DNA of 64,000 nt. Origin: a virus. The notes under the pieces are model-generated. The model saw only the letters and a program-made list of their open reading frames with translations. It did no database searches and was not told the origin of the DNA. The translations under genes and the position numbers were made by a program. Below are positions 1 through 64,000 of the stretch, one piece after another. Position 1 is the stretch's first letter, and each line of letters begins with the position of its first letter. The DNA lies in IMG/VR virus record IMGVR_UViG_3300042731_011014, positions 1-64,000 of that record; one strand, 5' to 3'.

Positions 1-249
1 TGCTTCAGATAAATTTGCTTCAGATAAATTTGCATAAGATAAACCTGCTCCAGATAAATTTGCATAAGATAAATTTGCTCCAGATAAATTTGCATAAGAT
101 AGATCTGCACAAGATAAATTTGCATAAGATAGATCTGTTTTAGATAAACCTGCACAAAATAAATTTGTTTCAGATAAATCTACATCTTTAAAATCTCTTT
201 CACCAGATTGATACTTTTCTATCAATTCATTTCTTGTCATTTTTATCAT
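1..249 (-). CDS. Pentapeptide-repeat protein (3' end runs off the window)
   Basis: Not in ORF track. My translation from ATG at 249 (AGGAG at 256-260): [83 protein letters not shown]. The 15-bp DNA periodicity at 1-180 encodes A(N/D)LSx repeats. Confidence 0.92.
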
Positions 250-449
250 TTTTTTCTCCTGTTATAAAATAACCAAGAAAATATCCACTCTTTATACTCA
301 CCGCCAAAAAATCGGATGCATAAGACAGTCAACATTATAATCCCTTTCAAGATTCCTTCCACATTCACATATACATGAGATCTTATAAGGAACATATTGT
401 CTTTTGCTTCCCCTTACACGTTCACCTATTCTCTCTATCTTAAAATTCA

Positions 450-764
450 CTATTCATACCTTTTTACTATTGATGCAATAACATCAGCAACAAAACTAAC
501 ATCCTTGCACCCTTCTTTATCGATCTTTGATCGAATTGAAAGTAGTATTTGAATGTTATCATAAAACCTTTTGCGCTCTTGAAAGAAATGGTGTCTCTTA
601 ATTACCCTCTCATTAACATGAAGAATAGAATTACCATTGGACCCACCATCATAAGATGATATTCCACAACCATCTTTTTTACGAAACATCATTCTTACAT
701 GATCTCCAAGGTTAACAAATATTAGATCATTTTCAATTTTAGCAATTTTAGTAATCGCATACAC
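450..764 (-). CDS. Hypothetical protein
   Basis: 104-aa ORF co-oriented with neighbours; no motif recognised. Confidence 0.55.
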   Translation of the reverse strand: MYAITKIAKIENDLIFVNLGDHVRMMFRKKDGCGISSYDGGSNGNSILHVNERVIKRHHFFQERKRFYDNIQILLSIRSKIDKEGCKDVSFVADVIASIVKRYE

Positions 765-892
765 TTCAGGCTTACCATTAATATACCCTTAAATTCCAAC
801 ACTATCACCCGGCTTTATGGTTTCCAACCACATCTCATTAACAAAATCGTTGCTCATTTTACCTTCCTACAATCTTGAGCAGGTCTCTGGAT

Positions 893-1831
893 TTAAAACC
901 GATCAGTTAACTCGGCTACGAGCTTGTATTTTTCGGTTATCTCACTTAAAGGATCACCATCACGGAAACATTGCTTGTCAATTTGATTCTTTGGGTTACC
1001 ACCTGGCCAAATTCGCCAACTATCATTGTCAATAACATCCGCTATGACTAGCTGGCCATCCGAGATTCTTCTACCTAATTCGATCTTCATGTCGGCCAGT
1101 ACTACCGGGCCGTGCTCTGTATCAATACTAAGCCATGAATCTTCAAGGGCCTCAAAGCACGGCACCATGAATTGACTTCTTATCAATTCGGCGCAATCAA
1201 CATCAAATAATGGTTGGATAGTTAAGATAGGTTCACCAGTTGGAGGTGCATCTTTAGGATAGATACCCCATAGATTGTTTTCATCCGGCAAAATTAACGG
1301 GTCCGTGTAAACCCCGGCAGACCATTTCTTACGAAGGAATGGAGATTTCAGAAACCATTTTCTAGCTTCGCTCTCAGGTAACATAAATGGAATCCTGGAC
1401 ATTTCAGTACTAACTGCGGTGTGTTTATGGAAAAACTCGCATAATAGCGAACCCTTGAGCTTAAATGGTTTTTTACTAGCAAGGTGTGGTACACGTTTTA
1501 AGAAGGTCCCCCATGCATAGCGACGCATGATGAACTCAATCGGCATCATCTCACATTTGTGACAAAGTAAAGTAGTTGAATCTTCCTGTGATATATAGGC
1601 AGTCGGAATACCATTCCGCTCGAGTAGATTAAAAACATTTTTGGCTTGCCTAGTTTTACTCTCAGCTACCCCCAAGCTTTCACTGCGCACTCCATCGCCG
1701 GCTGTTAGGATATTCTTTGATCTCATAAGTACTAATAATGGATTCTGATTCCCTAAAACCACCTTTGTCTTTCCCTCTGCCAGTACCATTCTTTCTGTTT
1801 TTTCTGTCAATACCACTCCTTTCAAGGTCAT
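893..1831 (-). CDS. purC: SAICAR synthetase (phosphoribosylaminoimidazole-succinocarboxamide synthase)
   Basis: Motifs LAEGKTK, TAGDG, GIPTAY, PIEFIMRRYAWGTF, DMKIELG, ADVIDNDSWRIW, DKQCFRD. Probable start MTLKG at 1831 behind AGGAG-rich SD; the track ORF begins at 1870. Confidence 0.92.
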   Translation of the reverse strand: MTLKGVVLTEKTERMVLAEGKTKVVLGNQNPLLVLMRSKNILTAGDGVRSESLGVAESKTRQAKNVFNLLERNGIPTAYISQEDSTTLLCHKCEMMPIEFIMRRYAWGTFLKRVPHLASKKPFKLKGSLLCEFFHKHTAVSTEMSRIPFMLPESEARKWFLKSPFLRKKWSAGVYTDPLILPDENNLWGIYPKDAPPTGEPILTIQPLFDVDCAELIRSQFMVPCFEALEDSWLSIDTEHGPVVLADMKIELGRRISDGQLVIADVIDNDSWRIWPGGNPKNQIDKQCFRDGDPLSEITEKYKLVAELTDRF

Positions 1832-2054
1832 CTCCTTTCCTCTCCTTTTATTTTGACGCCCCCTTCGCATTAGGGAAGGGTAAAATGAACTTTTTATTGC
1901 ATCTCTTTGTCACCTATGACAGGTTTTGTAAAGGCAGATCGAAAAAAACTTAAAAAAAATTTTCAACTCAAAACATCCTTTAATTACATACATTTGCAAT
2001 TTTTCCGTTTTTACCTCTCGCTTATACGATTTTGGTCATTTTTGATTCTGAAAT

Positions 2055-2082
2055 TTGACAAAAAAATTTGCCATGCTATACT
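2055..2082 (+). promoter_or_regulatory. Sigma70-type promoter, antisense to the minus-strand operon
   Basis: TTGACA (2055-2060), 16-nt spacer, TG-extended TATACT (2077-2082). Confidence 0.6.
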
Positions 2083-2711
2083 TCCCGATTCAAAATATTG
2101 AGCCAAGGCACCCAATCAGCCCCCCACTCCTCTTTTATAGGCTCCTCTTTTGAATCGACAATAACAGACCAAAACCTAAACTTACGTGATTTTCTTGCTA
2201 TTTTAGCCATGCCATCAACACGATCGTTAAGATAACCTTTGATATCAACATGACCACGATGACCCTTTACCCATCTGACCACTAACTTCAGTCCGGCACT
2301 GTCAACCGTCTCTAATGCCCTCCGCACAAGTTCCTTTGCCTCTATTTTCTCTGGGATAGCCCCATCCCTTACTACACCTCCTTTCCATCCGAACCACTGG
2401 CACACACTCTGACTGTCAGTCTTAATAATTAATATATTCGCCTCTTTAGACGCAAGATGATTAACACATATTTTAACTGACGCGGCAACGCCGCACAGTT
2501 CATTTAAATTAGGATCATCCGCCCATGGCGGGCACGGTCCGCTGGCTAATATTCTCTTATAGTCATCCCTGCCCCACATACCCCATCCGCCCTGTTTATC
2601 TGTCGGGTGCCAACTGGCATCAGTATAAGCCGAAATATAAATGGCCTTACTAATATGTTTAGATTCATTTATCCTTAGTAACTCTCTTATCTTTTGCTTC
2701 AGCTTTGACAC
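2076..2711 (-). CDS. rnhA: Ribonuclease HI
   Basis: YTDASW, NELCG, KTDSQ, WVKGH..G..LNDRVD: the D/E/D/D catalytic set of RNase HI. Confidence 0.88.
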   Translation of the reverse strand: MSKLKQKIRELLRINESKHISKAIYISAYTDASWHPTDKQGGWGMWGRDDYKRILASGPCPPWADDPNLNELCGVAASVKICVNHLASKEANILIIKTDSQSVCQWFGWKGGVVRDGAIPEKIEAKELVRRALETVDSAGLKLVVRWVKGHRGHVDIKGYLNDRVDGMAKIARKSRKFRFWSVIVDSKEEPIKEEWGADWVPWLNILNREV

Positions 2712-3144
2712 ATTCAGCCTGTATCTTTTTAATATGATCTTTGATCACAGTCTGTATTTCCTCAGAAATCTTATTATTAGGAGGACTTACCTCCACCATT
2801 GAATCATACTTCATGGTTTCTTTTACTCTCTCGATCCCGCCCCACCAGCATTGGTTGCCCCAAACAATCTTATCGCTGTCAAGGTAAATACATGGATTCT
2901 CAGATATATCAGTCCATGTTTCCTTAACAGGTCCTAGCGGAGTCATCGTGCCTACCGGCTGTTTAAAATCACCGAGATAATATCCTTCACCGTACGAATT
3001 AGCCACACCCTTATGGATACTTTTTATTGTAGTTACTCTAGATCCTTTTTTAGTCCTGTTCATCTTTCCACCGTTTTGAAACTTTATACGCAAGGCCAGA
3101 CATGATAACAACCTCATACCAAAATCCTGGGTAGCGCCCTCCAA
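2665..3144 (-). CDS. Hypothetical protein (true start probably MNRTKK)
   Basis: ORF overlapping both neighbours in operon fashion. Confidence 0.55.
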   Translation of the reverse strand: MEGATQDFGMRLLSCLALRIKFQNGGKMNRTKKGSRVTTIKSIHKGVANSYGEGYYLGDFKQPVGTMTPLGPVKETWTDISENPCIYLDSDKIVWGNQCWWGGIERVKETMKYDSMVEVSPPNNKISEEIQTVIKDHIKKIQAECVKAEAKDKRVTKDK

Positions 3145-3191
3145 ACGATTCCTTTACTTTGTTACAATTAAAATTCCACTCCTTCTCACAC

Positions 3192-3560
3192 TTACTGGTC
3201 TCTAAAAGAGCGATTACTTCTTTTCCTGACATTGCTCTCCTTCCAATCCTGACAAAGATCCTTGGGTCCTTCAGTTAATCTGCTTTTTTCGCATATCTTG
3301 GGCATACATGGTAAGTAATTAAGGCAGTTCTCGCACCTGTATTCTATATTTCTGACAAAACTTGATATGCAGAAATCATCAGAAGCAACCTCCGGCCGCT
3401 TCGTCCTGCCTACTCCCTGCACTTCAATAACTACAGGGGGGTTAAAGTAACACCTACCACGCTTACTTGTCCCACGGTACGATATACAGAACTTACACTG
3501 CCTATATCTCAAGCTATATTCGCCTTTTTTCATATCTCCACCAACCAAAATTGGGGGCAT
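3192..3560 (-). CDS. Cys-rich hypothetical protein
   Basis: CKFC, CENCLNY, CQDW motifs; operon context. Confidence 0.55.
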   Translation of the reverse strand: MPPILVGGDMKKGEYSLRYRQCKFCISYRGTSKRGRCYFNPPVVIEVQGVGRTKRPEVASDDFCISSFVRNIEYRCENCLNYLPCMPKICEKSRLTEGPKDLCQDWKESNVRKRSNRSFRDQ

Positions 3561-3981
3561 TCAACCCCATTTTATAGAACATTGAGTCCTTAACTGTGGT
3601 CTATAAACCACTACTTTTTAAGAAACTCTTCTTTAATCATAAAACAACCATCTAATAGAGCTGTCTTTATCAGCGGCTCGGCCAGATCGCCAACTTTATT
3701 CTCTAGCTCAACTATATTTTCGGCAACCTTGTCAATTATACCGAGAATTAAGGCCTCTAGCAGCTCACTATTACAATGAGAACCATCTGTACTAACTACC
3801 TTTTCCACCACATCACCCTAGTTACCGCTGAAACAAATGTTCATTCTCAGGGCAAAATGCATATTGCCGCCTGGATCGTGATTGTCCAATCTTAACTTGC
3901 CGATTTCACTAACAACGTTCTTAAGTTCCTTAATATGGCTATATAAAACTCTCAATGAGCTAATGGTAGTTTCGATACTAG

Positions 3982-4506
3982 CTATTGTCTCTTTTCTAAA
4001 CTTTTATTGTGACCTGCTCTCAAAAAAATGCCAGCTTTGGCTATGAAATTATCAGACAAATCCTTTAGAAATCCTGCCTTTTTCACTGAACGACTCCTCT
4101 GTACTGCCTGTTTAAAAGCAATGTGATCCCTAGTGACCCTGGGCGTGACAAACTTCTTTTCGACACAGAAATCAATAGCATCGCTCATGTTATCAAAAAC
4201 ACTGATCACCCTACCTAATCCTAGAATCCTGAATATTTCCTTTGGGTGATCCCTCATGCCCGCAACATATAAAGTATATCCCTCATTGCACAATCTCTTA
4301 TAAGTGCTCGCTATTACACTAAAACCAGTCGAATCAACTTGAACGGCGTCCGTCAGGTCAAAGATCATATTTTTGGATTCTGAATCAATTTGGTCAATAA
4401 AATCAGTGTCTTTTATATTATAGTAATTAAATTTGCCACTTATCTTAATAACACATGTTTTATTTGCAATTAGCTCCTTACTAACTGCCAGCGCTAACAC
4501 TTTCAT
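3982..4506 (-). CDS. STAS-domain protein (anti-sigma-factor antagonist-like)
   Basis: IFDLTDAVQVDSTGFSVI...KEIFRILGLGRVISVF matches the SpoIIAA/RsbV STAS pattern, including the DS(T/S)G phospho-serine motif. Confidence 0.85.
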   Translation of the reverse strand: MKVLALAVSKELIANKTCVIKISGKFNYYNIKDTDFIDQIDSESKNMIFDLTDAVQVDSTGFSVIASTYKRLCNEGYTLYVAGMRDHPKEIFRILGLGRVISVFDNMSDAIDFCVEKKFVTPRVTRDHIAFKQAVQRSRSVKKAGFLKDLSDNFIAKAGIFLRAGHNKSLEKRQ

Positions 4507-4789
4507 CGATCACCTTCCTTAAATCATTAATTAACTCAACGTAATCCTTCTTCAATCTACATTCTCTTCTTATTAGGCTAACTGCTTTATCAAATCCTAG
4601 GCTTTTCATTATTAAAACCGCATCATCAGGATGAATATATCTTCTTTGAACATTAATGATTTTCATGCCTTTTTTTGATAATTTAGTATTAAGTACATCC
4701 CTTACACTATCTATGGAAGGAATCTTTTCCTCACTGTCGGCCGCGACGATAACATCAACCACTAACTTATAAATCCTAGATAATATCAC
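4481..4789 (-). CDS. Hypothetical protein
   Basis: ORF overlapping the STAS gene start. Confidence 0.55.
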   Translation of the reverse strand: MILSRIYKLVVDVIVAADSEEKIPSIDSVRDVLNTKLSKKGMKIINVQRRYIHPDDAVLIMKSLGFDKAVSLIRRECRLKKDYVELINDLRKVIDESVSAGS

Positions 4790-4948
4790 TGTTTACCTTT
4801 CTTTTTATGGATACACTCGATATCCACTATCCACCCATTGTCATTTTTAATGGCATTAACAGCTATTCCCTACTCATCGCTTTTTTAGCGTATTCTATAT
4901 CACCTGCTATTACAATCCCATCATACGCCCCATCGCTTTCCAAAACTT

Positions 4949-6022
4949 TTATTTTCCTCGCGACCTTTCTACTTCTATTATGTCATTTTTCTTAGATTCT
5001 GAAAATCCTGAACACCCTAAGAAATCTTTATCAGTTAATTTTTTTTTCGTCTTTGTCAAAAGCTTCCATCCACCTTGAAGAATGCTAATATCTCCGAACA
5101 AGATATCCATTTTGTTTTCTGGCGGGATAATAATTCGATAGTTTTGGCCTGAAGAGATATTGTTTCCAATAATTGGCTCTCCAATACCAGCAGCATTTAC
5201 TCGAAAAAGTTTACATTGGCCTGCTTCTAGACCATGAAGGTTGTAATCAGCTAGTTCATCATTAAGAATTTCTTCTTTTCCCGGCGCTGTCCAACAATAC
5301 GGTTCTGTAGATGGCGGCACAGGGGTTTTCCATGCTCTGTTTCTTAAATTAGAGGCGATTATATTTACAGGTTTGTGATTTCCAGTGGCCACTGAAAGCG
5401 TTTTGGCAAATGAAGGAAGCCATTCAAGGGTATTTGTTTCAATACATAATCCACCTGCTTCTGCTTCAATACATACCAGGCGAGATTTCCATTGTTCATT
5501 TTGGTCTTTATTTATATCTTCTGGAGCTAAAGGTTGGGCATTGAAAAAACGGTCGGCTTTTTCCTGGATTTTATTTGCACGCTCTGTAAGTTTGTCTTTA
5601 TTAGACAAGTTTCTTCGTTTTGGTATTTTTGTTCTTTCTCTAGGGGAAAGTTTTATCTTGCCCTTATTAAACTCAAATCGGTTGTCAGCAGGACAAAAAA
5701 CGCATTGTCGTTTTATTTTTATAGAATATGCTTGCAGAGTGTCTTCAATATTTAATTCTGAATCGGTTTTGTTTTGCAAATCATTGTACAATATATTATT
5801 AATCAGAAACGTTTTTGTTAAAATCCATCTACCCCACATGGTTTTACAGAAACGTATATCTTCACGAAGACGGATATCTTCACCCATTTCCCAGTAGCTT
5901 GCTTTTAATGCTTCAACTTCAGTAAAACTTATTAGTGTATTCGAAAAACGAAGAGTAATTTTGTCGAATGCTTGAATACAGCGAGTATCTTGGAAAACCA
6001 ATCTTAGAAATTTTAAATTCAT
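4949..6022 (-). CDS. Hypothetical protein co-transcribed with the large MTase, possibly 3'-truncated
   Basis: 357-aa ORF starting 3 nt after the MTase stop; no motif recognised. Confidence 0.65.
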   Translation of the reverse strand: MNLKFLRLVFQDTRCIQAFDKITLRFSNTLISFTEVEALKASYWEMGEDIRLREDIRFCKTMWGRWILTKTFLINNILYNDLQNKTDSELNIEDTLQAYSIKIKRQCVFCPADNRFEFNKGKIKLSPRERTKIPKRRNLSNKDKLTERANKIQEKADRFFNAQPLAPEDINKDQNEQWKSRLVCIEAEAGGLCIETNTLEWLPSFAKTLSVATGNHKPVNIIASNLRNRAWKTPVPPSTEPYCWTAPGKEEILNDELADYNLHGLEAGQCKLFRVNAAGIGEPIIGNNISSGQNYRIIIPPENKMDILFGDISILQGGWKLLTKTKKKLTDKDFLGCSGFSESKKNDIIEVERSRGK

Positions 6023-6025
6023 ATG

Positions 6026-9000
6026 TTATTTCTTAGTTATAAAAGCTTCTGGCCAACCTCCGTGCTGTTCTATTACTATGTCAATCTCCTTCATAATCCG
6101 GATAGTTTCAGAGATAGCTCTAAGGATTTTTTGGTAATGCGAAATTTCATGTTTATTTAGTGTCCGTGCTGGTTGACTTCCTTTGGATCTTCGATCTTTC
6201 AACCACTTTTTGCAGATCTGATAGCCCCCCACATAGAACGTCCAGACATCTTCTGGGACATTGATAAATCCACAAGTCTTTTTTTTGTCGATCCATATAG
6301 TTTCTTTTTCGTATGTTATCTTTTCTACTTTGGGGGATACTTCTCCCACATAATTAGAACAAACGCTATAAGGTGGTATAGAATCTAAAGCGTGAATAGC
6401 TATTAATTTTCTTCCTAATTCCGATAACGATAAAAATAACTCTTCGTTAACAGGATGAGGTACACGCGGAAAATCAAGCTTCAAGAACTCTTGGTAGCGT
6501 ATTCGGTAGCATGGTGAAGAGAATATAGCGTATAAATAATGAAAAGTCTTAAAAGCTAACATGTCCCAGTCGTCCCAGTCATCTTCAAGCCCCTCTATCA
6601 CTCTCTTTTTTAGCAGAGTACAGATAGCTTCCTTACGAATGTTCAAAATAAGCTTACCATAATTCTTTTTTTTATTATGAGGCTCCTTAGTCGATTTCTT
6701 GATATAAATTGGGAAAATGAATGCACTAGTAGATGTCTTTCCAGAAATAAAGGTCCTATCAGTGGGTTCCTGGACGACAAAAAAGTGTTGGGGCTTCTCC
6801 CCTTTGATCATTCTTGTTGCTACGATCGCTGGATTGTCAGAGCTTATACTTCCTAGTACCTTTAATCTCGGCCATGTTGCAATGATGTCATTGTAGTGGG
6901 TAAAGCGAAAATCAAATGGACGATAACAACATCTTTTGATATCAGCATATGGATCAGAAGTAGCCCTAAGACGTTCTCTTGCCTTTGCAAGTGACCAGTC
7001 TCGTTTATCATCCAGCCCCAACTCATTTTGGATGAAATTATCGGAAGCACTACTGAGCAATGAATCAATACGATTACGCAGCTCATTGGCAGTGAATCCA
7101 ATTGCGAAGTGATCTCGTGCGGTCTCAAAGCCTGTAGCAACTTCATGGAACATATCACGTAGGCTAAGGAAACTCTGATATTCTTCCTGATGCTCGGTGT
7201 TTTTTGGCGAGAAAAAAAAGCGACTAGAAGATGGCCTTAGTGCTACCCATGATGTGCTAGAAATAGATTCTTGTTTTAACCAAATGGATTTAGCTTCTCG
7301 GGAACCCCACAAATCAGCATGAAAGGTTTTTTTTATTTGATTTTCTTCATCAACATTTGTAATTTTCGCCATCAAAGCAATTGCGACTCCTTGCTGAATA
7401 TCAAAAACATTGTTGTCGGGTGTACCATCAGGACACTGCTCGGCTTTCTTAATACTGCCATGAAGATCAAGAAAGTGTAGTAATCCAAATGATTTCAGGA
7501 AGCTTTGCCGTAGACGTCGATGGGTGATACCGTCAAGATATGTATGATTCGTAATTAACCCTACAACACCATAACCAGTTTGCTCTATCATTAAATGTGC
7601 AAACCTGAAAAATTTTATATAATCGTCATCAAGGTTTAGTTTTTTCTCATTAAGTTTATGTTTATAGAGAGAAATAAGTCCAAGAATCCATTCATTCGAA
7701 TTCATCTGGCCATAGTTTGAATAAGGTGGATTACCGATTACAATCGTGAAGCGCTTGTTAAGTTTGACCTGATTAACATCTTTAGCTTGCTTTGCAAGGG
7801 TTTTAAACATACTTAGAAATTTTGAATTTGCTTTTGAATCAGGTGGTTCTAGAGTATTTGTTAGGTAAATTTTAATATTGTCGTAATTACCAAGTTGGTA
7901 CCCAGTTTCTCTTAGCTTAAATGCAAGTTTGAGATGTGCAACAGCATATGGAGCCATCATCAATTCATATCCGAATAATCGAGGGAGGAGGTGTTTGGAA
8001 ACGTACTCACTCCATTTTGTCAACACTTCAGAGTCTTTCCAATCCTTTTTCTTTAGTTCTCTACACCACAGATCCTTCATCGTACGCTCGATGACCTCTA
8101 TACACTCAAGTAGAAAAGTCCCAGTTCCAGTAGCTGGATCTAGAATACAAACGAATGGATCTTCTGGTTTCACCCCCTCAGGAATAGATAGCCCTTTAAT
8201 ACGCTTTGCAACGTCGCCCCATGTATCTGTGGATGCCAACCCATCTTCTAGTCCGAACTCCTTCTGCAAGAGTTCATGAACGCTCCGCACGATATATGAA
8301 ACCACAGGGCGCGGTGTAAAGAACACTCCTCGTCTGTTTCTTAGCTCTTTATCATAGGCAGCTAAAAACAGCTCATAAAAATGAATTACTGGATCAGTAG
8401 AGGTATCAGAATCAACATCACCAGCACCAAACACATAGGAAACATCAATACGGTCAAGCAAATCTGCAATATCATCAACTAGCCACAACATTTTACCCTG
8501 TTGTTCGTTAATTTTCATAGACAATATTGATTTAAAAAGCTCGTTGAGAAAGGGACTAGTCTCGGGTATAAACTTCAAAGCTGTTTGTCGTGTAAAACGT
8601 TCACCGGCTTCAATAAGCTTTTCATTGCCTGTCCATCGCGCAGTGAGTAAGCCATATGTTATAGTTTGTGCAAAAGCATTAGCAAATTCTTCCTCGGTTT
8701 GATCGTGAATGAGTGATTCTTTAAAGGCATTGTAAAGGTTTCTAAGAGGTCCTTCGTCCTTCTCCTCATCGAGTTGATTGATCGCAAGTTTTCTAAGATA
8801 TCGAGCACGATATGCTAACTCTTCTGCCAACTCCTTGGGATTTTTTACCTTTGCTTTGCTGACCACAAAGAATCGTGATAAAAGATTCACGACACTTGCA
8901 GCATCTTTGTAACCTTGCCCTTTGCGGAGCTTGCCAGTTAGCTTTTGTCTCCCTTGCCATAACTCTAGGTTCGCATTATTATTATCAGGGTAAATGACAA

Positions 9001-9376
9001 GCACATTGTGAAAACGATTGTTTTTTTCTAGATACTTTTTAAGTTTGGCAGCTTCCTTTTTCGTTTTGAGTGGATAAATAATATAACCTAACAATCTACT
9101 TCTATCATCGCGTAACGTCACACCTTCAAATGGATTACTCAAATCATTTTCACGCTTATCGGGATCAATTCCTATATCATGACCCGCAGGTAGTGCAAAA
9201 GCCTGAAGACGTCTATTAGTATTAGTTTTTTTCCGTAATCCAAAATTCTTAGCAATGATATCAAGAAGATCTAAGATGCATTCTTGAATATCATTCACCT
9301 TAGGAGTTTTACGAGTGCATATATCAAGAAGTTTGTCCGCTTGTGTTCTTTCAATAGCGTTCGTACTAGTTCCCAT
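6026..9376 (-). CDS. Type IIG / type ISP-C-terminal-like N6-adenine DNA methyltransferase with fused specificity domain
   Basis: GVFFTPRPVV, motif I ILDPATGTGTFL, motif IV VIGNPPYS, C-terminal YVGGYQICKKWLKDR typical of this family; no SF2 helicase motifs. Confidence 0.88.
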   Translation of the reverse strand: MGTSTNAIERTQADKLLDICTRKTPKVNDIQECILDLLDIIAKNFGLRKKTNTNRRLQAFALPAGHDIGIDPDKRENDLSNPFEGVTLRDDRSRLLGYIIYPLKTKKEAAKLKKYLEKNNRFHNVLVIYPDNNNANLELWQGRQKLTGKLRKGQGYKDAASVVNLLSRFFVVSKAKVKNPKELAEELAYRARYLRKLAINQLDEEKDEGPLRNLYNAFKESLIHDQTEEEFANAFAQTITYGLLTARWTGNEKLIEAGERFTRQTALKFIPETSPFLNELFKSILSMKINEQQGKMLWLVDDIADLLDRIDVSYVFGAGDVDSDTSTDPVIHFYELFLAAYDKELRNRRGVFFTPRPVVSYIVRSVHELLQKEFGLEDGLASTDTWGDVAKRIKGLSIPEGVKPEDPFVCILDPATGTGTFLLECIEVIERTMKDLWCRELKKKDWKDSEVLTKWSEYVSKHLLPRLFGYELMMAPYAVAHLKLAFKLRETGYQLGNYDNIKIYLTNTLEPPDSKANSKFLSMFKTLAKQAKDVNQVKLNKRFTIVIGNPPYSNYGQMNSNEWILGLISLYKHKLNEKKLNLDDDYIKFFRFAHLMIEQTGYGVVGLITNHTYLDGITHRRLRQSFLKSFGLLHFLDLHGSIKKAEQCPDGTPDNNVFDIQQGVAIALMAKITNVDEENQIKKTFHADLWGSREAKSIWLKQESISSTSWVALRPSSSRFFFSPKNTEHQEEYQSFLSLRDMFHEVATGFETARDHFAIGFTANELRNRIDSLLSSASDNFIQNELGLDDKRDWSLAKARERLRATSDPYADIKRCCYRPFDFRFTHYNDIIATWPRLKVLGSISSDNPAIVATRMIKGEKPQHFFVVQEPTDRTFISGKTSTSAFIFPIYIKKSTKEPHNKKKNYGKLILNIRKEAICTLLKKRVIEGLEDDWDDWDMLAFKTFHYLYAIFSSPCYRIRYQEFLKLDFPRVPHPVNEELFLSLSELGRKLIAIHALDSIPPYSVCSNYVGEVSPKVEKITYEKETIWIDKKKTCGFINVPEDVWTFYVGGYQICKKWLKDRRSKGSQPARTLNKHEISHYQKILRAISETIRIMKEIDIVIEQHGGWPEAFITKK

Positions 9377-9779
9377 CTAATTCACTCCTATAATTCTTAC
9401 ATTCTTTATTCGAGCAGTACATAGAAAATACCAAGTCAAAAGCATCACATCCACATAGTGGACATTCTGCGTTATATTCACCCCGTTTACCCTTACCATC
9501 ATACTTAAACAATCTTAATCCAATTCTTTCAACGTGCTTCACTTTGCAGATATCAACTATTTTTTCAGGAAGGATAACCAGATAGAACTGACTATAATCA
9601 CTTTGTTTTATTCCAAAAGACCTTATCCATTCACCGATTGATAGATCGTCACTAGAAGGTCCCCTTTGCTCCAGTGGCCTATACCCGTACTTAGATAGAT
9701 CTTCTACTAGTTTATCATCTAGTACGCATCTTATCTTAGATACAGCATCAAGGATTTTATCCAGTGATATGGTGTCCAC
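9366..9779 (-). CDS. Hypothetical protein with C-terminal Zn ribbon
   Basis: CPLCG...CSNKEC; its last codons contain the GGAG SD of the MTase gene. Confidence 0.6.
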   Translation of the reverse strand: MDTISLDKILDAVSKIRCVLDDKLVEDLSKYGYRPLEQRGPSSDDLSIGEWIRSFGIKQSDYSQFYLVILPEKIVDICKVKHVERIGLRLFKYDGKGKRGEYNAECPLCGCDAFDLVFSMYCSNKECKNYRSELDGN

Positions 9780-10500
9780 CTTTTACCTCAGGATTATTGA
9801 TTCCTAGAGATTCTACCTTTTCATTCACTAAGCTCATTTCGTCTTTTATTCTTTCATCTATTGAGCTTATATCACTCTGCATTCTTTTAATGCGAGATTC
9901 CATCTCGCGTTCTTTTTTTCTTTTATAATCACTAGGTTTTTAAGTTTCTCTTTTGCGTCAACAATCTTCTCAAGATCATTAAATCTTAATAAATCTATTA
10001 CACCAAATTCATTCTGATAAATCCTCAATGTTTTCTTTAATCTATCCATTTCTAAATTAAAGATTTCCTCTACCTTCTCCCTTTCCTGCATCGATTTTCT
10101 TCACATGTCTGGCAATCCAAAAGCATTTATTCACTTCCTTCAATAAAAACTTCCATCTCAACTGCTAGCTCACAGTCAACCGCAACCCCTCCACTACGTA
10201 TTGGATAATCATATTGATTTGTTCTTACTATCATTATTTGCCCGTCCACACGGATCACATTACCATTTTCTAACCGATCAAAAGGAACAATTACCGGCCC
10301 CTGATCAGGATCCTCACTAAGCAATTCTACCGAATCAACAAAAAGCATTTTATTTTACCAACTTATAATAACTAGTAATAACTAGTAATGACTAGAATTA
10401 TCAAGGAATTACCCACACTCTGAGTACTCTGAGCACTCTAAACGCTCAATTGAACAAGCCAGGAAATTTTAATCTTCAAAAGATATTTCATTACATTGCC

Positions 10501-10983
10501 CTAAAAAATACCTGCCATAAGTTCATGATAACTAAACTTATTTCCTAACGCATCCCTTATCGTGATTGTATCATAACTCCATCCATAAACTTTATTGTCG
10601 AACAAATAGACCTGTCTTGGTACTCTTGATTCTTGATTAACAAAGCTAATGCCCAACTGCGATGGCATCCAAAATCCACTTGTCCTTTTATCCCCGTCTG
10701 TATTGTCTTTTTTCTTTTCATTAATCAGATCCCAAAAACTCAGCTTCGCGAAATCTCCGCCACCATGCCTACCTTGTATTAATGGGAATTCATTGATATT
10801 GTACCATCTCTTCTCTTTTTCGAACTTAAAAACTAACCATATAAGAGCACGAGCCATCTGAGCATTCAACGTTCTTTTATACATTTTACATAGTTGCCCA
10901 CAACATGGACATTTTATTCCATCTTCCAGGTACTTATTTACCAAAGCTTTTGCTTCATTAAGTTCATTAATCATTTTTCTCAA
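10501..10983 (-). CDS. Hypothetical phage protein (CPCCGQ motif)
   Basis: 160-aa ORF with Zn-knuckle N-terminus; function unknown. Confidence 0.65.
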   Translation of the reverse strand: MRKMINELNEAKALVNKYLEDGIKCPCCGQLCKMYKRTLNAQMARALIWLVFKFEKEKRWYNINEFPLIQGRHGGGDFAKLSFWDLINEKKKDNTDGDKRTSGFWMPSQLGISFVNQESRVPRQVYLFDNKVYGWSYDTITIRDALGNKFSYHELMAGIF

Positions 10984-11121
10984 CTCTTTAACTCTTTATT
11001 CATCTACTGCGCTCTTTTTTTCCTGAATTTTCATAAATTCCCTGATTCCATCCTTACTGTATCCTTCACTTGGAAAACAACAGTACTTCTTGGCTTCTTT
11101 CTGTATAATAATGTAGGCGCC

Positions 11122-11805
11122 TTAGCTCCACATGTACTCTGCCGGCCATAAGTCTGCAATCCACCGATTTCTTGTTTTTAAAAGCCCCATATGTCTCAAA
11201 TCCTCATATATCTCAAATCCACGTTTTGCCTCAGTGCATTTTAAACACTCTCCACATGGCTCAAGATCTTCTTTTACACCCTCACAAACAAACCAACAAT
11301 TTTTTGGTATCTTAAATACTTCTAGCTCCTGAATCACATCCTCTTTATGATACCATGCAAAAGGAAATCTGTAATACACATCGCCTCCTTTAAGTTTAAT
11401 CAGCGAATCAAAAACATTACAGTACTGTCTTTTAAAATGCCAAAAATCATCTCTTCTTATGTATGAAAAATTTACTGTATCGTTTTTATAAAGGTAAGGA
11501 AAAATATGACATAACCATATCTGCAATTGAGAGGTATATTTTGCATCATATTCCCCCTCTATCTTTATTTTTACATGATTTATATGAAAACCCTCTGATT
11601 TGGCAAACTCCAAATAGTTTTCCTGGGCTTTATTTTGGGCCATTAGCTGATATTCATTAATATTAATATGTCCAGCTATAGTAATTGCCCTAACTGGCAT
11701 ACTCCTGGATGAATAAGTTGCTAACCTATGAAGTAAAACAGTGCTATCTATTCCGCCAGACCAAAATACTACATTCCTATCGGCCTTTGTTGTCTTCTCA
11801 CTCAT
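11122..11805 (-). CDS. queC: 7-cyano-7-deazaguanine synthase (QueC)-like PP-loop ATPase
   Basis: N-terminal VVFWSGGIDSTV PP-loop; C-terminal Zn cluster CWFVC...PCGECLKC. Confidence 0.78.
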   Translation of the reverse strand: MSEKTTKADRNVVFWSGGIDSTVLLHRLATYSSRSMPVRAITIAGHININEYQLMAQNKAQENYLEFAKSEGFHINHVKIKIEGEYDAKYTSQLQIWLCHIFPYLYKNDTVNFSYIRRDDFWHFKRQYCNVFDSLIKLKGGDVYYRFPFAWYHKEDVIQELEVFKIPKNCWFVCEGVKEDLEPCGECLKCTEAKRGFEIYEDLRHMGLLKTRNRWIADLWPAEYMWS

Positions 11806-12414
11806 CTATTTCTCCAGTATATTCCTTGCTCCAGATCCATTTAACTCTCTTTATAACCTTAAATCATAAATAGCATCCCAAACCCTTTGCCCTGCATCAG
11901 CAACAACTTTCTCTTCTACCGCTTTTTCATTAACTAAACCCTCGGTAGCTGCTCCGGGTACTTTGGCATGCAAATTCCCAAGACACTAGAAATACGTTTT
12001 ATCAGATCAAAGAAACTTGTGACTTTTTTTGAAACCTCATCTATCAAATACTTAAGGCCAAGTTCTATTAACTGATCAAGTGAATTCATTCTTTATCCTC
12101 ATCAGAAAAACCGCATCTAGAAAGGTTTTTTACTGCGTTATTCATGTTTTCTATAATCTTAGGTGGAATAGGCGTCCTCCATCTAATGTGCTTCAGGGCC
12201 TCACTGAGCGCCCTACACGCATCCTTTATAACTTCCGTACAGTCAACATCGTCCAACCTGTGTGATGTAATTAACGCATCTGAAATGGTCCTAAAACGAT
12301 TACCGCATGAACAAACCGCCCATTCAGTATCAAACATATTCGTGATTCTTACATCGTTATTACACTTTGGACACCGCATAATAAACATAATATTTCAAGA
12401 CCTCCTTGATTTCA

Positions 12415-12864
12415 TTATGATAAACCGTCTTTTCTTAATTCAATAAGATTTTCCACAAGGTTACCTAACTCCTTGTAATAATCTGTATATTCCTTTTTCT
12501 TCTGAATATCTGTGCAAATATAACCAAGACAAGTAGCACTACGATCTTTCCACTTTAGCTTGCACCCGTTAGATGTCCAAAAACCACTGCTACTATCAAA
12601 CTTATACTGCTTTTTTAACTGCTCAAAAGTATTTAAGGCCTTCCTAGTTTTATTACTACTAGTATAAGATCTAACGTTTTTTATTGCATCAATATTGCCA
12701 AACCAAAAATATGCAAGGTTAGGCCCACAATCCAGACAGCAACAAATGCGATGACTTTGACAATTCTGACAATCTGTGCCGGTAATAATCTCATTTAACT
12801 CGCGAATCCTATCTATAACTTCTTTTATATTCATTTTTGGTATCATATCTCCAGCACGTATCAA
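12415..12864 (-). CDS. Cys-cluster protein
   Basis: CQNC...CCCLDC and GCKL....RSATCLGYIC; resembles Fe-S/Zn cluster folds. Confidence 0.55.
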   Translation of the reverse strand: MIRAGDMIPKMNIKEVIDRIRELNEIITGTDCQNCQSHRICCCLDCGPNLAYFWFGNIDAIKNVRSYTSSNKTRKALNTFEQLKKQYKFDSSSGFWTSNGCKLKWKDRSATCLGYICTDIQKKKEYTDYYKELGNLVENLIELRKDGLS

Positions 12865-13078
12865 CTATACATCTATCACCACATGTTCGCCTACACGCCT
12901 TAAGAGATTGCTGCATTGCATTTGTCTTAAACTTATCAACACCAATCGCGCCACATCCAATCCGATAAATACTCATGGCATAGCAGGTATAATCCCGTCT
13001 GCCATCTGTTCTGGATGCATGATCTATAATATTTACAATTGCAACTACTATTATTATCAAAAAAACCTTTCTTATCAC
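12809..13078 (-). CDS. Small secreted Cys-rich protein (DUF4189-like pattern)
   Basis: Hydrophobic N-terminal signal followed by AMQQSLKACRRTCGDRCIVDTC. Confidence 0.45.
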   Translation of the reverse strand: MIRKVFLIIIVVAIVNIIDHASRTDGRRDYTCYAMSIYRIGCGAIGVDKFKTNAMQQSLKACRRTCGDRCIVDTCWRYDTKNEYKRSYR

Positions 13079-13555
13079 CTAAACTTCGCCTTTTTTCCGT
13101 GCCACCCTCATCCTAGAACATGCTAATTTAATAACGGCGTCCCGAATTACATCGGCCATCTGAAACCAAAAATTAGCCTCCTCTACCGCACTAAATCCAT
13201 TCATTTCCACTTCGCCATCCAGTAGAGCGAATAGTCCTGGTGTTAAATGAAACCCAGGAGGGACATATTTAAGCAATTTATTAGTAATTGTCCCAAGTTT
13301 TAACCCATTGTACAGCTCAACCTCTGCCCTGATCTTATTTGCATCATACTTAGGGAGATCTTTTTTATCCATCTTTTGGCTCCATTTATTCACTTTTTCT
13401 ATGTATTCATCATCAACTCGACCTCTAAACCAAGATAGATCTTTACCGCTACCGGGTTCGCCCTCATATCCACAACTTCGCTTATAACACACTATTGCCT
13501 TAGTATATAAATTGGTTTGGGCGGTCATATCACCGCATTTCGGGCACTTTTCCAT
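13079..13555 (-). CDS. Hypothetical protein with N-terminal Zn ribbon
   Basis: CPKCG...CYKRSCGY; coupled to pyrF stop. Confidence 0.6.
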   Translation of the reverse strand: MEKCPKCGDMTAQTNLYTKAIVCYKRSCGYEGEPGSGKDLSWFRGRVDDEYIEKVNKWSQKMDKKDLPKYDANKIRAEVELYNGLKLGTITNKLLKYVPPGFHLTPGLFALLDGEVEMNGFSAVEEANFWFQMADVIRDAVIKLACSRMRVARKKGEV

Positions 13556-14352
13556 TATATCGACCGATTCAGCACTCTCTCGTTGGACGCCTCTACGACC
13601 ATGTTGTAAATTTTTTCGGCCACCTCGGCAGAATTATCAGCATCCCTCACCTCGCGGCCAACTACTATGATATCTGCCCCCTTCTCAATGGCTTCATTTG
13701 GGGTAACTACCCTTTTTTGATCATTAGGATCTGAACTTGGCAATCTAATTCCGGGTACCAGTAGATTTATTTTGTTTTTAGATGCCCATGAGGAAATCGT
13801 ATCACCTGAACTCTTGATTAACCGCATATCAAGATCCAATCCGGAGCATACAATACCATGCAACCCATGTTCAGCAGCCGAAATAACTCTATCTTCAAGA
13901 ATGTAATCAAGAATCTTACCAGCCCCACCATATACATCAGCAATATCGTCACCGGATACGGAAGTTAAAACCGATACGCCGAAAAGGCTAATACTATATT
14001 CATTTGCAATCTTAATAATCGGTTTTAAAGAACGCGGGCTATCACCAATATGAACAGTGGCATAATTGAACATGTAATTTTTAGCAAGAGATCTTAAGGT
14101 TCTCTCAACCGTGGTAGGTGTATCGTGGAGTTTAAGATCTAAAATGATTTTAGATCCAGGTGCACTGACCATTTTGATTTCATCTATCGCCTTAAATACC
14201 TTTTGCCCACTAGAACAAAACAGCTCTAGTCCAATCTTGTAGCTGCCAATCCAGTTGCAGGTTTCGGCTATTAAATCAATAGCTTTGAACTCATCATCTA
14301 CATCAAGTGCCAAGCAGATTCTATCCCTTACGCTCGTGATCATAAAAAACAC
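13555..14352 (-). CDS. pyrF: Orotidine-5'-phosphate decarboxylase
   Basis: ICLALDV, YKIGLELF, catalytic DLKLHDTPTTV, LVPGIR, DQKRVVTP...GADIIVVGR. Confidence 0.95.
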   Translation of the reverse strand: MFFMITSVRDRICLALDVDDEFKAIDLIAETCNWIGSYKIGLELFCSSGQKVFKAIDEIKMVSAPGSKIILDLKLHDTPTTVERTLRSLAKNYMFNYATVHIGDSPRSLKPIIKIANEYSISLFGVSVLTSVSGDDIADVYGGAGKILDYILEDRVISAAEHGLHGIVCSGLDLDMRLIKSSGDTISSWASKNKINLLVPGIRLPSSDPNDQKRVVTPNEAIEKGADIIVVGREVRDADNSAEVAEKIYNMVVEASNERVLNRSI

Positions 14353-14823
14353 CTATTCCTTGTTCTTTTCTATTCCATCCCTGTTAATTATTTCGGAATG
14401 AACTTCGATCACCTTATCTATCATCGCCTCCTCAATACTTCCATGACAGTAATGCTCTAGAAGCTTCACATATAATTTTGCAACTTGTTCTTGCTGATCA
14501 TTGCTCTCAATAAATTTATCATTTATAATCAAGCTTCCATTTTCCAATACAGATACATTTTGCCTACCGATGCTTATGCGGAATGCATCCGGTAAAGGTG
14601 AGCACTTAGCGCGGTCCCATGAATTCATAGGAAAATCATTAAGAACGGTTAGCAATTTAGTAATTTTTTTATTTTTCATATACTCAGTGTTCATTTGAGA
14701 GCTAATCACCGTTGATCTGCAACTATTTGAAAGCATAATGAATAAACAAACAACTATTAACCGCATTGCAATAACTCCTTTTTTAGTTCCGGTAAATAAT
14801 CTATAATCGATCCCCTCACCCAT
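14353..14823 (-). CDS. Putative lipoprotein
   Basis: MRLIVVCLFIMLSNSC lipobox-like N-terminus (internal start). Confidence 0.45.
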   Translation of the reverse strand: MGEGIDYRLFTGTKKGVIAMRLIVVCLFIMLSNSCRSTVISSQMNTEYMKNKKITKLLTVLNDFPMNSWDRAKCSPLPDAFRISIGRQNVSVLENGSLIINDKFIESNDQQEQVAKLYVKLLEHYCHGSIEEAMIDKVIEVHSEIINRDGIEKNKE

Positions 14824-15350
14824 CCCTTACTACTGACAGAATCTCCACAGATAAATGTACCTGTGCAAGAATTGGCTAACTTCTCGATCTCAAGCTTAAT
14901 AAGGATAGAAGTACATTTACTATAACTAACACCACTCTCATTGCTTATTTGTCTTGTACTCTTCTTGACCACACTCAATACATTTAAAACCTTTATACAT
15001 TCTTCAATCCTATTTCTTACCCCACCACACCTTTTGCTAACTTCCATCTCAAGTAGCTCATTATCAGAAGGCTCCTTAATCATAAAATAAACAAGTTTTT
15101 TCATTTTATGATTGCGCATTATACCATAATCATACATGATACCTGATACCTTCTTTTTTTTAAGAAAACCCTTATTGACCAATCCATCAAGCGTCGATCT
15201 GGCTTCATTTCTAAAAAGCTTCATAAAAGACATTAAGTCCTGAACACAAATCTCATCATTCTTCTTTAGCAAACTAATAGCGGCCTTCCTTCTCTTAAAC
15301 CTGTCAAAACCATCTTTACCAAAAACTGCTTTTATTAGCACGCTATCCAT
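14757..15350 (-). CDS. Protein with two winged-HTH-like segments (putative transcription regulator)
   Basis: ICVQDLMSFMKLFRNEARSTLDGLVNKGFL and STRQISNESGVSYSKCTSILIKLEIEKL. Confidence 0.5.
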   Translation of the reverse strand: MDSVLIKAVFGKDGFDRFKRRKAAISLLKKNDEICVQDLMSFMKLFRNEARSTLDGLVNKGFLKKKKVSGIMYDYGIMRNHKMKKLVYFMIKEPSDNELLEMEVSKRCGGVRNRIEECIKVLNVLSVVKKSTRQISNESGVSYSKCTSILIKLEIEKLANSCTGTFICGDSVSSKGWVRGSIIDYLPELKKELLQCG

Positions 15351-15693
15351 CGATTCCCATCACATCCTTCATTCTCTGAAATATTATTGATTCTATATCT
15401 TTATAGCACATTTACTCTTCCTTTTCGAAGGTACGTCAACCTGAGTAATTTTCAAATCGTTAAAGGTCATATCTGCCACAGGATCAGTATGATCTTGATT
15501 GATCGAATTAGCATCAGACAGATCAGCATAAAAACTCTCTCGTCTAAGAGCTATATCGCGCATTTTTTCCGCTACAGCCTCTAATTTGCTAAACATCTCC
15601 ATGTTCCCCGCCCGAAAATACTTCCATGCAGCATCAGTAAAAAACATTGCCCGCTCCCACAATTCACCCGATCTACCCTCCTTAAACATGGAA

Positions 15694-16263
15694 TTATCCC
15701 TCATCTTTCTCACCTGCACCAAAAAAATCATCGTAAATCATCGCTGACGCTTTTTTTTCGTGCAATGATTCCACGTTCTTTTTTCTTCTATCGATCCTCT
15801 CTTTTAGTCGTTCAATTTCACCGGTTTTTCTGATGATCTTCTTATCTTTTACTATCAAATCAATCTCAGAATCCATCATATCGTTAATTTGGCCAAGTTC
15901 AGCAGTTAATTCGCTGACAGCGGACTCGTGGACCATAATCAGCTCCATCGCTCCATCACGTACTATCTCTAATTCTTTCAATTTATTTTTTAAAGTTTGA
16001 ATTTCATTCTCAGTTGATTGAAGATCGTCACTGAGTATTTCGATCTTCACCTTCCGATTGAACACTTTTTTCTCAATCACGACACCTACAGCGGATTTCT
16101 GGCCTTTAATGAAATCTACCTGCTGATTCGCTTCTCTGGTCTCGTCAGATAGCTTTTTAAGCTTTTCCTCAAGATTCTTTAAAGGAACATCCCTACGGGG
16201 AGCAGAGGCTTTTTTGGTATTCTTTTTCTTTGCATCTCTACGATGTTTGGAATTCTTTGACAT
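15694..16263 (-). CDS. Coiled-coil protein with basic N-terminus
   Basis: Heptad-rich E/K/L sequence; lies directly behind a copy of the phage promoter motif. Confidence 0.6.
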   Translation of the reverse strand: MSKNSKHRRDAKKKNTKKASAPRRDVPLKNLEEKLKKLSDETREANQQVDFIKGQKSAVGVVIEKKVFNRKVKIEILSDDLQSTENEIQTLKNKLKELEIVRDGAMELIMVHESAVSELTAELGQINDMMDSEIDLIVKDKKIIRKTGEIERLKERIDRRKKNVESLHEKKASAMIYDDFFGAGEKDEG

Positions 16264-16274
16264 GCTTTCCTTCT

Positions 16275-16309
16275 CAATTAAATGGTGATTGGTGGGACAA
16301 AAAAGTCAA
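16275..16309 (-). promoter_or_regulatory. Phage promoter motif, copy D
   Basis: Minus strand TTGACTTTTTTgtcccaccaaTCACCATTTAATTG, followed by SD and the ATG at 16263. Confidence 0.7.
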
Positions 16310-17002
16310 CGTTTTTTCGTATCAAAAATAGGCTCTCCATTCTCGTACATCCACGCATATTGTGCTTTATTACATGATTCACACCTACACCAATAAACCC
16401 CTTTTTGCATTAAAATCCAACTTCTGTCTTTTATCTCAGAATTACAAAATATGCACTGGAATAAATTTGGTCTTTCACTCAAGAAGCACCAATCTCCTAT
16501 TTTGTACTCTTTTTCGGCACACTTCAGAGCATGTAAGACAAACAAATTCCTTATCCCTATTCATTAGAAACAGCGAGCACTTATCATCCTCTTTTAATAT
16601 AACCTTACCACATGATATGCAATATATATCAGTGTATCCATTTTCTACGTCACTATTTAATCGATCTATAGCACCTTTAATAAAACGCTGGTCGTTATTT
16701 CGGACCCTTATGATACTCGCGGACCAAAGGTTAACTCTATTTTCCTTTCGCCTACTACTTTTCCTCTTTTTGGATACTTTGATAGGCATAAGACTCATTA
16801 ATTATTCATTAACCTCTTAAAAAGACTAAACTCCTTCCCAACCTCAATCCACAGTTTAGCTTTATCGTTTATTGTTCCTATTAGAATACAAATCTTTTTC
16901 GTTGTAGGGTGGATTATATTCTCTTCGCATACACGCCAAATCCTACCATGCTTATTGCATAATTCAGAAACGTATTCCTCGTTGCATATATTTTTTACTT
17001 TA

Positions 17003-17404
17003 TCACTCTTTGGCATTTAACTTTCTCATCATATCGTCTTCGTTTTTTATATCATCAGCATTAACAGGTATAAACTTGCTAATTCCCCCGGCAACATAGA
17101 CATAATTATCAATAACAATCTGAGATTTGGATAGCATCTTCTTGGTTGGTTCCTTGCCATCTTTCCCGGTAAAAAACCATCTAAGAAATTCGCCATCTCG
17201 AAACCATAAACCAACTGGGACAAACCCGGCAGATACTATCTCGCCTAAGCCACCAAAAAAATCACGTACAGGTATATTCCACTTATCAGAATCCGATTGA
17301 ATAGCCAGGAACCTACCAAAATTTCCAATAACCACCCATATCCACTTGTTTTCCTTTGTGACAGCTAAAAAAGGGGTGTCAAAACCTTCATATGAATTTA
17401 TCAT
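17003..17404 (-). CDS. Hypothetical protein
   Basis: 133-aa ORF in operon context. Confidence 0.55.
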   Translation of the reverse strand: MINSYEGFDTPFLAVTKENKWIWVVIGNFGRFLAIQSDSDKWNIPVRDFFGGLGEIVSAGFVPVGLWFRDGEFLRWFFTGKDGKEPTKKMLSKSQIVIDNYVYVAGGISKFIPVNADDIKNEDDMMRKLNAKE

Positions 17405-17561
17405 GCAATCACTTACCCATCTATTTTGGCATTTTTATTTTTCTTACATCTGACGCAATAATACTTAAAATATCTTACATTATCCTTTATGTAAAACAAA
17501 ATCAGATCCATTACCTTACCGCAATCAGGACACTTTAAAGGTAAAAAAGATTTCACTATCA

Positions 17562-17909
17562 TTAACCCTGAAACGGATGTTTAACCTTACCTCTAGTAAT
17601 CCCGATTATATCTTCCGATGTAACCCTACTCCCAAATGAAGCATATCCAGGCCGATTAGTTTTTCTCACCTGAGGATAAAAAAAGCCTCTATGCGTACCA
17701 TAGAACAGTACCATCCACCTAAATTTTCTATCAGGAGAATACATATAGATAATTTTGGTTTTTTTATTATCTATTACCTTATTAGCTCTATATCCAATCC
17801 CTTCTAATTCAACGATTGCCCTGTCAATCATCATCTCCCCCTCCATTGTATTATATTTAAATAGTTTATCTCTTGTTGATTTCATAAGCTCATCAGTGTT
17901 TTTAATCAC
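17562..17909 (-). CDS. Hypothetical protein
   Basis: 115-aa ORF overlapping the stop of the upstream gene remnant. Confidence 0.55.
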   Translation of the reverse strand: MIKNTDELMKSTRDKLFKYNTMEGEMMIDRAIVELEGIGYRANKVIDNKKTKIIYMYSPDRKFRWMVLFYGTHRGFFYPQVRKTNRPGYASFGSRVTSEDIIGITRGKVKHPFQG

Positions 17910-18099
17910 TACCGACCAACCAATCTCTCAGTAAATCAAATGACTCAAATATGGGAATACCAAGGCGATCAGCTTCCTTTTTTTCCGCCCGCGACCCAGC
18001 AGACCCTTGCCATCTAGGCATTAAAAAAAGAATATCACATCTCCTAAGTAGCTCCAGTTCGCCATCTAACCAAAATTCCTCTGGGTAGTCCTTCTCAAA
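17902..18099 (-). pseudogene. 5'-truncated DUF4406/nucleoside-deoxyribosyltransferase-like gene cut by IS607
   Basis: Not in track. Translates FEKDYPEEFWLDGELELLRRCDILFLMPRWQGSAGSRAEKKEADRLGIPIF...*; the LxRCD..W..S.G...E...A...GIP pattern is typical of the family. No start codon before the IS end. Confidence 0.7.
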
Positions 18100-18121
18100 C
18101 CGTTGTTGAAAGCGTAGACAT

Positions 18122-19303
18122 TTACGCCACGCTCATTTCTTTGAAACCGGCACCGTAGGGTCCGGTGAGTAATCGCTCCAAAATGTTCCTAGACGCGTTG
18201 GCATCCGCATTGTCAGTGTGACCACAGCCCTGACAAAGAAACAACTCTCCTGAACGATTCCTCCTCTCAGTATGACCACAATTTGAACACTTTTGACTCG
18301 TATAGGCCGGATTTACTGAACGGAAAACAACACGGTTGTCTTCACAGCTCATCTGTAAACGCCCCAACCAATAACGATATGCCCAAATTCCGAGAGATCG
18401 ACGCATAGTTTTAACCAAGCGCCGTTTGGTCTTTGTGTTTTTGTTTAGCTTTTTCAGATCTTCTGTTACCAATAGCCTAAGATCTGGATCTTGGACAATC
18501 TGCTTCGCTATCTCGTCCATGCGCTGCTTCAAAGCCCGTCTAAGTTTTTGCTGTCTTTTTGATCCGTATCTGCAACGCTTGATCTGCTCTATCAAGAACT
18601 TTATGTCTGTCCCAAGTTGACGACCATCCGACAGAGTAGCTAAGGCGTTTATCCCTGTGTCCACTCCAACGGACTTGCCTTTCGTACGCTTCTCGCCAGT
18701 CTCTACCTCAAAAGCAAACTGTATATAGTCAGATGTGATGACATACGCATTCAGCCGCTTTCCGCGAACACACAACCTGTTATAGTGATCGTGAAACCTT
18801 ATTGGTATGTCCAGGCGAATGCCTTTGCCGATACTTCCCAATATTAGCCAAGCGTCAAATTCTGTCGCACTGCTTGCACCCTCTAGGCGTGCTATTGTGC
18901 TGGATATAGACATGCGCTTTCCAGTATGAACAGGCATAGTAATGCGCTCCGGCTCGTCGGCCCACCTTCGCCGCACTGCCAAGATCATATCCACGGCTTC
19001 ACGTGCTGCTACCTTTCGAAGCCTGGCCGAAAGCCAAGTGGGCTCTTCACATGTTAGGGGAAGATCCACAATAGGCTTTAATAGCTCTTTTTTCGAAGGT
19101 AGCTTGTCTAGCGCCCAAAAGTGATTGATGAAGAAATTCGCAACTCGACCATGCTCTTTGAGTACAAATCTCAAAGTTGACAACTTCGCCTCAGTCGCAA
19201 ATTTCAAACTACACTTGCTAGAACGTTTAACCTTCACCGCCTGCCGCCTCCAAAGCTCGCTTCGCACGATTTTTCGCCGAACGCTTCCCGTATATCCGAG
19301 CAC
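18122..19303 (-). CDS. tnpB: TnpB RNA-guided endonuclease (probable start GTG at 19237)
   Basis: RuvC-I VGVDTG, RuvC-II VTEDL, Zn finger CSNCG...CQGCG, RuvC-III NADANASRNI; all three catalytic residues present. Confidence 0.95.
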   Translation of the reverse strand: MLGYTGSVRRKIVRSELWRRQAVKVKRSSKCSLKFATEAKLSTLRFVLKEHGRVANFFINHFWALDKLPSKKELLKPIVDLPLTCEEPTWLSARLRKVAAREAVDMILAVRRRWADEPERITMPVHTGKRMSISSTIARLEGASSATEFDAWLILGSIGKGIRLDIPIRFHDHYNRLCVRGKRLNAYVITSDYIQFAFEVETGEKRTKGKSVGVDTGINALATLSDGRQLGTDIKFLIEQIKRCRYGSKRQQKLRRALKQRMDEIAKQIVQDPDLRLLVTEDLKKLNKNTKTKRRLVKTMRRSLGIWAYRYWLGRLQMSCEDNRVVFRSVNPAYTSQKCSNCGHTERRNRSGELFLCQGCGHTDNADANASRNILERLLTGPYGAGFKEMSVA

Positions 19304-19793
19304 ACATAGACGTCACCACGTCCACAAAATCTTGAACTATATCCATGTCATTCTCAGTTTCATTGACAACACACAACTCAACACCCGCTGTCTTTAATGC
19401 TGTTTCCAAATATTCAACGCCAAACCTCGCCAACCTATCTCGGTGCTCGACAATGATCTTGGTCACCGACCTGTCAGACAGGATAGATAGCAAAACTTTC
19501 CTCTTGTCATTCAGACCAGACCCAACCTCCGATTTCTCTGAAACCACCCGCATTCCGTTCGCAGACGCAAAATCCCTCAATCGAGACATCTGGCGATCCA
19601 GATCTTTTCGCTGGTCATGAGAAGACACACGGCCATATAAAACCACCGCTTCGTTTCTTGTATCATCTGAATGCACCAAAATAGTTCCTGTGGCCAGTTG
19701 CTCGGCATGACAAGGTAGCTTCCCAGCTCGAAACAATCGATGCGCTGTCCTATAACTCAAACCATTCTGCTTTGCCCACTCTGAAAGTTTCAT
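19227..19793 (-). CDS. tnpA: IS607 TnpA serine recombinase
   Basis: N-terminal MerR-like HTH (MKLSEWAK...SYRTAHRLFRAG) followed by YGRVSSHDQ..DL.RQ catalytic serine motif. Confidence 0.95.
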   Translation of the reverse strand: MKLSEWAKQNGLSYRTAHRLFRAGKLPCHAEQLATGTILVHSDDTRNEAVVLYGRVSSHDQRKDLDRQMSRLRDFASANGMRVVSEKSEVGSGLNDKRKVLLSILSDRSVTKIIVEHRDRLARFGVEYLETALKTAGVELCVVNETENDMDIVQDFVDVVTSMCARIYGKRSAKNRAKRALEAAGGEG

Positions 19794-19849
19794 AGTTGTG
19801 AGTATGGATGTCTATATTTGCGCTGTCAAGTCTATAAACATGTCAACTG

Positions 19850-20060
19850 TTATATACCTGTGTGACCAAAAACCGCCAGATCCGCGGTCTGTCTTTGATA
19901 ACTCACTAATTTGAACAAAAACAGCTCTTACCACATCTTTTAAATATTCTGGTATTACTGCGTTTTTATGAAGTTTCTTGACAAAGAGGTCTTCTTTAAA
20001 ACAAACATACTCACTTATAAGATCCCCATTAGCATTGGTTAACTTGCCAACTTGAGTCAT
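19850..20060 (-). pseudogene. dut: Decayed trimeric dUTPase (internal deletion plus +1 frameshift)
   Basis: N-terminal FVKKLHKNAVIPEY joins directly to C-terminal VFVQISELSKTDRGSGGF. Removing one T from the T5 run gives GGT TTT GGT CAC ACA GGT ATA TAA = GFGHTGI*, i.e. motif 5. Motifs 1-4 are absent. Confidence 0.82.
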
Positions 20061-20062
20061 AA

Positions 20063-21181
20063 CTACAGTCTCCTTGGCATAACTACACCTAAGTACTTAT
20101 CATCATCCTGTTTAAATATAATAGGTGCAAGGCCGTTTTTCTCTTCAAAAAACATCAGCACACCATCACCATCAACTCTAGATACAAAATCCTCAACATA
20201 TTTAGGAGTTAACATAAATTCAACTCCATCGCCGTTGTAATCAATATCTATTCTCTCTACAGCTATGCCAAATTGATTCTTTACGACACTAAGCTCCATT
20301 ATTTTATTTTTGATAATAAATTTGCACCCATCATCTGGCATGTCTTTTTCTTTTTTTCCAGCTAAAAACATAATTGACAGTCTTTTTAAAGCATCAATTA
20401 TATCCTTCTTTTTTATTGCAATTTTACTACTATTATCTTTGGGTATTATACTATCAAGATCTTGAATCTTAGCCTCCGCAAGCGATATTGATAGTTGTCT
20501 ATTGCCTGATTTTAAGAATAGAATATCGCCACCATTTATTCGGCCCGAAACAACAATGTCTAGATCTTCGTCTGTAATAAAATTTAACACCATGTTAACC
20601 GAATCCTTAGGAATACATATCTTATCTTTGCCTAAATTACATTTAATGTCGGTATTCAACATAGCCAACCTGTGACCATCAACTGCCATAGAACGTACCT
20701 CGCTAGCAAGATCTATTATAACAGAATTAGTAAGCGCTCTTGATTTATCATTACTAGCAGCAAATGATACTTTTTTAATCATTTCAGATAAAACTTTACC
20801 ACTTATTTTTTTAAACTCAACATTGCGTGGCTCATGAATTTTTGGAAACAAATCACTCTCACCTATGGCAAGCTCATACTTAGATCTACCGCTTCTGATA
20901 ATAATCGAATTACCACTTCTAAATAATTCTACACTTTTGCTTTTTGCAAATTTTAAAATTCCACCGAAAACCTTAGCATCAATAAGGCACCTACCTGGCT
21001 CATTACTATCAACCTTTACTCGGCCAACCATTGATACAGTTAAGCTGGTAACGGCATACTCAAGTATATCGTCACTTACAGTCAAAAGAACATTTCTCGT
21101 CATATCAACCGTGGATTTCTTAGAAGAAATATCTGACGCCAAAGAAAAATCCAAATCGGCAACATTTATTATTGCATGCAT
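20063..21181 (-). CDS. dnaN: DNA polymerase III beta sliding clamp
   Basis: 372 aa; AVDGHRLA, C-terminal VVMPRR, three-domain length and N-terminal pattern of DnaN. Confidence 0.9.
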   Translation of the reverse strand: MHAIINVADLDFSLASDISSKKSTVDMTRNVLLTVSDDILEYAVTSLTVSMVGRVKVDSNEPGRCLIDAKVFGGILKFAKSKSVELFRSGNSIIIRSGRSKYELAIGESDLFPKIHEPRNVEFKKISGKVLSEMIKKVSFAASNDKSRALTNSVIIDLASEVRSMAVDGHRLAMLNTDIKCNLGKDKICIPKDSVNMVLNFITDEDLDIVVSGRINGGDILFLKSGNRQLSISLAEAKIQDLDSIIPKDNSSKIAIKKKDIIDALKRLSIMFLAGKKEKDMPDDGCKFIIKNKIMELSVVKNQFGIAVERIDIDYNGDGVEFMLTPKYVEDFVSRVDGDGVLMFFEEKNGLAPIIFKQDDDKYLGVVMPRRL

Positions 21182-21449
21182 TGATCACCATATATGCTGT
21201 TTACTAAACTATAGCATGTAAACAATTGACTACAATACCTATTTTCATTTTTTTAGCAAATCGTTGTTCATGAGTCTATTTGCCAACACTTTTGAAGCAA
21301 GATCTTTGCCAAGATCCTTTCTCATAGCAAGCACAATTTTTCTTGGAATTCTTACTTCGTTTCTTCTTAACTTTATTGTCAAAACGTCCGACTTGATTTT
21401 GTGAACAATTTTAATTATGTACGATGATATCTCTTGATAATACTTGAAA

Positions 21450-22328
21450 TTATGATTTATTTTCATTTTTGGTATTACTTTCGACAACTCCAGTATCAAC
21501 ATAATCTTTGAACTTTTTAACAACTGAAATCATTACATTATTTATATTTAAGTTATTACTCCTACAAAAATCCTTAACTATATCCATTTGTTTCATCATT
21601 TTTTTATCCATCTCGACAAAAAGATGATCTTTACCTCCAAATGAGAAAACCATGAAGCTATGCTTTAAATCGTTTCCGTACTTGGTAAAAAGCTTCCTAA
21701 GAATCATACTTAAATCATCGATAGATTTCACATTTTCAGTACTCTTATCTAGCTCCTTAACTATCTCTTTGGGTAATCCCGATCCTTTTAATGCACCTCT
21801 AACACTTGTCATAAGAGACTGAAAGGCCCTGGTATCAGTGAAAGCAAGCAACCCCTTAAGCTCATCATCAGTATACTTCTTAACCATATCACCAAAATGC
21901 TGCGTAAACTTCCTTGGATCAATCTTACCATGGAGCTGGTTGAATCTAACAACCATTTGCTTTTGAAGCTCATCATCTTTGGCAAATTTCTCATTTTTCA
22001 TTACTATTGCTGGGACATTTTTCATTCCCAATACCTTAGCCGCAGACCATCTATGCTCGCCACCAATGATCCTATAAAATGGCTCACCTGTCTTATCATC
22101 AATAATTCTAACAACCTGAATGGGCACATTGAATCCAACATCCTGAATCTCTGAAACTAACCTATTAAAGGCAGGATCATCCATTGCGTTTGGATTCCAT
22201 GGATTTTTTGTTATCTTATTTACATTTAAAACCATATACTCCAAATGATCAAACGGAGTCTTCTTATTACTTTCCTTATTCCCGGATGGCCTCCACTCAG
22301 GAATATTGTCGATACTTTCCTTAGTCAT
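21450..22328 (-). CDS. ParB/Srx N-terminal-domain protein
   Basis: NPWNPNAM...FNRLVSEIQDVGFNVPIQV...IIGGEHRWSAAKVLGMKNVPAIV. Confidence 0.85.
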   Translation of the reverse strand: MTKESIDNIPEWRPSGNKESNKKTPFDHLEYMVLNVNKITKNPWNPNAMDDPAFNRLVSEIQDVGFNVPIQVVRIIDDKTGEPFYRIIGGEHRWSAAKVLGMKNVPAIVMKNEKFAKDDELQKQMVVRFNQLHGKIDPRKFTQHFGDMVKKYTDDELKGLLAFTDTRAFQSLMTSVRGALKGSGLPKEIVKELDKSTENVKSIDDLSMILRKLFTKYGNDLKHSFMVFSFGGKDHLFVEMDKKMMKQMDIVKDFCRSNNLNINNVMISVVKKFKDYVDTGVVESNTKNENKS

Positions 22329-22535
22329 TAGTTATTCCTTTTTTTTATCGTCGGCATTATCATAAGCTCTCTTTTTGGTAAGCCAGTCACCTCAGCCAAA
22401 CTTTCAAGCAAAGATGCTACTGCCTTTGAATGATTATATGTACCCGGCGATCTTTCCCTTAATCTTACCATCAGAGGGTAATTGGTATCTAGAACATTAG
22501 GCTTTTCGTCCTCACTACTCATGTTCAACTCCAAA

Positions 22536-23813
22536 TTAAATTCTCCTAAACTCTACTTCGCCGGCAGAGCCAATATCACTGAACCCTAGCTCGAGCAAAA
22601 TCTTTCTAACATGAAATTTATTCAATTTATCGCCACCTCTCGACTTCCATTTTTTATTTCTTTTCAGCATATCAAATGCGCCTTGAAGCGATATTACCTC
22701 CTCTTTTTTAACCCCTGATTCTTCGGCTGCACTTATTACCCAATTAGCCATTTTCCTAACTGGCGCCATCTTGAATGCCTTACCTATTGCAGCTATTATA
22801 CCATCAGACACCGTCTTATTATTAAATAAATCTTCGTAAAACTCCCTTAGTTTTGTCCAGTCAATATCTCCCCTAGATCTCTCAACTTTAACCAAAACAT
22901 ATTTAATACAACTAATAAGATGCTTCTCTTCGTAAACAACGAATGGATACCATGATGGAACTAACCCTTTCATCCAATCTTTCCATAAAAAAACACCTAC
23001 CATCCCAGACAGTAGCATCTCAAGATATTTGGGCCAATCCGAACTATTACTTGATGCGCAAACAAAAACATCTGAATCATTGATGCCATCACTATTAATT
23101 GCAGACACAAATGGAAAAGAACCCCACCTATCATGTACCCTCTCAATATCCTTGTCAGCAACCTTGACCTCAAAATCCATTCCAATTCTATATAATTTCT
23201 CTAACGCATTAACAATAATATTAAAATTTTTACTTTCATCATCGGCTCTATAGCAAAATAAAGTTGGAATATCATTTTTTCTTGTAATAAACCTTGGGAA
23301 ATCTATTGCAGAAAACACAGTAAACATTCGATCACAAAAAACTTTAACATTAGATGCATTTAAAAACTTCCCAGCATTTTCAATCATAACATCCATATCA
23401 TGTATTGTACTAAAAACGCTAACATCACACATGCAGTTACATACGCTAAAAATATCGCCCCCATCTATCGTATTAATCATATTTACTATAGGCAAGTAAA
23501 CACTGTGCAGTCCATCACTATCCATCGCAGATCTGATAAAATATGAATAACTAACATTTTGGTTTATTATCGCATCAAACATAATATCAGTAACATCTGG
23601 TCTTAATAAATCGATAATTCTCTCGCTTAGAACACTTTCTCCAATATTCACCCTTCTACATCTAATATTTTTTGTTATCAAATAAACCCTATCATCCTGA
23701 GATCTTGACGGGAGAATAACCTCAACTATATGACCCTGGTTGGACATTGTAACGACTACTTTTTTTGTAGCACCATCTAACTCGTCGCTACTTAGCAAAA
23801 AAGCTATCCTCAT
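22536..23813 (-). CDS. Divergent GT-B (GT4-like) glycosyltransferase
   Basis: MRIAFL..., GHIVEVI, KNFNIIVNALEKL, SDVFVCAS...LEMLLSG resemble GT4 landmarks, but the usual E-x7-E motif is only partly present. Confidence 0.5.
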   Translation of the reverse strand: MRIAFLLSSDELDGATKKVVVTMSNQGHIVEVILPSRSQDDRVYLITKNIRCRRVNIGESVLSERIIDLLRPDVTDIMFDAIINQNVSYSYFIRSAMDSDGLHSVYLPIVNMINTIDGGDIFSVCNCMCDVSVFSTIHDMDVMIENAGKFLNASNVKVFCDRMFTVFSAIDFPRFITRKNDIPTLFCYRADDESKNFNIIVNALEKLYRIGMDFEVKVADKDIERVHDRWGSFPFVSAINSDGINDSDVFVCASSNSSDWPKYLEMLLSGMVGVFLWKDWMKGLVPSWYPFVVYEEKHLISCIKYVLVKVERSRGDIDWTKLREFYEDLFNNKTVSDGIIAAIGKAFKMAPVRKMANWVISAAEESGVKKEEVISLQGAFDMLKRNKKWKSRGGDKLNKFHVRKILLELGFSDIGSAGEVEFRRI

Positions 23814-24490
23814 AAAAATCTCCCGATTAAATTATTAGCCCTCTTGTTGATGTTACATACTCCACCAATAGACTCTAAATACTCTTTACTAATTGATTTG
23901 CCATCAATAATTAACTTTCCGCGAGCTATATATATTGGCGTATTGGATAAAATATAATTCTGAACTATGCCAGATTTCTTCAAAACTCCTACCGTGACAT
24001 CAGTTAAAGATTTTCTCTCTGACATTCTAAATACAATTACATCCCTTATGATACGGTTACACCTATTACACATAGTAGAAATAGTTAGTGTTTTTTTTCT
24101 TTTACATAAAGAACATCTACTATTAATAAAATCAATCTTTGACGCGCTATCAGCGATCTCATTGGGACCAATTGGTATTCTAAATTTTAGATTAATACTA
24201 ACCTTATCATTTAATACATCTTTATCAATGATAAGAGGTCTATTAGTAGAACAATTAATCCTTTCCCTAAACTTCACTCTGCCACGTCTTTTAGCCCTAA
24301 AGCAATTACGCATTATCTTATCGTATGATTTCGATATCCATTTAATCAGATCTTTCAAATCCCTTGCGCAGTAAGTCGCAAGTCTTACACCTTCCTCATA
24401 ATCAAAAACCTCAACCACGCCATCTTCAGAATATAATCTAAAAGAAAAGCCATGCATTTCATATTCGCTGTCAAATTTCTCCTTGGCCAT
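23810..24490 (-). CDS. Hypothetical protein with CxxC...CxxC motif
   Basis: CSLCKR...CNRCNR; coupled to both neighbours. Confidence 0.55.
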   Translation of the reverse strand: MAKEKFDSEYEMHGFSFRLYSEDGVVEVFDYEEGVRLATYCARDLKDLIKWISKSYDKIMRNCFRAKRRGRVKFRERINCSTNRPLIIDKDVLNDKVSINLKFRIPIGPNEIADSASKIDFINSRCSLCKRKKTLTISTMCNRCNRIIRDVIVFRMSERKSLTDVTVGVLKKSGIVQNYILSNTPIYIARGKLIIDGKSISKEYLESIGGVCNINKRANNLIGRFL

Positions 24491-25215
24491 TACAACTTTA
24501 TCCCTGAGGTATCTAGATCGATTAGTATTGCCTTCCTATTGCTTTTTCTTGCAACTCGACCGACAACACCAGATCCGGCAAAAACATCAAGCACAGTCTC
24601 CCCTTTAACGGATGACATGCGCATAAGTACACCAATTAAGGCATCCGGCTTTTGAGTCGGAAATCCACCAGTAGGCGGCCTATATGGAAGAACGTCCGGA
24701 ATACCAAAACTCCTAATCTTCCTTTTACCCTTCTGAAAGAAAAGAATAAAATCTTTTGACTTTCTATAATGATATCCCATCCTAAACCAAACATTCTCTA
24801 GAACTAACCTGTCTGCTTCAATATCCCTTTTTGATCTTACCCACACCAGATCGTTAGCAAAATCAAAACCAGCAACCAACCAAGGCGGTGGACCATATGA
24901 CTTTTTCTTAATAACATCATAGCCGCTCATAACCATTATTTTAGTTGCAGTATCAGCGAACATGTACAAATGACTATCTTTTTTAAGAACCCTATAAAGT
25001 TCACAAAACAACGAAGCATAGCTTTCATTTTTAAACGGCTCACTCCACCATCCATCCTTAGTAGACATTTTTCTTATATTATTCTTTCCACCATACCTAT
25101 GAATCTCAATCGACTCATATCCAGGATCAGTAATTATCAAATCAATACTTCCATCATCGATTTCTTTAAGAACATCTAGGCAGTTACCCTGAATAATCTT
25201 AACATCTTCACTCAT
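24490..25215 (-). CDS. N4-cytosine/N6-adenine DNA methyltransferase (beta class)
   Basis: SIDLIITDPGY (DPPY variant), PTQKP, VLDVFAGSG. Confidence 0.88.
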   Translation of the reverse strand: MSEDVKIIQGNCLDVLKEIDDGSIDLIITDPGYESIEIHRYGGKNNIRKMSTKDGWWSEPFKNESYASLFCELYRVLKKDSHLYMFADTATKIMVMSGYDVIKKKSYGPPPWLVAGFDFANDLVWVRSKRDIEADRLVLENVWFRMGYHYRKSKDFILFFQKGKRKIRSFGIPDVLPYRPPTGGFPTQKPDALIGVLMRMSSVKGETVLDVFAGSGVVGRVARKSNRKAILIDLDTSGIKL

Positions 25216-25990
25216 TATCCTCTACCTTATCGGATCCACCATAGATTACCTCACCCGTATTTCGATCTGTTACAGTAAACTTAAATTGCGTAAGTATCGA
25301 CTCAAACTTACGAAAATAAGCCATTAACTGAGCCCTCGGCGCATCACCAGTTTTAAACAAGTTTGTAGCAACAAAATCTTGAGCAATAAATGATAACAAT
25401 GCAGGTTTTGAGCTATTCTCGCTTATCTCCTTAGCTTTTTCGATAGCCTCCTCAATTATCTCTCGCTGATCTTCAAAAAGCTTTACTTGAAATGTCTTAA
25501 GTCCAGATATTTTTTTCTCACTGTCACTACTGCTGTCACCTTCACCTTGTGGTCGCTTTATCTGAGCACATGTTGCCTCAAGCTGAGGTCTGTTCATCTC
25601 TTTCGCTTTCTTAATCCACTCATCAGCATTTTCACTATTAATTACGTCAACCATTGAGACAAGTTTTGATATACCAATTTTTTCATCAACCATTCTTGTT
25701 AATAAGTCAATACCACCAACCTGGACTACATAATAGTTCCATACTTGAATCATTCTCTGGGCAGTCCTGATCTTCATATCAAGTTCCTGATTGGCGTATT
25801 CCTCAAGGTTTTTGTAACCCCAATCTAAATACATTGCCTCATTACTGATATGATACAGAATACCAGCCTGTTCAATTAAGCCGTCCTCAATTGTACCGGC
25901 GACAGAGATCATATAATCTCTAATTTCCTCAGAAACTAAATCACTAATTCCTTTACCTTTATACTTCAGTATCTCCGAAGTCATTGTCAA
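25208..25990 (-). CDS. Hypothetical phage DNA-binding-like protein
   Basis: 260-aa ORF coupled to the MTase gene; helical pattern LEEYANQELDMKIRTAQRMI. Confidence 0.55.
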   Translation of the reverse strand: MTMTSEILKYKGKGISDLVSEEIRDYMISVAGTIEDGLIEQAGILYHISNEAMYLDWGYKNLEEYANQELDMKIRTAQRMIQVWNYYVVQVGGIDLLTRMVDEKIGISKLVSMVDVINSENADEWIKKAKEMNRPQLEATCAQIKRPQGEGDSSSDSEKKISGLKTFQVKLFEDQREIIEEAIEKAKEISENSSKPALLSFIAQDFVATNLFKTGDAPRAQLMAYFRKFESILTQFKFTVTDRNTGEVIYGGSDKVEDNE

Positions 25991-26402
25991 GAACTCCTTT
26001 TTTATTGGCCTCTATTCTATTTACTATTTCGTTAAATAAATCTCTGTACAGATCTGGAAACCGCTCCCTAAGAACTTCAATGGTTATATTATTTAAAATT
26101 CTCTCATCGCATTTTGGCACAAAAATTATGTTTCTAGCTCTCGTTTCAAGTATAATCTCCCCTTTGCTCACACCCAATCTATTCATTAATTCACCATGAA
26201 TTATTGCATATTTCCCAGATCGCAGCTTTTTTCTGCATATTTCAACTAACCCACCATAAACATTAACTCGAACACGAGTTGTTGTGTTTCGATCATCAAT
26301 AGCAAGAACAAATGAACAGCATTCTACGCTTTCCCTTGTTCTTGCATATCTAATGGAAGCACCAACATTGCCACTCCCATACCATGAATTAGTGCCCCTC
26401 AT
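25959..26402 (-). CDS. ssb: Bacterial-type single-stranded DNA-binding protein (OB fold)
   Basis: GNVG..IRY..T...CSFVLAID...RVNVYG.LVEIC.KKLRSG....IHGEL matches the SSB OB-fold pattern. Confidence 0.7.
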   Translation of the reverse strand: MRGTNSWYGSGNVGASIRYARTRESVECCSFVLAIDDRNTTTRVRVNVYGGLVEICRKKLRSGKYAIIHGELMNRLGVSKGEIILETRARNIIFVPKCDERILNNITIEVLRERFPDLYRDLFNEIVNRIEANKKGVLDNDFGDTEV

Positions 26403-27019
26403 TTTTTCCCCTTTTTTCTTTTATATTTTTTTCTCTTTGATGCATTATCGTAGGTTTTCCTAGTATCATCATCCCAATAGCACCGAAAACTAGGTGACCC
26501 ATTTTCGCCATACAATCTATCATGTTGCAAAACAGCAACCGCAAAAGCGTCATTTTCATCAAATGTTTTAAACAAAATACCGCGATCTACTAAAAAATCA
26601 GCAACCTGCTTTTTTGGGTTCTTCTTTTTTGGAGCGCCAATAAGATTCCTTCTTGCCTCAGTTGCAGTGCATGTACAGGGAACAACATGTAACCTAGATA
26701 ACAAATCGCTCTTAATTACACCTCCAAGCTCGGCAAGATCAAAGGTTTTACCAATCATACTGTATGCATAGTCCTCAATCATTACATACCTAACACTGAA
26801 CTCCTTAACAATATTACATATCTTCTCAGATATTAACTGCAATCGTCTAATCTTACCTCTAGTCGAAGTACCTTTTTCCAGTACAAAACCCACAGTTGTA
26901 CTATAGATTTGATCAAAATCAATGCTTTCGGCTGAGAATTTAGACCCCAATATAACCACACCTGAACATCTAAGAGACAGATCTAACCCCATCACGTTCC
27001 CACGATCTGAACAATCCAT
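26399..27019 (-). CDS. RuvC-like Holliday junction resolvase
   Basis: MGLDLSL..SG, VMIEDY, LAELGGVIK, ENDAFAVA. Confidence 0.82.
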   Translation of the reverse strand: MDCSDRGNVMGLDLSLRCSGVVILGSKFSAESIDFDQIYSTTVGFVLEKGTSTRGKIRRLQLISEKICNIVKEFSVRYVMIEDYAYSMIGKTFDLAELGGVIKSDLLSRLHVVPCTCTATEARRNLIGAPKKKNPKKQVADFLVDRGILFKTFDENDAFAVAVLQHDRLYGENGSPSFRCYWDDDTRKTYDNASKRKKYKRKKGKK

Positions 27020-27906
27020 TACTTAAACCTCTTTGAAAAACAATCTTCCGCAACATTGCAATCTTTAGCACGTGCATCGCTCCTGGAAGTACATATTTCC
27101 CTTCCTGGAACAACTCCACTCCTAATTGACTTCCTGAGTGAATCAATCCATCTCTTCACTCTATTATCAATGAATTTATCATTATGACAAACATCGATCA
27201 TCCAAAGATAATTATCAAATCCTTTAAATGGCGTTGCATCTTTATTAATATAAATCATCTTACCCTTGGAATATCCAGTAATCCAAAGATAAATTTTCAA
27301 CTGAATAAGATAAGTATTATCAACAGATCCTTCTTTTTTTGGCGATTTCATTAGCTTATTATAGCCTAAGCTTCTAGCTGTTTTTATTTCACCAACGAAA
27401 TTCTCATTATTAAAAATTAAAAATGTATCAGGGTGACCAGCTATCCTATAATCCTGATTGCAAACCATTTCCTCCGTATAAGAAAACCTATCCAATCCAC
27501 ATTGATCACATTTCTGAGGAAACTTCACCCTATACCCGTTCCCTTTTAACCTATTATAATCAGACTGATAAACCTTACCAAATCCTTTCCCGCAATTCTT
27601 ACACATCCAGGAACCTATCAAGTAACCCTTGGGACCAAGCCATTCATCCCGAAACATATCACCCAATGAGCTGCCCATATTAAATGTAAATAGCATTTTA
27701 GGCAAATCAATGCGATACCTTGTTACTCCCAGAATAGAGCAAATAGCCTCCTCTCTAGGACACATTCTTCCAAAATCATGAACCCTAATCCAATCATCAG
27801 CCTTGAGAGGAGGCTTTTCTCTTTTTCGACCTTCGCCGCCTAGTATTTCCTCAACAAAGTCGGCAGATCTCTTTTCCTTGACCCCCTTGATTACATCAAC
27901 CAACAT
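27019..27906 (-). CDS. Cas4-like PD-(D/E)xK exonuclease with Fe-S cysteines
   Basis: CPRE near the N-terminus, GHPD...GEIKT, QLKIY, C-terminal C-x8-C-x5-C; no CRISPR or cas1 nearby. Confidence 0.8.
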   Translation of the reverse strand: MLVDVIKGVKEKRSADFVEEILGGEGRKREKPPLKADDWIRVHDFGRMCPREEAICSILGVTRYRIDLPKMLFTFNMGSSLGDMFRDEWLGPKGYLIGSWMCKNCGKGFGKVYQSDYNRLKGNGYRVKFPQKCDQCGLDRFSYTEEMVCNQDYRIAGHPDTFLIFNNENFVGEIKTARSLGYNKLMKSPKKEGSVDNTYLIQLKIYLWITGYSKGKMIYINKDATPFKGFDNYLWMIDVCHNDKFIDNRVKRWIDSLRKSIRSGVVPGREICTSRSDARAKDCNVAEDCFSKRFK

Positions 27907-29002
27907 GCGTCACCGGAGTCGGTAGCCCAAGATCTTTTACTCTACTAAGTAGTGCTTTTTTGGTCTTCCATCCACATATACCGTCAACCCTTAGTGGTCT
28001 TTTTCCTTTTCTTTTCCTTGCCTTATACGCATGAGTGCTTCTTTGAAAATACCTAATAGCTTTCTTAAAACTACTTGATTTGTAACAGTCATCATCAATA
28101 TTGTACCCAAGATCTTTCAATTGGCGCAAAATAACACCAAGATACTTGCCAATGTGACTATCATGAATAAGGGATTTATCATCCTTGCAGTATTCTCTTA
28201 TTGGTATTAGTTCACATCTTGGTTCATCTTCAGAGATCCATGCGCTATAGCCTTTCATATTAATAACTCCATCAAGACTATCCGCGCTAACATACCCTTT
28301 TAGCCATGATCTTTTTCTGTTACCAAAAATCGCATTCCTGATATTACCCAAAGGAAAAAGTACTCCAGTATCACTTTTGGTCGCCCACACGCATTGATGG
28401 GAAAGGATGTTGTCTGGGATGAACAAATCAAACATTCCTTTAGCAATAATACCTATGCTTATATTTGAAACAATCTGCTCTTTAGTGTAAGGCTCCCACT
28501 CCTTTCCATTAATAATCATTCCATTTTTACCGAGAGCAGCTAACCCCCCCTTTAATTTAGCATACCCGCTATGGCCAGTATTTCTATTTTCAACACCAAT
28601 CAAAAATTTGTTCGTCCAATTCCCGTGCCATGTTCCACGATCCCAGCTTGCCATGATAATCGTTGGAACAGGGAACAAACTACGTAACCAAAAAGGACAA
28701 AGATCACTCCACAAGCTTCCAATAATATTATCCTCTACCCTGTCAAATACCGTCACATGCCATGAAGATCCAGTATTACCCCATGACGGTTTATTCCCCC
28801 ATTTCATTGATTTAAGCCCATTTGGGCCACCGGTATAGTGATATAATATTCCGCTTGGACCTCCTTTTTGCCATGGCCTTGTTCGATTTACAGGCAATAT
28901 TGGCTCAGGTAACATCTTGCACTTTTTCAAAATCTTCTCAGATATATCCTTAAGGCAAGTGTAGATCTCGTATGCCTTTTCCTTTTTCACGGACACCTCC
29001 AC
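27896..29002 (-). CDS. N-acetylmuramoyl-L-alanine amidase (Amidase_2) with C-terminal peptidoglycan-binding domain
   Basis: ILYHYTGG, SSWHV, IGVEN, ILSHQ...KSDTG; C-terminal QLKDLGY...AIRYFQ...LRVDGICGWKT. Confidence 0.82.
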   Translation of the reverse strand: MEVSVKKEKAYEIYTCLKDISEKILKKCKMLPEPILPVNRTRPWQKGGPSGILYHYTGGPNGLKSMKWGNKPSWGNTGSSWHVTVFDRVEDNIIGSLWSDLCPFWLRSLFPVPTIIMASWDRGTWHGNWTNKFLIGVENRNTGHSGYAKLKGGLAALGKNGMIINGKEWEPYTKEQIVSNISIGIIAKGMFDLFIPDNILSHQCVWATKSDTGVLFPLGNIRNAIFGNRKRSWLKGYVSADSLDGVINMKGYSAWISEDEPRCELIPIREYCKDDKSLIHDSHIGKYLGVILRQLKDLGYNIDDDCYKSSSFKKAIRYFQRSTHAYKARKRKGKRPLRVDGICGWKTKKALLSRVKDLGLPTPVTHVG

Positions 29003-29060
29003 TTTATCCTTGAATTACAGTTATCCATTCCCCAACATCATCTATGTACCAGGCGATTGA

Positions 29061-29384
29061 TTACACCTCTTGAGCTATCTCCGGCTCAACATCGGATGGT
29101 TCGGTAACCATACCACCATTCTTTCCGTCATCCGTAACAGATTCTTTTTCGGATTGTTTCCGCTTTTTATAATCAACCGTGCGCATCTCACCTATTAGCC
29201 TTTTGATTTTATCTGCACACACTTTGCACAAATCGGCGTATATAATCTCCTCCCCTAAAAAATCAATAACCAAATCATTAGGTGATTCAATATCAGGTGC
29301 GTTTTCATCAACATCGCACTTCTCGAATACACGCGGACACCTATCGCATTTTTTCTCGATAACAACTTTTTTCGTGATCATCAA
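29061..29384 (-). CDS. Hypothetical protein (CDRC...CKVC)
   Basis: Zn-binding pattern; operon context. Confidence 0.55.
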   Translation of the reverse strand: MMITKKVVIEKKCDRCPRVFEKCDVDENAPDIESPNDLVIDFLGEEIIYADLCKVCADKIKRLIGEMRTVDYKKRKQSEKESVTDDGKNGGMVTEPSDVEPEIAQEV

Positions 29385-29393
29385 ATTTCTCCT

Positions 29394-29828
29394 TTATGTG
29401 AGTAACTTCCTTTTAATAAGCTCCTCACGAAGTTCGAGCTTTCTATCTCCACTCGTTGTGTCTCTAAATTCCTTTGTAATTCTCATTGTGCCTAATAGCC
29501 TAATAATACACAATGCAAAAGCTAAGTTACTCGGTTCACCTCCATTAAATCTATCCATTGCAACAAAAAGTACCATCATTGGTTTATCTTCACCTTTACT
29601 CTTTAATGATACCAATGATCCCTTTATCAACTCATCAACTCTAGGTAAAATACTTTCGTTAGTTTTTTCCCAGTCTATATTAACCCTGTTGCCATTAATA
29701 ATCATATTAGGCATAGAAACATTATCTATTGAACTAACTGCTCTATATATTACTTTTACTACATCAATATACCTACCTTTCCTCCGATCATTAAGTTCAT
29801 CGTATTCTCTAAATATATCGTCACCCAT
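29394..29828 (-). CDS. Hypothetical protein
   Basis: 144-aa ORF coupled to neighbours. Confidence 0.55.
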   Translation of the reverse strand: MGDDIFREYDELNDRRKGRYIDVVKVIYRAVSSIDNVSMPNMIINGNRVNIDWEKTNESILPRVDELIKGSLVSLKSKGEDKPMMVLFVAMDRFNGGEPSNLAFALCIIRLLGTMRITKEFRDTTSGDRKLELREELIKRKLLT

Positions 29829-30156
29829 TACCTAATAGCTCTTCAAAAAATCTAAGTGATATAACAACCCAGTCTTGATTAACTACCCTGTTCGGGCCAA
29901 ACTTACCAGCCTGATTGAATCTTATCTGAATAACTGGCTCCCTATTTTGACCAAAGGATTCCTCTATTATTTTTTTTAAATCGGAAAGCTTTATACTATA
30001 TGATTTTTTATCAGTCAACTTGCAATCAATTCTCAATCTATCACTTACCACATCACTCTTCATTTCCTTAAGCGCACCGGACATTGGTTGCCTTTTTCCA
30101 CCTACTCTACTGGCAATCTCTTTCTCTTGATCTTTGACCTTATTTCGCTGCTTCAT
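29821..30156 (-). CDS. Hjc-like small PD-(D/E)xK nuclease/resolvase
   Basis: QEKEIASRVGGKRQPMSGA...KSDV...IDCKLT. Confidence 0.7.
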   Translation of the reverse strand: MKQRNKVKDQEKEIASRVGGKRQPMSGALKEMKSDVVSDRLRIDCKLTDKKSYSIKLSDLKKIIEESFGQNREPVIQIRFNQAGKFGPNRVVNQDWVVISLRFFEELLGNG

Positions 30157-30503
30157 TTAGCACCTCTAACAGCAATTACAATCTTATCAGGACTATTAAT
30201 TTTTTCTGATTCGCGAACCATGTATATACAAGTTAATCCTTTCTGTTTTGCATAGTTAACAGCTATATCAACCACCTTTTTCCTGTCCATTTCATTACTT
30301 GACATTCTACCATCAAATGTACCTATATAATATGACACCGCCCTTTTCACATTAGATCCAACCTCTATAACTGGGGGTTTCCATTATTGGTAAGTCTTCC
30401 GGTATCCATTTTGAAGGAAATGAGCAAAATTCTAAACCCTCCTCTTTGCTATTAACTTCCAAACCACCTAAACAGTCTGGATATAAAAAACGAATCATTT
30501 ACC

Positions 30504-31679
30504 TTACTCCTGTTTCCATGGTTTTAGCATTAGATCCATTAATTCAATCTTCAGCCTCTCAAATTTAGCCCTGTCATTTAGCAAAGTCTTAACCACACTT
30601 CCCTTGGATTGATAAACATCTCCATCAAATAAGAACTTCTTTTTACCCTCTTGCACGATCAATCCAAATTTTTCTGCCTCCTTATATACAAAATCCTCCT
30701 CTATTATATCCCCAACCTTTTTTAATCCCGCCGGCTGTAATACCATAACAAATTCACCTTTGCTATGTGCCGGTGCAGTTTTATTTTTAGAACAATCAAA
30801 TCCAAACTTTTTATCTAGAGGTAACCCAGACTCTTTATCAATTTCTGGCTTATATGACCAGAGATCTAACTCGGCAGACGTTGCAAATTTTTGACCTTCC
30901 CCGCCTGGTTTAGTCTTTGGATCGCCAAATGAAACACCAATCTTGTACCTGATCTGATTAATAAGCAAGATAGTTGGAATCCTACCGAATAATTTTAAAT
31001 TCTGATTCAATGATGAAGTCCACGTTCGCATTGCCCTATTGACTAACTTGGCCTGTAGCCCCTGCTGCCACTTCTTCTCTGTGGATTCTTCCATTTCTTT
31101 CATAGGAGTCATAGCAGCTATTGAATCAATTACATAAAGATCCATTACACCAGACCTCATCCATTTATTAACAACATCAATAGTTTCCTCTGCGGTAATT
31201 GGCCTTTGAAGCTCAAGTTCGCTTAAATCGACATTCATCCTTCTGGCCCAAATGTTATCAAGTACACCCTCCTGATCTAGCCATGCACAAAGAGTTTTTC
31301 TAAAATTCCCACAGGTACACTCCGGCCAACCCCAGCAGTTTGAACACATCTTTTGAGCATTAGCTACTATCTTTAGCATTAATGTTGTTTTAGCAGACGA
31401 TTTAACACCTGTCGCCATAGTCATCCTTCCAACAGGAATCCCACCACCTAATGCACGATCCAAAGCAAAAACACCTGTGCTAATCCTTGGAATATCCACA
31501 ATTAATTTATCAGCCGTACTTGTCGTTCCTTTGCCAAACTCTTTGTTAATTTCCTTCCTGGTTTGCTCCCTCAGTTTCTCTCTTTTTTCCTCCTCACTAA
31601 GCTCTTCCTCTTTTTCCTTTTCTTCCTTGCTGGATTCTTCCTTTTTTTCTTTTTTTTCCTCCTCTTTTTTCTTAACCAT
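30504..31679 (-). CDS. recA: RecA-family recombinase
   Basis: ISTGVFALDRALGGGIPVGR, Walker A GVKSSAKTT, LDQEG, VIDSIAAM, LLINQIR, PGGEGQKF. Confidence 0.93.
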   Translation of the reverse strand: MVKKKEEEKKEKKEESSKEEKEKEEELSEEEKREKLREQTRKEINKEFGKGTTSTADKLIVDIPRISTGVFALDRALGGGIPVGRMTMATGVKSSAKTTLMLKIVANAQKMCSNCWGWPECTCGNFRKTLCAWLDQEGVLDNIWARRMNVDLSELELQRPITAEETIDVVNKWMRSGVMDLYVIDSIAAMTPMKEMEESTEKKWQQGLQAKLVNRAMRTWTSSLNQNLKLFGRIPTILLINQIRYKIGVSFGDPKTKPGGEGQKFATSAELDLWSYKPEIDKESGLPLDKKFGFDCSKNKTAPAHSKGEFVMVLQPAGLKKVGDIIEEDFVYKEAEKFGLIVQEGKKKFLFDGDVYQSKGSVVKTLLNDRAKFERLKIELMDLMLKPWKQE

Positions 31680-31993
31680 TACATTCTCTTGATCTCATTT
31701 CTCTCTTCAATAACTCTTTTTGTGCAAAAATCAGCTGCATACTTGTCGGCATCCTCCATTTCTTCCAGATAGCAAGGAACTGTTACACCAACCGAAACCT
31801 TTGCACTCTCATAATTACCGAGGTTGACAGTCAACGAGTAACTACGATAAACCTTGGCCGGTTCAACATTATCCGGAAAAGCCTTCACGTCAATTACCTC
31901 TTCATCTAGCTCATCATCAACAATATGGCCGCCTTTTTTGTACTGTTTCAATACGGTCACCGTTAAATTTTCACACTTCTTTTTCTCTGGCAT
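31679..31993 (-). CDS. Hypothetical phage protein
   Basis: TVNLGNYESAKVSVG motif; coupled to recA. Confidence 0.6.
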   Translation of the reverse strand: MPEKKKCENLTVTVLKQYKKGGHIVDDELDEEVIDVKAFPDNVEPAKVYRSYSLTVNLGNYESAKVSVGVTVPCYLEEMEDADKYAADFCTKRVIEERNEIKRM

Positions 31994-32328
31994 TACATCT
32001 CCATTAGTTGGTTAAAAAATCCTTTAACTTACCTGATACTTGAAATATCTCATTAAACTTCGACATATCCTTAATGTCAGAAAAAACCACAACATCGAGG
32101 TTTCCTGCCATTAAATCAAAGCCACCCTCGAGATACCTTTTTTTCATATTGTTAATTCTTTTTTTAACAGTATTAACAGAACCATGACAAAGCACTACAT
32201 AACCCTGTCTATCATATCCTATTGCAACCTTTTGGCATGAATAAACAACGTTCATAATTTTGTTACCAATCTTTGCACACCAACGATAAACCCCATTATC
32301 ATCAACGAGTTCATACCTTTTTTGATTA

Positions 32329-32841
32329 CTATAAAACACCTAATATCCTCCATAGCGAAACAACCTTGATCCAAAACTTCTTATCTCTGCACCTTACATC
32401 CCCATTAAGCGCATCAAGCGCATATTTAACACTCTCGATCATATCAAATGAGTAAAACCTATGTCCATTCAACCCTCTAAATGGCGTTGGCGGCATCGAT
32501 CCCTTTGCTTCCCATGTTCTTACAGTCTTAGTTGTTCTACCTATAAAATTAGCAAGAGCACCAATTTTATAAAGCTTAATATCTTTCAATTCCCCCTTCA
32601 CCATTACTTTAGCAACTACTGGTATATAGTTTATTTCCTTGAATTTTTTCCTAATCCTATCCCTTTCGCTATAAGCTCTGCTCTTAATATTATCCCTAAA
32701 TGCTTTATTACACCTATACCTATTCCGTTTATAAGCTAGAATTTTTTCTCTATTTTTTAAGTAATAGCCTTTCTTGTATTCTAAAATTTTATTTCTAACC
32801 TTTAGGTAGTATTTTCTATGCTTACTTATTTTCCTTCTCAT
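32329..32841 (-). CDS. MerR/excisionase-like HTH DNA-binding protein
   Basis: YKIGALANFIGRTTKTVRTWEAKG...GHRFYS. Confidence 0.75.
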   Translation of the reverse strand: MRRKISKHRKYYLKVRNKILEYKKGYYLKNREKILAYKRNRYRCNKAFRDNIKSRAYSERDRIRKKFKEINYIPVVAKVMVKGELKDIKLYKIGALANFIGRTTKTVRTWEAKGSMPPTPFRGLNGHRFYSFDMIESVKYALDALNGDVRCRDKKFWIKVVSLWRILGVL

Positions 32842-33242
32842 GGCTCCTCTATAAGGTTAGTAACTGTATTCCAATCATAGACCTCCAATACCCCAATCAC
32901 CATAGATTCGATCTCGCTCTCATCAAAATCTCTGCATGAGCAAATATTGAGCCAAAAAAATCCACCATCATCTCTTTGTAAGTTTCTTTTAGACCAACCG
33001 TGAAACGATATGTGAGATGTTGAAAGTATCAAAGCACTAGAACCGCCTTCGTCGTAAAAAACCGCCTCCCCTTTCCTGCTAAGATCTTCTTTAACATTTA
33101 CAGAAATTGATTTCAAAACCCTCATTCCTATAAGATCACATATGCATGACAGTAACCACTTTATATCCCCTTCTGAGTTAAGAAAATCCCTCCTCTTAGT
33201 CCAACCGACTAAATCAACACTTTTGCCTATTATTCTTTTCAT
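32838..33242 (-). CDS. S-adenosylmethionine decarboxylase-like proenzyme
   Basis: GGSSALILSTSHISFHGW...LNICSCRDFD parallels the AdoMetDC ESHISIHTW...DIFTC self-cleavage motif. Confidence 0.72.
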   Translation of the reverse strand: MKRIIGKSVDLVGWTKRRDFLNSEGDIKWLLSCICDLIGMRVLKSISVNVKEDLSRKGEAVFYDEGGSSALILSTSHISFHGWSKRNLQRDDGGFFWLNICSCRDFDESEIESMVIGVLEVYDWNTVTNLIEEP

Positions 33243-36200
33243 CCCTTTGTCCTTTAAGGTAACCTTTTCTTTTGTAAAACTTTTCCCTACTTAAATACAT
33301 ATTGTTAAATTCAGGAATCATACTATCAACCATGTCAACTATTATAACAGGGGTTTTTTTACCCTTATCGTATCTAGCGGCCCTTCCGACAGCTTGCTCA
33401 ACGTCAGACATGGGAGATGCTAATACCTCTGTATCAATATCAGGTATGTCCAATGCTTGAGACGCCATTTGAAAAGTCGCAAAAATAACTTGGGCTCGCT
33501 CTGCTTTTTTTAACTCATCATCAGTTCTTTTTTTCTTTTTTCGTTTTTTATTCTCATCAACCTCATTGGTAAACCATTGGCCTGTATAATAATCAACAAC
33601 CGTACATGGACCAAGTTTAGTATCTAAAAAATAATCCTTAATTCTATCAAGGTGAAATAAAGATGATGATAGAACAATTACTTTCCTTTTAGCCTCAACT
33701 ATTCTCTCTAATTCAAGAGCTATTCTTTGATTCCTTTTCTTATTAGCATAAAGGAACTTTAGCTTAATCTCTTTTGGGAGTTTACCTGGATCAACTTTAT
33801 CCGTCTTAATTATATCAAATCCAGTCCACACCCTTTTAACAATAATATCCATCTTTTTGGTATTAGATTTGTATCCAACCCTACCAATATGATATAGGAA
33901 AACCTTTTCCGTTCCATCTTTCCTTCTTGGAGTCGCTGAATTGTGTACAAGTATTCCACTAGAAACAAATGAACAGTGACCACAAACTTCAAGATCGTAA
34001 ACATATTTTGGCCGAGCAACATCTCGAATCTCTCGCACAATTCCCTCGGCAAAATTCATGTCTCCATGAACAAATCTCCTCCTACTACCATATCGCCCAT
34101 ATGAATTACCATCGAGAGCATGTTTTGAAAAATACACAACATATTTTATTCTCCTGCCTTTTATTCTTCTACCATCAATCATTCCACCACTCACCCTCTC
34201 ACTCACAGAGCACCCAGATAATACCCCAAGACTTCTAAGTAACGATTGACATCCATATGCAAGGCTCTTAGAAGTAGTAGTAAAATGGTAACTTTTCTTA
34301 TCACCATCCCTCTCACTTAAACTACCATCTGAATCAAGTAGCCCCATTAAAAGTTCCATCCTGTCGTTTTTTTTCCATCCAACTATCCACTCCCCAGGAA
34401 TCCATTTTTTATAACAATAAATCTTATCACCCCAAACTGATCGAAATATTTCCGCAACAATCCTATTAGAGTATCCTACTTGACAACTACCTTGTCTTTT
34501 TTCTGTCGATAATTTCCAATTCACCCATCTCAAATCAGACATCTTCTCGATAAAATTAGAAACATCCCTCTCCTTAACAGAGAAACATATTTTACCACCA
34601 TCTAACCACCCATTGCCAAGCCAAAATCCAAACATATAAGCCCAGTCTCTAAGTTCTACTACGCATGATACATACGTACCACTTGCACCCTCTGTATAAA
34701 TCAACTCAGGATCACTCAAAAACTTTCTTTTTCTAATAAATTCTTTTATTGGCAGCCTGCTACCATATTTACCATTTAAATATCTCCACCTGGTTTTTGA
34801 ATCATATTCTTTAACATCTTCTCTGGTTAATCCAACAGCTACATGGACCTTGCTTAAATTAATAGCAGATTTCATAATAATAGATGGAACATCTATAGAA
34901 CCTAAAGAACCACCTCCCCACTCATTCCCATTATCTACAAAAAGACAATCACCTTCAACAATATCCGCGACTCTACACTTTTCAATACCTGCTATTTCCT
35001 TCTTTTTCCCATTTACATACTTGTAATCCAACCCAGCAACTCTAAATATCTCGTGACTTGCAGTAGCTACCAACCTGTTTCCCGACACTGTCAGCTCTTT
35101 AACATTATCGGTACAATTATGCCGGAATATTTTCTTAACCTCCTTCCATTTAAAATCTCTACCACTCCAACCTCTACTGCTAATTCCAGAATTTCTTGTA
35201 TCAATAACTCCATCCTTCTCTGAAAAAAACCTTGAAGCCATAGAATACGCATCCTGTATTTTTCCAACCCAACCACGCCCAAAAATTCCACCTCTCAATT
35301 CCACAACAGATTCTGGGCCAACACTAAGACCAATGCGATTCCTTGCCCTGAACATGGGCATTAATGGCGAAAATGTTGGAGCAGATATCCTATGCACCTC
35401 GTCGGCGATAACTAATCCTGGCCAATCATAAACCTCTTGAGGATATTTACCTTTTCTCATTGATTGCATCATGCCAATTACAACGTCACATCCGCTCGTT
35501 TGACATATATTAGATCTAATAAAGCCAACCTTAACACCTGGAACAAATTCCTCAAGCCTAGCCTTCCATTGATTCATTAAAAACTCGCGATCAACTAGAA
35601 CAAGCGTTGACATTCCAATCGTTGCTATAATTGAACACGCCACAACCGTGTTATGAGTTACTGTAAAATCACCCAATAAGAATCTGCCATCACTATCAAG
35701 TTCAAATCCAGCATACTCACCAACACCATCATCCCTAATGCTAATACCTGTCCTTGTAGCACATTTTATTTGTTTCCTTTCTCCGGGAAACTTCCTCTTT
35801 ATCCTCATTGGGATATCTTTAAAATCACCGGAAACAATCATCCTATAGCAAGTTTTGCTATTAACAACTTTCTCACTAACTGTAACCATAAAACCAAGAG
35901 ACCTAGCTAAAAAACATATACCATCCGCATAACCTTTTCTTGATTGAATTATCTCCATGCACCCGCCAGCATTATTTCCATCAGTATCTAAAATACCAGC
36001 AAAAAATTCTCTTCTATTGTATCTGGAAGATACAAGAAACTTTTTTGGTATACTGCAAGAATTCCTCCCAAAAATATCCCTCATCAACGAAAGCAACCTG
36101 TTACTACCACCACGTTCTCCACATGTTATATGATATGTTGGACAGCCGTTGTAAGAATAATCTGTTCTAACAAAAAGATCAAATTTTCTCGCAATCCTAT

Positions 36201-37026
36201 CACATTCATTATAAATTTCTACATCAGGGTTACTTATCGCAACACCATTCAGATTTTTAGTACCATCCCCAATCCAAATACCAGCAAAATAAGGATCAAT
36301 TGGCAATTTAGGATATGGCTCAGGAAAATCTATACCATTTGGAGGAGAAAATTGTTTATATCTAGATCTCTGGGACTCCGTCAAAGACCTCCATTCATCA
36401 ATAGATATATCTACAATTTCTTTGCTTTTATTATTTACAAGAGTAAGAATATGAACATCATTACACACCCATGATTCGCCTTTTATTGGAATAATTCTCC
36501 TCAATTCGCCAACGCCACGAGTAGTGGACAATACCTTCTTTGGCTTACTATCTGGTCCCATTAACATATCACCAGCTTTTACATCTTCAACACATGTAAT
36601 GTCACCATTATAATGAAGAACCTTCGTTCCAATTTTAAGGCACTTACCAAATCCTGGCTCTGCTTGTATTATCAAGCCAGTTCCAGGATGCTTTAAATAA
36701 TCTACAGCAACATCATGTGCATTTTCCTGATCATGTCGAAAATTAATCCTGGATTTTAAAAATACTTGATTACCATGACTTAGTCTATACTCAATATCTA
36801 TTCCAATTAACCCTTTTTGAAAGAAATATTCTCTAGGAATTCCAATATAGTTACCCCTTTGCTCATACATAAAAATTGGTTTCGGATCATCAGCAAGTCT
36901 ATGCATTTTTCTTGGAGTAACAGTTAATTGCTTCCTATACTCAAACAACCCGTTTATTTCCATGTCATCAGCATGGATCCATGCCATACCGTTAAGGATA
37001 GCTTTCACCCTACGCTCTCCTGACAA
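33214..37026 (-). CDS. Superfamily II DNA helicase containing two inteins
   Basis: Spliced motifs AEPGFGK|T, IADEVH, GL|SATP, EQAVGRAAR. Confidence 0.92.
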   Translation of the reverse strand: MSGERRVKAILNGMAWIHADDMEINGLFEYRKQLTVTPRKMHRLADDPKPIFMYEQRGNYIGIPREYFFQKGLIGIDIEYRLSHGNQVFLKSRINFRHDQENAHDVAVDYLKHPGTGLIIQAEPGFGKCLKIGTKVLHYNGDITCVEDVKAGDMLMGPDSKPKKVLSTTRGVGELRRIIPIKGESWVCNDVHILTLVNNKSKEIVDISIDEWRSLTESQRSRYKQFSPPNGIDFPEPYPKLPIDPYFAGIWIGDGTKNLNGVAISNPDVEIYNECDRIARKFDLFVRTDYSYNGCPTYHITCGERGGSNRLLSLMRDIFGRNSCSIPKKFLVSSRYNRREFFAGILDTDGNNAGGCMEIIQSRKGYADGICFLARSLGFMVTVSEKVVNSKTCYRMIVSGDFKDIPMRIKRKFPGERKQIKCATRTGISIRDDGVGEYAGFELDSDGRFLLGDFTVTHNTVVACSIIATIGMSTLVLVDREFLMNQWKARLEEFVPGVKVGFIRSNICQTSGCDVVIGMMQSMRKGKYPQEVYDWPGLVIADEVHRISAPTFSPLMPMFRARNRIGLSVGPESVVELRGGIFGRGWVGKIQDAYSMASRFFSEKDGVIDTRNSGISSRGWSGRDFKWKEVKKIFRHNCTDNVKELTVSGNRLVATASHEIFRVAGLDYKYVNGKKKEIAGIEKCRVADIVEGDCLFVDNGNEWGGGSLGSIDVPSIIMKSAINLSKVHVAVGLTREDVKEYDSKTRWRYLNGKYGSRLPIKEFIRKRKFLSDPELIYTEGASGTYVSCVVELRDWAYMFGFWLGNGWLDGGKICFSVKERDVSNFIEKMSDLRWVNWKLSTEKRQGSCQVGYSNRIVAEIFRSVWGDKIYCYKKWIPGEWIVGWKKNDRMELLMGLLDSDGSLSERDGDKKSYHFTTTSKSLAYGCQSLLRSLGVLSGCSVSERVSGGMIDGRRIKGRRIKYVVYFSKHALDGNSYGRYGSRRRFVHGDMNFAEGIVREIRDVARPKYVYDLEVCGHCSFVSSGILVHNSATPRRKDGTEKVFLYHIGRVGYKSNTKKMDIIVKRVWTGFDIIKTDKVDPGKLPKEIKLKFLYANKKRNQRIALELERIVEAKRKVIVLSSSLFHLDRIKDYFLDTKLGPCTVVDYYTGQWFTNEVDENKKRKKKKRTDDELKKAERAQVIFATFQMASQALDIPDIDTEVLASPMSDVEQAVGRAARYDKGKKTPVIIVDMVDSMIPEFNNMYLSREKFYKRKGYLKGQRDEKNNRQKC
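33940..35325 (-). mobile_element. Intein (462 aa, Ser1) with LAGLIDADG endonuclease in helicase motif III
   Basis: L|SVGPESVV ... ILVHN|S; internal MFGFWLGNG and LLMGLLDSDG. Confidence 0.9.
35650..36642 (-). mobile_element. Intein (331 aa) with LAGLIDADG endonuclease in helicase Walker A
   Basis: K|CLKIGTKV ... FTVTHN|T; internal FAGIWIGDG and FFAGILDTDG. Confidence 0.92.
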
Positions 37027-37403
37027 TAATTATTTGCTTGTTATCTTCTGGATCGAAAAGACTATCAAACACAATAAAAGCTTTCTTTTCACCATTACCA
37101 TCCAAATCAAGTAATAGTTTTTGACCGGCCGGCATGAGTTCAAGATGTATAGACATTTTGGACTCAATCTCAGAATTGCCTAATCCAGTAGGTAAGCCAA
37201 CTTCCATCATTACATCAGTCAAATACGTCATATGTTTTCCTCAAAATCCCTTTCAATCTCGTCAATATCATCATCAGTTAAACGCTCAAAACACTCATGT
37301 AACTCTTCTTTTACATTGTCTATTCTATCCTTACTCGCACCTTTATCAATTAAACCTCTAAGCTTCCTTGAAACTCTTATATAGTCATCTAAAGTTACAC
37401 TCA

Positions 37404-37754
37404 TTAAAATTTCTTACCGCCATGCTTATGGGGCCTACTCAAATTGTAACGCATCTTTTCAACTATAGCCTTGCCAATATCAAGACCTTTTCCTTTTGAA
37501 AAATCCATTATCCTAATAACCACATCGGCAAGCTCAACCGATGCGCTATCAAGATCAATCATGTCATCTTTTGGATTCCCATTTCTAAGTCCTTCGAGTG
37601 CTTCTGAAAGCTCGGAATGCATTAGAGCTATAAGCTCACCATCATTCCTATTCTTCCCGTCATCCCAGAATCCTTTTTTAATAAAGTTATCATGAATATG
37701 CTCAGCCATTTTATCCCAGTGATCAATAAATCTGTCTGTATCCTGTTTTTTCAT
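37404..37754 (-). CDS. MazG-like all-alpha NTP pyrophosphohydrolase
   Basis: LIALMHSELSEALEGLR...ELADVVIRIMD. Confidence 0.85.
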   Translation of the reverse strand: MKKQDTDRFIDHWDKMAEHIHDNFIKKGFWDDGKNRNDGELIALMHSELSEALEGLRNGNPKDDMIDLDSASVELADVVIRIMDFSKGKGLDIGKAIVEKMRYNLSRPHKHGGKKF

Positions 37755-38052
37755 AAAAATCCCTTTACTTTGCCCCCTAGCAACCTAAGAGTTATTAGAA
37801 CAATGTCAGCACAAACAATTTTTGTATCAACAAATTCACTGAATTCTTCAAATTCATTTGCTAACGTTCCTTGAGAGTAGTCAACAAAATTGACATATCT
37901 CATATTAGGGTACCATTTGTTCGTTTCTAGTTCTTCTTTACTGAACAGTTTTGCATCGCAGAGTTCAGTAACCCATTTTGTAGGATTAATATTTTTCAGA
38001 AATTCAAATTTGTCCCTTCTTACTAAGACATATGCTCTTTTCTTTTATCCAT
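37751..38052 (-). pseudogene. Hypothetical gene with a single-base frameshift near its 5' end
   Basis: ATG GAT AAA AGA AAA GA.. at 38052 is one base out of frame with a ~94-codon open frame (AYVLVRRDKFEFLK...KVKGFL*). The span is 302 nt = 3n+2. Confidence 0.5.
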
Positions 38053-38274
38053 TGTTCACCTACCACATTTCTATTATAATAGAACACGAACTGCCTTCAA
38101 ACATATATTCACTATAAAGGTATCTTGGTTCATAGTTAATAAATATCTTCTTAGTACCAAGCGCTAATGATATTTTTTCCATCATATCAAAAGTTATGTT
38201 CACATATTCATTAAATTCTACAGTAACAACTCTACATTTATCATCCTGAAACCATATTTGATTTCTATTTATCC

Positions 38275-38374
38275 GATTATTACCTATTACACCCATAATT
38301 TGTTCAATTATTTGATCTTTATCCATCTGATTATTACCTATTACACCCATAATTTGTTCAATTATTTGATCTTT
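38275..38374. repeat. 46-bp exact direct repeat, 54-bp period
   Basis: gattattacctattacacccataatttgttcaattatttgatcttt at 38275-38320 and 38329-38374; an in-frame 18-aa duplication at the start of ORF 38060..38350. Confidence 0.95.
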
Positions 38375-38400
38375 TCTTACCTGGACATTTATCCATATGA

Positions 38401-38610
38401 TTGCCTATGCATTAGCGGGAATCGAACCCGCAAGCCCCCCACGGACTCTCTAAATTAAGGCTACAAGGCCGCATAACTGAGCAAGCTGCTCAGCTTACTG
38501 CCTTGAGCCTTAATGCTGGTTACGTAATCCAGCGCCATCTGTTTCAGTAGACCGTCTATCCGTTTAAAGCATCCCAGTCAAAACAACCGAAACTGCCTAG
38601 GCGTTTGCAT
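38401..38610 (-). ncRNA. Structured RNA with a tRNA-like T-arm (non-canonical; tmRNA/Y-RNA-like candidate)
   Basis: GCGGG-TTCGATT-CCCGC T-arm at 38431-38415; acceptor-like ATGCTTTA/TAATGCAT pairing; internal hairpins GCTGG/CCAGC and a long nested stem ATTAAGGCT-CAAGGC..CTGAGCA/TGCTCAG..GCCTTG-AGCCTTAAT. Confidence 0.62.
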
Positions 38611-38628
38611 CCCTTTTTTGTTAAAAGA

Positions 38629-39333
38629 TTAAAAAGGAATATCATCCTCTACTGGCTTATCACTATTCTTCTTGTTTTCATTGTTCGTGAAAACGGACTC
38701 CTCTCTACGTACTGCATTTAGTATTCTAAGTAACTCGGAGCGACTTTTTGGAGCAAAGAATTTTTCATAATCGTAGGACTCAGGTGTCCATATTTTACCT
38801 TGTTTATCTTTGTACTTAAACTCATCAGCACTAAGATCCACCTCACCTAAAAACTCGCGGATATCACCTGAACTTGCATCGGTCTCAGACGCCCTATAGA
38901 ACTCGTATTTACATCCTTCCAGTGACCCTCTACGCTGTCTAGATCGCTCAATTGCCTTTGCCACATCTGTTTTTACAGCAAGTAACCTCTTGACATTTTT
39001 TCTTTCATTCCCTTTTTTATCAACCCATGGAGTAGCATCGATAACAGTATACATAGTTACATAATATTTTTTCTGACCCGAATCGCACAGTGGACAGCCT
39101 TCAGGATTTTCATCAGGTGGAATGTTTTCAAGACATGTGAACCAATTTTGCCATGTTCCATTTAGGTAAAGTTGATGCTCCCAGAACTGAATACATTCGT
39201 CATCGACAAAGATAATTTCTCTATATTTATCAGGTGGCATCCATACCCGCTGAGGAGGTTTAGCTCTATTTTTCTGTTCCTCTTCTCTTGCCTCTTCAAA
39301 ACCATCGTACCCTGTTTTAAACCATCCGGCCAT
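38629..39333 (-). CDS. Phage gp32-like single-stranded DNA-binding protein
   Basis: FWEH...FTC...CPLC Zn motif and acidic DDIPF tail, located in the replication operon. Confidence 0.75.
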   Translation of the reverse strand: MAGWFKTGYDGFEEAREEEQKNRAKPPQRVWMPPDKYREIIFVDDECIQFWEHQLYLNGTWQNWFTCLENIPPDENPEGCPLCDSGQKKYYVTMYTVIDATPWVDKKGNERKNVKRLLAVKTDVAKAIERSRQRRGSLEGCKYEFYRASETDASSGDIREFLGEVDLSADEFKYKDKQGKIWTPESYDYEKFFAPKSRSELLRILNAVRREESVFTNNENKKNSDKPVEDDIPF

Positions 39334-39644
39334 TCTTCATTCTCCTTCGTCAATTTTTTGACTTTAGTTTACACCATTTCGGCGCCTTAAATTCAAATTC
39401 CCTTTTGGATTCTTCCTCTCTTTGTTTTTCCTCTTTGACCCTTATAATATCTCTTAATTGTTTAATATTAACCTTGGTAACTTTAAAACATCTTGGACAG
39501 GTAACATCATCGTTAATATCTTTTGCATGTTCAATAATTTCAATTCCGCACTCTGGACAAATTAAATTTAAATCATTGTTTACACCAAAACATTCACTCA
39601 TGATAGCACCCAATCTCACTTGTTCAATGATGCTTAACTATTTT

Positions 39645-41807
39645 TTACAATTTAATATTCTCTATTTCTTTAGTTACCTCTTTTTTACTCATACCACCGG
39701 GATCGCATTCGTCTGGTAACTCAATAACTTTAACCTGGATTTTTTTAGCTATAAGATTTCTCAACTTAACCATTGCATCCTTTCCCGCCTTATCACCATC
39801 AAACATTATTACAGCGCCTCTGTTAACCGGAATGCATCTAACTATCCTTAATATCTGTTCGTCACTAAAACCTGTCCCCATTGTCGCAACCGCATTGTAC
39901 CCATACTGCCACATAATAACAGCATCGATATGGCCCTCAACTAAAAACACATCACCCCTAGACTCCTCTATAAGATGTTCACCGAATAAAAAATTACCCT
40001 TCTTGAACCTTAAAAAATCAGATTCCCTTCTCCAATCAATAAATGGCTTAAGTTTATACTCACCTATATCCCAATTATAGTGACAATTATGGACCAATAA
40101 GCCATTATTTACAAATGTCTTTGCCTCAGTTTCAAAATCAACAAGTTCTTCCTCTGATAAAAACTCAATACCATCAACAGCAACAGGCATACCATCTCTT
40201 ATGGTATGAATTAACATAGCACTTTCAAAACGGTCCCTTACAGTGGACGCGATCATCCTCAGCATCGACCATGATACCCTACTTCTACCTGCCAATGCAT
40301 CAGGATTAATCCCAACACCAGACTCCCTGCAAAATTCTCTTAACAATTCACCCGCGAACATCCCAGTTTTTCTTTCGCTACCATAATGCCTAATTATTGC
40401 CTTTTGTTTCTCATTAATACCAAATCCAACTGAATTAGCAAATCTCACTGCCTGCTCGCCACACATTGTTAATACAAAAGAACCACATTTAGATCTCTTT
40501 TTATTAGCAAAAACCCCAACTGACTGCAATAATAACATAATACCGTCTATGGCACATTCAGAATTCAACCCTATTCTAACCTTTCCATCAGCACTTGATC
40601 CGTCAGCATCAAACACACCACGAATAAATCCAACAATTTCAGATCTAGAACTCATTGTCGGTACAAACCATGAGCTACTTTTGCTTCTACGTGGCCTACT
40701 ACCGATACAATCTAATGCACGTATTCTATCACCTGAAATCGCAAACCACTTAGTATCACCACATGGTTTTCTTTCAACAAATTTTAGACCACTCACCTTG
40801 GCGGCCTTTTTTAATGATTCCCGCCAATATTTCACATTTTTATCAAATCCAAAAACAATTGTTCTACTGCTTTCTCGATATCCATCACCACAAAAGGCAC
40901 CTACAAGCCACCACCATAAATCTGCAACATTATCACCGCTTGCCCAACCAGGTGCTAAATACATAAAATCATCACGACTTAACTCCTGTGAATGAACCCA
41001 GCTCCATTTACCTTTTTTCCAGCACCAAACCTTGTGATTGAAACCAAAAAACACTTCTTGACCATTCCTAAGGGAAACTTTTACAACCCTACTGGTTGTA
41101 TTCCATTTATTTACAATTTTAGACCATCCCCATTTACCTTCTTTCTCGTTAAACGACCACACCTTATCCCCAACCACGACCGCACCTGCTTCGATACAAC
41201 CTCTTCCTGTAATAATAATTGAATCTCTTCTAATACAATATTTTGGTATCCTATCTCCAACACTTCTACCACTTACCCCGCGCAATCTCCCCCTTTCATC
41301 TCTTGTCACAAATATCGCTCTAGCGTTCTTTTTGTCAAACCCAATATTCCAATATCTTGCTGTCTCGATACTTATACCACGATCAAGAATATACCTTGGG
41401 ATCTCCCCTAAGAATCCATCAATAGATGATTCAGGCAAAAAATCGTAATAATAATCGCTTTTATCTTTACATTCTGCCTTTTTTGCCCAAGATGAAATCA
41501 TCTGTCTAGGTAACCTTGAATACCTCATAAGCAATAATGATTTGCCGGAGAAATCCGGGGAATCATATCCTTTTAGCCCCCATTCGCTTATTGCCATTTT
41601 TTCAAGAATGCCTTCAAAACCACAAGCAAAGCATTTACAGTAACTACCTCCAGAGTTGTTAACAAAAACCGAAAACGATGGATTCCTATCATACCCTCTT
41701 TTATGGTTCTCCCCTTTTGGGCATGTTGAAATAATAGATCGCGCTCTGTTCTTTATTTTTTTGCACCCAATAGATTCAAGTAACTGTTTTATCTTATCTT
41801 CTGTCAT
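39645..41807 (-). CDS. dnaG: DNA primase (Zn finger + TOPRIM) with an intein
   Basis: CPKGENH..NPSFSV...CFACG; VEGHIDA, FDGDKAG, DPG. Confidence 0.9.
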   Translation of the reverse strand: MTEDKIKQLLESIGCKKIKNRARSIISTCPKGENHKRGYDRNPSFSVFVNNSGGSYCKCFACGFEGILEKMAISEWGLKGYDSPDFSGKSLLLMRYSRLPRQMISSWAKKAECKDKSDYYYDFLPESSIDGFLGEIPRYILDRGISIETARYWNIGFDKKNARAIFVTRDERGRLRGVSGRSVGDRIPKYCIRRDSIIITGRGCIEAGAVVVGDKVWSFNEKEGKWGWSKIVNKWNTTSRVVKVSLRNGQEVFFGFNHKVWCWKKGKWSWVHSQELSRDDFMYLAPGWASGDNVADLWWWLVGAFCGDGYRESSRTIVFGFDKNVKYWRESLKKAAKVSGLKFVERKPCGDTKWFAISGDRIRALDCIGSRPRRSKSSSWFVPTMSSRSEIVGFIRGVFDADGSSADGKVRIGLNSECAIDGIMLLLQSVGVFANKKRSKCGSFVLTMCGEQAVRFANSVGFGINEKQKAIIRHYGSERKTGMFAGELLREFCRESGVGINPDALAGRSRVSWSMLRMIASTVRDRFESAMLIHTIRDGMPVAVDGIEFLSEEELVDFETEAKTFVNNGLLVHNCHYNWDIGEYKLKPFIDWRRESDFLRFKKGNFLFGEHLIEESRGDVFLVEGHIDAVIMWQYGYNAVATMGTGFSDEQILRIVRCIPVNRGAVIMFDGDKAGKDAMVKLRNLIAKKIQVKVIELPDECDPGGMSKKEVTKEIENIKL
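40086..41237 (-). mobile_element. Intein (384 aa) with LAGLIDADG endonuclease in primase
   Basis: PKY|CIRRDSII ... LLVHN|C; internal LVGAFCGDG and FIRGVFDADG. Confidence 0.9.
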
Positions 41808-42017
41808 ACAAGACTATTTATTTTAATTTCAATCCCATCATGTCGGATGTGCTAATCACTCGACCGCACTTGCATTTCCAGCCACAAGGATCTAGCCCGA
41901 TATAATACTTAGGAATCATCATTAACTCAGTTAAAGGATTCCTTACTGGAATATCGCATTGAGGACACTTGAAACGCTCAATCCATTGAAACTTTTTACA
42001 CTCTTCTTTTCTCGTAA

Positions 42018-44561
42018 TCATAAAAACAACTCATCATCTTTGTTTAAATCATCGTTCTTAATTGCCTTTTCCGGCTTATCAGCTTGACCAAAATCCATTG
42101 TCTTAAAATCCCATTTAGATACCAGATCCATGATTTCACCCTCCCTCATTTTGAGCATCATAATTTTCATAAGGCCATCCTGCTTGAAATCCCCGGTCTG
42201 AACCAACGCAAAAGCTATATCTGCATCCCATCCAATAACATCGGTAATGCCAATATTTGCTATATCAATTGTATCCGGGTCGTCATCACTTACTGTCCGA
42301 TTAAACTGCGTTGACGCGCACCCGACAATACCATACCTTTTTGCTAGTTTTTTAATATGATCTGCAACCATAGACACCCTGGTATGTCGATCATAAACGC
42401 CGGGCACCTTGACCAAGTACATCCCATCGATCACTACAATATCAGGTCTGGTTTCATATATTGCAGCCTCTATGCTGTCCAATGTAATATCAAAATCGTC
42501 ACCAACGATGTAAATGCCTTCATTTTCAATCATACTGTCGATTTCATCGAACATTTTTGCTTCCGCAAAATCACCAAGCTTAGCTCTACGCATATTCTGG
42601 TAGTTCATTCTCAAATGTATTGCATAAAACCTTTGAGCAATTCGAGCCTTTGCCATCTCGGTGCATACAAAAAGAACCTTGTACCCATTCAACCATGCAG
42701 CTCGAGCAACTAAAATCATCGCCCATGTATTATGCGCAACTAAATTATTCGCTATGTAGTTATGGGTGCTATTAATAGTAAAATCACCAACTTCATGATC
42801 ACCATCATCCTCAACCGATATAAGCTTATCAAATAATATTTCCTCGCTCACCATCCACTTAAACCTATCCAATGCATTTTCTGCTTCATCGAATAGCGCC
42901 CTCAGATATCTTCTACTACCACAGCCATTTCCACTTTTATTAACAAAATCTCTCGTACTAACATAAGATTTCAGACCAAGTCTCTCCCTGACCCTATTAA
43001 AAAGTAATTTACCTTTATCAGTCTTTAAATACTTAATCCTAAAACTATCCTGCGTCTTAAAGATAGCACCCCTTAGTTCATCGCTTGATGGAACGACATC
43101 AGTATTTGGATTAATTGAATCCTTAACCAGTTCCAATCTCTCACCTTTTGGTCCAGGCATATTGTGGAACATATCTCTAAACTTATTTCGGGTCCAGGCC
43201 TCGACTCTAAGTCGCCATGCATTAAATTCCTTCCCTTCACACTTCACCTTCCTATAGCTCTTTGATGCAACAATTCCAAACCTTAAGAGTAATGTTACCA
43301 ACTCATCGACCAATTTTTCCGAAGACAAAGAAATCTCAATCCTATCTCTCCCGCCATTCCTAACCTCACCGTCGCACGCCCAAAATACCTCTATAAATCT
43401 CGCGAGTAAAACATTTGGGAGTTTCCATATTACATCAGGAATACACTTATTAATTGATTTATCACAACCAATTCCATACCTATTCAAAAAAGCCCTACCA
43501 CCAAGAAGACTATATGTATTCTTAGCCTTTCGATCTGAAACATCCAATCCAGCGCTTTTCGCTGCTGTCTTGAACAAAGTAACAATTGACTTCTCCTCTT
43601 TAGTTACCGTTACATCATATCTCTTTGTATAGTTTCCATCAGCAAGTAATATTGCCATTAACTCCACGTGGCTAACCGGTATAGAAACAGGCTCTACTGG
43701 CTCTGGAAGCCATGCTGAACCAACTATCCAATCCTCACGCACATTCAACCTGTCAGCTCTTACCCATCCTCTTTGTGTTAACATAGGGTGCTCTGGTGTG
43801 ACCGATATTTTTCTACCCAATCTTGTTTTTATTTCTAGACATTTGCTTCGGCCAGTAAGAATCCAAGCATCAGGAACAACAGCTTTTATCCCCCCACCGT
43901 TAGCCTGATCAAGCGTATAGACACTTTTTCTCTTATCAATAACATCTTTCGCTAGTAACCTCTTACCTGTTAGAGGATCGATCATGTAGGTATTATCAAG
44001 CCTATTACACTTTCCAACACCTAACCGGGCTACGGCGACAACAAAATCACCCGGCCAAAAACCAAGTGTTGCCTCAGTCATATCCTCCCATGGTGTCGGT
44101 ATCCCAACCTCACCGCGTTTAATTTTCATATAGATTTCTTTAACTTTTGGACCAAGAGAAAAAAGACTTTCAACTTTTGCTGACCCAGGGGATGTTGCCC
44201 AAATCCTCCTACATAATTCAATATTCTTTTCAAACGCCTTTTCAGGATCGTTTTTTTCAAGATGCTTAATTACCGGATCTAAACCTTCTCTTAACTCAAG
44301 GTATAATGATCTCTTTTTTACCTGTTCAATCCAATAGCCAACCACACCATCAGACTTACCCAGCAATATTCCCTTTGCTTTTTTAACTATACTTTCCGAG
44401 GGAATATCATCAAATTTCCTCCAATACTCTACTATAAACTTTACGACAGTTGCACCCTGACCCTGTAACATACTGGGAGTTATACCACTATTGATTAATT
44501 CCAAAATGCCGTCACGGCCACCATTAAGCAAGGCGCACGCAATGCCATTGTCAATATCCAA
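42018..44561 (-). CDS. dnaB: DnaB-like replicative helicase with an intein
   Basis: ARLGVGK|T, FVCTEM, VVIDGMY, STQFNR, DADI. Confidence 0.92.
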   Translation of the reverse strand: MDIDNGIACALLNGGRDGILELINSGITPSMLQGQGATVVKFIVEYWRKFDDIPSESIVKKAKGILLGKSDGVVGYWIEQVKKRSLYLELREGLDPVIKHLEKNDPEKAFEKNIELCRRIWATSPGSAKVESLFSLGPKVKEIYMKIKRGEVGIPTPWEDMTEATLGFWPGDFVVAVARLGVGKCNRLDNTYMIDPLTGKRLLAKDVIDKRKSVYTLDQANGGGIKAVVPDAWILTGRSKCLEIKTRLGRKISVTPEHPMLTQRGWVRADRLNVREDWIVGSAWLPEPVEPVSIPVSHVELMAILLADGNYTKRYDVTVTKEEKSIVTLFKTAAKSAGLDVSDRKAKNTYSLLGGRAFLNRYGIGCDKSINKCIPDVIWKLPNVLLARFIEVFWACDGEVRNGGRDRIEISLSSEKLVDELVTLLLRFGIVASKSYRKVKCEGKEFNAWRLRVEAWTRNKFRDMFHNMPGPKGERLELVKDSINPNTDVVPSSDELRGAIFKTQDSFRIKYLKTDKGKLLFNRVRERLGLKSYVSTRDFVNKSGNGCGSRRYLRALFDEAENALDRFKWMVSEEILFDKLISVEDDGDHEVGDFTINSTHNYIANNLVAHNTWAMILVARAAWLNGYKVLFVCTEMAKARIAQRFYAIHLRMNYQNMRRAKLGDFAEAKMFDEIDSMIENEGIYIVGDDFDITLDSIEAAIYETRPDIVVIDGMYLVKVPGVYDRHTRVSMVADHIKKLAKRYGIVGCASTQFNRTVSDDDPDTIDIANIGITDVIGWDADIAFALVQTGDFKQDGLMKIMMLKMREGEIMDLVSKWDFKTMDFGQADKPEKAIKNDDLNKDDELFL
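42729..44009 (-). mobile_element. Intein (427 aa) with LAGLIDADG endonuclease in DnaB Walker A
   Basis: K|CNRLDN ... NLVAHN|T; internal MAILLADG and FIEVFWACDG. Confidence 0.9.
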
Positions 44562-44583
44562 TGCTAGGCCCTCCGACGCAATG

Positions 44584-45252
44584 TTACTTACAAAAGCTTC
44601 TTTCTAGATTATTCATATGTTTTTCTAGGTAATTATGACCACTAACAGAAACAGGGAGCATGTACCCTCTTATTGCATTATACAGGGTATCATTATAGTT
44701 TTTGCCTATCTCATTCTGAGTTAAGATTGTTGTAATAATAGTTGCTTTCATATTATTTATTCTGCTTTTTACAATATCACTTAGTGTCATTAGATAATAA
44801 TTAGCAGGTCCCCCTGATTCTTTTCCAAGATCATCTATTATCAACAAATCTACCTCTTTTGATCTTCGGTACAAAGTAAGTCCACCACCAAAGATGCTCT
44901 CCTTAAATGATTTTGACGCCATTTCCTGCGCTGAAGAAAACATAGCTGTGTACTTCCTACGCCTAACCTCCTTTGCAATAACAATGGCACAGCTAGTTTT
45001 TCCAGTATTATGATCACCAAGGAACAACAATCCATGACCTTCACAAATCATACTATCAATACTTTTTAAGTATTTTAGGATAGTTTTCTTATGAAAGCTA
45101 CCATCTGGTTTAATTTCAGAATACGATACACTCCAGAATCTAGTAGGAACACGCATCCTATTTAAATGATCTTCGGTCAAACTAATGCGCCGCCGAACAT
45201 CACCAAGGTAAGTCCTTCCTCCATCCGACTTCTGGATCTCTATTCGATGCAT
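44584..45252 (-). CDS. DnaC/IstB-like helicase loader ATPase
   Basis: LLFLGDHNTGKT, DLLIIDDLGKE, TIITT; sits between initiator and DnaB. Confidence 0.85.
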   Translation of the reverse strand: MHRIEIQKSDGGRTYLGDVRRRISLTEDHLNRMRVPTRFWSVSYSEIKPDGSFHKKTILKYLKSIDSMICEGHGLLFLGDHNTGKTSCAIVIAKEVRRRKYTAMFSSAQEMASKSFKESIFGGGLTLYRRSKEVDLLIIDDLGKESGGPANYYLMTLSDIVKSRINNMKATIITTILTQNEIGKNYNDTLYNAIRGYMLPVSVSGHNYLEKHMNNLERSFCK

Positions 45253-46150
45253 GTTTATCAGATCTCCTAATTGTTCCTTTGCTATTGATTTCTCCTCTTA
45301 TAGCCTCCTGAATCCACATATCACCCATTTTAATTACAAGTTGCAAAGTAGGAGCATACGATTTATCCAACTTAAACCTCTCCCTTAAACTATTCCACTT
45401 TTCAAAAACAAATTCAACTAATTTCTTCGTATTTTCGCTACCATAGTCATCAATAAGGATCTTTGCCATAGCCTTCCTTTTAGCCCTCCACTTCTTATCT
45501 GGTAAATCATCAAATTTTTCCTGCCAAAGACTATGCCAAATTAATTCTATATCCTTTAAACTACAATCGCTCTCTTTCTCATTGTTTTTACTTGATTTTA
45601 TTATACTAAGCTCTAACTCCTGGCCCCTTCTTTCCTGCGCCTCTTTCCTCTTTTTCTCTTGCGTTCTTTTAAGAACAGCATTTATCTGATCTTTATCAAT
45701 ATCGCAATCACTTTTATCCATTTTTTCTTTTTTATCACAGATATTGTTTCTTGTAATATTAGATATCCCAAGATCCTCATTTGGCACCCTGATAAATCCA
45801 GTCCTATTTAACGTATCATTGGTAAGCACCCCGTTACCATCCTCATAAACCCTATCTAGTGGCATTAATATAGTTATATTGGACTTACCGTACTTTTTTT
45901 CCTGTTTAATCAACCCCTTATTCTCAAGTTTAGCTAGGCACCTGAATACACTCCTCCTAGTTAATTTCGTATCAGCCATCATCCTTTCAATACCAGGGAA
46001 GCAGGATCCTTTTTCCCTCTCATACCATTTTAACTGAAGGTACAATCTAAACGTCGTGTTATCTATTTCAGAATCAAAAAGCAATATCCCATTACACCTA
46101 ACACCCCATAAACCATCTATCTCTCTAGCGTTCTTTAGAGCGTCTTTCAT
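45200..46150 (-). CDS. Replication initiator with N-terminal HTH
   Basis: FRLYLQL...CFPGIERMMADTKLTRRSVFRCLAKLENKGLI, followed directly by the loader gene. Confidence 0.75.
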   Translation of the reverse strand: MKDALKNAREIDGLWGVRCNGILLFDSEIDNTTFRLYLQLKWYEREKGSCFPGIERMMADTKLTRRSVFRCLAKLENKGLIKQEKKYGKSNITILMPLDRVYEDGNGVLTNDTLNRTGFIRVPNEDLGISNITRNNICDKKEKMDKSDCDIDKDQINAVLKRTQEKKRKEAQERRGQELELSIIKSSKNNEKESDCSLKDIELIWHSLWQEKFDDLPDKKWRAKRKAMAKILIDDYGSENTKKLVEFVFEKWNSLRERFKLDKSYAPTLQLVIKMGDMWIQEAIRGEINSKGTIRRSDKHASNRDPEVGWRKDLPW

Positions 46151-46545
46151 TGCTTTTTTTCTTCTTTATATTCAGAAAGTGCAACCTCTATCTCTTGAAA
46201 CTGCTTACTTTGAACATCACTTACTTTTTTTAAAACAGCCTGAAAACATGAAACGCAATATAAAACATTATATTTCTTTACATCTCTTCTACTAATTTTA
46301 AAAGACAAGGTTACACCTTTCATTCCCTTTTCAGGTAAGACATTATTGCACCTAACGCATGATATGTTGGCATTCTTTTTTACCTCATAACATGATCTAC
46401 ATATCTTCGACCAAATAAAATCATTGCTGATTTCCTCTTTACAATTTGCACATCTTTTGATTTTACTTTTCATGAATAGATACTCTACATTTGGTCTTGC
46501 AATATTTTTCCCATATCTCCTCAAACTTACTTGGCCATTCAACAT
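46147..46545 (-). CDS. Zn-finger hypothetical protein
   Basis: Four CxxC pairs. Confidence 0.55.
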   Translation of the reverse strand: MLNGQVSLRRYGKNIARPNVEYLFMKSKIKRCANCKEEISNDFIWSKICRSCYEVKKNANISCVRCNNVLPEKGMKGVTLSFKISRRDVKKYNVLYCVSCFQAVLKKVSDVQSKQFQEIEVALSEYKEEKKQ

Positions 46546-46770
46546 GCTCCATTAAATAACATAGTTCTTGGTAGGCTTTTATAGTCTTACAGTTTTCAAG
46601 TGCATCCATGATAGAATTAGCTGATACTCTCACATTGACAATCCATTTTAAAAGATCAAAAAAATCTTTCTCATCAACGCAATCTTCTCTAACTGGATGA
46701 AGATTATCTTTGGTCATCTTAATCCTCTGTTAGTAGTCGCCTGTTATCCTTTTTACTTTCATGCACATGC

Positions 46771-47334
46771 TCAAGCGTTTTTTCTTGATCGTCTTGTTCT
46801 TGCTCTTCTTTTTCCCTCTTTTTTTTCCTTTGATTCTCCATTTTTACCTTCACATAATAGCCCTTTATTATTACCTAGTACGATTGCTTTCAATCTAACC
46901 TTTACACCAAGTATATGTTTATCATAATCAGAAAATATGAATTTAACAGGATTCATAATAAGCATACTGCCAGATATGACTTGATATTGCTCACATGCAA
47001 GCTTCATTTTATCAAAATGCTTACTAAACATCCCGGCCATTTTAACTGGTATTGCACCTATCGATCCTATCCTGTTTCCATTTTTATCACATGCGCAAAC
47101 ATCAATAACCAGCTTACTAAAAGGCACTAAGGCAAGACATATTTCTCTTTTACGAGCAATCTTTATTAGTGAATCCTGCCTTTTCTCTCCATTGAAAATT
47201 TTATCAGTTCTATCAAGATTAATATCAATCTCAACCCAACCATTGTCAAGCTGATTGATTGAGTTAATCTCATTTGCCCATTTTTTATCATTTTTTTTAT
47301 TCTTAGCGAAACCATCAAGTACAATTGGATTCAT
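46771..47334 (-). CDS. Hypothetical protein
   Basis: 187-aa ORF coupled to the upstream gene. Confidence 0.55.
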   Translation of the reverse strand: MNPIVLDGFAKNKKNDKKWANEINSINQLDNGWVEIDINLDRTDKIFNGEKRQDSLIKIARKREICLALVPFSKLVIDVCACDKNGNRIGSIGAIPVKMAGMFSKHFDKMKLACEQYQVISGSMLIMNPVKFIFSDYDKHILGVKVRLKAIVLGNNKGLLCEGKNGESKEKKEGKRRARTRRSRKNA

Positions 47335-48359
47335 GTAAACAATATCCTCTTCCTGTATCCCTGTACCGTCGCTTTTACTACATCGAGTAGATCTTTAAAT
47401 GATTTTGGTCTAAATTCAGCCAATTTTGATACATGTACTTTTCTTTTAATGCCAGGTAAGTCAAAATCAAATACAAGTTCACCTGCTGACCAAAGAATAT
47501 CCAAGGTAGGTCTAGCATTAAGTAACCATTCACAGAACTGATTCCATAAAACAAGATCGTTGAAGCGTTCAATCAACCCGTTATTAGACAAGTAATCTCT
47601 TAAAGTTATTTTTTTACTTAAAAACGACTCAGGAAAACACTTTAGACATAGATCTTTTTTAAACAAGAATTTCCAACTCTCTATGTCATTCGGGTTATCA
47701 TTACCGATACTTATTTCGGTTTTCCCTAGGGGATAGATTTTACAAATGGTTGGCCTATCATCACCGAGAGCACATTTAAAAAACGGAAGGTTTTCTTTGT
47801 CGCGCCAAAACCTCTCATAAACCTTCGTTCCATCATTTCTAATTTCGTTCATTAATGAAATATATTCTTCTTTCCCTCTTAATTGTGCTACAGGTACAGC
47901 CATTGGGCACTTGGAAATACTTTCTTTATCATTCGGAAGTAACCTGTGAAATAAAAGATATCCTATTGGCACACCGCTATTACCGTCAATTGTCCAGGTA
48001 ACTATCCCGTGAGGGTTTCTGCTGGACAGTAGCGACGTTGATGAAAAAAAACCCATCTTTCTAACTATATCATTATTTATCATTTTCCAAATATCTAACG
48101 GTGATAATGGGATCTTTCTTCCAAAGCAACATCTACCAGATCTGTTACACATGAATTGAATTTCATCGTCTAATCCAATTACTTCGGTATTTTTTTCAGT
48201 TGCTTTTTTAATTATAATCTGATCATTCTCAGTGGCCGTGTAACCAGATATCTCATCTTTGCTACACTCAACAGGTATGCAATTTTTAAATAGTTCATCG
48301 CCAGCAACAGGAGGTTTTTTTGTCTTTCTTTTTTTAGAAAGATATTTGCCCATATTCAC
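47331..48359 (-). CDS. YkgJ-family cysteine-cluster (Fe-S/Zn) protein
   Basis: FMCNRSGRCC...LSPLDI and C.L.DDRPTICKIYPLG. Confidence 0.75.
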   Translation of the reverse strand: MNMGKYLSKKRKTKKPPVAGDELFKNCIPVECSKDEISGYTATENDQIIIKKATEKNTEVIGLDDEIQFMCNRSGRCCFGRKIPLSPLDIWKMINNDIVRKMGFFSSTSLLSSRNPHGIVTWTIDGNSGVPIGYLLFHRLLPNDKESISKCPMAVPVAQLRGKEEYISLMNEIRNDGTKVYERFWRDKENLPFFKCALGDDRPTICKIYPLGKTEISIGNDNPNDIESWKFLFKKDLCLKCFPESFLSKKITLRDYLSNNGLIERFNDLVLWNQFCEWLLNARPTLDILWSAGELVFDFDLPGIKRKVHVSKLAEFRPKSFKDLLDVVKATVQGYRKRILFT

Positions 48360-48384
48360 CTACTTGTGATTTTTCTTTTTATAG

Positions 48385-48412
48385 ATTCTAGCTCGGGAGG
48401 TGAATTTTGCAA
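48385..48412 (-). promoter_or_regulatory. Sigma70-like promoter heading the replication operon
   Basis: Minus strand acccTTGCAA, 16-nt spacer, TAGAAT, about 25 nt upstream of ORF 47331..48359. Confidence 0.55.
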
Positions 48413-48476
48413 GGGTGTCTGGTGCACTTTTTTTGAGAAAAAACGTACTGGCGTGTTTTTTTTGACTTTAAGTTGG

Positions 48477-49067
48477 TTATTTTTTTGACTTCTTTTTCTT
48501 CGGTCTAGGCGTCACCGATGGCAGGCTATGTAAATCATATAGTTCCGCCTCAATGCCATCGGTATTATCGCTAAAATTGCTAAGATCTTCAAAGCATGTC
48601 TCCTTCGGTAAGACTTTTCTTGTCACTTCGAAAAATTCATCAATCGGGATGCCAGCTCTACGAGCTAAGTTAAGAAACTCACCCATATCGCCTTTTGGTT
48701 TCAGAAAAACTTGATCTTTAAACAAAAGATCAAACATATGTTTTCCGTAGTCGCGGATAAACCGATCCGAGGAAACCGGATCGGTGATTTTTGGCCGAAT
48801 AGCCGAGCTAACAGTGACAATGCAGTCAGTACCGTCAAATTTGACTGATTTTCTTTTTTCACCTAAGATAGACTTTTTGCGCCAATGAATCTTAGCCTGA
48901 TCCCTTAAAAGTTCAGCATAGATCTCTTTTTCTTTATTGAGATCATCAATTTTCATTTTGATCTCATAAAGAGCATCTACGTGCTCTTGAACGGCATCAT
49001 CGGTTTTTTCGTCTTGTTTTTTTAATGCATCCGCCAAAGACATTGTTTTTTTCCTTCGATTCCTCAT
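48477..49067 (-). CDS. Hypothetical protein
   Basis: 196-aa ORF with basic C-terminal tail. Confidence 0.6.
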   Translation of the reverse strand: MRNRRKKTMSLADALKKQDEKTDDAVQEHVDALYEIKMKIDDLNKEKEIYAELLRDQAKIHWRKKSILGEKRKSVKFDGTDCIVTVSSAIRPKITDPVSSDRFIRDYGKHMFDLLFKDQVFLKPKGDMGEFLNLARRAGIPIDEFFEVTRKVLPKETCFEDLSNFSDNTDGIEAELYDLHSLPSVTPRPKKKKSKK

Positions 49068-49303
49068 CGCTTATTTTATCTCCGCATAGTGGGATGCTGA
49101 TCGTATCCACATCAGAATCAGCCCAATCATCCCCCCATGGAATCAGATCATCAAATGATCCTATCTCATGGCAATCATCGTCAATCAGACGATCCCGTGC
49201 ATTCATCAAAGCAGTTATTTCCTGTTCTGATAACTGCCGACCCATGTAGGATTTAAAATACATTGTTATTTCTCTTTACTCTTATAGATTGCACGATTGG
49301 GGC

Positions 49304-49525
49304 CAACTACATGTAGTTGTTTACAGGTTTTTAGCCCTAAAAGCCTAATGTTTTCAATAGGTATGACATGTATCATAAGCTAATGATATGTGTGGCCGAC
49401 ATGTGTTACATTGCAAATATTGCAGAGATTAAATTTTTGAGAAAGTATCAATATGAACAGAATTGAGTATTTTCAGTACTTTACAATTGGATTTTCTCTA
49501 TGCAAAAAGTTGCAATCCGACATGT
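49304..49525. promoter_or_regulatory. Cluster of ACATGT-centred palindromes in the divergent intergenic region
   Basis: ACATGT at 49309, 49366, 49399 and 49520; the first lies in a perfect 16-bp palindrome CAACTACATGTAGTTG. Confidence 0.5.
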
Positions 49526-49760
49526 CAGATATCAACATTTTTGCGATGTAGGGATATAGGGCATATTATTGCTTCTTATTATACTCATACTCTGTTTGAA
49601 TCCAGAATCCCAAATGCTTTAGCTTTGGGAGTACGACAAGCGCTGTGATAGCGTTTTGTGAAAAAAGTGCGATGAGAACTGTATTGAGTTTTCCTGATAT
49701 CGTACATTGTCATTATTTGGCTCACATTTAACTACTTAAAATATTTCAGAAAATTTCCAT

Positions 49761-49806
49761 TTTTACCCTTGATCTTTTCTACTGATCAATCACTATATAA
49801 TTGTAG
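49761..49806 (+). promoter_or_regulatory. Phage promoter motif, copy A
   Basis: TTTTACCCTTGATCTTTTctactgatcaaTCACTATATAATTGTAG, upstream of SD AGGAG and the ATG at 49837. Confidence 0.72.
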
Positions 49807-49836
49807 CGAGAAAAAAACAAAACAAAGGAGAGAGAA

Positions 49837-50022
49837 ATGAGAGTAGAGAAATTAAGAACAAAGATAGAAGCGCACTCAAGCGAGAACGGATGTTCTTGCG
49901 CGGAGGAATTCGCGCAAGAGTGCAAGGAACTGTCTCTCTCTGCGGGGGAAGTTCCCCAGCAAATGCTTACATATTGGCTGCGTACGATTGAATCGTACGC
50001 ATGTGATGAGGAGCAGGATTAA
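49837..50022 (+). CDS. Small acidic hypothetical protein
   Basis: Strong SD (AAGGAG) and upstream promoter motif. Confidence 0.7.
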   Translation: MRVEKLRTKIEAHSSENGCSCAEEFAQECKELSLSAGEVPQQMLTYWLRTIESYACDEEQD

Positions 50023-50023
50023 T

Positions 50024-50074
50024 TAAGCCCTGCTAGAGCCCTCTAGTTAACCGGAGGGCTCTATGGAAGGCTTA
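50024..50074 (+). other. Intercistronic RNA hairpin (processing or stability element)
   Basis: TAAGCC..TAGAGCCCTC-loop-GAGGGCTCTA..GGCTTA; no U-tract, so not an intrinsic terminator. Confidence 0.65.
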
Positions 50075-50088
50075 ACAAAGGAGAAAAA

Positions 50089-50289
50089 ATGGAAGAAAGA
50101 AACGAGCACACCTATTCCTACTATAGCGGGGGGGGGTACTACCCCAAATTAGGGAAGTTCGGGACGGAGCTTATTAAAAAGAATAAAAAATTCGGATATT
50201 CCTTTGATTACAAAGGAATCTCCCATGGCCCATACGCTTCATGGGAAGAAGTCGTAAAAGCATTACGAAAATATCACAATAAACTTTAG
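50089..50289 (+). CDS. Small hypothetical protein
   Basis: Strong SD (AAAGGAG) immediately after the hairpin. Confidence 0.7.
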   Translation: MEERNEHTYSYYSGGGYYPKLGKFGTELIKKNKKFGYSFDYKGISHGPYASWEEVVKALRKYHNKL

Positions 50290-50765
50290 GATCCTTCATT
50301 TTTTTTACCCAGTGCCGCCTTTATAGCTTTTATAGCTGCTTCCTTCATATTATCATCAATATCACCGTGTGTATGATCATAATCGAGCATCTTAACATTT
50401 AGGTCTTCAGCAAGATCTCTAGCTATCTTCCTATCAACAGCTTCGCGAATTGACTTCCATTCATCTGGATTATTTATCAATGACTGTGGTATACCGAATT
50501 CGTCATACTTTTCATCAATCTTGATACCTAGATCGTGAGCTGCCTTGCTAACGATCTCAATTTTTCCACCAACAAATTTCATAAAATTATCCAGACAATC
50601 TACAACCTTTTTCATTTCATTATCCAGATCCTTATCCACACCTTTGTTAAGTTCAAGATCATCACAGATCACGACCCTGCAAGTTGCTACACGATCTAGT
50701 ATCAATTTTACTCGATCCAAAAAATCAGACATGTCAGTACCTATTTGTTCTATTACTGTGCGCAC
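50286..50765 (-). CDS. Hypothetical protein
   Basis: 159-aa ORF convergent with the + strand pair. Confidence 0.55.
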   Translation of the reverse strand: MRTVIEQIGTDMSDFLDRVKLILDRVATCRVVICDDLELNKGVDKDLDNEMKKVVDCLDNFMKFVGGKIEIVSKAAHDLGIKIDEKYDEFGIPQSLINNPDEWKSIREAVDRKIARDLAEDLNVKMLDYDHTHGDIDDNMKEAAIKAIKAALGKKNEGS

Positions 50766-51102
50766 CTTTACCAGTAACCGCTTTTATTCTTTGTGTCAAC
50801 TTACATCCCCTTGCTTTTACACATCCATACCGCTGACACCCACAATCAAGTGTAAGTATTTCACCTTTTTCTGTAATCAAGTCACAGGAACAATAGCCAT
50901 CCCCATCGGAATCTTGACTTGCACACGTTAAGCTTTTGATTTCACCAAGATTATCCGCGTACTCGGTAGCAGCCTTTAACGCCGCAGCATAATCGGCCCC
51001 GCAACTACCTATACCGCCAATAACCGCTGAACCGATAATCAAAACAACGGCCACACAAATAAGCAATTCACCTAGAGTTAATCCGCTTTCTCTTTTCATC
51101 AT
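50734..51102 (-). CDS. Type IV pilin-like protein (class III signal peptide)
   Basis: MMKRESG|LTLGELLICVAVVLIIG: basic leader, Gly-1, Glu+5, hydrophobic helix; Cys-rich C-terminus with DSDGDG. Confidence 0.75.
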   Translation of the reverse strand: MMKRESGLTLGELLICVAVVLIIGSAVIGGIGSCGADYAAALKAATEYADNLGEIKSLTCASQDSDGDGYCSCDLITEKGEILTLDCGCQRYGCVKARGCKLTQRIKAVTGKGAHSNRTNRY

Positions 51103-51321
51103 CCTTTTCCTTTCTTTATCGTTAAACTCTCAATATCCTATTTGCTGATCTTCTTTTCGTAATCTCTTAATTTTTTTACCGCCTCCAGCAGTGATGTTTC
51201 TGCAACCGCACTTGATTGAATCCCTATTGCACCAGCCCATGATTTAGCATACCTTACAATCTCTTCCTTTAGTCCTTGTAGTTTTTTTCTTTGATTACTT
51301 GTCATCCCGGCTCCGCAGTGC

Positions 51322-51840
51322 TTACAAACAACACCTATAATACGTTATAAAAGAAAAGCTAACCTTTTCCTTTGACCTTCTATCGACACCTTTTGCATTT
51401 TCTTTATAGGCCAATCTCCATTTACTAAAATCAATGTTAGGGAAAAATGTATCAGCATCATAATCTCTATCTATTACAGTCAATTCAAGCACTGATGCAA
51501 TATCAAGTCCGGCCTTATAGATCCTTGATCCACCTATAAGAAAAGCTCTATTTTTGCAACCACTTTTTACATGCTTTATAGCATCATTAAAGTTATTGTA
51601 AACCGTAACATTGTCAGGATCAAACCCACTGTCAGATGTTAAAACAATATTCTCTCTTTTAGGTAATGGTCTGGATTTTTTAGGAAACGATTTATATGTC
51701 CTTATCCCCATAATACACGGGTAACCCATCGTAAGTTTTTTAAATCTAACAAAATCCTCTCTAATACTCCAAGGTATCTTGCCATTAATACCAATGGCGT
51801 TATTTCGCGCAATAGCAGCTATAATCGTAAAATCGACCAT
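51322..51840 (-). CDS. folA: Dihydrofolate reductase
   Basis: IAAIARNNAIG..GKIPW...ED...FK, IMGIRTY, RPLPKRENIVLT, LIGGSRIY, DTFFP. Confidence 0.96.
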   Translation of the reverse strand: MVDFTIIAAIARNNAIGINGKIPWSIREDFVRFKKLTMGYPCIMGIRTYKSFPKKSRPLPKRENIVLTSDSGFDPDNVTVYNNFNDAIKHVKSGCKNRAFLIGGSRIYKAGLDIASVLELTVIDRDYDADTFFPNIDFSKWRLAYKENAKGVDRRSKEKVSFSFITYYRCCL

Positions 51841-52706
51841 TAAACTGCTATCTTGAAGCTTATTCTTTTATGATGCTTATAATCAATGATCGATGTATTC
51901 TCATAACTCCAATCAAAAATTGATTCAAAATTATCAGTTGAAATGGTTGGCAACTTGTAAGGATCCCTTGCTATTTGCTTTTTAAGGCCATCAACGTGAT
52001 TCCTGTAAATGTGGGTATCACCCAGAAAACCAATAAGACTACCTTCCTGAAATCCAGCATCTTTAGCAAGTAAATGGAGTAATAATCCATAACTTGCTAT
52101 ATTAAATGGAAGTCCCAACGCAACATCAATGGATCTTTGATTCCATATTAGGCTCAGTTTATTATTTATCACAATAACCTGATAACTGTAATGACATGGT
52201 GGAAGAGCCATGTCTTTTATCTGTACCGGGCTCCATGCTGAAACAATCATTCTCCTATCGTGAGGATCAGTTTTTAGTTTTTCAACTACCAACTTCAACT
52301 GATCGACGCCTTCTGTAGCAGGGGGGAGATTATATGCAGTGTACAATGCACCAAAATTTCTCCACTGGAATCCATAAATTGGACCTAGGTCCCTCTCTTC
52401 CATCATTTTTTTTCTTGTTTCATCATCATGACCATATGGTACTATATTAGGATTGCACCATTCATCCCAAATATGATTATCTCTGGCCTTAAGCCATTCC
52501 TTATCTGTTAAACCTTTTATAAAAAATTCTAACTCTGAGGCAACTAATCTAAAAGGAACAAACTTCGTTGTTACTAGAGGGAAACCAGTTGACATATCAT
52601 GTTCAAACATCGCACCAGGAATTGCTAAAGTATCGATCCCTGTTCTGTTTGACTTCCACTCGCCCTTAGAAAAAATCCTATTAATTATATCAATATACCT
52701 TTTCAT
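51840..52706 (-). CDS. thyA: Thymidylate synthase (ThyA)
   Basis: NRTG, FPLVTTK, IWDEW, LGPIYGFQWR, MALPPCH, QRSIDVALGLPFNIASY. Confidence 0.97.
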   Translation of the reverse strand: MKRYIDIINRIFSKGEWKSNRTGIDTLAIPGAMFEHDMSTGFPLVTTKFVPFRLVASELEFFIKGLTDKEWLKARDNHIWDEWCNPNIVPYGHDDETRKKMMEERDLGPIYGFQWRNFGALYTAYNLPPATEGVDQLKLVVEKLKTDPHDRRMIVSAWSPVQIKDMALPPCHYSYQVIVINNKLSLIWNQRSIDVALGLPFNIASYGLLLHLLAKDAGFQEGSLIGFLGDTHIYRNHVDGLKKQIARDPYKLPTISTDNFESIFDWSYENTSIIDYKHHKRISFKIAV

Positions 52707-52835
52707 AACTTTTCACCTAATAAATGCTTTGCTCTTTTCTGAACTGATTCCCATTCCAGTTTTAATGTCACCACCTCTTACCTTTAATAAAAACAGACTT
52801 TAATAGCGCATTAGCTCCAATTTTAACCGGATCCA

Positions 52836-53363
52836 TTACCAGTCACCCCGAAAATTAGAGAACGGCCAGCTAAACTTCCCCTCGCCGGGTGGTTTTTTAC
52901 CAGCAATCCTCATAAAATCCTCAAACAATCCGATAACAAAAGGTAATACCCTATCATCGCTAATAACACCATGAAGGATAATATCGTCTGGAAGCGTAAT
53001 AACACCCTTATAGCTTTGTCCATAAAGATCGTACAGGTAACTAACGACCGACTGCCATCCACCATAAACATCATTTGCTTCTCTGGCTATAGGGTTCCAT
53101 CCACCTTTTTTTACCCAATTGTAGTTATCAAATGATATATCATCATCATCTGACTTCCTCCATTCAGGTGACCTAATCATAGTAACAAAAGCTTTCTCGC
53201 CAAAGACAGGGGGGATATAGGGCCACATTACTATTTGGGCTATACAGTACTTTTTCGGATCTTTTCCGGCAGTAACCAAATGCGCCATCACTATTTTCTT
53301 AAACATACTTACTCCTTGCTTTGGCCCCCTCCGCCAGATTCGAACTGGATCTTTTACCGACAT
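52836..53363 (-). CDS. Hypothetical protein
   Basis: 175-aa ORF. Confidence 0.55.
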   Translation of the reverse strand: MSVKDPVRIWRRGPKQGVSMFKKIVMAHLVTAGKDPKKYCIAQIVMWPYIPPVFGEKAFVTMIRSPEWRKSDDDDISFDNYNWVKKGGWNPIAREANDVYGGWQSVVSYLYDLYGQSYKGVITLPDDIILHGVISDDRVLPFVIGLFEDFMRIAGKKPPGEGKFSWPFSNFRGDW

Positions 53364-53802
53364 TGAGGCCTATACCCGGTAAACGTTTTACCCTATAAAC
53401 TAAAGAGGGGCTTTTAAATCATCAGAGACCGTTTATCTTCCTGAATCTCCTCTTTTTTTTCAATCTTATTACTTTACTTTTTCCTTGACCTTTTTCTGGA
53501 TCTGTCTTTTCTTCTTCTATAATCTCTTTTTACCATAATTACTTACCTGTTCATATTAAATGGAAGCAAATAATCATACTGTTCTGCAAAGTTCATCTCA
53601 TCAAGTATTCTAGCTAAATCTCTGGAATAGGGAACTACTATTCCAAAAACAACTAGCTCCTCGTCATCGCTCTTTTTAATAACCACAGGGAAGGGTGTAT
53701 TCTTTACCTTCTGAACTCTAACAAGATTTCCAACTTCATAACTTACCGGATCAGAAGTCTTGTAAATCACTCTACATCCGATTATTCGCTCAATCCTCTG
53801 CA

Positions 53803-55125
53803 TTAAAATTTAGATCCCTTTTCTTGCAACCCGATTATTATTGAAGAATAAATTTTATGCATTTCCTCTTTAAACTCAACAGTATGATTGCCAGCAGTAC
53901 AATGTGCAAGTTCTTCGATAATGGTTGATAGCAGATCTTTCTTATCAACCAATACATTCCTTGATATTCTTATTCTTTTTTGTGCACGAGAGTACCCACC
54001 CATAATCTTATCATCCATAAACTCAACAATATCCAAAAATTTGTCGAGATCTTCTTTGCCCATAAACGCAACCAGCCTGCTAACCCACAGCAAGTTATTT
54101 CTCTCCACACTATTAAGAGAACCCACATCAAACTCATTTCTTACCTCATTGCCAACTGTTTTCAACTCCTGTAGATTATATTTTTTATCCAATACCTTCC
54201 TTAAGCCAGATCCAACTACAATCCCCTGTTTCCCGAGGTGAGACACTTCATTAAGATCATCCATGGATCTAACTGGAAACGAATCCTTACCATGCTTTTC
54301 TTCAAACATTTCACCGATTTTATCGGCAAAAATATCATCAACACAATAGCGACTCGCGAAGTGCTCAGTATCGGCCGCATTTGTTGAGAGGAGAGAAAAA
54401 GCAGCACTGTAAAGATTTTTATCTTTTTTTGTTAACTTTTCCCATAGTGCAGTAATTTCATAAGAAAAATCGAATGAATTGATCATTTTTCGATCACGAT
54501 CCGTTTGAGCATTAAAGAGATCGTATCCGTAAGTCATATCCTCTTTATGTTCAATAAATATACCCTTAATATAAATGTTTCCAGCTAATCTTTTGTCAAG
54601 CAATAGTCTGCCCTTATCCAAATCAATAGATTCTATTTTCTTATCGCCCAAAAACAAGATACGATGATTCAGCATTTTCCAGTCGTCTAGATTTACACCA
54701 ATGATCTCAACTATTACACCGCTGCAATCCTTGCGCTTAGCCGTGTCAAAAGCCAGTACCTTTTCATTGTCAAAGTTTTTCGAAAACACAAAAGAAGGGG
54801 TCCACAACTCGCTACCATTACGGATTTTTACGCCATGCCCTGCTTTTAACAGGGCAATAATGCCCAGTTTTAGACCCTCTCCATACTCACCGATCTGATC
54901 ATTTTTCCCTTTTTTATCAGTATACCCGTAAAGCATATGCTTTTTTGATAGAAGAGCACCATTATTCGATACCCTAAGAAGCTTCTTCTTAGGAAGATAT
55001 TTAACGGCCATTACATGGCCCCTCGAGTCTTCATCCTTTGCATTTTGGAGAATCTCCCGACACCCTTCCCAAACACCCCAATCAGGCACACAATCAATAA
55101 ACATAGACAATTCAAATCTGGGCAT
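53803..55125 (-). CDS. GHKL (Hsp90/MORC-like) ATPase-domain protein
   Basis: REILQNAKD (N box), VSNNG (G1), IGEYGEGLKLG (G2); C-terminal IIEELAH. Confidence 0.75.
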   Translation of the reverse strand: MPRFELSMFIDCVPDWGVWEGCREILQNAKDEDSRGHVMAVKYLPKKKLLRVSNNGALLSKKHMLYGYTDKKGKNDQIGEYGEGLKLGIIALLKAGHGVKIRNGSELWTPSFVFSKNFDNEKVLAFDTAKRKDCSGVIVEIIGVNLDDWKMLNHRILFLGDKKIESIDLDKGRLLLDKRLAGNIYIKGIFIEHKEDMTYGYDLFNAQTDRDRKMINSFDFSYEITALWEKLTKKDKNLYSAAFSLLSTNAADTEHFASRYCVDDIFADKIGEMFEEKHGKDSFPVRSMDDLNEVSHLGKQGIVVGSGLRKVLDKKYNLQELKTVGNEVRNEFDVGSLNSVERNNLLWVSRLVAFMGKEDLDKFLDIVEFMDDKIMGGYSRAQKRIRISRNVLVDKKDLLSTIIEELAHCTAGNHTVEFKEEMHKIYSSIIIGLQEKGSKF

Positions 55126-55612
55126 TACTTATTTCCTCATAATTAGGCTCATCGGTAAAATCATAGGTTTCACCGCATGACCTACACTTAACAATTAAGA
55201 CCCTGTTTTCAGCACAAAATTTATCGATTGAAAGATTATCGCTCCCACAGTCACACTGATCCATGAAATTAAAAACAATATCATCATCAGGTAGGGTATC
55301 ATCCCACTCTGCGGGAACGTTAGTTTTCCAGGAATCGTAATAATTGAATGAATTATCCATTATTAAACGCCTCCATTAAATCAATCTTAATAATAACTCG
55401 ACTAGGTACCATTTGGCCGGACGGGATTACATTTACATCCAAAAGCCCACACTCGGCATATCCAACCTGATTATTATCACCGGTGATAATAATAAACCCG
55501 CAAACTTGGCCTTCGCTTCGAACTTTAATCAAAGCGAAGGCACCGCTATCTAGGAAGCCTAAAAAAACATCATATCCCATCTTCATTTTTTGAAGCATTA
55601 TTTTCTCCTTGT

Positions 55613-55659
55613 AAAAAAAAAAAAAACGGCTGTAGCTGGATTAGCTAGGTCCCAGCCGC
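55613..55659 (-). terminator. Intrinsic terminator
   Basis: Minus strand CGGCTG..TAGCT-AATCC-AGCTA-CAGCCG followed by T14. Confidence 0.78.
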
Positions 55660-55676
55660 CAAGACCACAATCAAGG

Positions 55677-56267
55677 TTATCTCTCACCCTTAATCTCTCT
55701 CTCGATCTCATCGCGCCAATCATCCAAAAAACACGACATGTCGCCCTCTTGAATATATTCCAAGATTACATCAAATATTGTCCCAACCTCATACGCCCCT
55801 TTATCTTCATCGTATTTCACAAAACCCTCACAAAAATACGATGTATCCATTTCGCCTACACCTTGAGTCAAAATAGTAGCAACGTGCTCAGTCGAGTCGC
55901 TGAAATATTCATTGTTTTGCAGTGTGACAATAGTGCCATCGGCGAAGATGCAAGCCCTATTTCCACCATTGTGATTCACTAAAACCTCTTTCGCTAGTTC
56001 GTCCCAATCGATCCGATCATAGAGGGCTAAAACAAATTTATCTAAAACAAACTCGTAGGCAGCTTCGGCTAGAAACTGAGGCGATCCACATCTGACCAGA
56101 TTATCAATCTCATCCTCAAGGCTATCACGGTTCCATTTGCATTGTTTTTCGAACAAATCTAATGGCTTAACGTTAAAATAATTGTTCCAGTTAAATTTAT
56201 ATCCATTGGCTTTTTCGAATTTTTCTTGACATGACATTATTTTTTCCTTGATTGAAAGATTTGCCAC
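55677..56267 (-). CDS. Acidic hypothetical protein, transcribed as its own unit
   Basis: Bracketed by promoter motif copy B and the terminator; D/E-rich C-terminal half. Confidence 0.7.
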   Translation of the reverse strand: MANLSIKEKIMSCQEKFEKANGYKFNWNNYFNVKPLDLFEKQCKWNRDSLEDEIDNLVRCGSPQFLAEAAYEFVLDKFVLALYDRIDWDELAKEVLVNHNGGNRACIFADGTIVTLQNNEYFSDSTEHVATILTQGVGEMDTSYFCEGFVKYDEDKGAYEVGTIFDVILEYIQEGDMSCFLDDWRDEIEREIKGER

Positions 56268-56285
56268 CCCTTTTCCCCTCCCGCC

Positions 56286-56332
56286 CTACAATTAAATGGT
56301 GACAGGTGGACGGAAAAGATCAAGGGTAAAAA
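56286..56332 (-). promoter_or_regulatory. Phage promoter motif, copy B
   Basis: Minus strand TTTTTACCCTTGATCTTTTccgtccacctgTCACCATTTAATTGTAG. Confidence 0.72.
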
Positions 56333-56677
56333 TTAAGAAAGATAAGAAAAATTAGGTAGTTAAAGGTGGTTCATTCCTCACCAAAAACCACATTGGCCGT
56401 CATATCGTTCGTTTCAACTTCCCTTCTAATTCCTCCCAATCCTTTAATTGCTTAGGCCCAAAACAATCTTTACAAACATTCCTATGGGGATACATGGTTC
56501 CAGCATGCATAGCCTCGTTATATGAAAGGGCTCTTTCCCTATATTTGCCAAAAACCTCCCCTTTTTCTATTTTTTTATTGCATTTTACACAGTTTCGCTG
56601 TTTTTTTTGCATAATAAAATTTCATTGTTTTTTCCTTGAAAAAGATATTTTGGCCCCCCTCTCAACCCTTCCCCTCC

Positions 56678-56725
56678 CTACAATTAAATCGTGACAGCTC
56701 GAACCCAAAAAATCAAGGGTAGAAA
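56678..56725 (-). promoter_or_regulatory. Phage promoter motif, copy C
   Basis: Minus strand TTTCTACCCTTGATTTTTTgggttcgagctgTCACGATTTAATTGTAG. Confidence 0.72.
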
Positions 56726-56759
56726 ATTAAATATTTCAGTAGATACGTAGGATAAAGGT

Positions 56760-58253
56760 CTACAATGCAGTATTTTCGTGAAGCGTAGGCTCTTCTGACG
56801 AATTCATTCTCACTATGAACTCATGTAGGTTTTTGTTTATCTGTAGTACACTCTGGGCTCGTGTAGTGGCCACATAGATCAGGTTTAGCTCTTCAGGATC
56901 CATGTCTTTAGGGCTCACCAGTTCCCCCATATCGCCAAATAGAGATTCGAAGTCATCTACTAGCCTCACCTGGTCAAACTCCAGCCCCTTAGCCTTGTGG
57001 CAGGTTGAGAACACTATTTCTGCATTATCCTGCTCAACAGTAGCAGTCCTGATCGCCTTCACAAGATCAGGTATCCGCGTACCGTACTGATCAACGACAG
57101 TACATCGGGTAGTCAACTCAAAATCCTCAACTTCCTTGGCGAACTCTTTAAGATCTGAGTACCTATTAAAACTAGCTATATACGGATCTCTGATAAATTC
57201 TTTATTGCCGCATGCCAGCCAGTAGGTATCTACAATTAAATCGAATCTATATCCATTAATCCCACCTACAAAGGCAATTTTCTTACTCAAATGGTTTTCA
57301 ACAATCTCCCTAAAAAGTCCTGAATTCGTTCGGGCAATTACTGCACACTTACCACTAGCATCCCCTATCTCGCTGTTATAAAAATCAGATCCGATAATAG
57401 AGTTTTTTTCCCCACGAAACTGCTGCAACAAAAGTGATGCAAGATCGGCGATTTTCTGACCAAATCGAAAGCTTTTGGTTAAATACTTAATTTCAGTCGC
57501 TTTTATCTCCTCAAGAAAATTTTTACAACCTCTCCAACCATAGATTGCTTGGTACGGATCACCTACCAAAATCTTGGGACATTTTTGCATAAAAATAAAA
57601 TCTGCTGTCACCGGGTTCGTATCTTGAGCTTCGTCAAGCATGATGCAATCAAAATTCAATCTTGGTTTTGATAGCTGATAAATCTTTAGATATCCATCAT
57701 GTAGCATACCAATGGATTCATCACTTCTATCGGCCATTTTTTTCCAAATATCTTTAGCCATTTTAACGAGATTATTCATTTTTAATTTAAGATCGCCTTT
57801 TTTGTCAGAATCGCTATTATTTTTCAGGTATTCAAACCCCATTGGTGTTATATGCTTCGCAGATATTAGATTATCGTCCGACACCAAATATGCGGTAACT
57901 GCATCCATCGCAAAACGCACCTTCTTGTAGTTATTAACCGACAATGCATCACATACGGTATTTACTTTCAAACTCGATATTAGCTTGTGTCTATACTTTG
58001 CTCCAAAATTACGCCAAGCTAAGCTATGGGAAGTCTTTGCAGTTACATTTTTAGGGAATTTTTTCTGCGCCTCAAGCTGAACACTTTTATTAAACGCAAC
58101 ATAAAGAAACTCAGTTTTAGGCCTTGCCTTGGCATACTCGACAAGCGTTGAAGTTTTGCCGGTCCCTGCAAACGCCATTACCTTTAAAACATCCCTGTCA
58201 TTAAGATCAAAATCAACTATATCATTCTGCTCTGCGGTCATTCGCATAAACAT
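56760..58253 (-). CDS. UvrD/REP-family (FBH1-like) superfamily I helicase
   Basis: AFAGTGKT, MLDEAQD, VGDPYQAIYGWRG, STCHKAKGLEFD, NLIYVATTRA. Confidence 0.93.
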   Translation of the reverse strand: MFMRMTAEQNDIVDFDLNDRDVLKVMAFAGTGKTSTLVEYAKARPKTEFLYVAFNKSVQLEAQKKFPKNVTAKTSHSLAWRNFGAKYRHKLISSLKVNTVCDALSVNNYKKVRFAMDAVTAYLVSDDNLISAKHITPMGFEYLKNNSDSDKKGDLKLKMNNLVKMAKDIWKKMADRSDESIGMLHDGYLKIYQLSKPRLNFDCIMLDEAQDTNPVTADFIFMQKCPKILVGDPYQAIYGWRGCKNFLEEIKATEIKYLTKSFRFGQKIADLASLLLQQFRGEKNSIIGSDFYNSEIGDASGKCAVIARTNSGLFREIVENHLSKKIAFVGGINGYRFDLIVDTYWLACGNKEFIRDPYIASFNRYSDLKEFAKEVEDFELTTRCTVVDQYGTRIPDLVKAIRTATVEQDNAEIVFSTCHKAKGLEFDQVRLVDDFESLFGDMGELVSPKDMDPEELNLIYVATTRAQSVLQINKNLHEFIVRMNSSEEPTLHENTAL

Positions 58254-58283
58254 TATTATCTGTTCCTTATTTGTTGCTCAAAG

Positions 58284-58493
58284 TTACTGTTCTACAGGTA
58301 ATTCGCTCTCAGTTGATACCAAATCTTTGGTGCAACTTGAGTCTTGGTTGAGCAGTCCCAACCGGTAGCTATCAGTCCGTTTTTGCAATATGGATTTCAC
58401 TTCCTTAAAGTTTGTCCAACGATCTATCTCAGGATCATATAATCTTGCTAAAACGTTTTTAGCAGCATTCTCATCAGCCTGATATACTTCCCC
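58284..58493 (-). pseudogene. tnpB: 3'-terminal remnant of a TnpB gene
   Basis: Not in track. Translates GEVYQADENAAKNVLARLYDPEIDRWTNFKEVKSILQKRT...STESELPVEQ*; ADxNAAxN is the TnpB RuvC-III motif. Confidence 0.75.
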
Positions 58494-58770
58494 TATAATT
58501 TAACTCCTTAAACTCTCTTATCTCATCAAACTCAGTTAGCATAATCCTTATTGATAATGATCTCGGCTGTGGCTTGACATAGATATTTCCAATTTCACTA
58601 GCATATATTGCTGATAACCCTAGGCAAATATCCTTTCTTTTACTCACCATCTCCCCTATCTTCTCATTCCTGAGGTACACTACATACTTCACCCCAAACA
58701 AAAACCTTTTTATCTCGCCTAGAATATTCATCTTATCTCCTTTTAGGTACATCAATAATTTTCTCTTCAC
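58474..58770 (-). CDS. Hypothetical protein whose last codons run into the TnpB remnant
   Basis: Terminal RGSISG* is encoded within the remnant, in another frame. Confidence 0.5.
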   Translation of the reverse strand: MKRKLLMYLKGDKMNILGEIKRFLFGVKYVVYLRNEKIGEMVSKRKDICLGLSAIYASEIGNIYVKPQPRSLSIRIMLTEFDEIREFKELNYRGSISG

Positions 58771-59329
58771 CCAATCCGTGTTTTAGAAATTTAATTATTT
58801 TTTTCAGATCCTCCCACGATTCCCCTTTTTTAGAGGGATTCCTAAGCAGATAGGCAGGGTGATATGTCGGCATTACTGGAATTTCGCAGTGTGACTTATA
58901 AAACTTTCCACGTAACCTAGTTATACCAATATCAGTTTTTAGTATTGTTTTCGTGGCCGGATTACCTAACGTTACTAATAATTTTGGTTTGACAATATCT
59001 ATCTGCCTACTAAGATAATCAAAACACATCTCTATCTCATGTTCTTTTGGATCTCTATTATCTGGCGGGCGACATTTGATGGTATTTACCACGGATACAT
59101 CATCCCTTGAAAGTCCCATCGCTTTCACCATTTTTGTTAATAATTGACCAGCAGATCCAACAAAAGGCCTACCTATTGCGTCTTCACGAGCACCAGGGGC
59201 CTCGCCTATAAACATTATTTCAGAATCAAGCTTTAGCACCCCTGGTACAACTCTATTTCTAACTCTCTGCAATCCACACATTGAACAGTCGCCAATTTCT
59301 TCCTCTAATTTTTTAATCTCATCAATCAT
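58733..59329 (-). CDS. Family 4 uracil-DNA glycosylase
   Basis: CSMCGL, IGEAPG..ED..GRPFVG, NTIKCRPPDNRDP, PTYHPAYLLRNP. Confidence 0.95.
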   Translation of the reverse strand: MIDEIKKLEEEIGDCSMCGLQRVRNRVVPGVLKLDSEIMFIGEAPGAREDAIGRPFVGSAGQLLTKMVKAMGLSRDDVSVVNTIKCRPPDNRDPKEHEIEMCFDYLSRQIDIVKPKLLVTLGNPATKTILKTDIGITRLRGKFYKSHCEIPVMPTYHPAYLLRNPSKKGESWEDLKKIIKFLKHGLGEEKIIDVPKRR

Positions 59330-59630
59330 TACGCCTAGATCTCCTCAGTTTTGGCTCAACGTCTTTAATGCAATGGTTTATTCGCTGAACCAACGCCGAA
59401 ACAATTTCAAAAAATGCCGGTTAACCATTATTACTTTTAGTGCACATAATCTCACCGTCTAAAACAACTATTCTAGATAGAAAATTCTTATTATTTACTA
59501 TAAATTCAATATTATATTCACTAGAGGAAGAATCTCTTATTATATTAACAAAATCAAAACATAAACCAAACCTTTTTAAGGATAATATTACCGTGTCTTT
59601 AATTATCGTCTCAAACATTTACAAATCTAG

Positions 59631-60041
59631 CTAAAAATCACTTACATCAGCCTCTCCATTTTTTAGCTTAAATCTGACTTCTACCGGCGAATGCGGAGGT
59701 AACCATATCGGCAATTCTATTCTTCCATTTTTCTGATAAGCAATATTTACCCAGTTACCCATTACATTGATAGCCACATCACTCACACCACTATGAGGAA
59801 GAGCATGATTATAACCTTGACTTGGATCAGCCTCATAATAATAAAAAATATCTTTATTATCATCAGTATCTTTTGTTTTTTTTGAAAAAAAACCACCATC
59901 ATTAATTAATTCACACATAGATATCGTTTTTTTAGCTAACTCATTTGCTAATTGAATCTTATTAGTTGTGAATAGGGAACTGTTATCTAAAATCTCTCTA
60001 GCCAATAATTCAACTGTCTCTAGTAATATACCTGGATTCAT
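59631..60041 (-). CDS. Hypothetical protein
   Basis: 136-aa ORF with AGGAG SD. Confidence 0.6.
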   Translation of the reverse strand: MNPGILLETVELLAREILDNSSLFTTNKIQLANELAKKTISMCELINDGGFFSKKTKDTDDNKDIFYYYEADPSQGYNHALPHSGVSDVAINVMGNWVNIAYQKNGRIELPIWLPPHSPVEVRFKLKNGEADVSDF

Positions 60042-60095
60042 TTCGTCTCTCCTATGCTATAGACGATAGATTTTCGCTTAATTCATTTTAAAGTC

Positions 60096-60124
60096 ACTAT
60101 ATCTACTAACCATATCAAGATCAA
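60096..60124 (-). promoter_or_regulatory. Sigma70-like promoter
   Basis: Minus strand TTGATC, 17-nt spacer, TATAGT, downstream of the RNR stop. Confidence 0.55.
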
Positions 60125-60139
60125 GCATCTATCATAAAT

Positions 60140-63100
60140 CTAGGAGCATCCACTAGTTCCACCGCAATTATCGCACTTATAGCACGATCCAGATCTGCTC
60201 ATCAGTGCACCGCACTCTCTGCATGTTGGCGCATCAATATCAATAATATAAGCATCACTGGCTATATTTTTCTCATTATCATCATCTAGCATTAAATAGT
60301 GTTTTCCGCCTGGAAAATTACGATCAAGCCATCTAAAAATATAATCCATTATGGACTTAGCCATCCTGATTTCAGGATTATCGGTAATACCTGATGGTTC
60401 AAATATAGTAAATGAGAATTTATCAACCCATACTTTTAAGGGAACTCCATGTTGTAATCCTATTGAAATCGCCGTCGCGAAGCTATCCATTAGTCCTCTA
60501 ATTGTACTACCTTCTTTGGCAACATTAATAAAAATCTCACCAATAAAACCAGATTCATACATACCAGCAGTAATATACCCCTTGTGACCCCCAATATTAA
60601 ACCTGTGAGTAACACTGGATCTGGTATTTGGCATTTTAGCTCTGTTTACTGTTGGCGGCTTAATGATATGCTTATTGGACTCCTTTTTTTCATCCATTGA
60701 CGTGTTTAACGGTTGAGTTCTTTTGCACCCATCACGATAAACTGTAATGGATTTCAGTCCAAGACGCCAAGCTTGAATATAAGCATTTTTTATATCTTCA
60801 ACAGTAGAATCACTAGGCATATTAACAGTTTTACTAATAGCCCCCGAGAGAAATGGTTGAACAGCAGCCATCATTTTAATATGACCCATATAATCTATCA
60901 TACGACCATTCGTTGACGACCTAAGCGAACAATCAAAAACAGCAAGATGATCTTCTTTAATATAAGGAGATCCGTCAATTGTGCCTTTCTTTTCTATATA
61001 ATCTACTATTTCCTCTATCTGTACACTATTATATTTGAGACTTTCTAAGGACCCCACAACCGACTGATTAACTATCTTTACAGTTCCTCCGCCAACCATT
61101 TTTTTATACTTTACAAGCGCAAGTTCAGGCTCAATACCGGTTGTGTCACAATCCATCATAAAACCAATAGTCCCGGTCGGCGCTAATAATGTTGTCTGCG
61201 CGTTTCTACACCCATAGCCATCTTGTAACCAAGTCTTGGCCTGAGCCCATCTTTCAAAAATCCTTTTATAAAAATCATTACTAATATAATATTCACTAAT
61301 CTTAGTGCTTTCATGGGCATGTCTACCGATTATATTTTCATCCATATGTTTACAATCAAAACCCTCAAATGAACCCCTCTCCTTTGCCATCTCAATACTG
61401 GTACAATATGCCTCTGCTGTCATTAAAGACGTTACAGCAGCGGCAAAACCTCTCCCCTTTTTACTATCATAGGGTATACCCTTACTCATTAATAACGCAC
61501 CCAAATTAGCATAACCAAGGCCAAGCGTCCTGTACTTATGGCTATTCTCTTTAATTTTCTTAGTTGGATAGCCCGACTTATCTACAAGTATATCCTGCGC
61601 AATAATCATGATTCGCACAACATGCGAAAATAAATCAAAATTAAATTCTCCATTTTCGTTGAATTTTTTTAGATTAATACTGGCAAGATTGCACGCACTA
61701 TTATCCAGAAACATATACTCACCACAATTATGCACACACAGTCCATTTGCCAAACCAATGTTAGTAATCGGGCAACTAAAATCATAAACATCATCTTTTC
61801 CACAACTCTCAACTGATATAATCTTTAAGAAGTTTCTCCTCGATCCAGAATAACTATCTACAACACTATTGGCATTACATATCAATCTAAGTTTTTCTTG
61901 TTGACATCTCTGCGGAAAACCAATAAATTTCGCAAACTTTATTCTATCGATCATATCGGTAATTTCAAGATGATATGATTCTTTACTAACATATTCACCA
62001 TTTGGCCATAAAATATTAACTTCCTTATTATGACACCTAACCGAACTTGATATATCCATAGATTGTAATAGCAATTGAACATTATTAAGCATTTCCTTGC
62101 ATGTAGATACAAGCCTAATAGCCTCATTTGAATCGCAACATACATTCCCATTGGCACCAAAAAGGCCTCTTAAAAACGAACATTGTGCATTATGCGTAAG
62201 ACCAAAAAGAAAATTTGGTAAATCCCTGTCTGGTAGTGCAGACATATCCATACCAATTTCTTCTAACCAGTGAAAAAAATAACTACTAGAAAATACATAA
62301 CACCTTTTATTTAGATTATAAGACGGATCCGTTTTATTAATATCAGAAAAAATAGGCAATACTGTATTCTCGATAAATTCAGTGTCCTTTCCTTTGGTAA
62401 AATAAAGAGATACGACACGGCTACTCTTATTGTATCCACCATCCCCTTGGAGAAAACCCAAAGACTCCATTAATATTTTTGAAGCATAAGAATAGTACTT
62501 TCCAGTCTTTCCAGTTATACATTTTGGAATTTTATTCGCCAGATCACTCCCAGCATTACCCTGTAATACGCATGGAATAATAAGTCCCCTTGACTCAACC
62601 GCTGGAACAAACCCTATTTCAGTTAGTATCCTATGATCACCGGTTAACCTTATTTCATGACCTCTATTGGTTTTTATCTTAACAATATCTTTTACCCCCG
62701 TCTTCCAAACTTCACCTTTTACATATCCAAATCCATCAAATATTCCAACGGATTTTCCATCAAGATCTTCTACTTTTTTCCACCCAGAAGATGTTAATAA
62801 TCTGGTACCCCTACTAATACATGGATTACTAGAGTTAATTCTACCCTCTGATGGCACTGTATTCCAACTATTTATGGTAGTATCAAATTGGATCCCAGGA
62901 TCACCGCAAACATGTGCAGCCTCAGCAATAGCCGTAAAAACATCTCTAGCCTTAACCCTATCAATAGCTTTACCGTCAGTTACAGCTATCAAATCATAGA
63001 AGTCATCGTTTTCATATGCTCCCATAAACTCATCAGTTACCCTAACACTATTATTGGCATTCTGATAACATACCGTATTGTAAGCATCGCCATTTATAGA

Positions 63101-64000
63101 TCCATCATAACCAGCATCTATTAGAGCCCATGCCTTTTTTTCCTCTTTAACTTTACAATTAATAAAGTCCATTATATCTGGGTGATTTACGTTTAATATT
63201 GCGATCTTAGCAGCCCTGCGCGTATTAAAAACAGCAATACCTGATCCGGATTTTCTACCATCACTCCATATTACAAAATTATGACCACTATTTTCTGTTT
63301 TATCATCATTTGTCTCACAAAAAACCTCAACATCGTATGAATCGTGAATACCGATGCTTTCCACCCTCAACACTCTGTGATTATCCTCCTTAACCTCTTT
63401 TAGAAAACTTTCATACCCACCAAAATTGTTTTCTATTGACTCTAGTATTTTTTTCGCAGACGAGAAATTACCAATAATTTTTTTTCTATTTTCACAATAA
63501 AGATCAAATGTATCAATACATCCACCATTATTGATAATCCTGTAAGCTAAATTCTTCATCCTTTTTCTAACAGAAAGCTTTTGCAATTCAGATGGATTTC
63601 TTTTTTTCATACCATCCCTTTGCTTTTTTCTATACTCCTCAACCTTCTCAGAATTCTTCCAAAAAACAGAATCAGCATGCATTCCATTTAGTTTTTCAGA
63701 TCTTGAAAATTTTCTTTTCGAAAAAACATGACTCCCTTTTTCAAATAACTCTTTTCCATGAATCGAAGCATGTTCTGATTGAGGCATAATTTTTAAATTA
63801 GAAATATCGTTGTTCATCCTGTCCCCATCAATATGATGAACAATATCGCCATTTTTACACTGTAAAATATCCTCTGCGACTAACCTATGGAGGTGATTTT
63901 TCCCTTTGAGACCATCTCTTAGATTAACTCTTAAATATCCACTATTTTCTGATATCACACAAGAAAACAAGGACATGCCTTCTCTAAGGTTTCCAGCATT
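60140..64000 (-). CDS. nrdJ: Class II (B12-dependent) ribonucleotide reductase with fused TSCPD domain and at least two inteins; 5' end outside the window
   Basis: Frame is open to 64000 (NAGNLREG precede the track ATG); TRRAAK, NSSNP|CGE, ACNLAS, LGLGYANLG, LAPTGTIG, AISKTVNMP, TSCPD region, terminal CRECG..CDNCG. Confidence 0.93.
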   Translation of the reverse strand, partial: NAGNLREGMSLFSCVISENSGYLRVNLRDGLKGKNHLHRLVAEDILQCKNGDIVHHIDGDRMNNDISNLKIMPQSEHASIHGKELFEKGSHVFSKRKFSRSEKLNGMHADSVFWKNSEKVEEYRKKQRDGMKKRNPSELQKLSVRKRMKNLAYRIINNGGCIDTFDLYCENRKKIIGNFSSAKKILESIENNFGGYESFLKEVKEDNHRVLRVESIGIHDSYDVEVFCETNDDKTENSGHNFVIWSDGRKSGSGIAVFNTRRAAKIAILNVNHPDIMDFINCKVKEEKKAWALIDAGYDGSINGDAYNTVCYQNANNSVRVTDEFMGAYENDDFYDLIAVTDGKAIDRVKARDVFTAIAEAAHVCGDPGIQFDTTINSWNTVPSEGRINSSNPCISRGTRLLTSSGWKKVEDLDGKSVGIFDGFGYVKGEVWKTGVKDIVKIKTNRGHEIRLTGDHRILTEIGFVPAVESRGLIIPCVLQGNAGSDLANKIPKCITGKTGKYYSYASKILMESLGFLQGDGGYNKSSRVVSLYFTKGKDTEFIENTVLPIFSDINKTDPSYNLNKRCYVFSSSYFFHWLEEIGMDMSALPDRDLPNFLFGLTHNAQCSFLRGLFGANGNVCCDSNEAIRLVSTCKEMLNNVQLLLQSMDISSSVRCHNKEVNILWPNGEYVSKESYHLEITDMIDRIKFAKFIGFPQRCQQEKLRLICNANSVVDSYSGSRRNFLKIISVESCGKDDVYDFSCPITNIGLANGLCVHNCGEYMFLDNSACNLASINLKKFNENGEFNFDLFSHVVRIMIIAQDILVDKSGYPTKKIKENSHKYRTLGLGYANLGALLMSKGIPYDSKKGRGFAAAVTSLMTAEAYCTSIEMAKERGSFEGFDCKHMDENIIGRHAHESTKISEYYISNDFYKRIFERWAQAKTWLQDGYGCRNAQTTLLAPTGTIGFMMDCDTTGIEPELALVKYKKMVGGGTVKIVNQSVVGSLESLKYNSVQIEEIVDYIEKKGTIDGSPYIKEDHLAVFDCSLRSSTNGRMIDYMGHIKMMAAVQPFLSGAISKTVNMPSDSTVEDIKNAYIQAWRLGLKSITVYRDGCKRTQPLNTSMDEKKESNKHIIKPPTVNRAKMPNTRSSVTHRFNIGGHKGYITAGMYESGFIGEIFINVAKEGSTIRGLMDSFATAISIGLQHGVPLKVWVDKFSFTIFEPSGITDNPEIRMAKSIMDYIFRWLDRNFPGGKHYLMLDDDNEKNIASDAYIIDIDAPTCRECGALMSRSGSCYKCDNCGGTSGCS
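61727..62821 (-). mobile_element. Intein (365 aa) with LAGLIDADG endonuclease at the catalytic NP|C of RNR
   Basis: P|CISRGT ... LCVHN|C; internal LGFLQGDG and FLRGLFGANG. Confidence 0.92.
63224..64000 (-). mobile_element. Intein (partial) carrying an HNH endonuclease in RNR
   Basis: HLHRLVA...VHHIDGDRMNNDISNL (HNH); C-terminal block SYDVEV...HNFVI...IAVFN|T. Confidence 0.85.

Follow-up and report, generated by a model that had tools for sequence, protein, structure and literature searches.

Phage T4 encodes two stable RNAs, species 1 (rnaC) and species 2 (rnaD), which measure 120–140 nt and immediately follow tRNA-Arg within the tRNA cluster; the T4 record lists them as small, stable RNAs. 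We know of no function assigned to either. The rnaC species (139 nt), which is not a tRNA, ends in the canonical T-arm CCGGG-UUCGAAU-CCCGG followed by an acceptor-like strand; rnaD ends in CCA. Among eukaryotic RNAs, a tRNA-like structure is featured by MALAT1-mascRNA (RF01684), in which the cut made by RNase P generates the 3' end of the upstream RNA. YrlA RNAs combine a Ro60-binding helix with a tRNA-like module in which the T-arm precedes the D-arm (permuted order), and are encoded beside Ro60; the M. smegmatis YrlA is cleaved by RNase P and given CCA, and YrlA RNAs occur in phages also (PMC4201824). The put RNA of phage HK022 is a ~70-nt cis-element of early operons which acts with no dedicated protein. 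It was first predicted to form two stem-loops which branch at a single G, and the two put sites of HK022 feature stems of ~30 nt each, bulges and a triplex (PMC9378689).

The window analyzed here is the first 64 kb (64,000 nt) of a 177,890-bp (178-kb) phage record of IMG/VR, derived from a wetland metagenome. An RNA element of ~210 nt (positions 38613-38403, minus strand) resides there between two replication genes, in a gap of 278 nt (38628-38351, minus strand). Its parts are listed in Table 1. A preliminary description had pointed at this place to an unclassified structured RNA with a genuine tRNA T-arm, and the present data agree: no Rfam class is matched, comparative support is available, and the fold of the element (MFE -85.6 kcal/mol, z = -4.25) was equalled in stability by 0 of 200 shuffles. 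The conserved element starts upstream of the start then given, at ~38613, with the block GGGAUGCAAACGCCU. Its GC content (51.2%, versus 37.8% for the genome) falls in the top 0.6% of windows, and the 3' half matches the core in both GC-richness and fold stability. Neither promoter-like nor terminator-like sites were found flanking the element on its own strand, and it is therefore probably co-transcribed with the surrounding replication genes. A second copy of the motif was not found anywhere in the 178-kb genome. Guide-RNA relics of the IS200/IS605 or IS607 type were noted elsewhere in this phage genome.

No close relatives of the element were detected by blastn (E 1e-5) among 50,697 phage records, nor did protein-anchored scans of IMG/VR, in which the genes of the SSB-like and RecA-like proteins were the anchors, reveal close relatives of the phage; in a word-indexed search the SSB-like protein retrieved only itself. 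The preliminary description had advised collecting homologues downstream of SSB in related phages; distant SSB relatives proved to carry no intergenic RNA at the syntenic place. Three assemblies, the window and two others, carry the phage. They are identical over the element, and so yield no covariation within the lineage. The stretch occurs in one wetland DNA sequencing run, and no RNA run containing it is listed.

Table 1. Features of the RNA element and of its flanks (positions in the window)
Feature	Position	Strand	Remarks
SSB-like gene	38629-39333	minus	one flank of the gap; phrog_17226; distant tblastn relatives annotated as ssDNA-binding
5' conserved block GGGAUGCAAACGCCU	38599..38613	minus	loop of hairpin P1 in relatives; 3' part overlaps closing helix
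Closing helix A, 5' strand GCCUAGGCA	38594..38602	minus	pairs with 38411-38403; in MFE fold
Variable hairpin P2	38571..38593	minus	weak, G-U-rich; in MFE fold
Acceptor-like helix AUGCUUUA/UAAUGCAU	38572-38565 with 38414-38407	minus	competes with closing helix A
Conserved junction AAACGGAUAGACGG	38552..38565	minus	'D-loop-like' block of the preliminary description; final ACG is the 5' flank of the core
Hairpin Pa (GUCUACUG-AAA-CAGAUGGC)	38534..38552	minus	3+3 bp, 2x2 internal loop, closing G-C pair
Hairpin Pb (G-CUGG-AUUACGUAA-CCAG-C)	38515..38533	minus	core hairpin; CA follows (to 38513)
25-codon ORF	38461..38538	minus	starts inside Pa, reads through Pb, ends ..YAAL; judged to be no gene
Long nearly perfect hairpin, 61 nt	38454..38514	minus	lineage-specific sequence; seen in MFE fold
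T-arm GCGGG-UUCGAUU-CCCGC	38415..38431	minus	tRNA-type; local Rfam match to tmRNA/tRNA clan
Closing helix A, 3' strand UGCAUAGGC	38403..38411	minus	MFE fold and comparison with L260
Small repeat-containing ORF	38060-38350		other flank of the 278-nt gap

The T-arm is present as first described, and is the sole GC-stemmed T-arm-like site in the 177,890-bp genome. It is the only part of a tRNA cloverleaf detected at the element. At default thresholds ARAGORN finds in the window one tRNA-Pro, located elsewhere, and neither tRNA nor tmRNA at the element, where no plausible tmRNA or tRNA is called at the 70% threshold either. The calls obtained at relaxed thresholds, a tRNA-Ala with a 60-nt intron and a reverse-strand tRNA-Ser, were implausible and judged junk. 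The search of Rfam 15 at gathering scores yielded no match to the element, and the tRNA, tmRNA and YrlA/Y RNA families, to which the preliminary description had referred for a check, leave it unmatched. In a permissive search the sole tRNA-related match is to tmRNA (RF00023), over the 17 nt of the T-arm, with 17 bits versus a gathering score of 47. For contrast, the Rfam tRNA model scores 42.9 bits in the related locus L009 and 64 bits in L015 (see below). The G3:U70 pair, CCA and an abutting acceptor stem are all missing, and the helix by the T-arm reads U-A, G-C, C-G, U.U. Genes for SmpB, for a CCA-adding enzyme and for Ro60/TROVE were not found in the phage genome; the host would carry its own SmpB. 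A relic of a TnpB/IscB guide RNA was also considered and rejected, as TnpB is absent from the proteins encoded by the large ORFs upstream of the motif in family loci (capsid, terminase, RecT and DUF proteins), and no second copy resides in the genome. In annotation the locus should be called neither a tmRNA nor a tRNA.

Likenesses to described RNAs are partial. By analogy, T4 rnaC may be regarded as the closest known object in kind, being a tRNA-linked structured RNA of a large phage, but the local alignment of the two RNAs is limited to the 15-nt T-arm, and the window RNA lacks the CCA found in rnaD. The T-arm is identical to that of tmRNA (ssrA), which likewise features a tRNA-like shell lacking a D-stem round a large insert; the window RNA differs in measuring ~210 nt and in having no G3:U70, CCA, abutting acceptor stem or conserved tag ORF. 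YrlA shares with it the non-coding nature, the T-arm and a helix made by the 5' and 3' ends, but the order of the arms in the window is that of a tRNA, not permuted, and the phage has no TROVE/Ro60. In MALAT1-mascRNA a tRNA-like module lies directly downstream of a functional RNA, which is the principle proposed here. The sequences are unrelated, and RF01684 gives only a chance-level match (15 bits) in L009.

The region of the element which is shared with other phages is a core of two adjacent hairpins. The motif consists of NCG, a variable hairpin (Pa) closed by a G-C pair, a second hairpin (Pb) reading GC[C/U]GG-AUNNCGUAA-CC[G/A]GC, and a terminal CA. The hairpin GCUGG..CCAGC noticed at the start proves to be the Pb of this motif. 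Early pattern scans, with GGAUAGAC combined with the T-loop, gave either nothing or chance matches beside ordinary tRNAs. Pattern scan of metagenome contigs identified L009, which shares with the window the blocks GGGAUG[C/G]AAACGCCU and AACGGAUAGACGGUC, a hairpin of differing sequence, and a fourth block, C[U/C]GGAU[U/G]ACGUAACC[A/G]GCAUU[A/C]AGG, with GGGUUCGAUUCCC located 83-85 nt further on. Patterns drawn from these shared blocks identified L011 in IMG/VR. Unannotated intergenic sites were detected by short-query blastn in the Burkholderia phages phi644-2 and vB_E192a, in Pectobacterium phage ZF40 and in Bordetella phage vB_BaM-IFTN2. Pb stems of the CCGG/CCGG form, searched as a 20-mer pattern, mark more than 120 viral contigs among the matches listed, and 119 genome contigs as well. 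Many of the latter are coding coincidences, as the alanyl-tRNA synthetase-like stretch (motif GYVIRR) found in Bacteroidota; those noted as clearly non-coding are beta- and gammaproteobacterial, and look like prophage copies. The CUGG/CCAG form, which is that of the window, was found in 102 further viral contigs, and the 19-mer of the window Pb recurs identical in Curvibacter phage P26059A. Dereplication left 101 loci of the CCGG form and 80 of the CUGG form, which makes at least 181 non-redundant phage loci. The tRNA-Sec locus L010, with AAACGGATAGACGGTC upstream, was judged a chance match and is not matched by the covariance model described below; the weak candidates L017, L018 and L020 were not counted as members. 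No Rfam 15 family matches the Pa-Pb motif. In freely accessible full-text literature the motif string was encountered in EF-Tu coding sequence only, and no paper on it was found.

Pa varies widely in sequence and size, with stems of 3-9 bp and loops of 3-40 nt, GNRA or UUCG tetraloops being frequent; 55 distinct 5' strands were counted among 95 sequences, and the hairpin always opens with G and closes with C. In a test whose anchors were picked without pairing information, positions 2-5 of Pa were paired in 80% (CCGG set) and 77% (CUGG set) of cases, versus 44% and 47% with shuffled partners, and no shuffle attained the observed value in either set. The second pair of Pa is made by six pair types in the seed alignment and is paired in 100% of the sequences. 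G-U pairs occur in Pa. The Pa of the window has 6 of 8 positions paired, and its ACG flank is at 38555-38553. A double compensatory change, C-G to U-A, distinguishes the Pb stems of the two pattern sets; the near-invariance of Pb is partly imposed by the search patterns, the stem being fixed within each set. Covariation among homologues, which the preliminary description had set as a check, is thereby found to be strong in Pa and present in Pb as a compensatory variant.

A covariance model, R1, was built from 49 seeds belonging to other phages, leaving out the window, L009 and L011. In the window R1 matches 38558-38511 (31.6 bits, E 6e-5), the sole match in both the window and the whole genome, and since the model was built without the window, this match places the window in the family. 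Scores elsewhere are 43.7 bits in L009, 40.9 in L011, 38.7 in ZF40, 33.0 in P26059A and 17.5 in L260. Neither R1 nor the motif was matched in the 22-32 kb stretch of HK022, which should presumably hold the early control region. In the tRNA region of T4 the best R1 score is 6 bits (E 5.6), which is no credible match. The motif is present in one copy in 6 of 6 phages checked, the window's phage and five others, which speaks against a generic signal, be it a promoter, a terminator or a processing site; a generic promoter or terminator was rejected also on the ground that promoter-like and terminator-like sites are not enriched. In the RNAalifold consensus of the window, L260 and L009 only the core pairs are credible, as MAFFT aligned the 3' halves poorly. 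Pb was not recovered in the single-sequence MFE fold of L260. That Pa-Pb is a widespread, covarying phage RNA motif absent from Rfam 15 is well supported by the comparison of sequences.

In a few phages the core is part of a larger fold. It is preceded there by a conserved 5' block and the junction CGGAUAGNCGG, and followed by a long hairpin of variable sequence and a T-arm of tRNA type. Besides the window's phage, two to three others, unrelated to it, show this fold (L260, L009 and, in part, L011). L260, identified by a scan with the 5' block, resides in a 73.7-kb phage contig, where it is flanked by genes for GIY-YIG and DNA polymerase A proteins and, at the opposite end, by a RuvC gene. It shares with the window an A-run followed by GGGAUGCAAACGCCU, a short variable hairpin, UAAACGGAUAG[A/U]CGG, Pa and Pb (the latter with an 8-nt loop), a long perfect hairpin of unrelated sequence, the T-arm, and a 3' strand, AGGGC, which can pair with the GCCUU found after the 5' block. 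The 5' block is identical in the two, preceding A-run included; its counterparts are GGGAUGGAAACGCC in L009 and GGGAUGGAAUCGCC in the Bordetella phage locus L015, where it is flanked by an 11-bp stem. The place of P2 is taken by hairpins unrelated in sequence, AGGGGA..UCCCCU in L009 and GGU..ACC in L260. In the junction, CGGAUAGACGG is identical in L009 and L011, and reads CGGAUAGUCGG in L260. The block AACGGAUAGAC, which had been likened to a D-loop, is indeed present, and the GGAUAG junction GGAUAGAC is kept in four loci; a D-loop-like role opposite the T-loop is one that the block may play. A contact between the GG of the junction and the T-loop, similar to that of the tRNA elbow, is plausible as a structural model.

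Closing helix A pairs GCCUA with UAGGC in the window and GCCUU with AGGGC in L260, at equivalent places, one pair having changed from A-U to U-A. One compensatory pair among three sequences gives a weak indication that the helix is conserved. The nested stem of ~70 nt noted earlier corresponds to the 61-nt hairpin of Table 1. In L260 an unrelated long perfect hairpin occupies this place, just before the T-arm; in L009 the place is taken by the D-arm and the expanded anticodon region of a tRNA-like gene. T-arms with canonical loops and each time a different stem end the larger fold in the window, in L009 (GAGGG-UUCGAUU-CCCUU) and in L260 (CCAG-UUCAAAU-CUGG). The T-arm is separated from closing helix A by 3 nt in the window, by 11 nt in L260. 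The acceptor-like helix AUGCUUUA/UAAUGCAU can form, as claimed, but has no counterpart in L260, the closest full-length relative, and is at odds with closing helix A. Similarly, the ORF proposed as a tag exists, but its peptide is kept in no relative compared, and its frame is interrupted by UGA in the commonest family sequence (GCC-GGA-UGA). It is well supported by these comparisons that the window element is a long-form member of the motif fused to a tRNA-derived module.

The motif lies between genes, in settings which vary across the family. In temperate phages cI/cro-type regulators precede it, and exonuclease, RecT or methyltransferase genes follow; it also comes after capsid or terminase genes, and resides in replication and recombination modules. 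With respect to the genes beside it, and to the tRNA where one follows, it is always on the same strand. Pb is followed at 20-35 nt by the start of an ORF in most loci. A tRNA begins 5-11 nt after Pb in L015, L156, L177, L195, L198 and L266; adjacent tRNAs mark only ~4% of the family loci, and correspond to Arg(UCU) in Bordetella phage vB_BaM-IFTN2 and Curvibacter phage P26059A, and to Thr, Ala, Trp and Arg(CCU) in uncultured contigs. The P26059A locus combines a TATAAT box with a leader of ~70 nt, which ends in a Pb identical to that of the window, and with the tRNA-Arg(UCU), located 5 nt downstream of Pb; by eye the three appear to make one small unit. In L009 the core is followed by a 102-nt tRNA-like gene which has a true acceptor stem, D-arm and T-arm, with 40 nt replacing the 11-nt anticodon loop region. 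Degenerate tRNA-like sequences lie downstream of Pb in ZF40 as in L009. Since the core precedes tRNAs or a tRNA-like gene in these relatives, the T-arm of the window is best read as the retained part of a former tRNA partner. Strong sigma-70-like promoters are located 20-170 nt upstream of the motif in several loci. Promoter-like sites are nonetheless not enriched (17 of 98 upstream, versus 14 of 98 in the downstream control), nor are terminator-like sites downstream (5 versus 11).

The element may be a co-transcribed small RNA or leader module, with ends or stability set by tRNA-processing enzymes and Pb as the functional site. We favour this reading tentatively, and give it somewhat less than an even chance. 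The RNA would be made within the operon transcript, and its tRNA-like 3' module would be a handle for host RNase P and 3' trimming enzymes, which would liberate a discrete small RNA or render it stable. In Pb, the invariant loop would be the functional site and would recognise a conserved partner, be it a host machine or a phage factor; the GG of the junction may dock on the T-loop. The RNA would be neither aminoacylated nor active in trans-translation. A role as tRNA mimic or decoy, which the preliminary description had proposed among other functions, is conceivable. Recognition of the window RNA by RNase P is doubtful, no conserved acceptor stem abutting the T-arm.

Most cores precede an ORF start by 20-35 nt, and a cis-acting leader fits equally well with this arrangement. 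Pa-Pb would then act on its own transcript, by put-like resistance to termination or by influencing stability or translation downstream, and the T-arm would be a decayed tRNA with no role. The put RNA is the best functional analogy for such a leader, as two adjacent hairpins joined at a G recall its first predicted structure (PMC9378689); the sequences are not alike, and the single copy of the motif differs from the two put sites. Location in early operons of temperate phages, next to cI/cro-type regulators and before exonuclease, RecT and methylase genes, strong promoters upstream of several loci, and the presence of one copy per genome all fit a leader. However, neither promoters nor terminators are enriched around the motif, the stretch of HK022 searched has no R1 match, some copies follow capsid and terminase genes, and the core precedes tRNAs as well, in a promoter-leader-tRNA unit where control of translation would be meaningless and antitermination seemingly unneeded. 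On balance a leader acting in cis is on the unlikely side, though a serious contender. In another reading only the core (38565-38513) would be functional, and everything located 3' to it, T-arm included, would be the wreck of a tRNA gene which once followed the core. Intact tRNAs are found at the equivalent place in relatives, the acceptor pairing is gone, ARAGORN and Rfam see no tRNA, and GCUCAAGGCAG may be, by eye, the remnant of a D-arm, being located where L009 has its D-arm GCUCAAUGGCAG. Yet the T-arm has a perfect stem and a canonical loop, the 3' half equals the core in GC content and fold stability, no difference is seen between the three independent assemblies, and in three unrelated phages the larger fold still ends in a T-arm, each time on another stem. 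That a functional core is followed by debris alone seems rather improbable.

It is also conceivable that the conserved signal operates in the DNA, the 19-bp inverted repeat of Pb being the binding site of a protein, or the hairpins forming in single-stranded DNA for origin, priming or nicking functions. The Pb stem hardly varies, and its half-sites change together, as expected of an inverted repeat bound by a dimer; the motif has one copy per genome and is often found in replication and recombination modules. Against this, the strand of the motif is constant with respect to flanking genes and downstream tRNA, the loop sequence is asymmetric, and Pa, with its length variation, free covariation, G-U pairs and GNRA or UUCG tetraloops, is typical of RNA. 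A DNA signal is accordingly given a slight chance. The miniature tmRNA or aminoacylatable tRNA mimic first imagined, in which the ORF 38538-38461 would be the template of a tag, is largely refuted and hardly tenable. Its T-arm is identical to the tmRNA consensus, the topology (closing helix, unpaired GG block, large insert, T-arm) is alike, and the ORF ends in ..YAAL. But ARAGORN is silent even at the 70% threshold, the Rfam match is confined to 17 nt, G3:U70 and CCA are missing, a gap of 3 nt (11 nt in L260) lies between the T-arm and the conserved closing helix, the acceptor-like helix is unconserved, as is the ORF, whose frame runs into UGA in the sequence commonest in the family, and the phage has neither SmpB nor a CCA-adding enzyme.

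A bolder reading, which taken as a whole is unlikely, can be put beside these. Pa-Pb would be a new class of phage RNA, found at no less than 181 loci of temperate and virulent phages, single-copy, with a near-invariant loop and stem, and its invariant hairpin would target a universal bacterial machine. In a few large phages, that of the window among them, the core would have become part of a chimera of tRNA shape (with closing helix, GG junction and T-arm), which either is handled by tRNA enzymes or competes with tRNAs, perhaps in the role of decoy or modulator.

Provided that the comparative picture is right, the window has brought to light a conserved RNA motif of phages which has hundreds of representatives, clear covariation and no match in Rfam 15. 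The strong conservation of the hairpin, its single copy and the variety of its contexts suggest a specific molecular partner. The motif is carried by cultured, tractable phages (ZF40, phi644-2, vB_E192a, vB_BaM-IFTN2 and P26059A), and to find the partner of the Pb hairpin could uncover an unfamiliar route by which phages influence a host machine. Those forms linked to a tRNA are reminiscent of species 1 and species 2 RNA of T4, and a shared logic, of small RNAs making use of tRNA processing, would bear on those RNAs as well.

The replication genes around the ~210-nt structured RNA of the wetland phage (primase, DnaB-like helicase and SF2 helicase) each carry intein or LAGLIDADG insertions, recognized by the Pfam models Intein_splicing, LAGLIDADG_3 and Hom_end. 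The ORF found downstream of the RNA includes tandem 54-bp repeats (MDKDQIIEQIMGVIGNN units), and measures 96 aa in the window and 114 aa in L005, JGI's assembly of this phage, which has one additional unit. An extra partial copy of the repeat, frameshifted through a 16-nt insertion, lies upstream of this ORF, directly 3' of the RNA.

Only one tRNA was called by ARAGORN in the 178-kb genome, an 89-nt tRNA-Pro(GGG), which is called as tRNA-Thr(GGU) with a 14-nt intron when introns are allowed. Its T-loop was not matched in a simple scan for TTCRANN. This tRNA is odd and over-long. The 16-mer AAACGGATAGACGGTC, identical to the junction in the window, was found in the metagenome contig PDVJ01001671 (L010), just 5' of the promoter of a bacterial tRNA-Sec gene and ~100 nt from the gene itself. 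The contig was retrieved with a 12-mer query, and identity extends over four more bases. The Pa-Pb covariance model, which describes the two-hairpin core of the RNA, has no match at this site, and the identity is probably due to chance, despite the four extra matching bases.

Coordinates of the features described
Feature	Position	Strand	Detail
Primase gene	window 39645-41807	-	
DnaB-like helicase gene	window 42018-44561	-	
SF2 helicase gene	window 33214-37026	-	
Repeat region	window 38060-38400	-	
Partial repeat copy	window ~38395-38351	-	
Repeat ORF, JGI assembly	L005 3984-4328		
tRNA-Pro(GGG)	window 53322-53410	-	
16-mer	L010 2790-2808	-	
tRNA-Pyl(CUA) call, Curvibacter P26059A	L266 1802-1900		
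tRNA-like remnant, Pectobacterium ZF40	L014 1528-1600		
Remnant, acceptor-like helix	within L014 1528-1600		UAGCG/CGCUA, 5 bp
Remnant, stem	within L014 1528-1600		7 bp, loop CUUCCCU
Remnant, T-arm	within L014 1528-1600		CUCGG-UUCGACU-CCGGG
Gene-free region, Burkholderia phi644-2	L012 805-1648		
Gene-free region, Burkholderia vB_E192a	L013 531-1648		

In Curvibacter phage P26059A, a 99-nt gene preceded by a second TATAAT box, ~200 nt after the leader-tRNA-Arg unit, is called tRNA-Pyl(CUA) by ARAGORN, and is possibly an amber-suppressor-like or aberrant tRNA. A tRNA-like remnant is located directly 3' of the Pa-Pb motif in ZF40, between gp09 and gp08; it is unannotated, and was called neither by ARAGORN nor by Rfam.

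In at least 7 loci (L152, L163, L223, L224, L234, L242, L254) the first gene 3' of the motif encodes a ~450-aa protein (start ..GERQV..IRRDHVARYEWAA..VIDFA), and is preceded by a common ribosome-binding region, CUGGCGAGAG[G/A]A. Judging from its sequence, the protein looks like a putative SAM-dependent methyltransferase.

In the Burkholderia phages phi644-2 and vB_E192a the motif lies at the 3' end of a gene-free region of 0.8-1.1 kb, which is conserved between the two and features many GC-rich hairpins; as an example, the helix CAUGGAGCCGG...CCGGCUCCAUG encloses three of them. The region has no match in Rfam, and may be a larger non-coding RNA.
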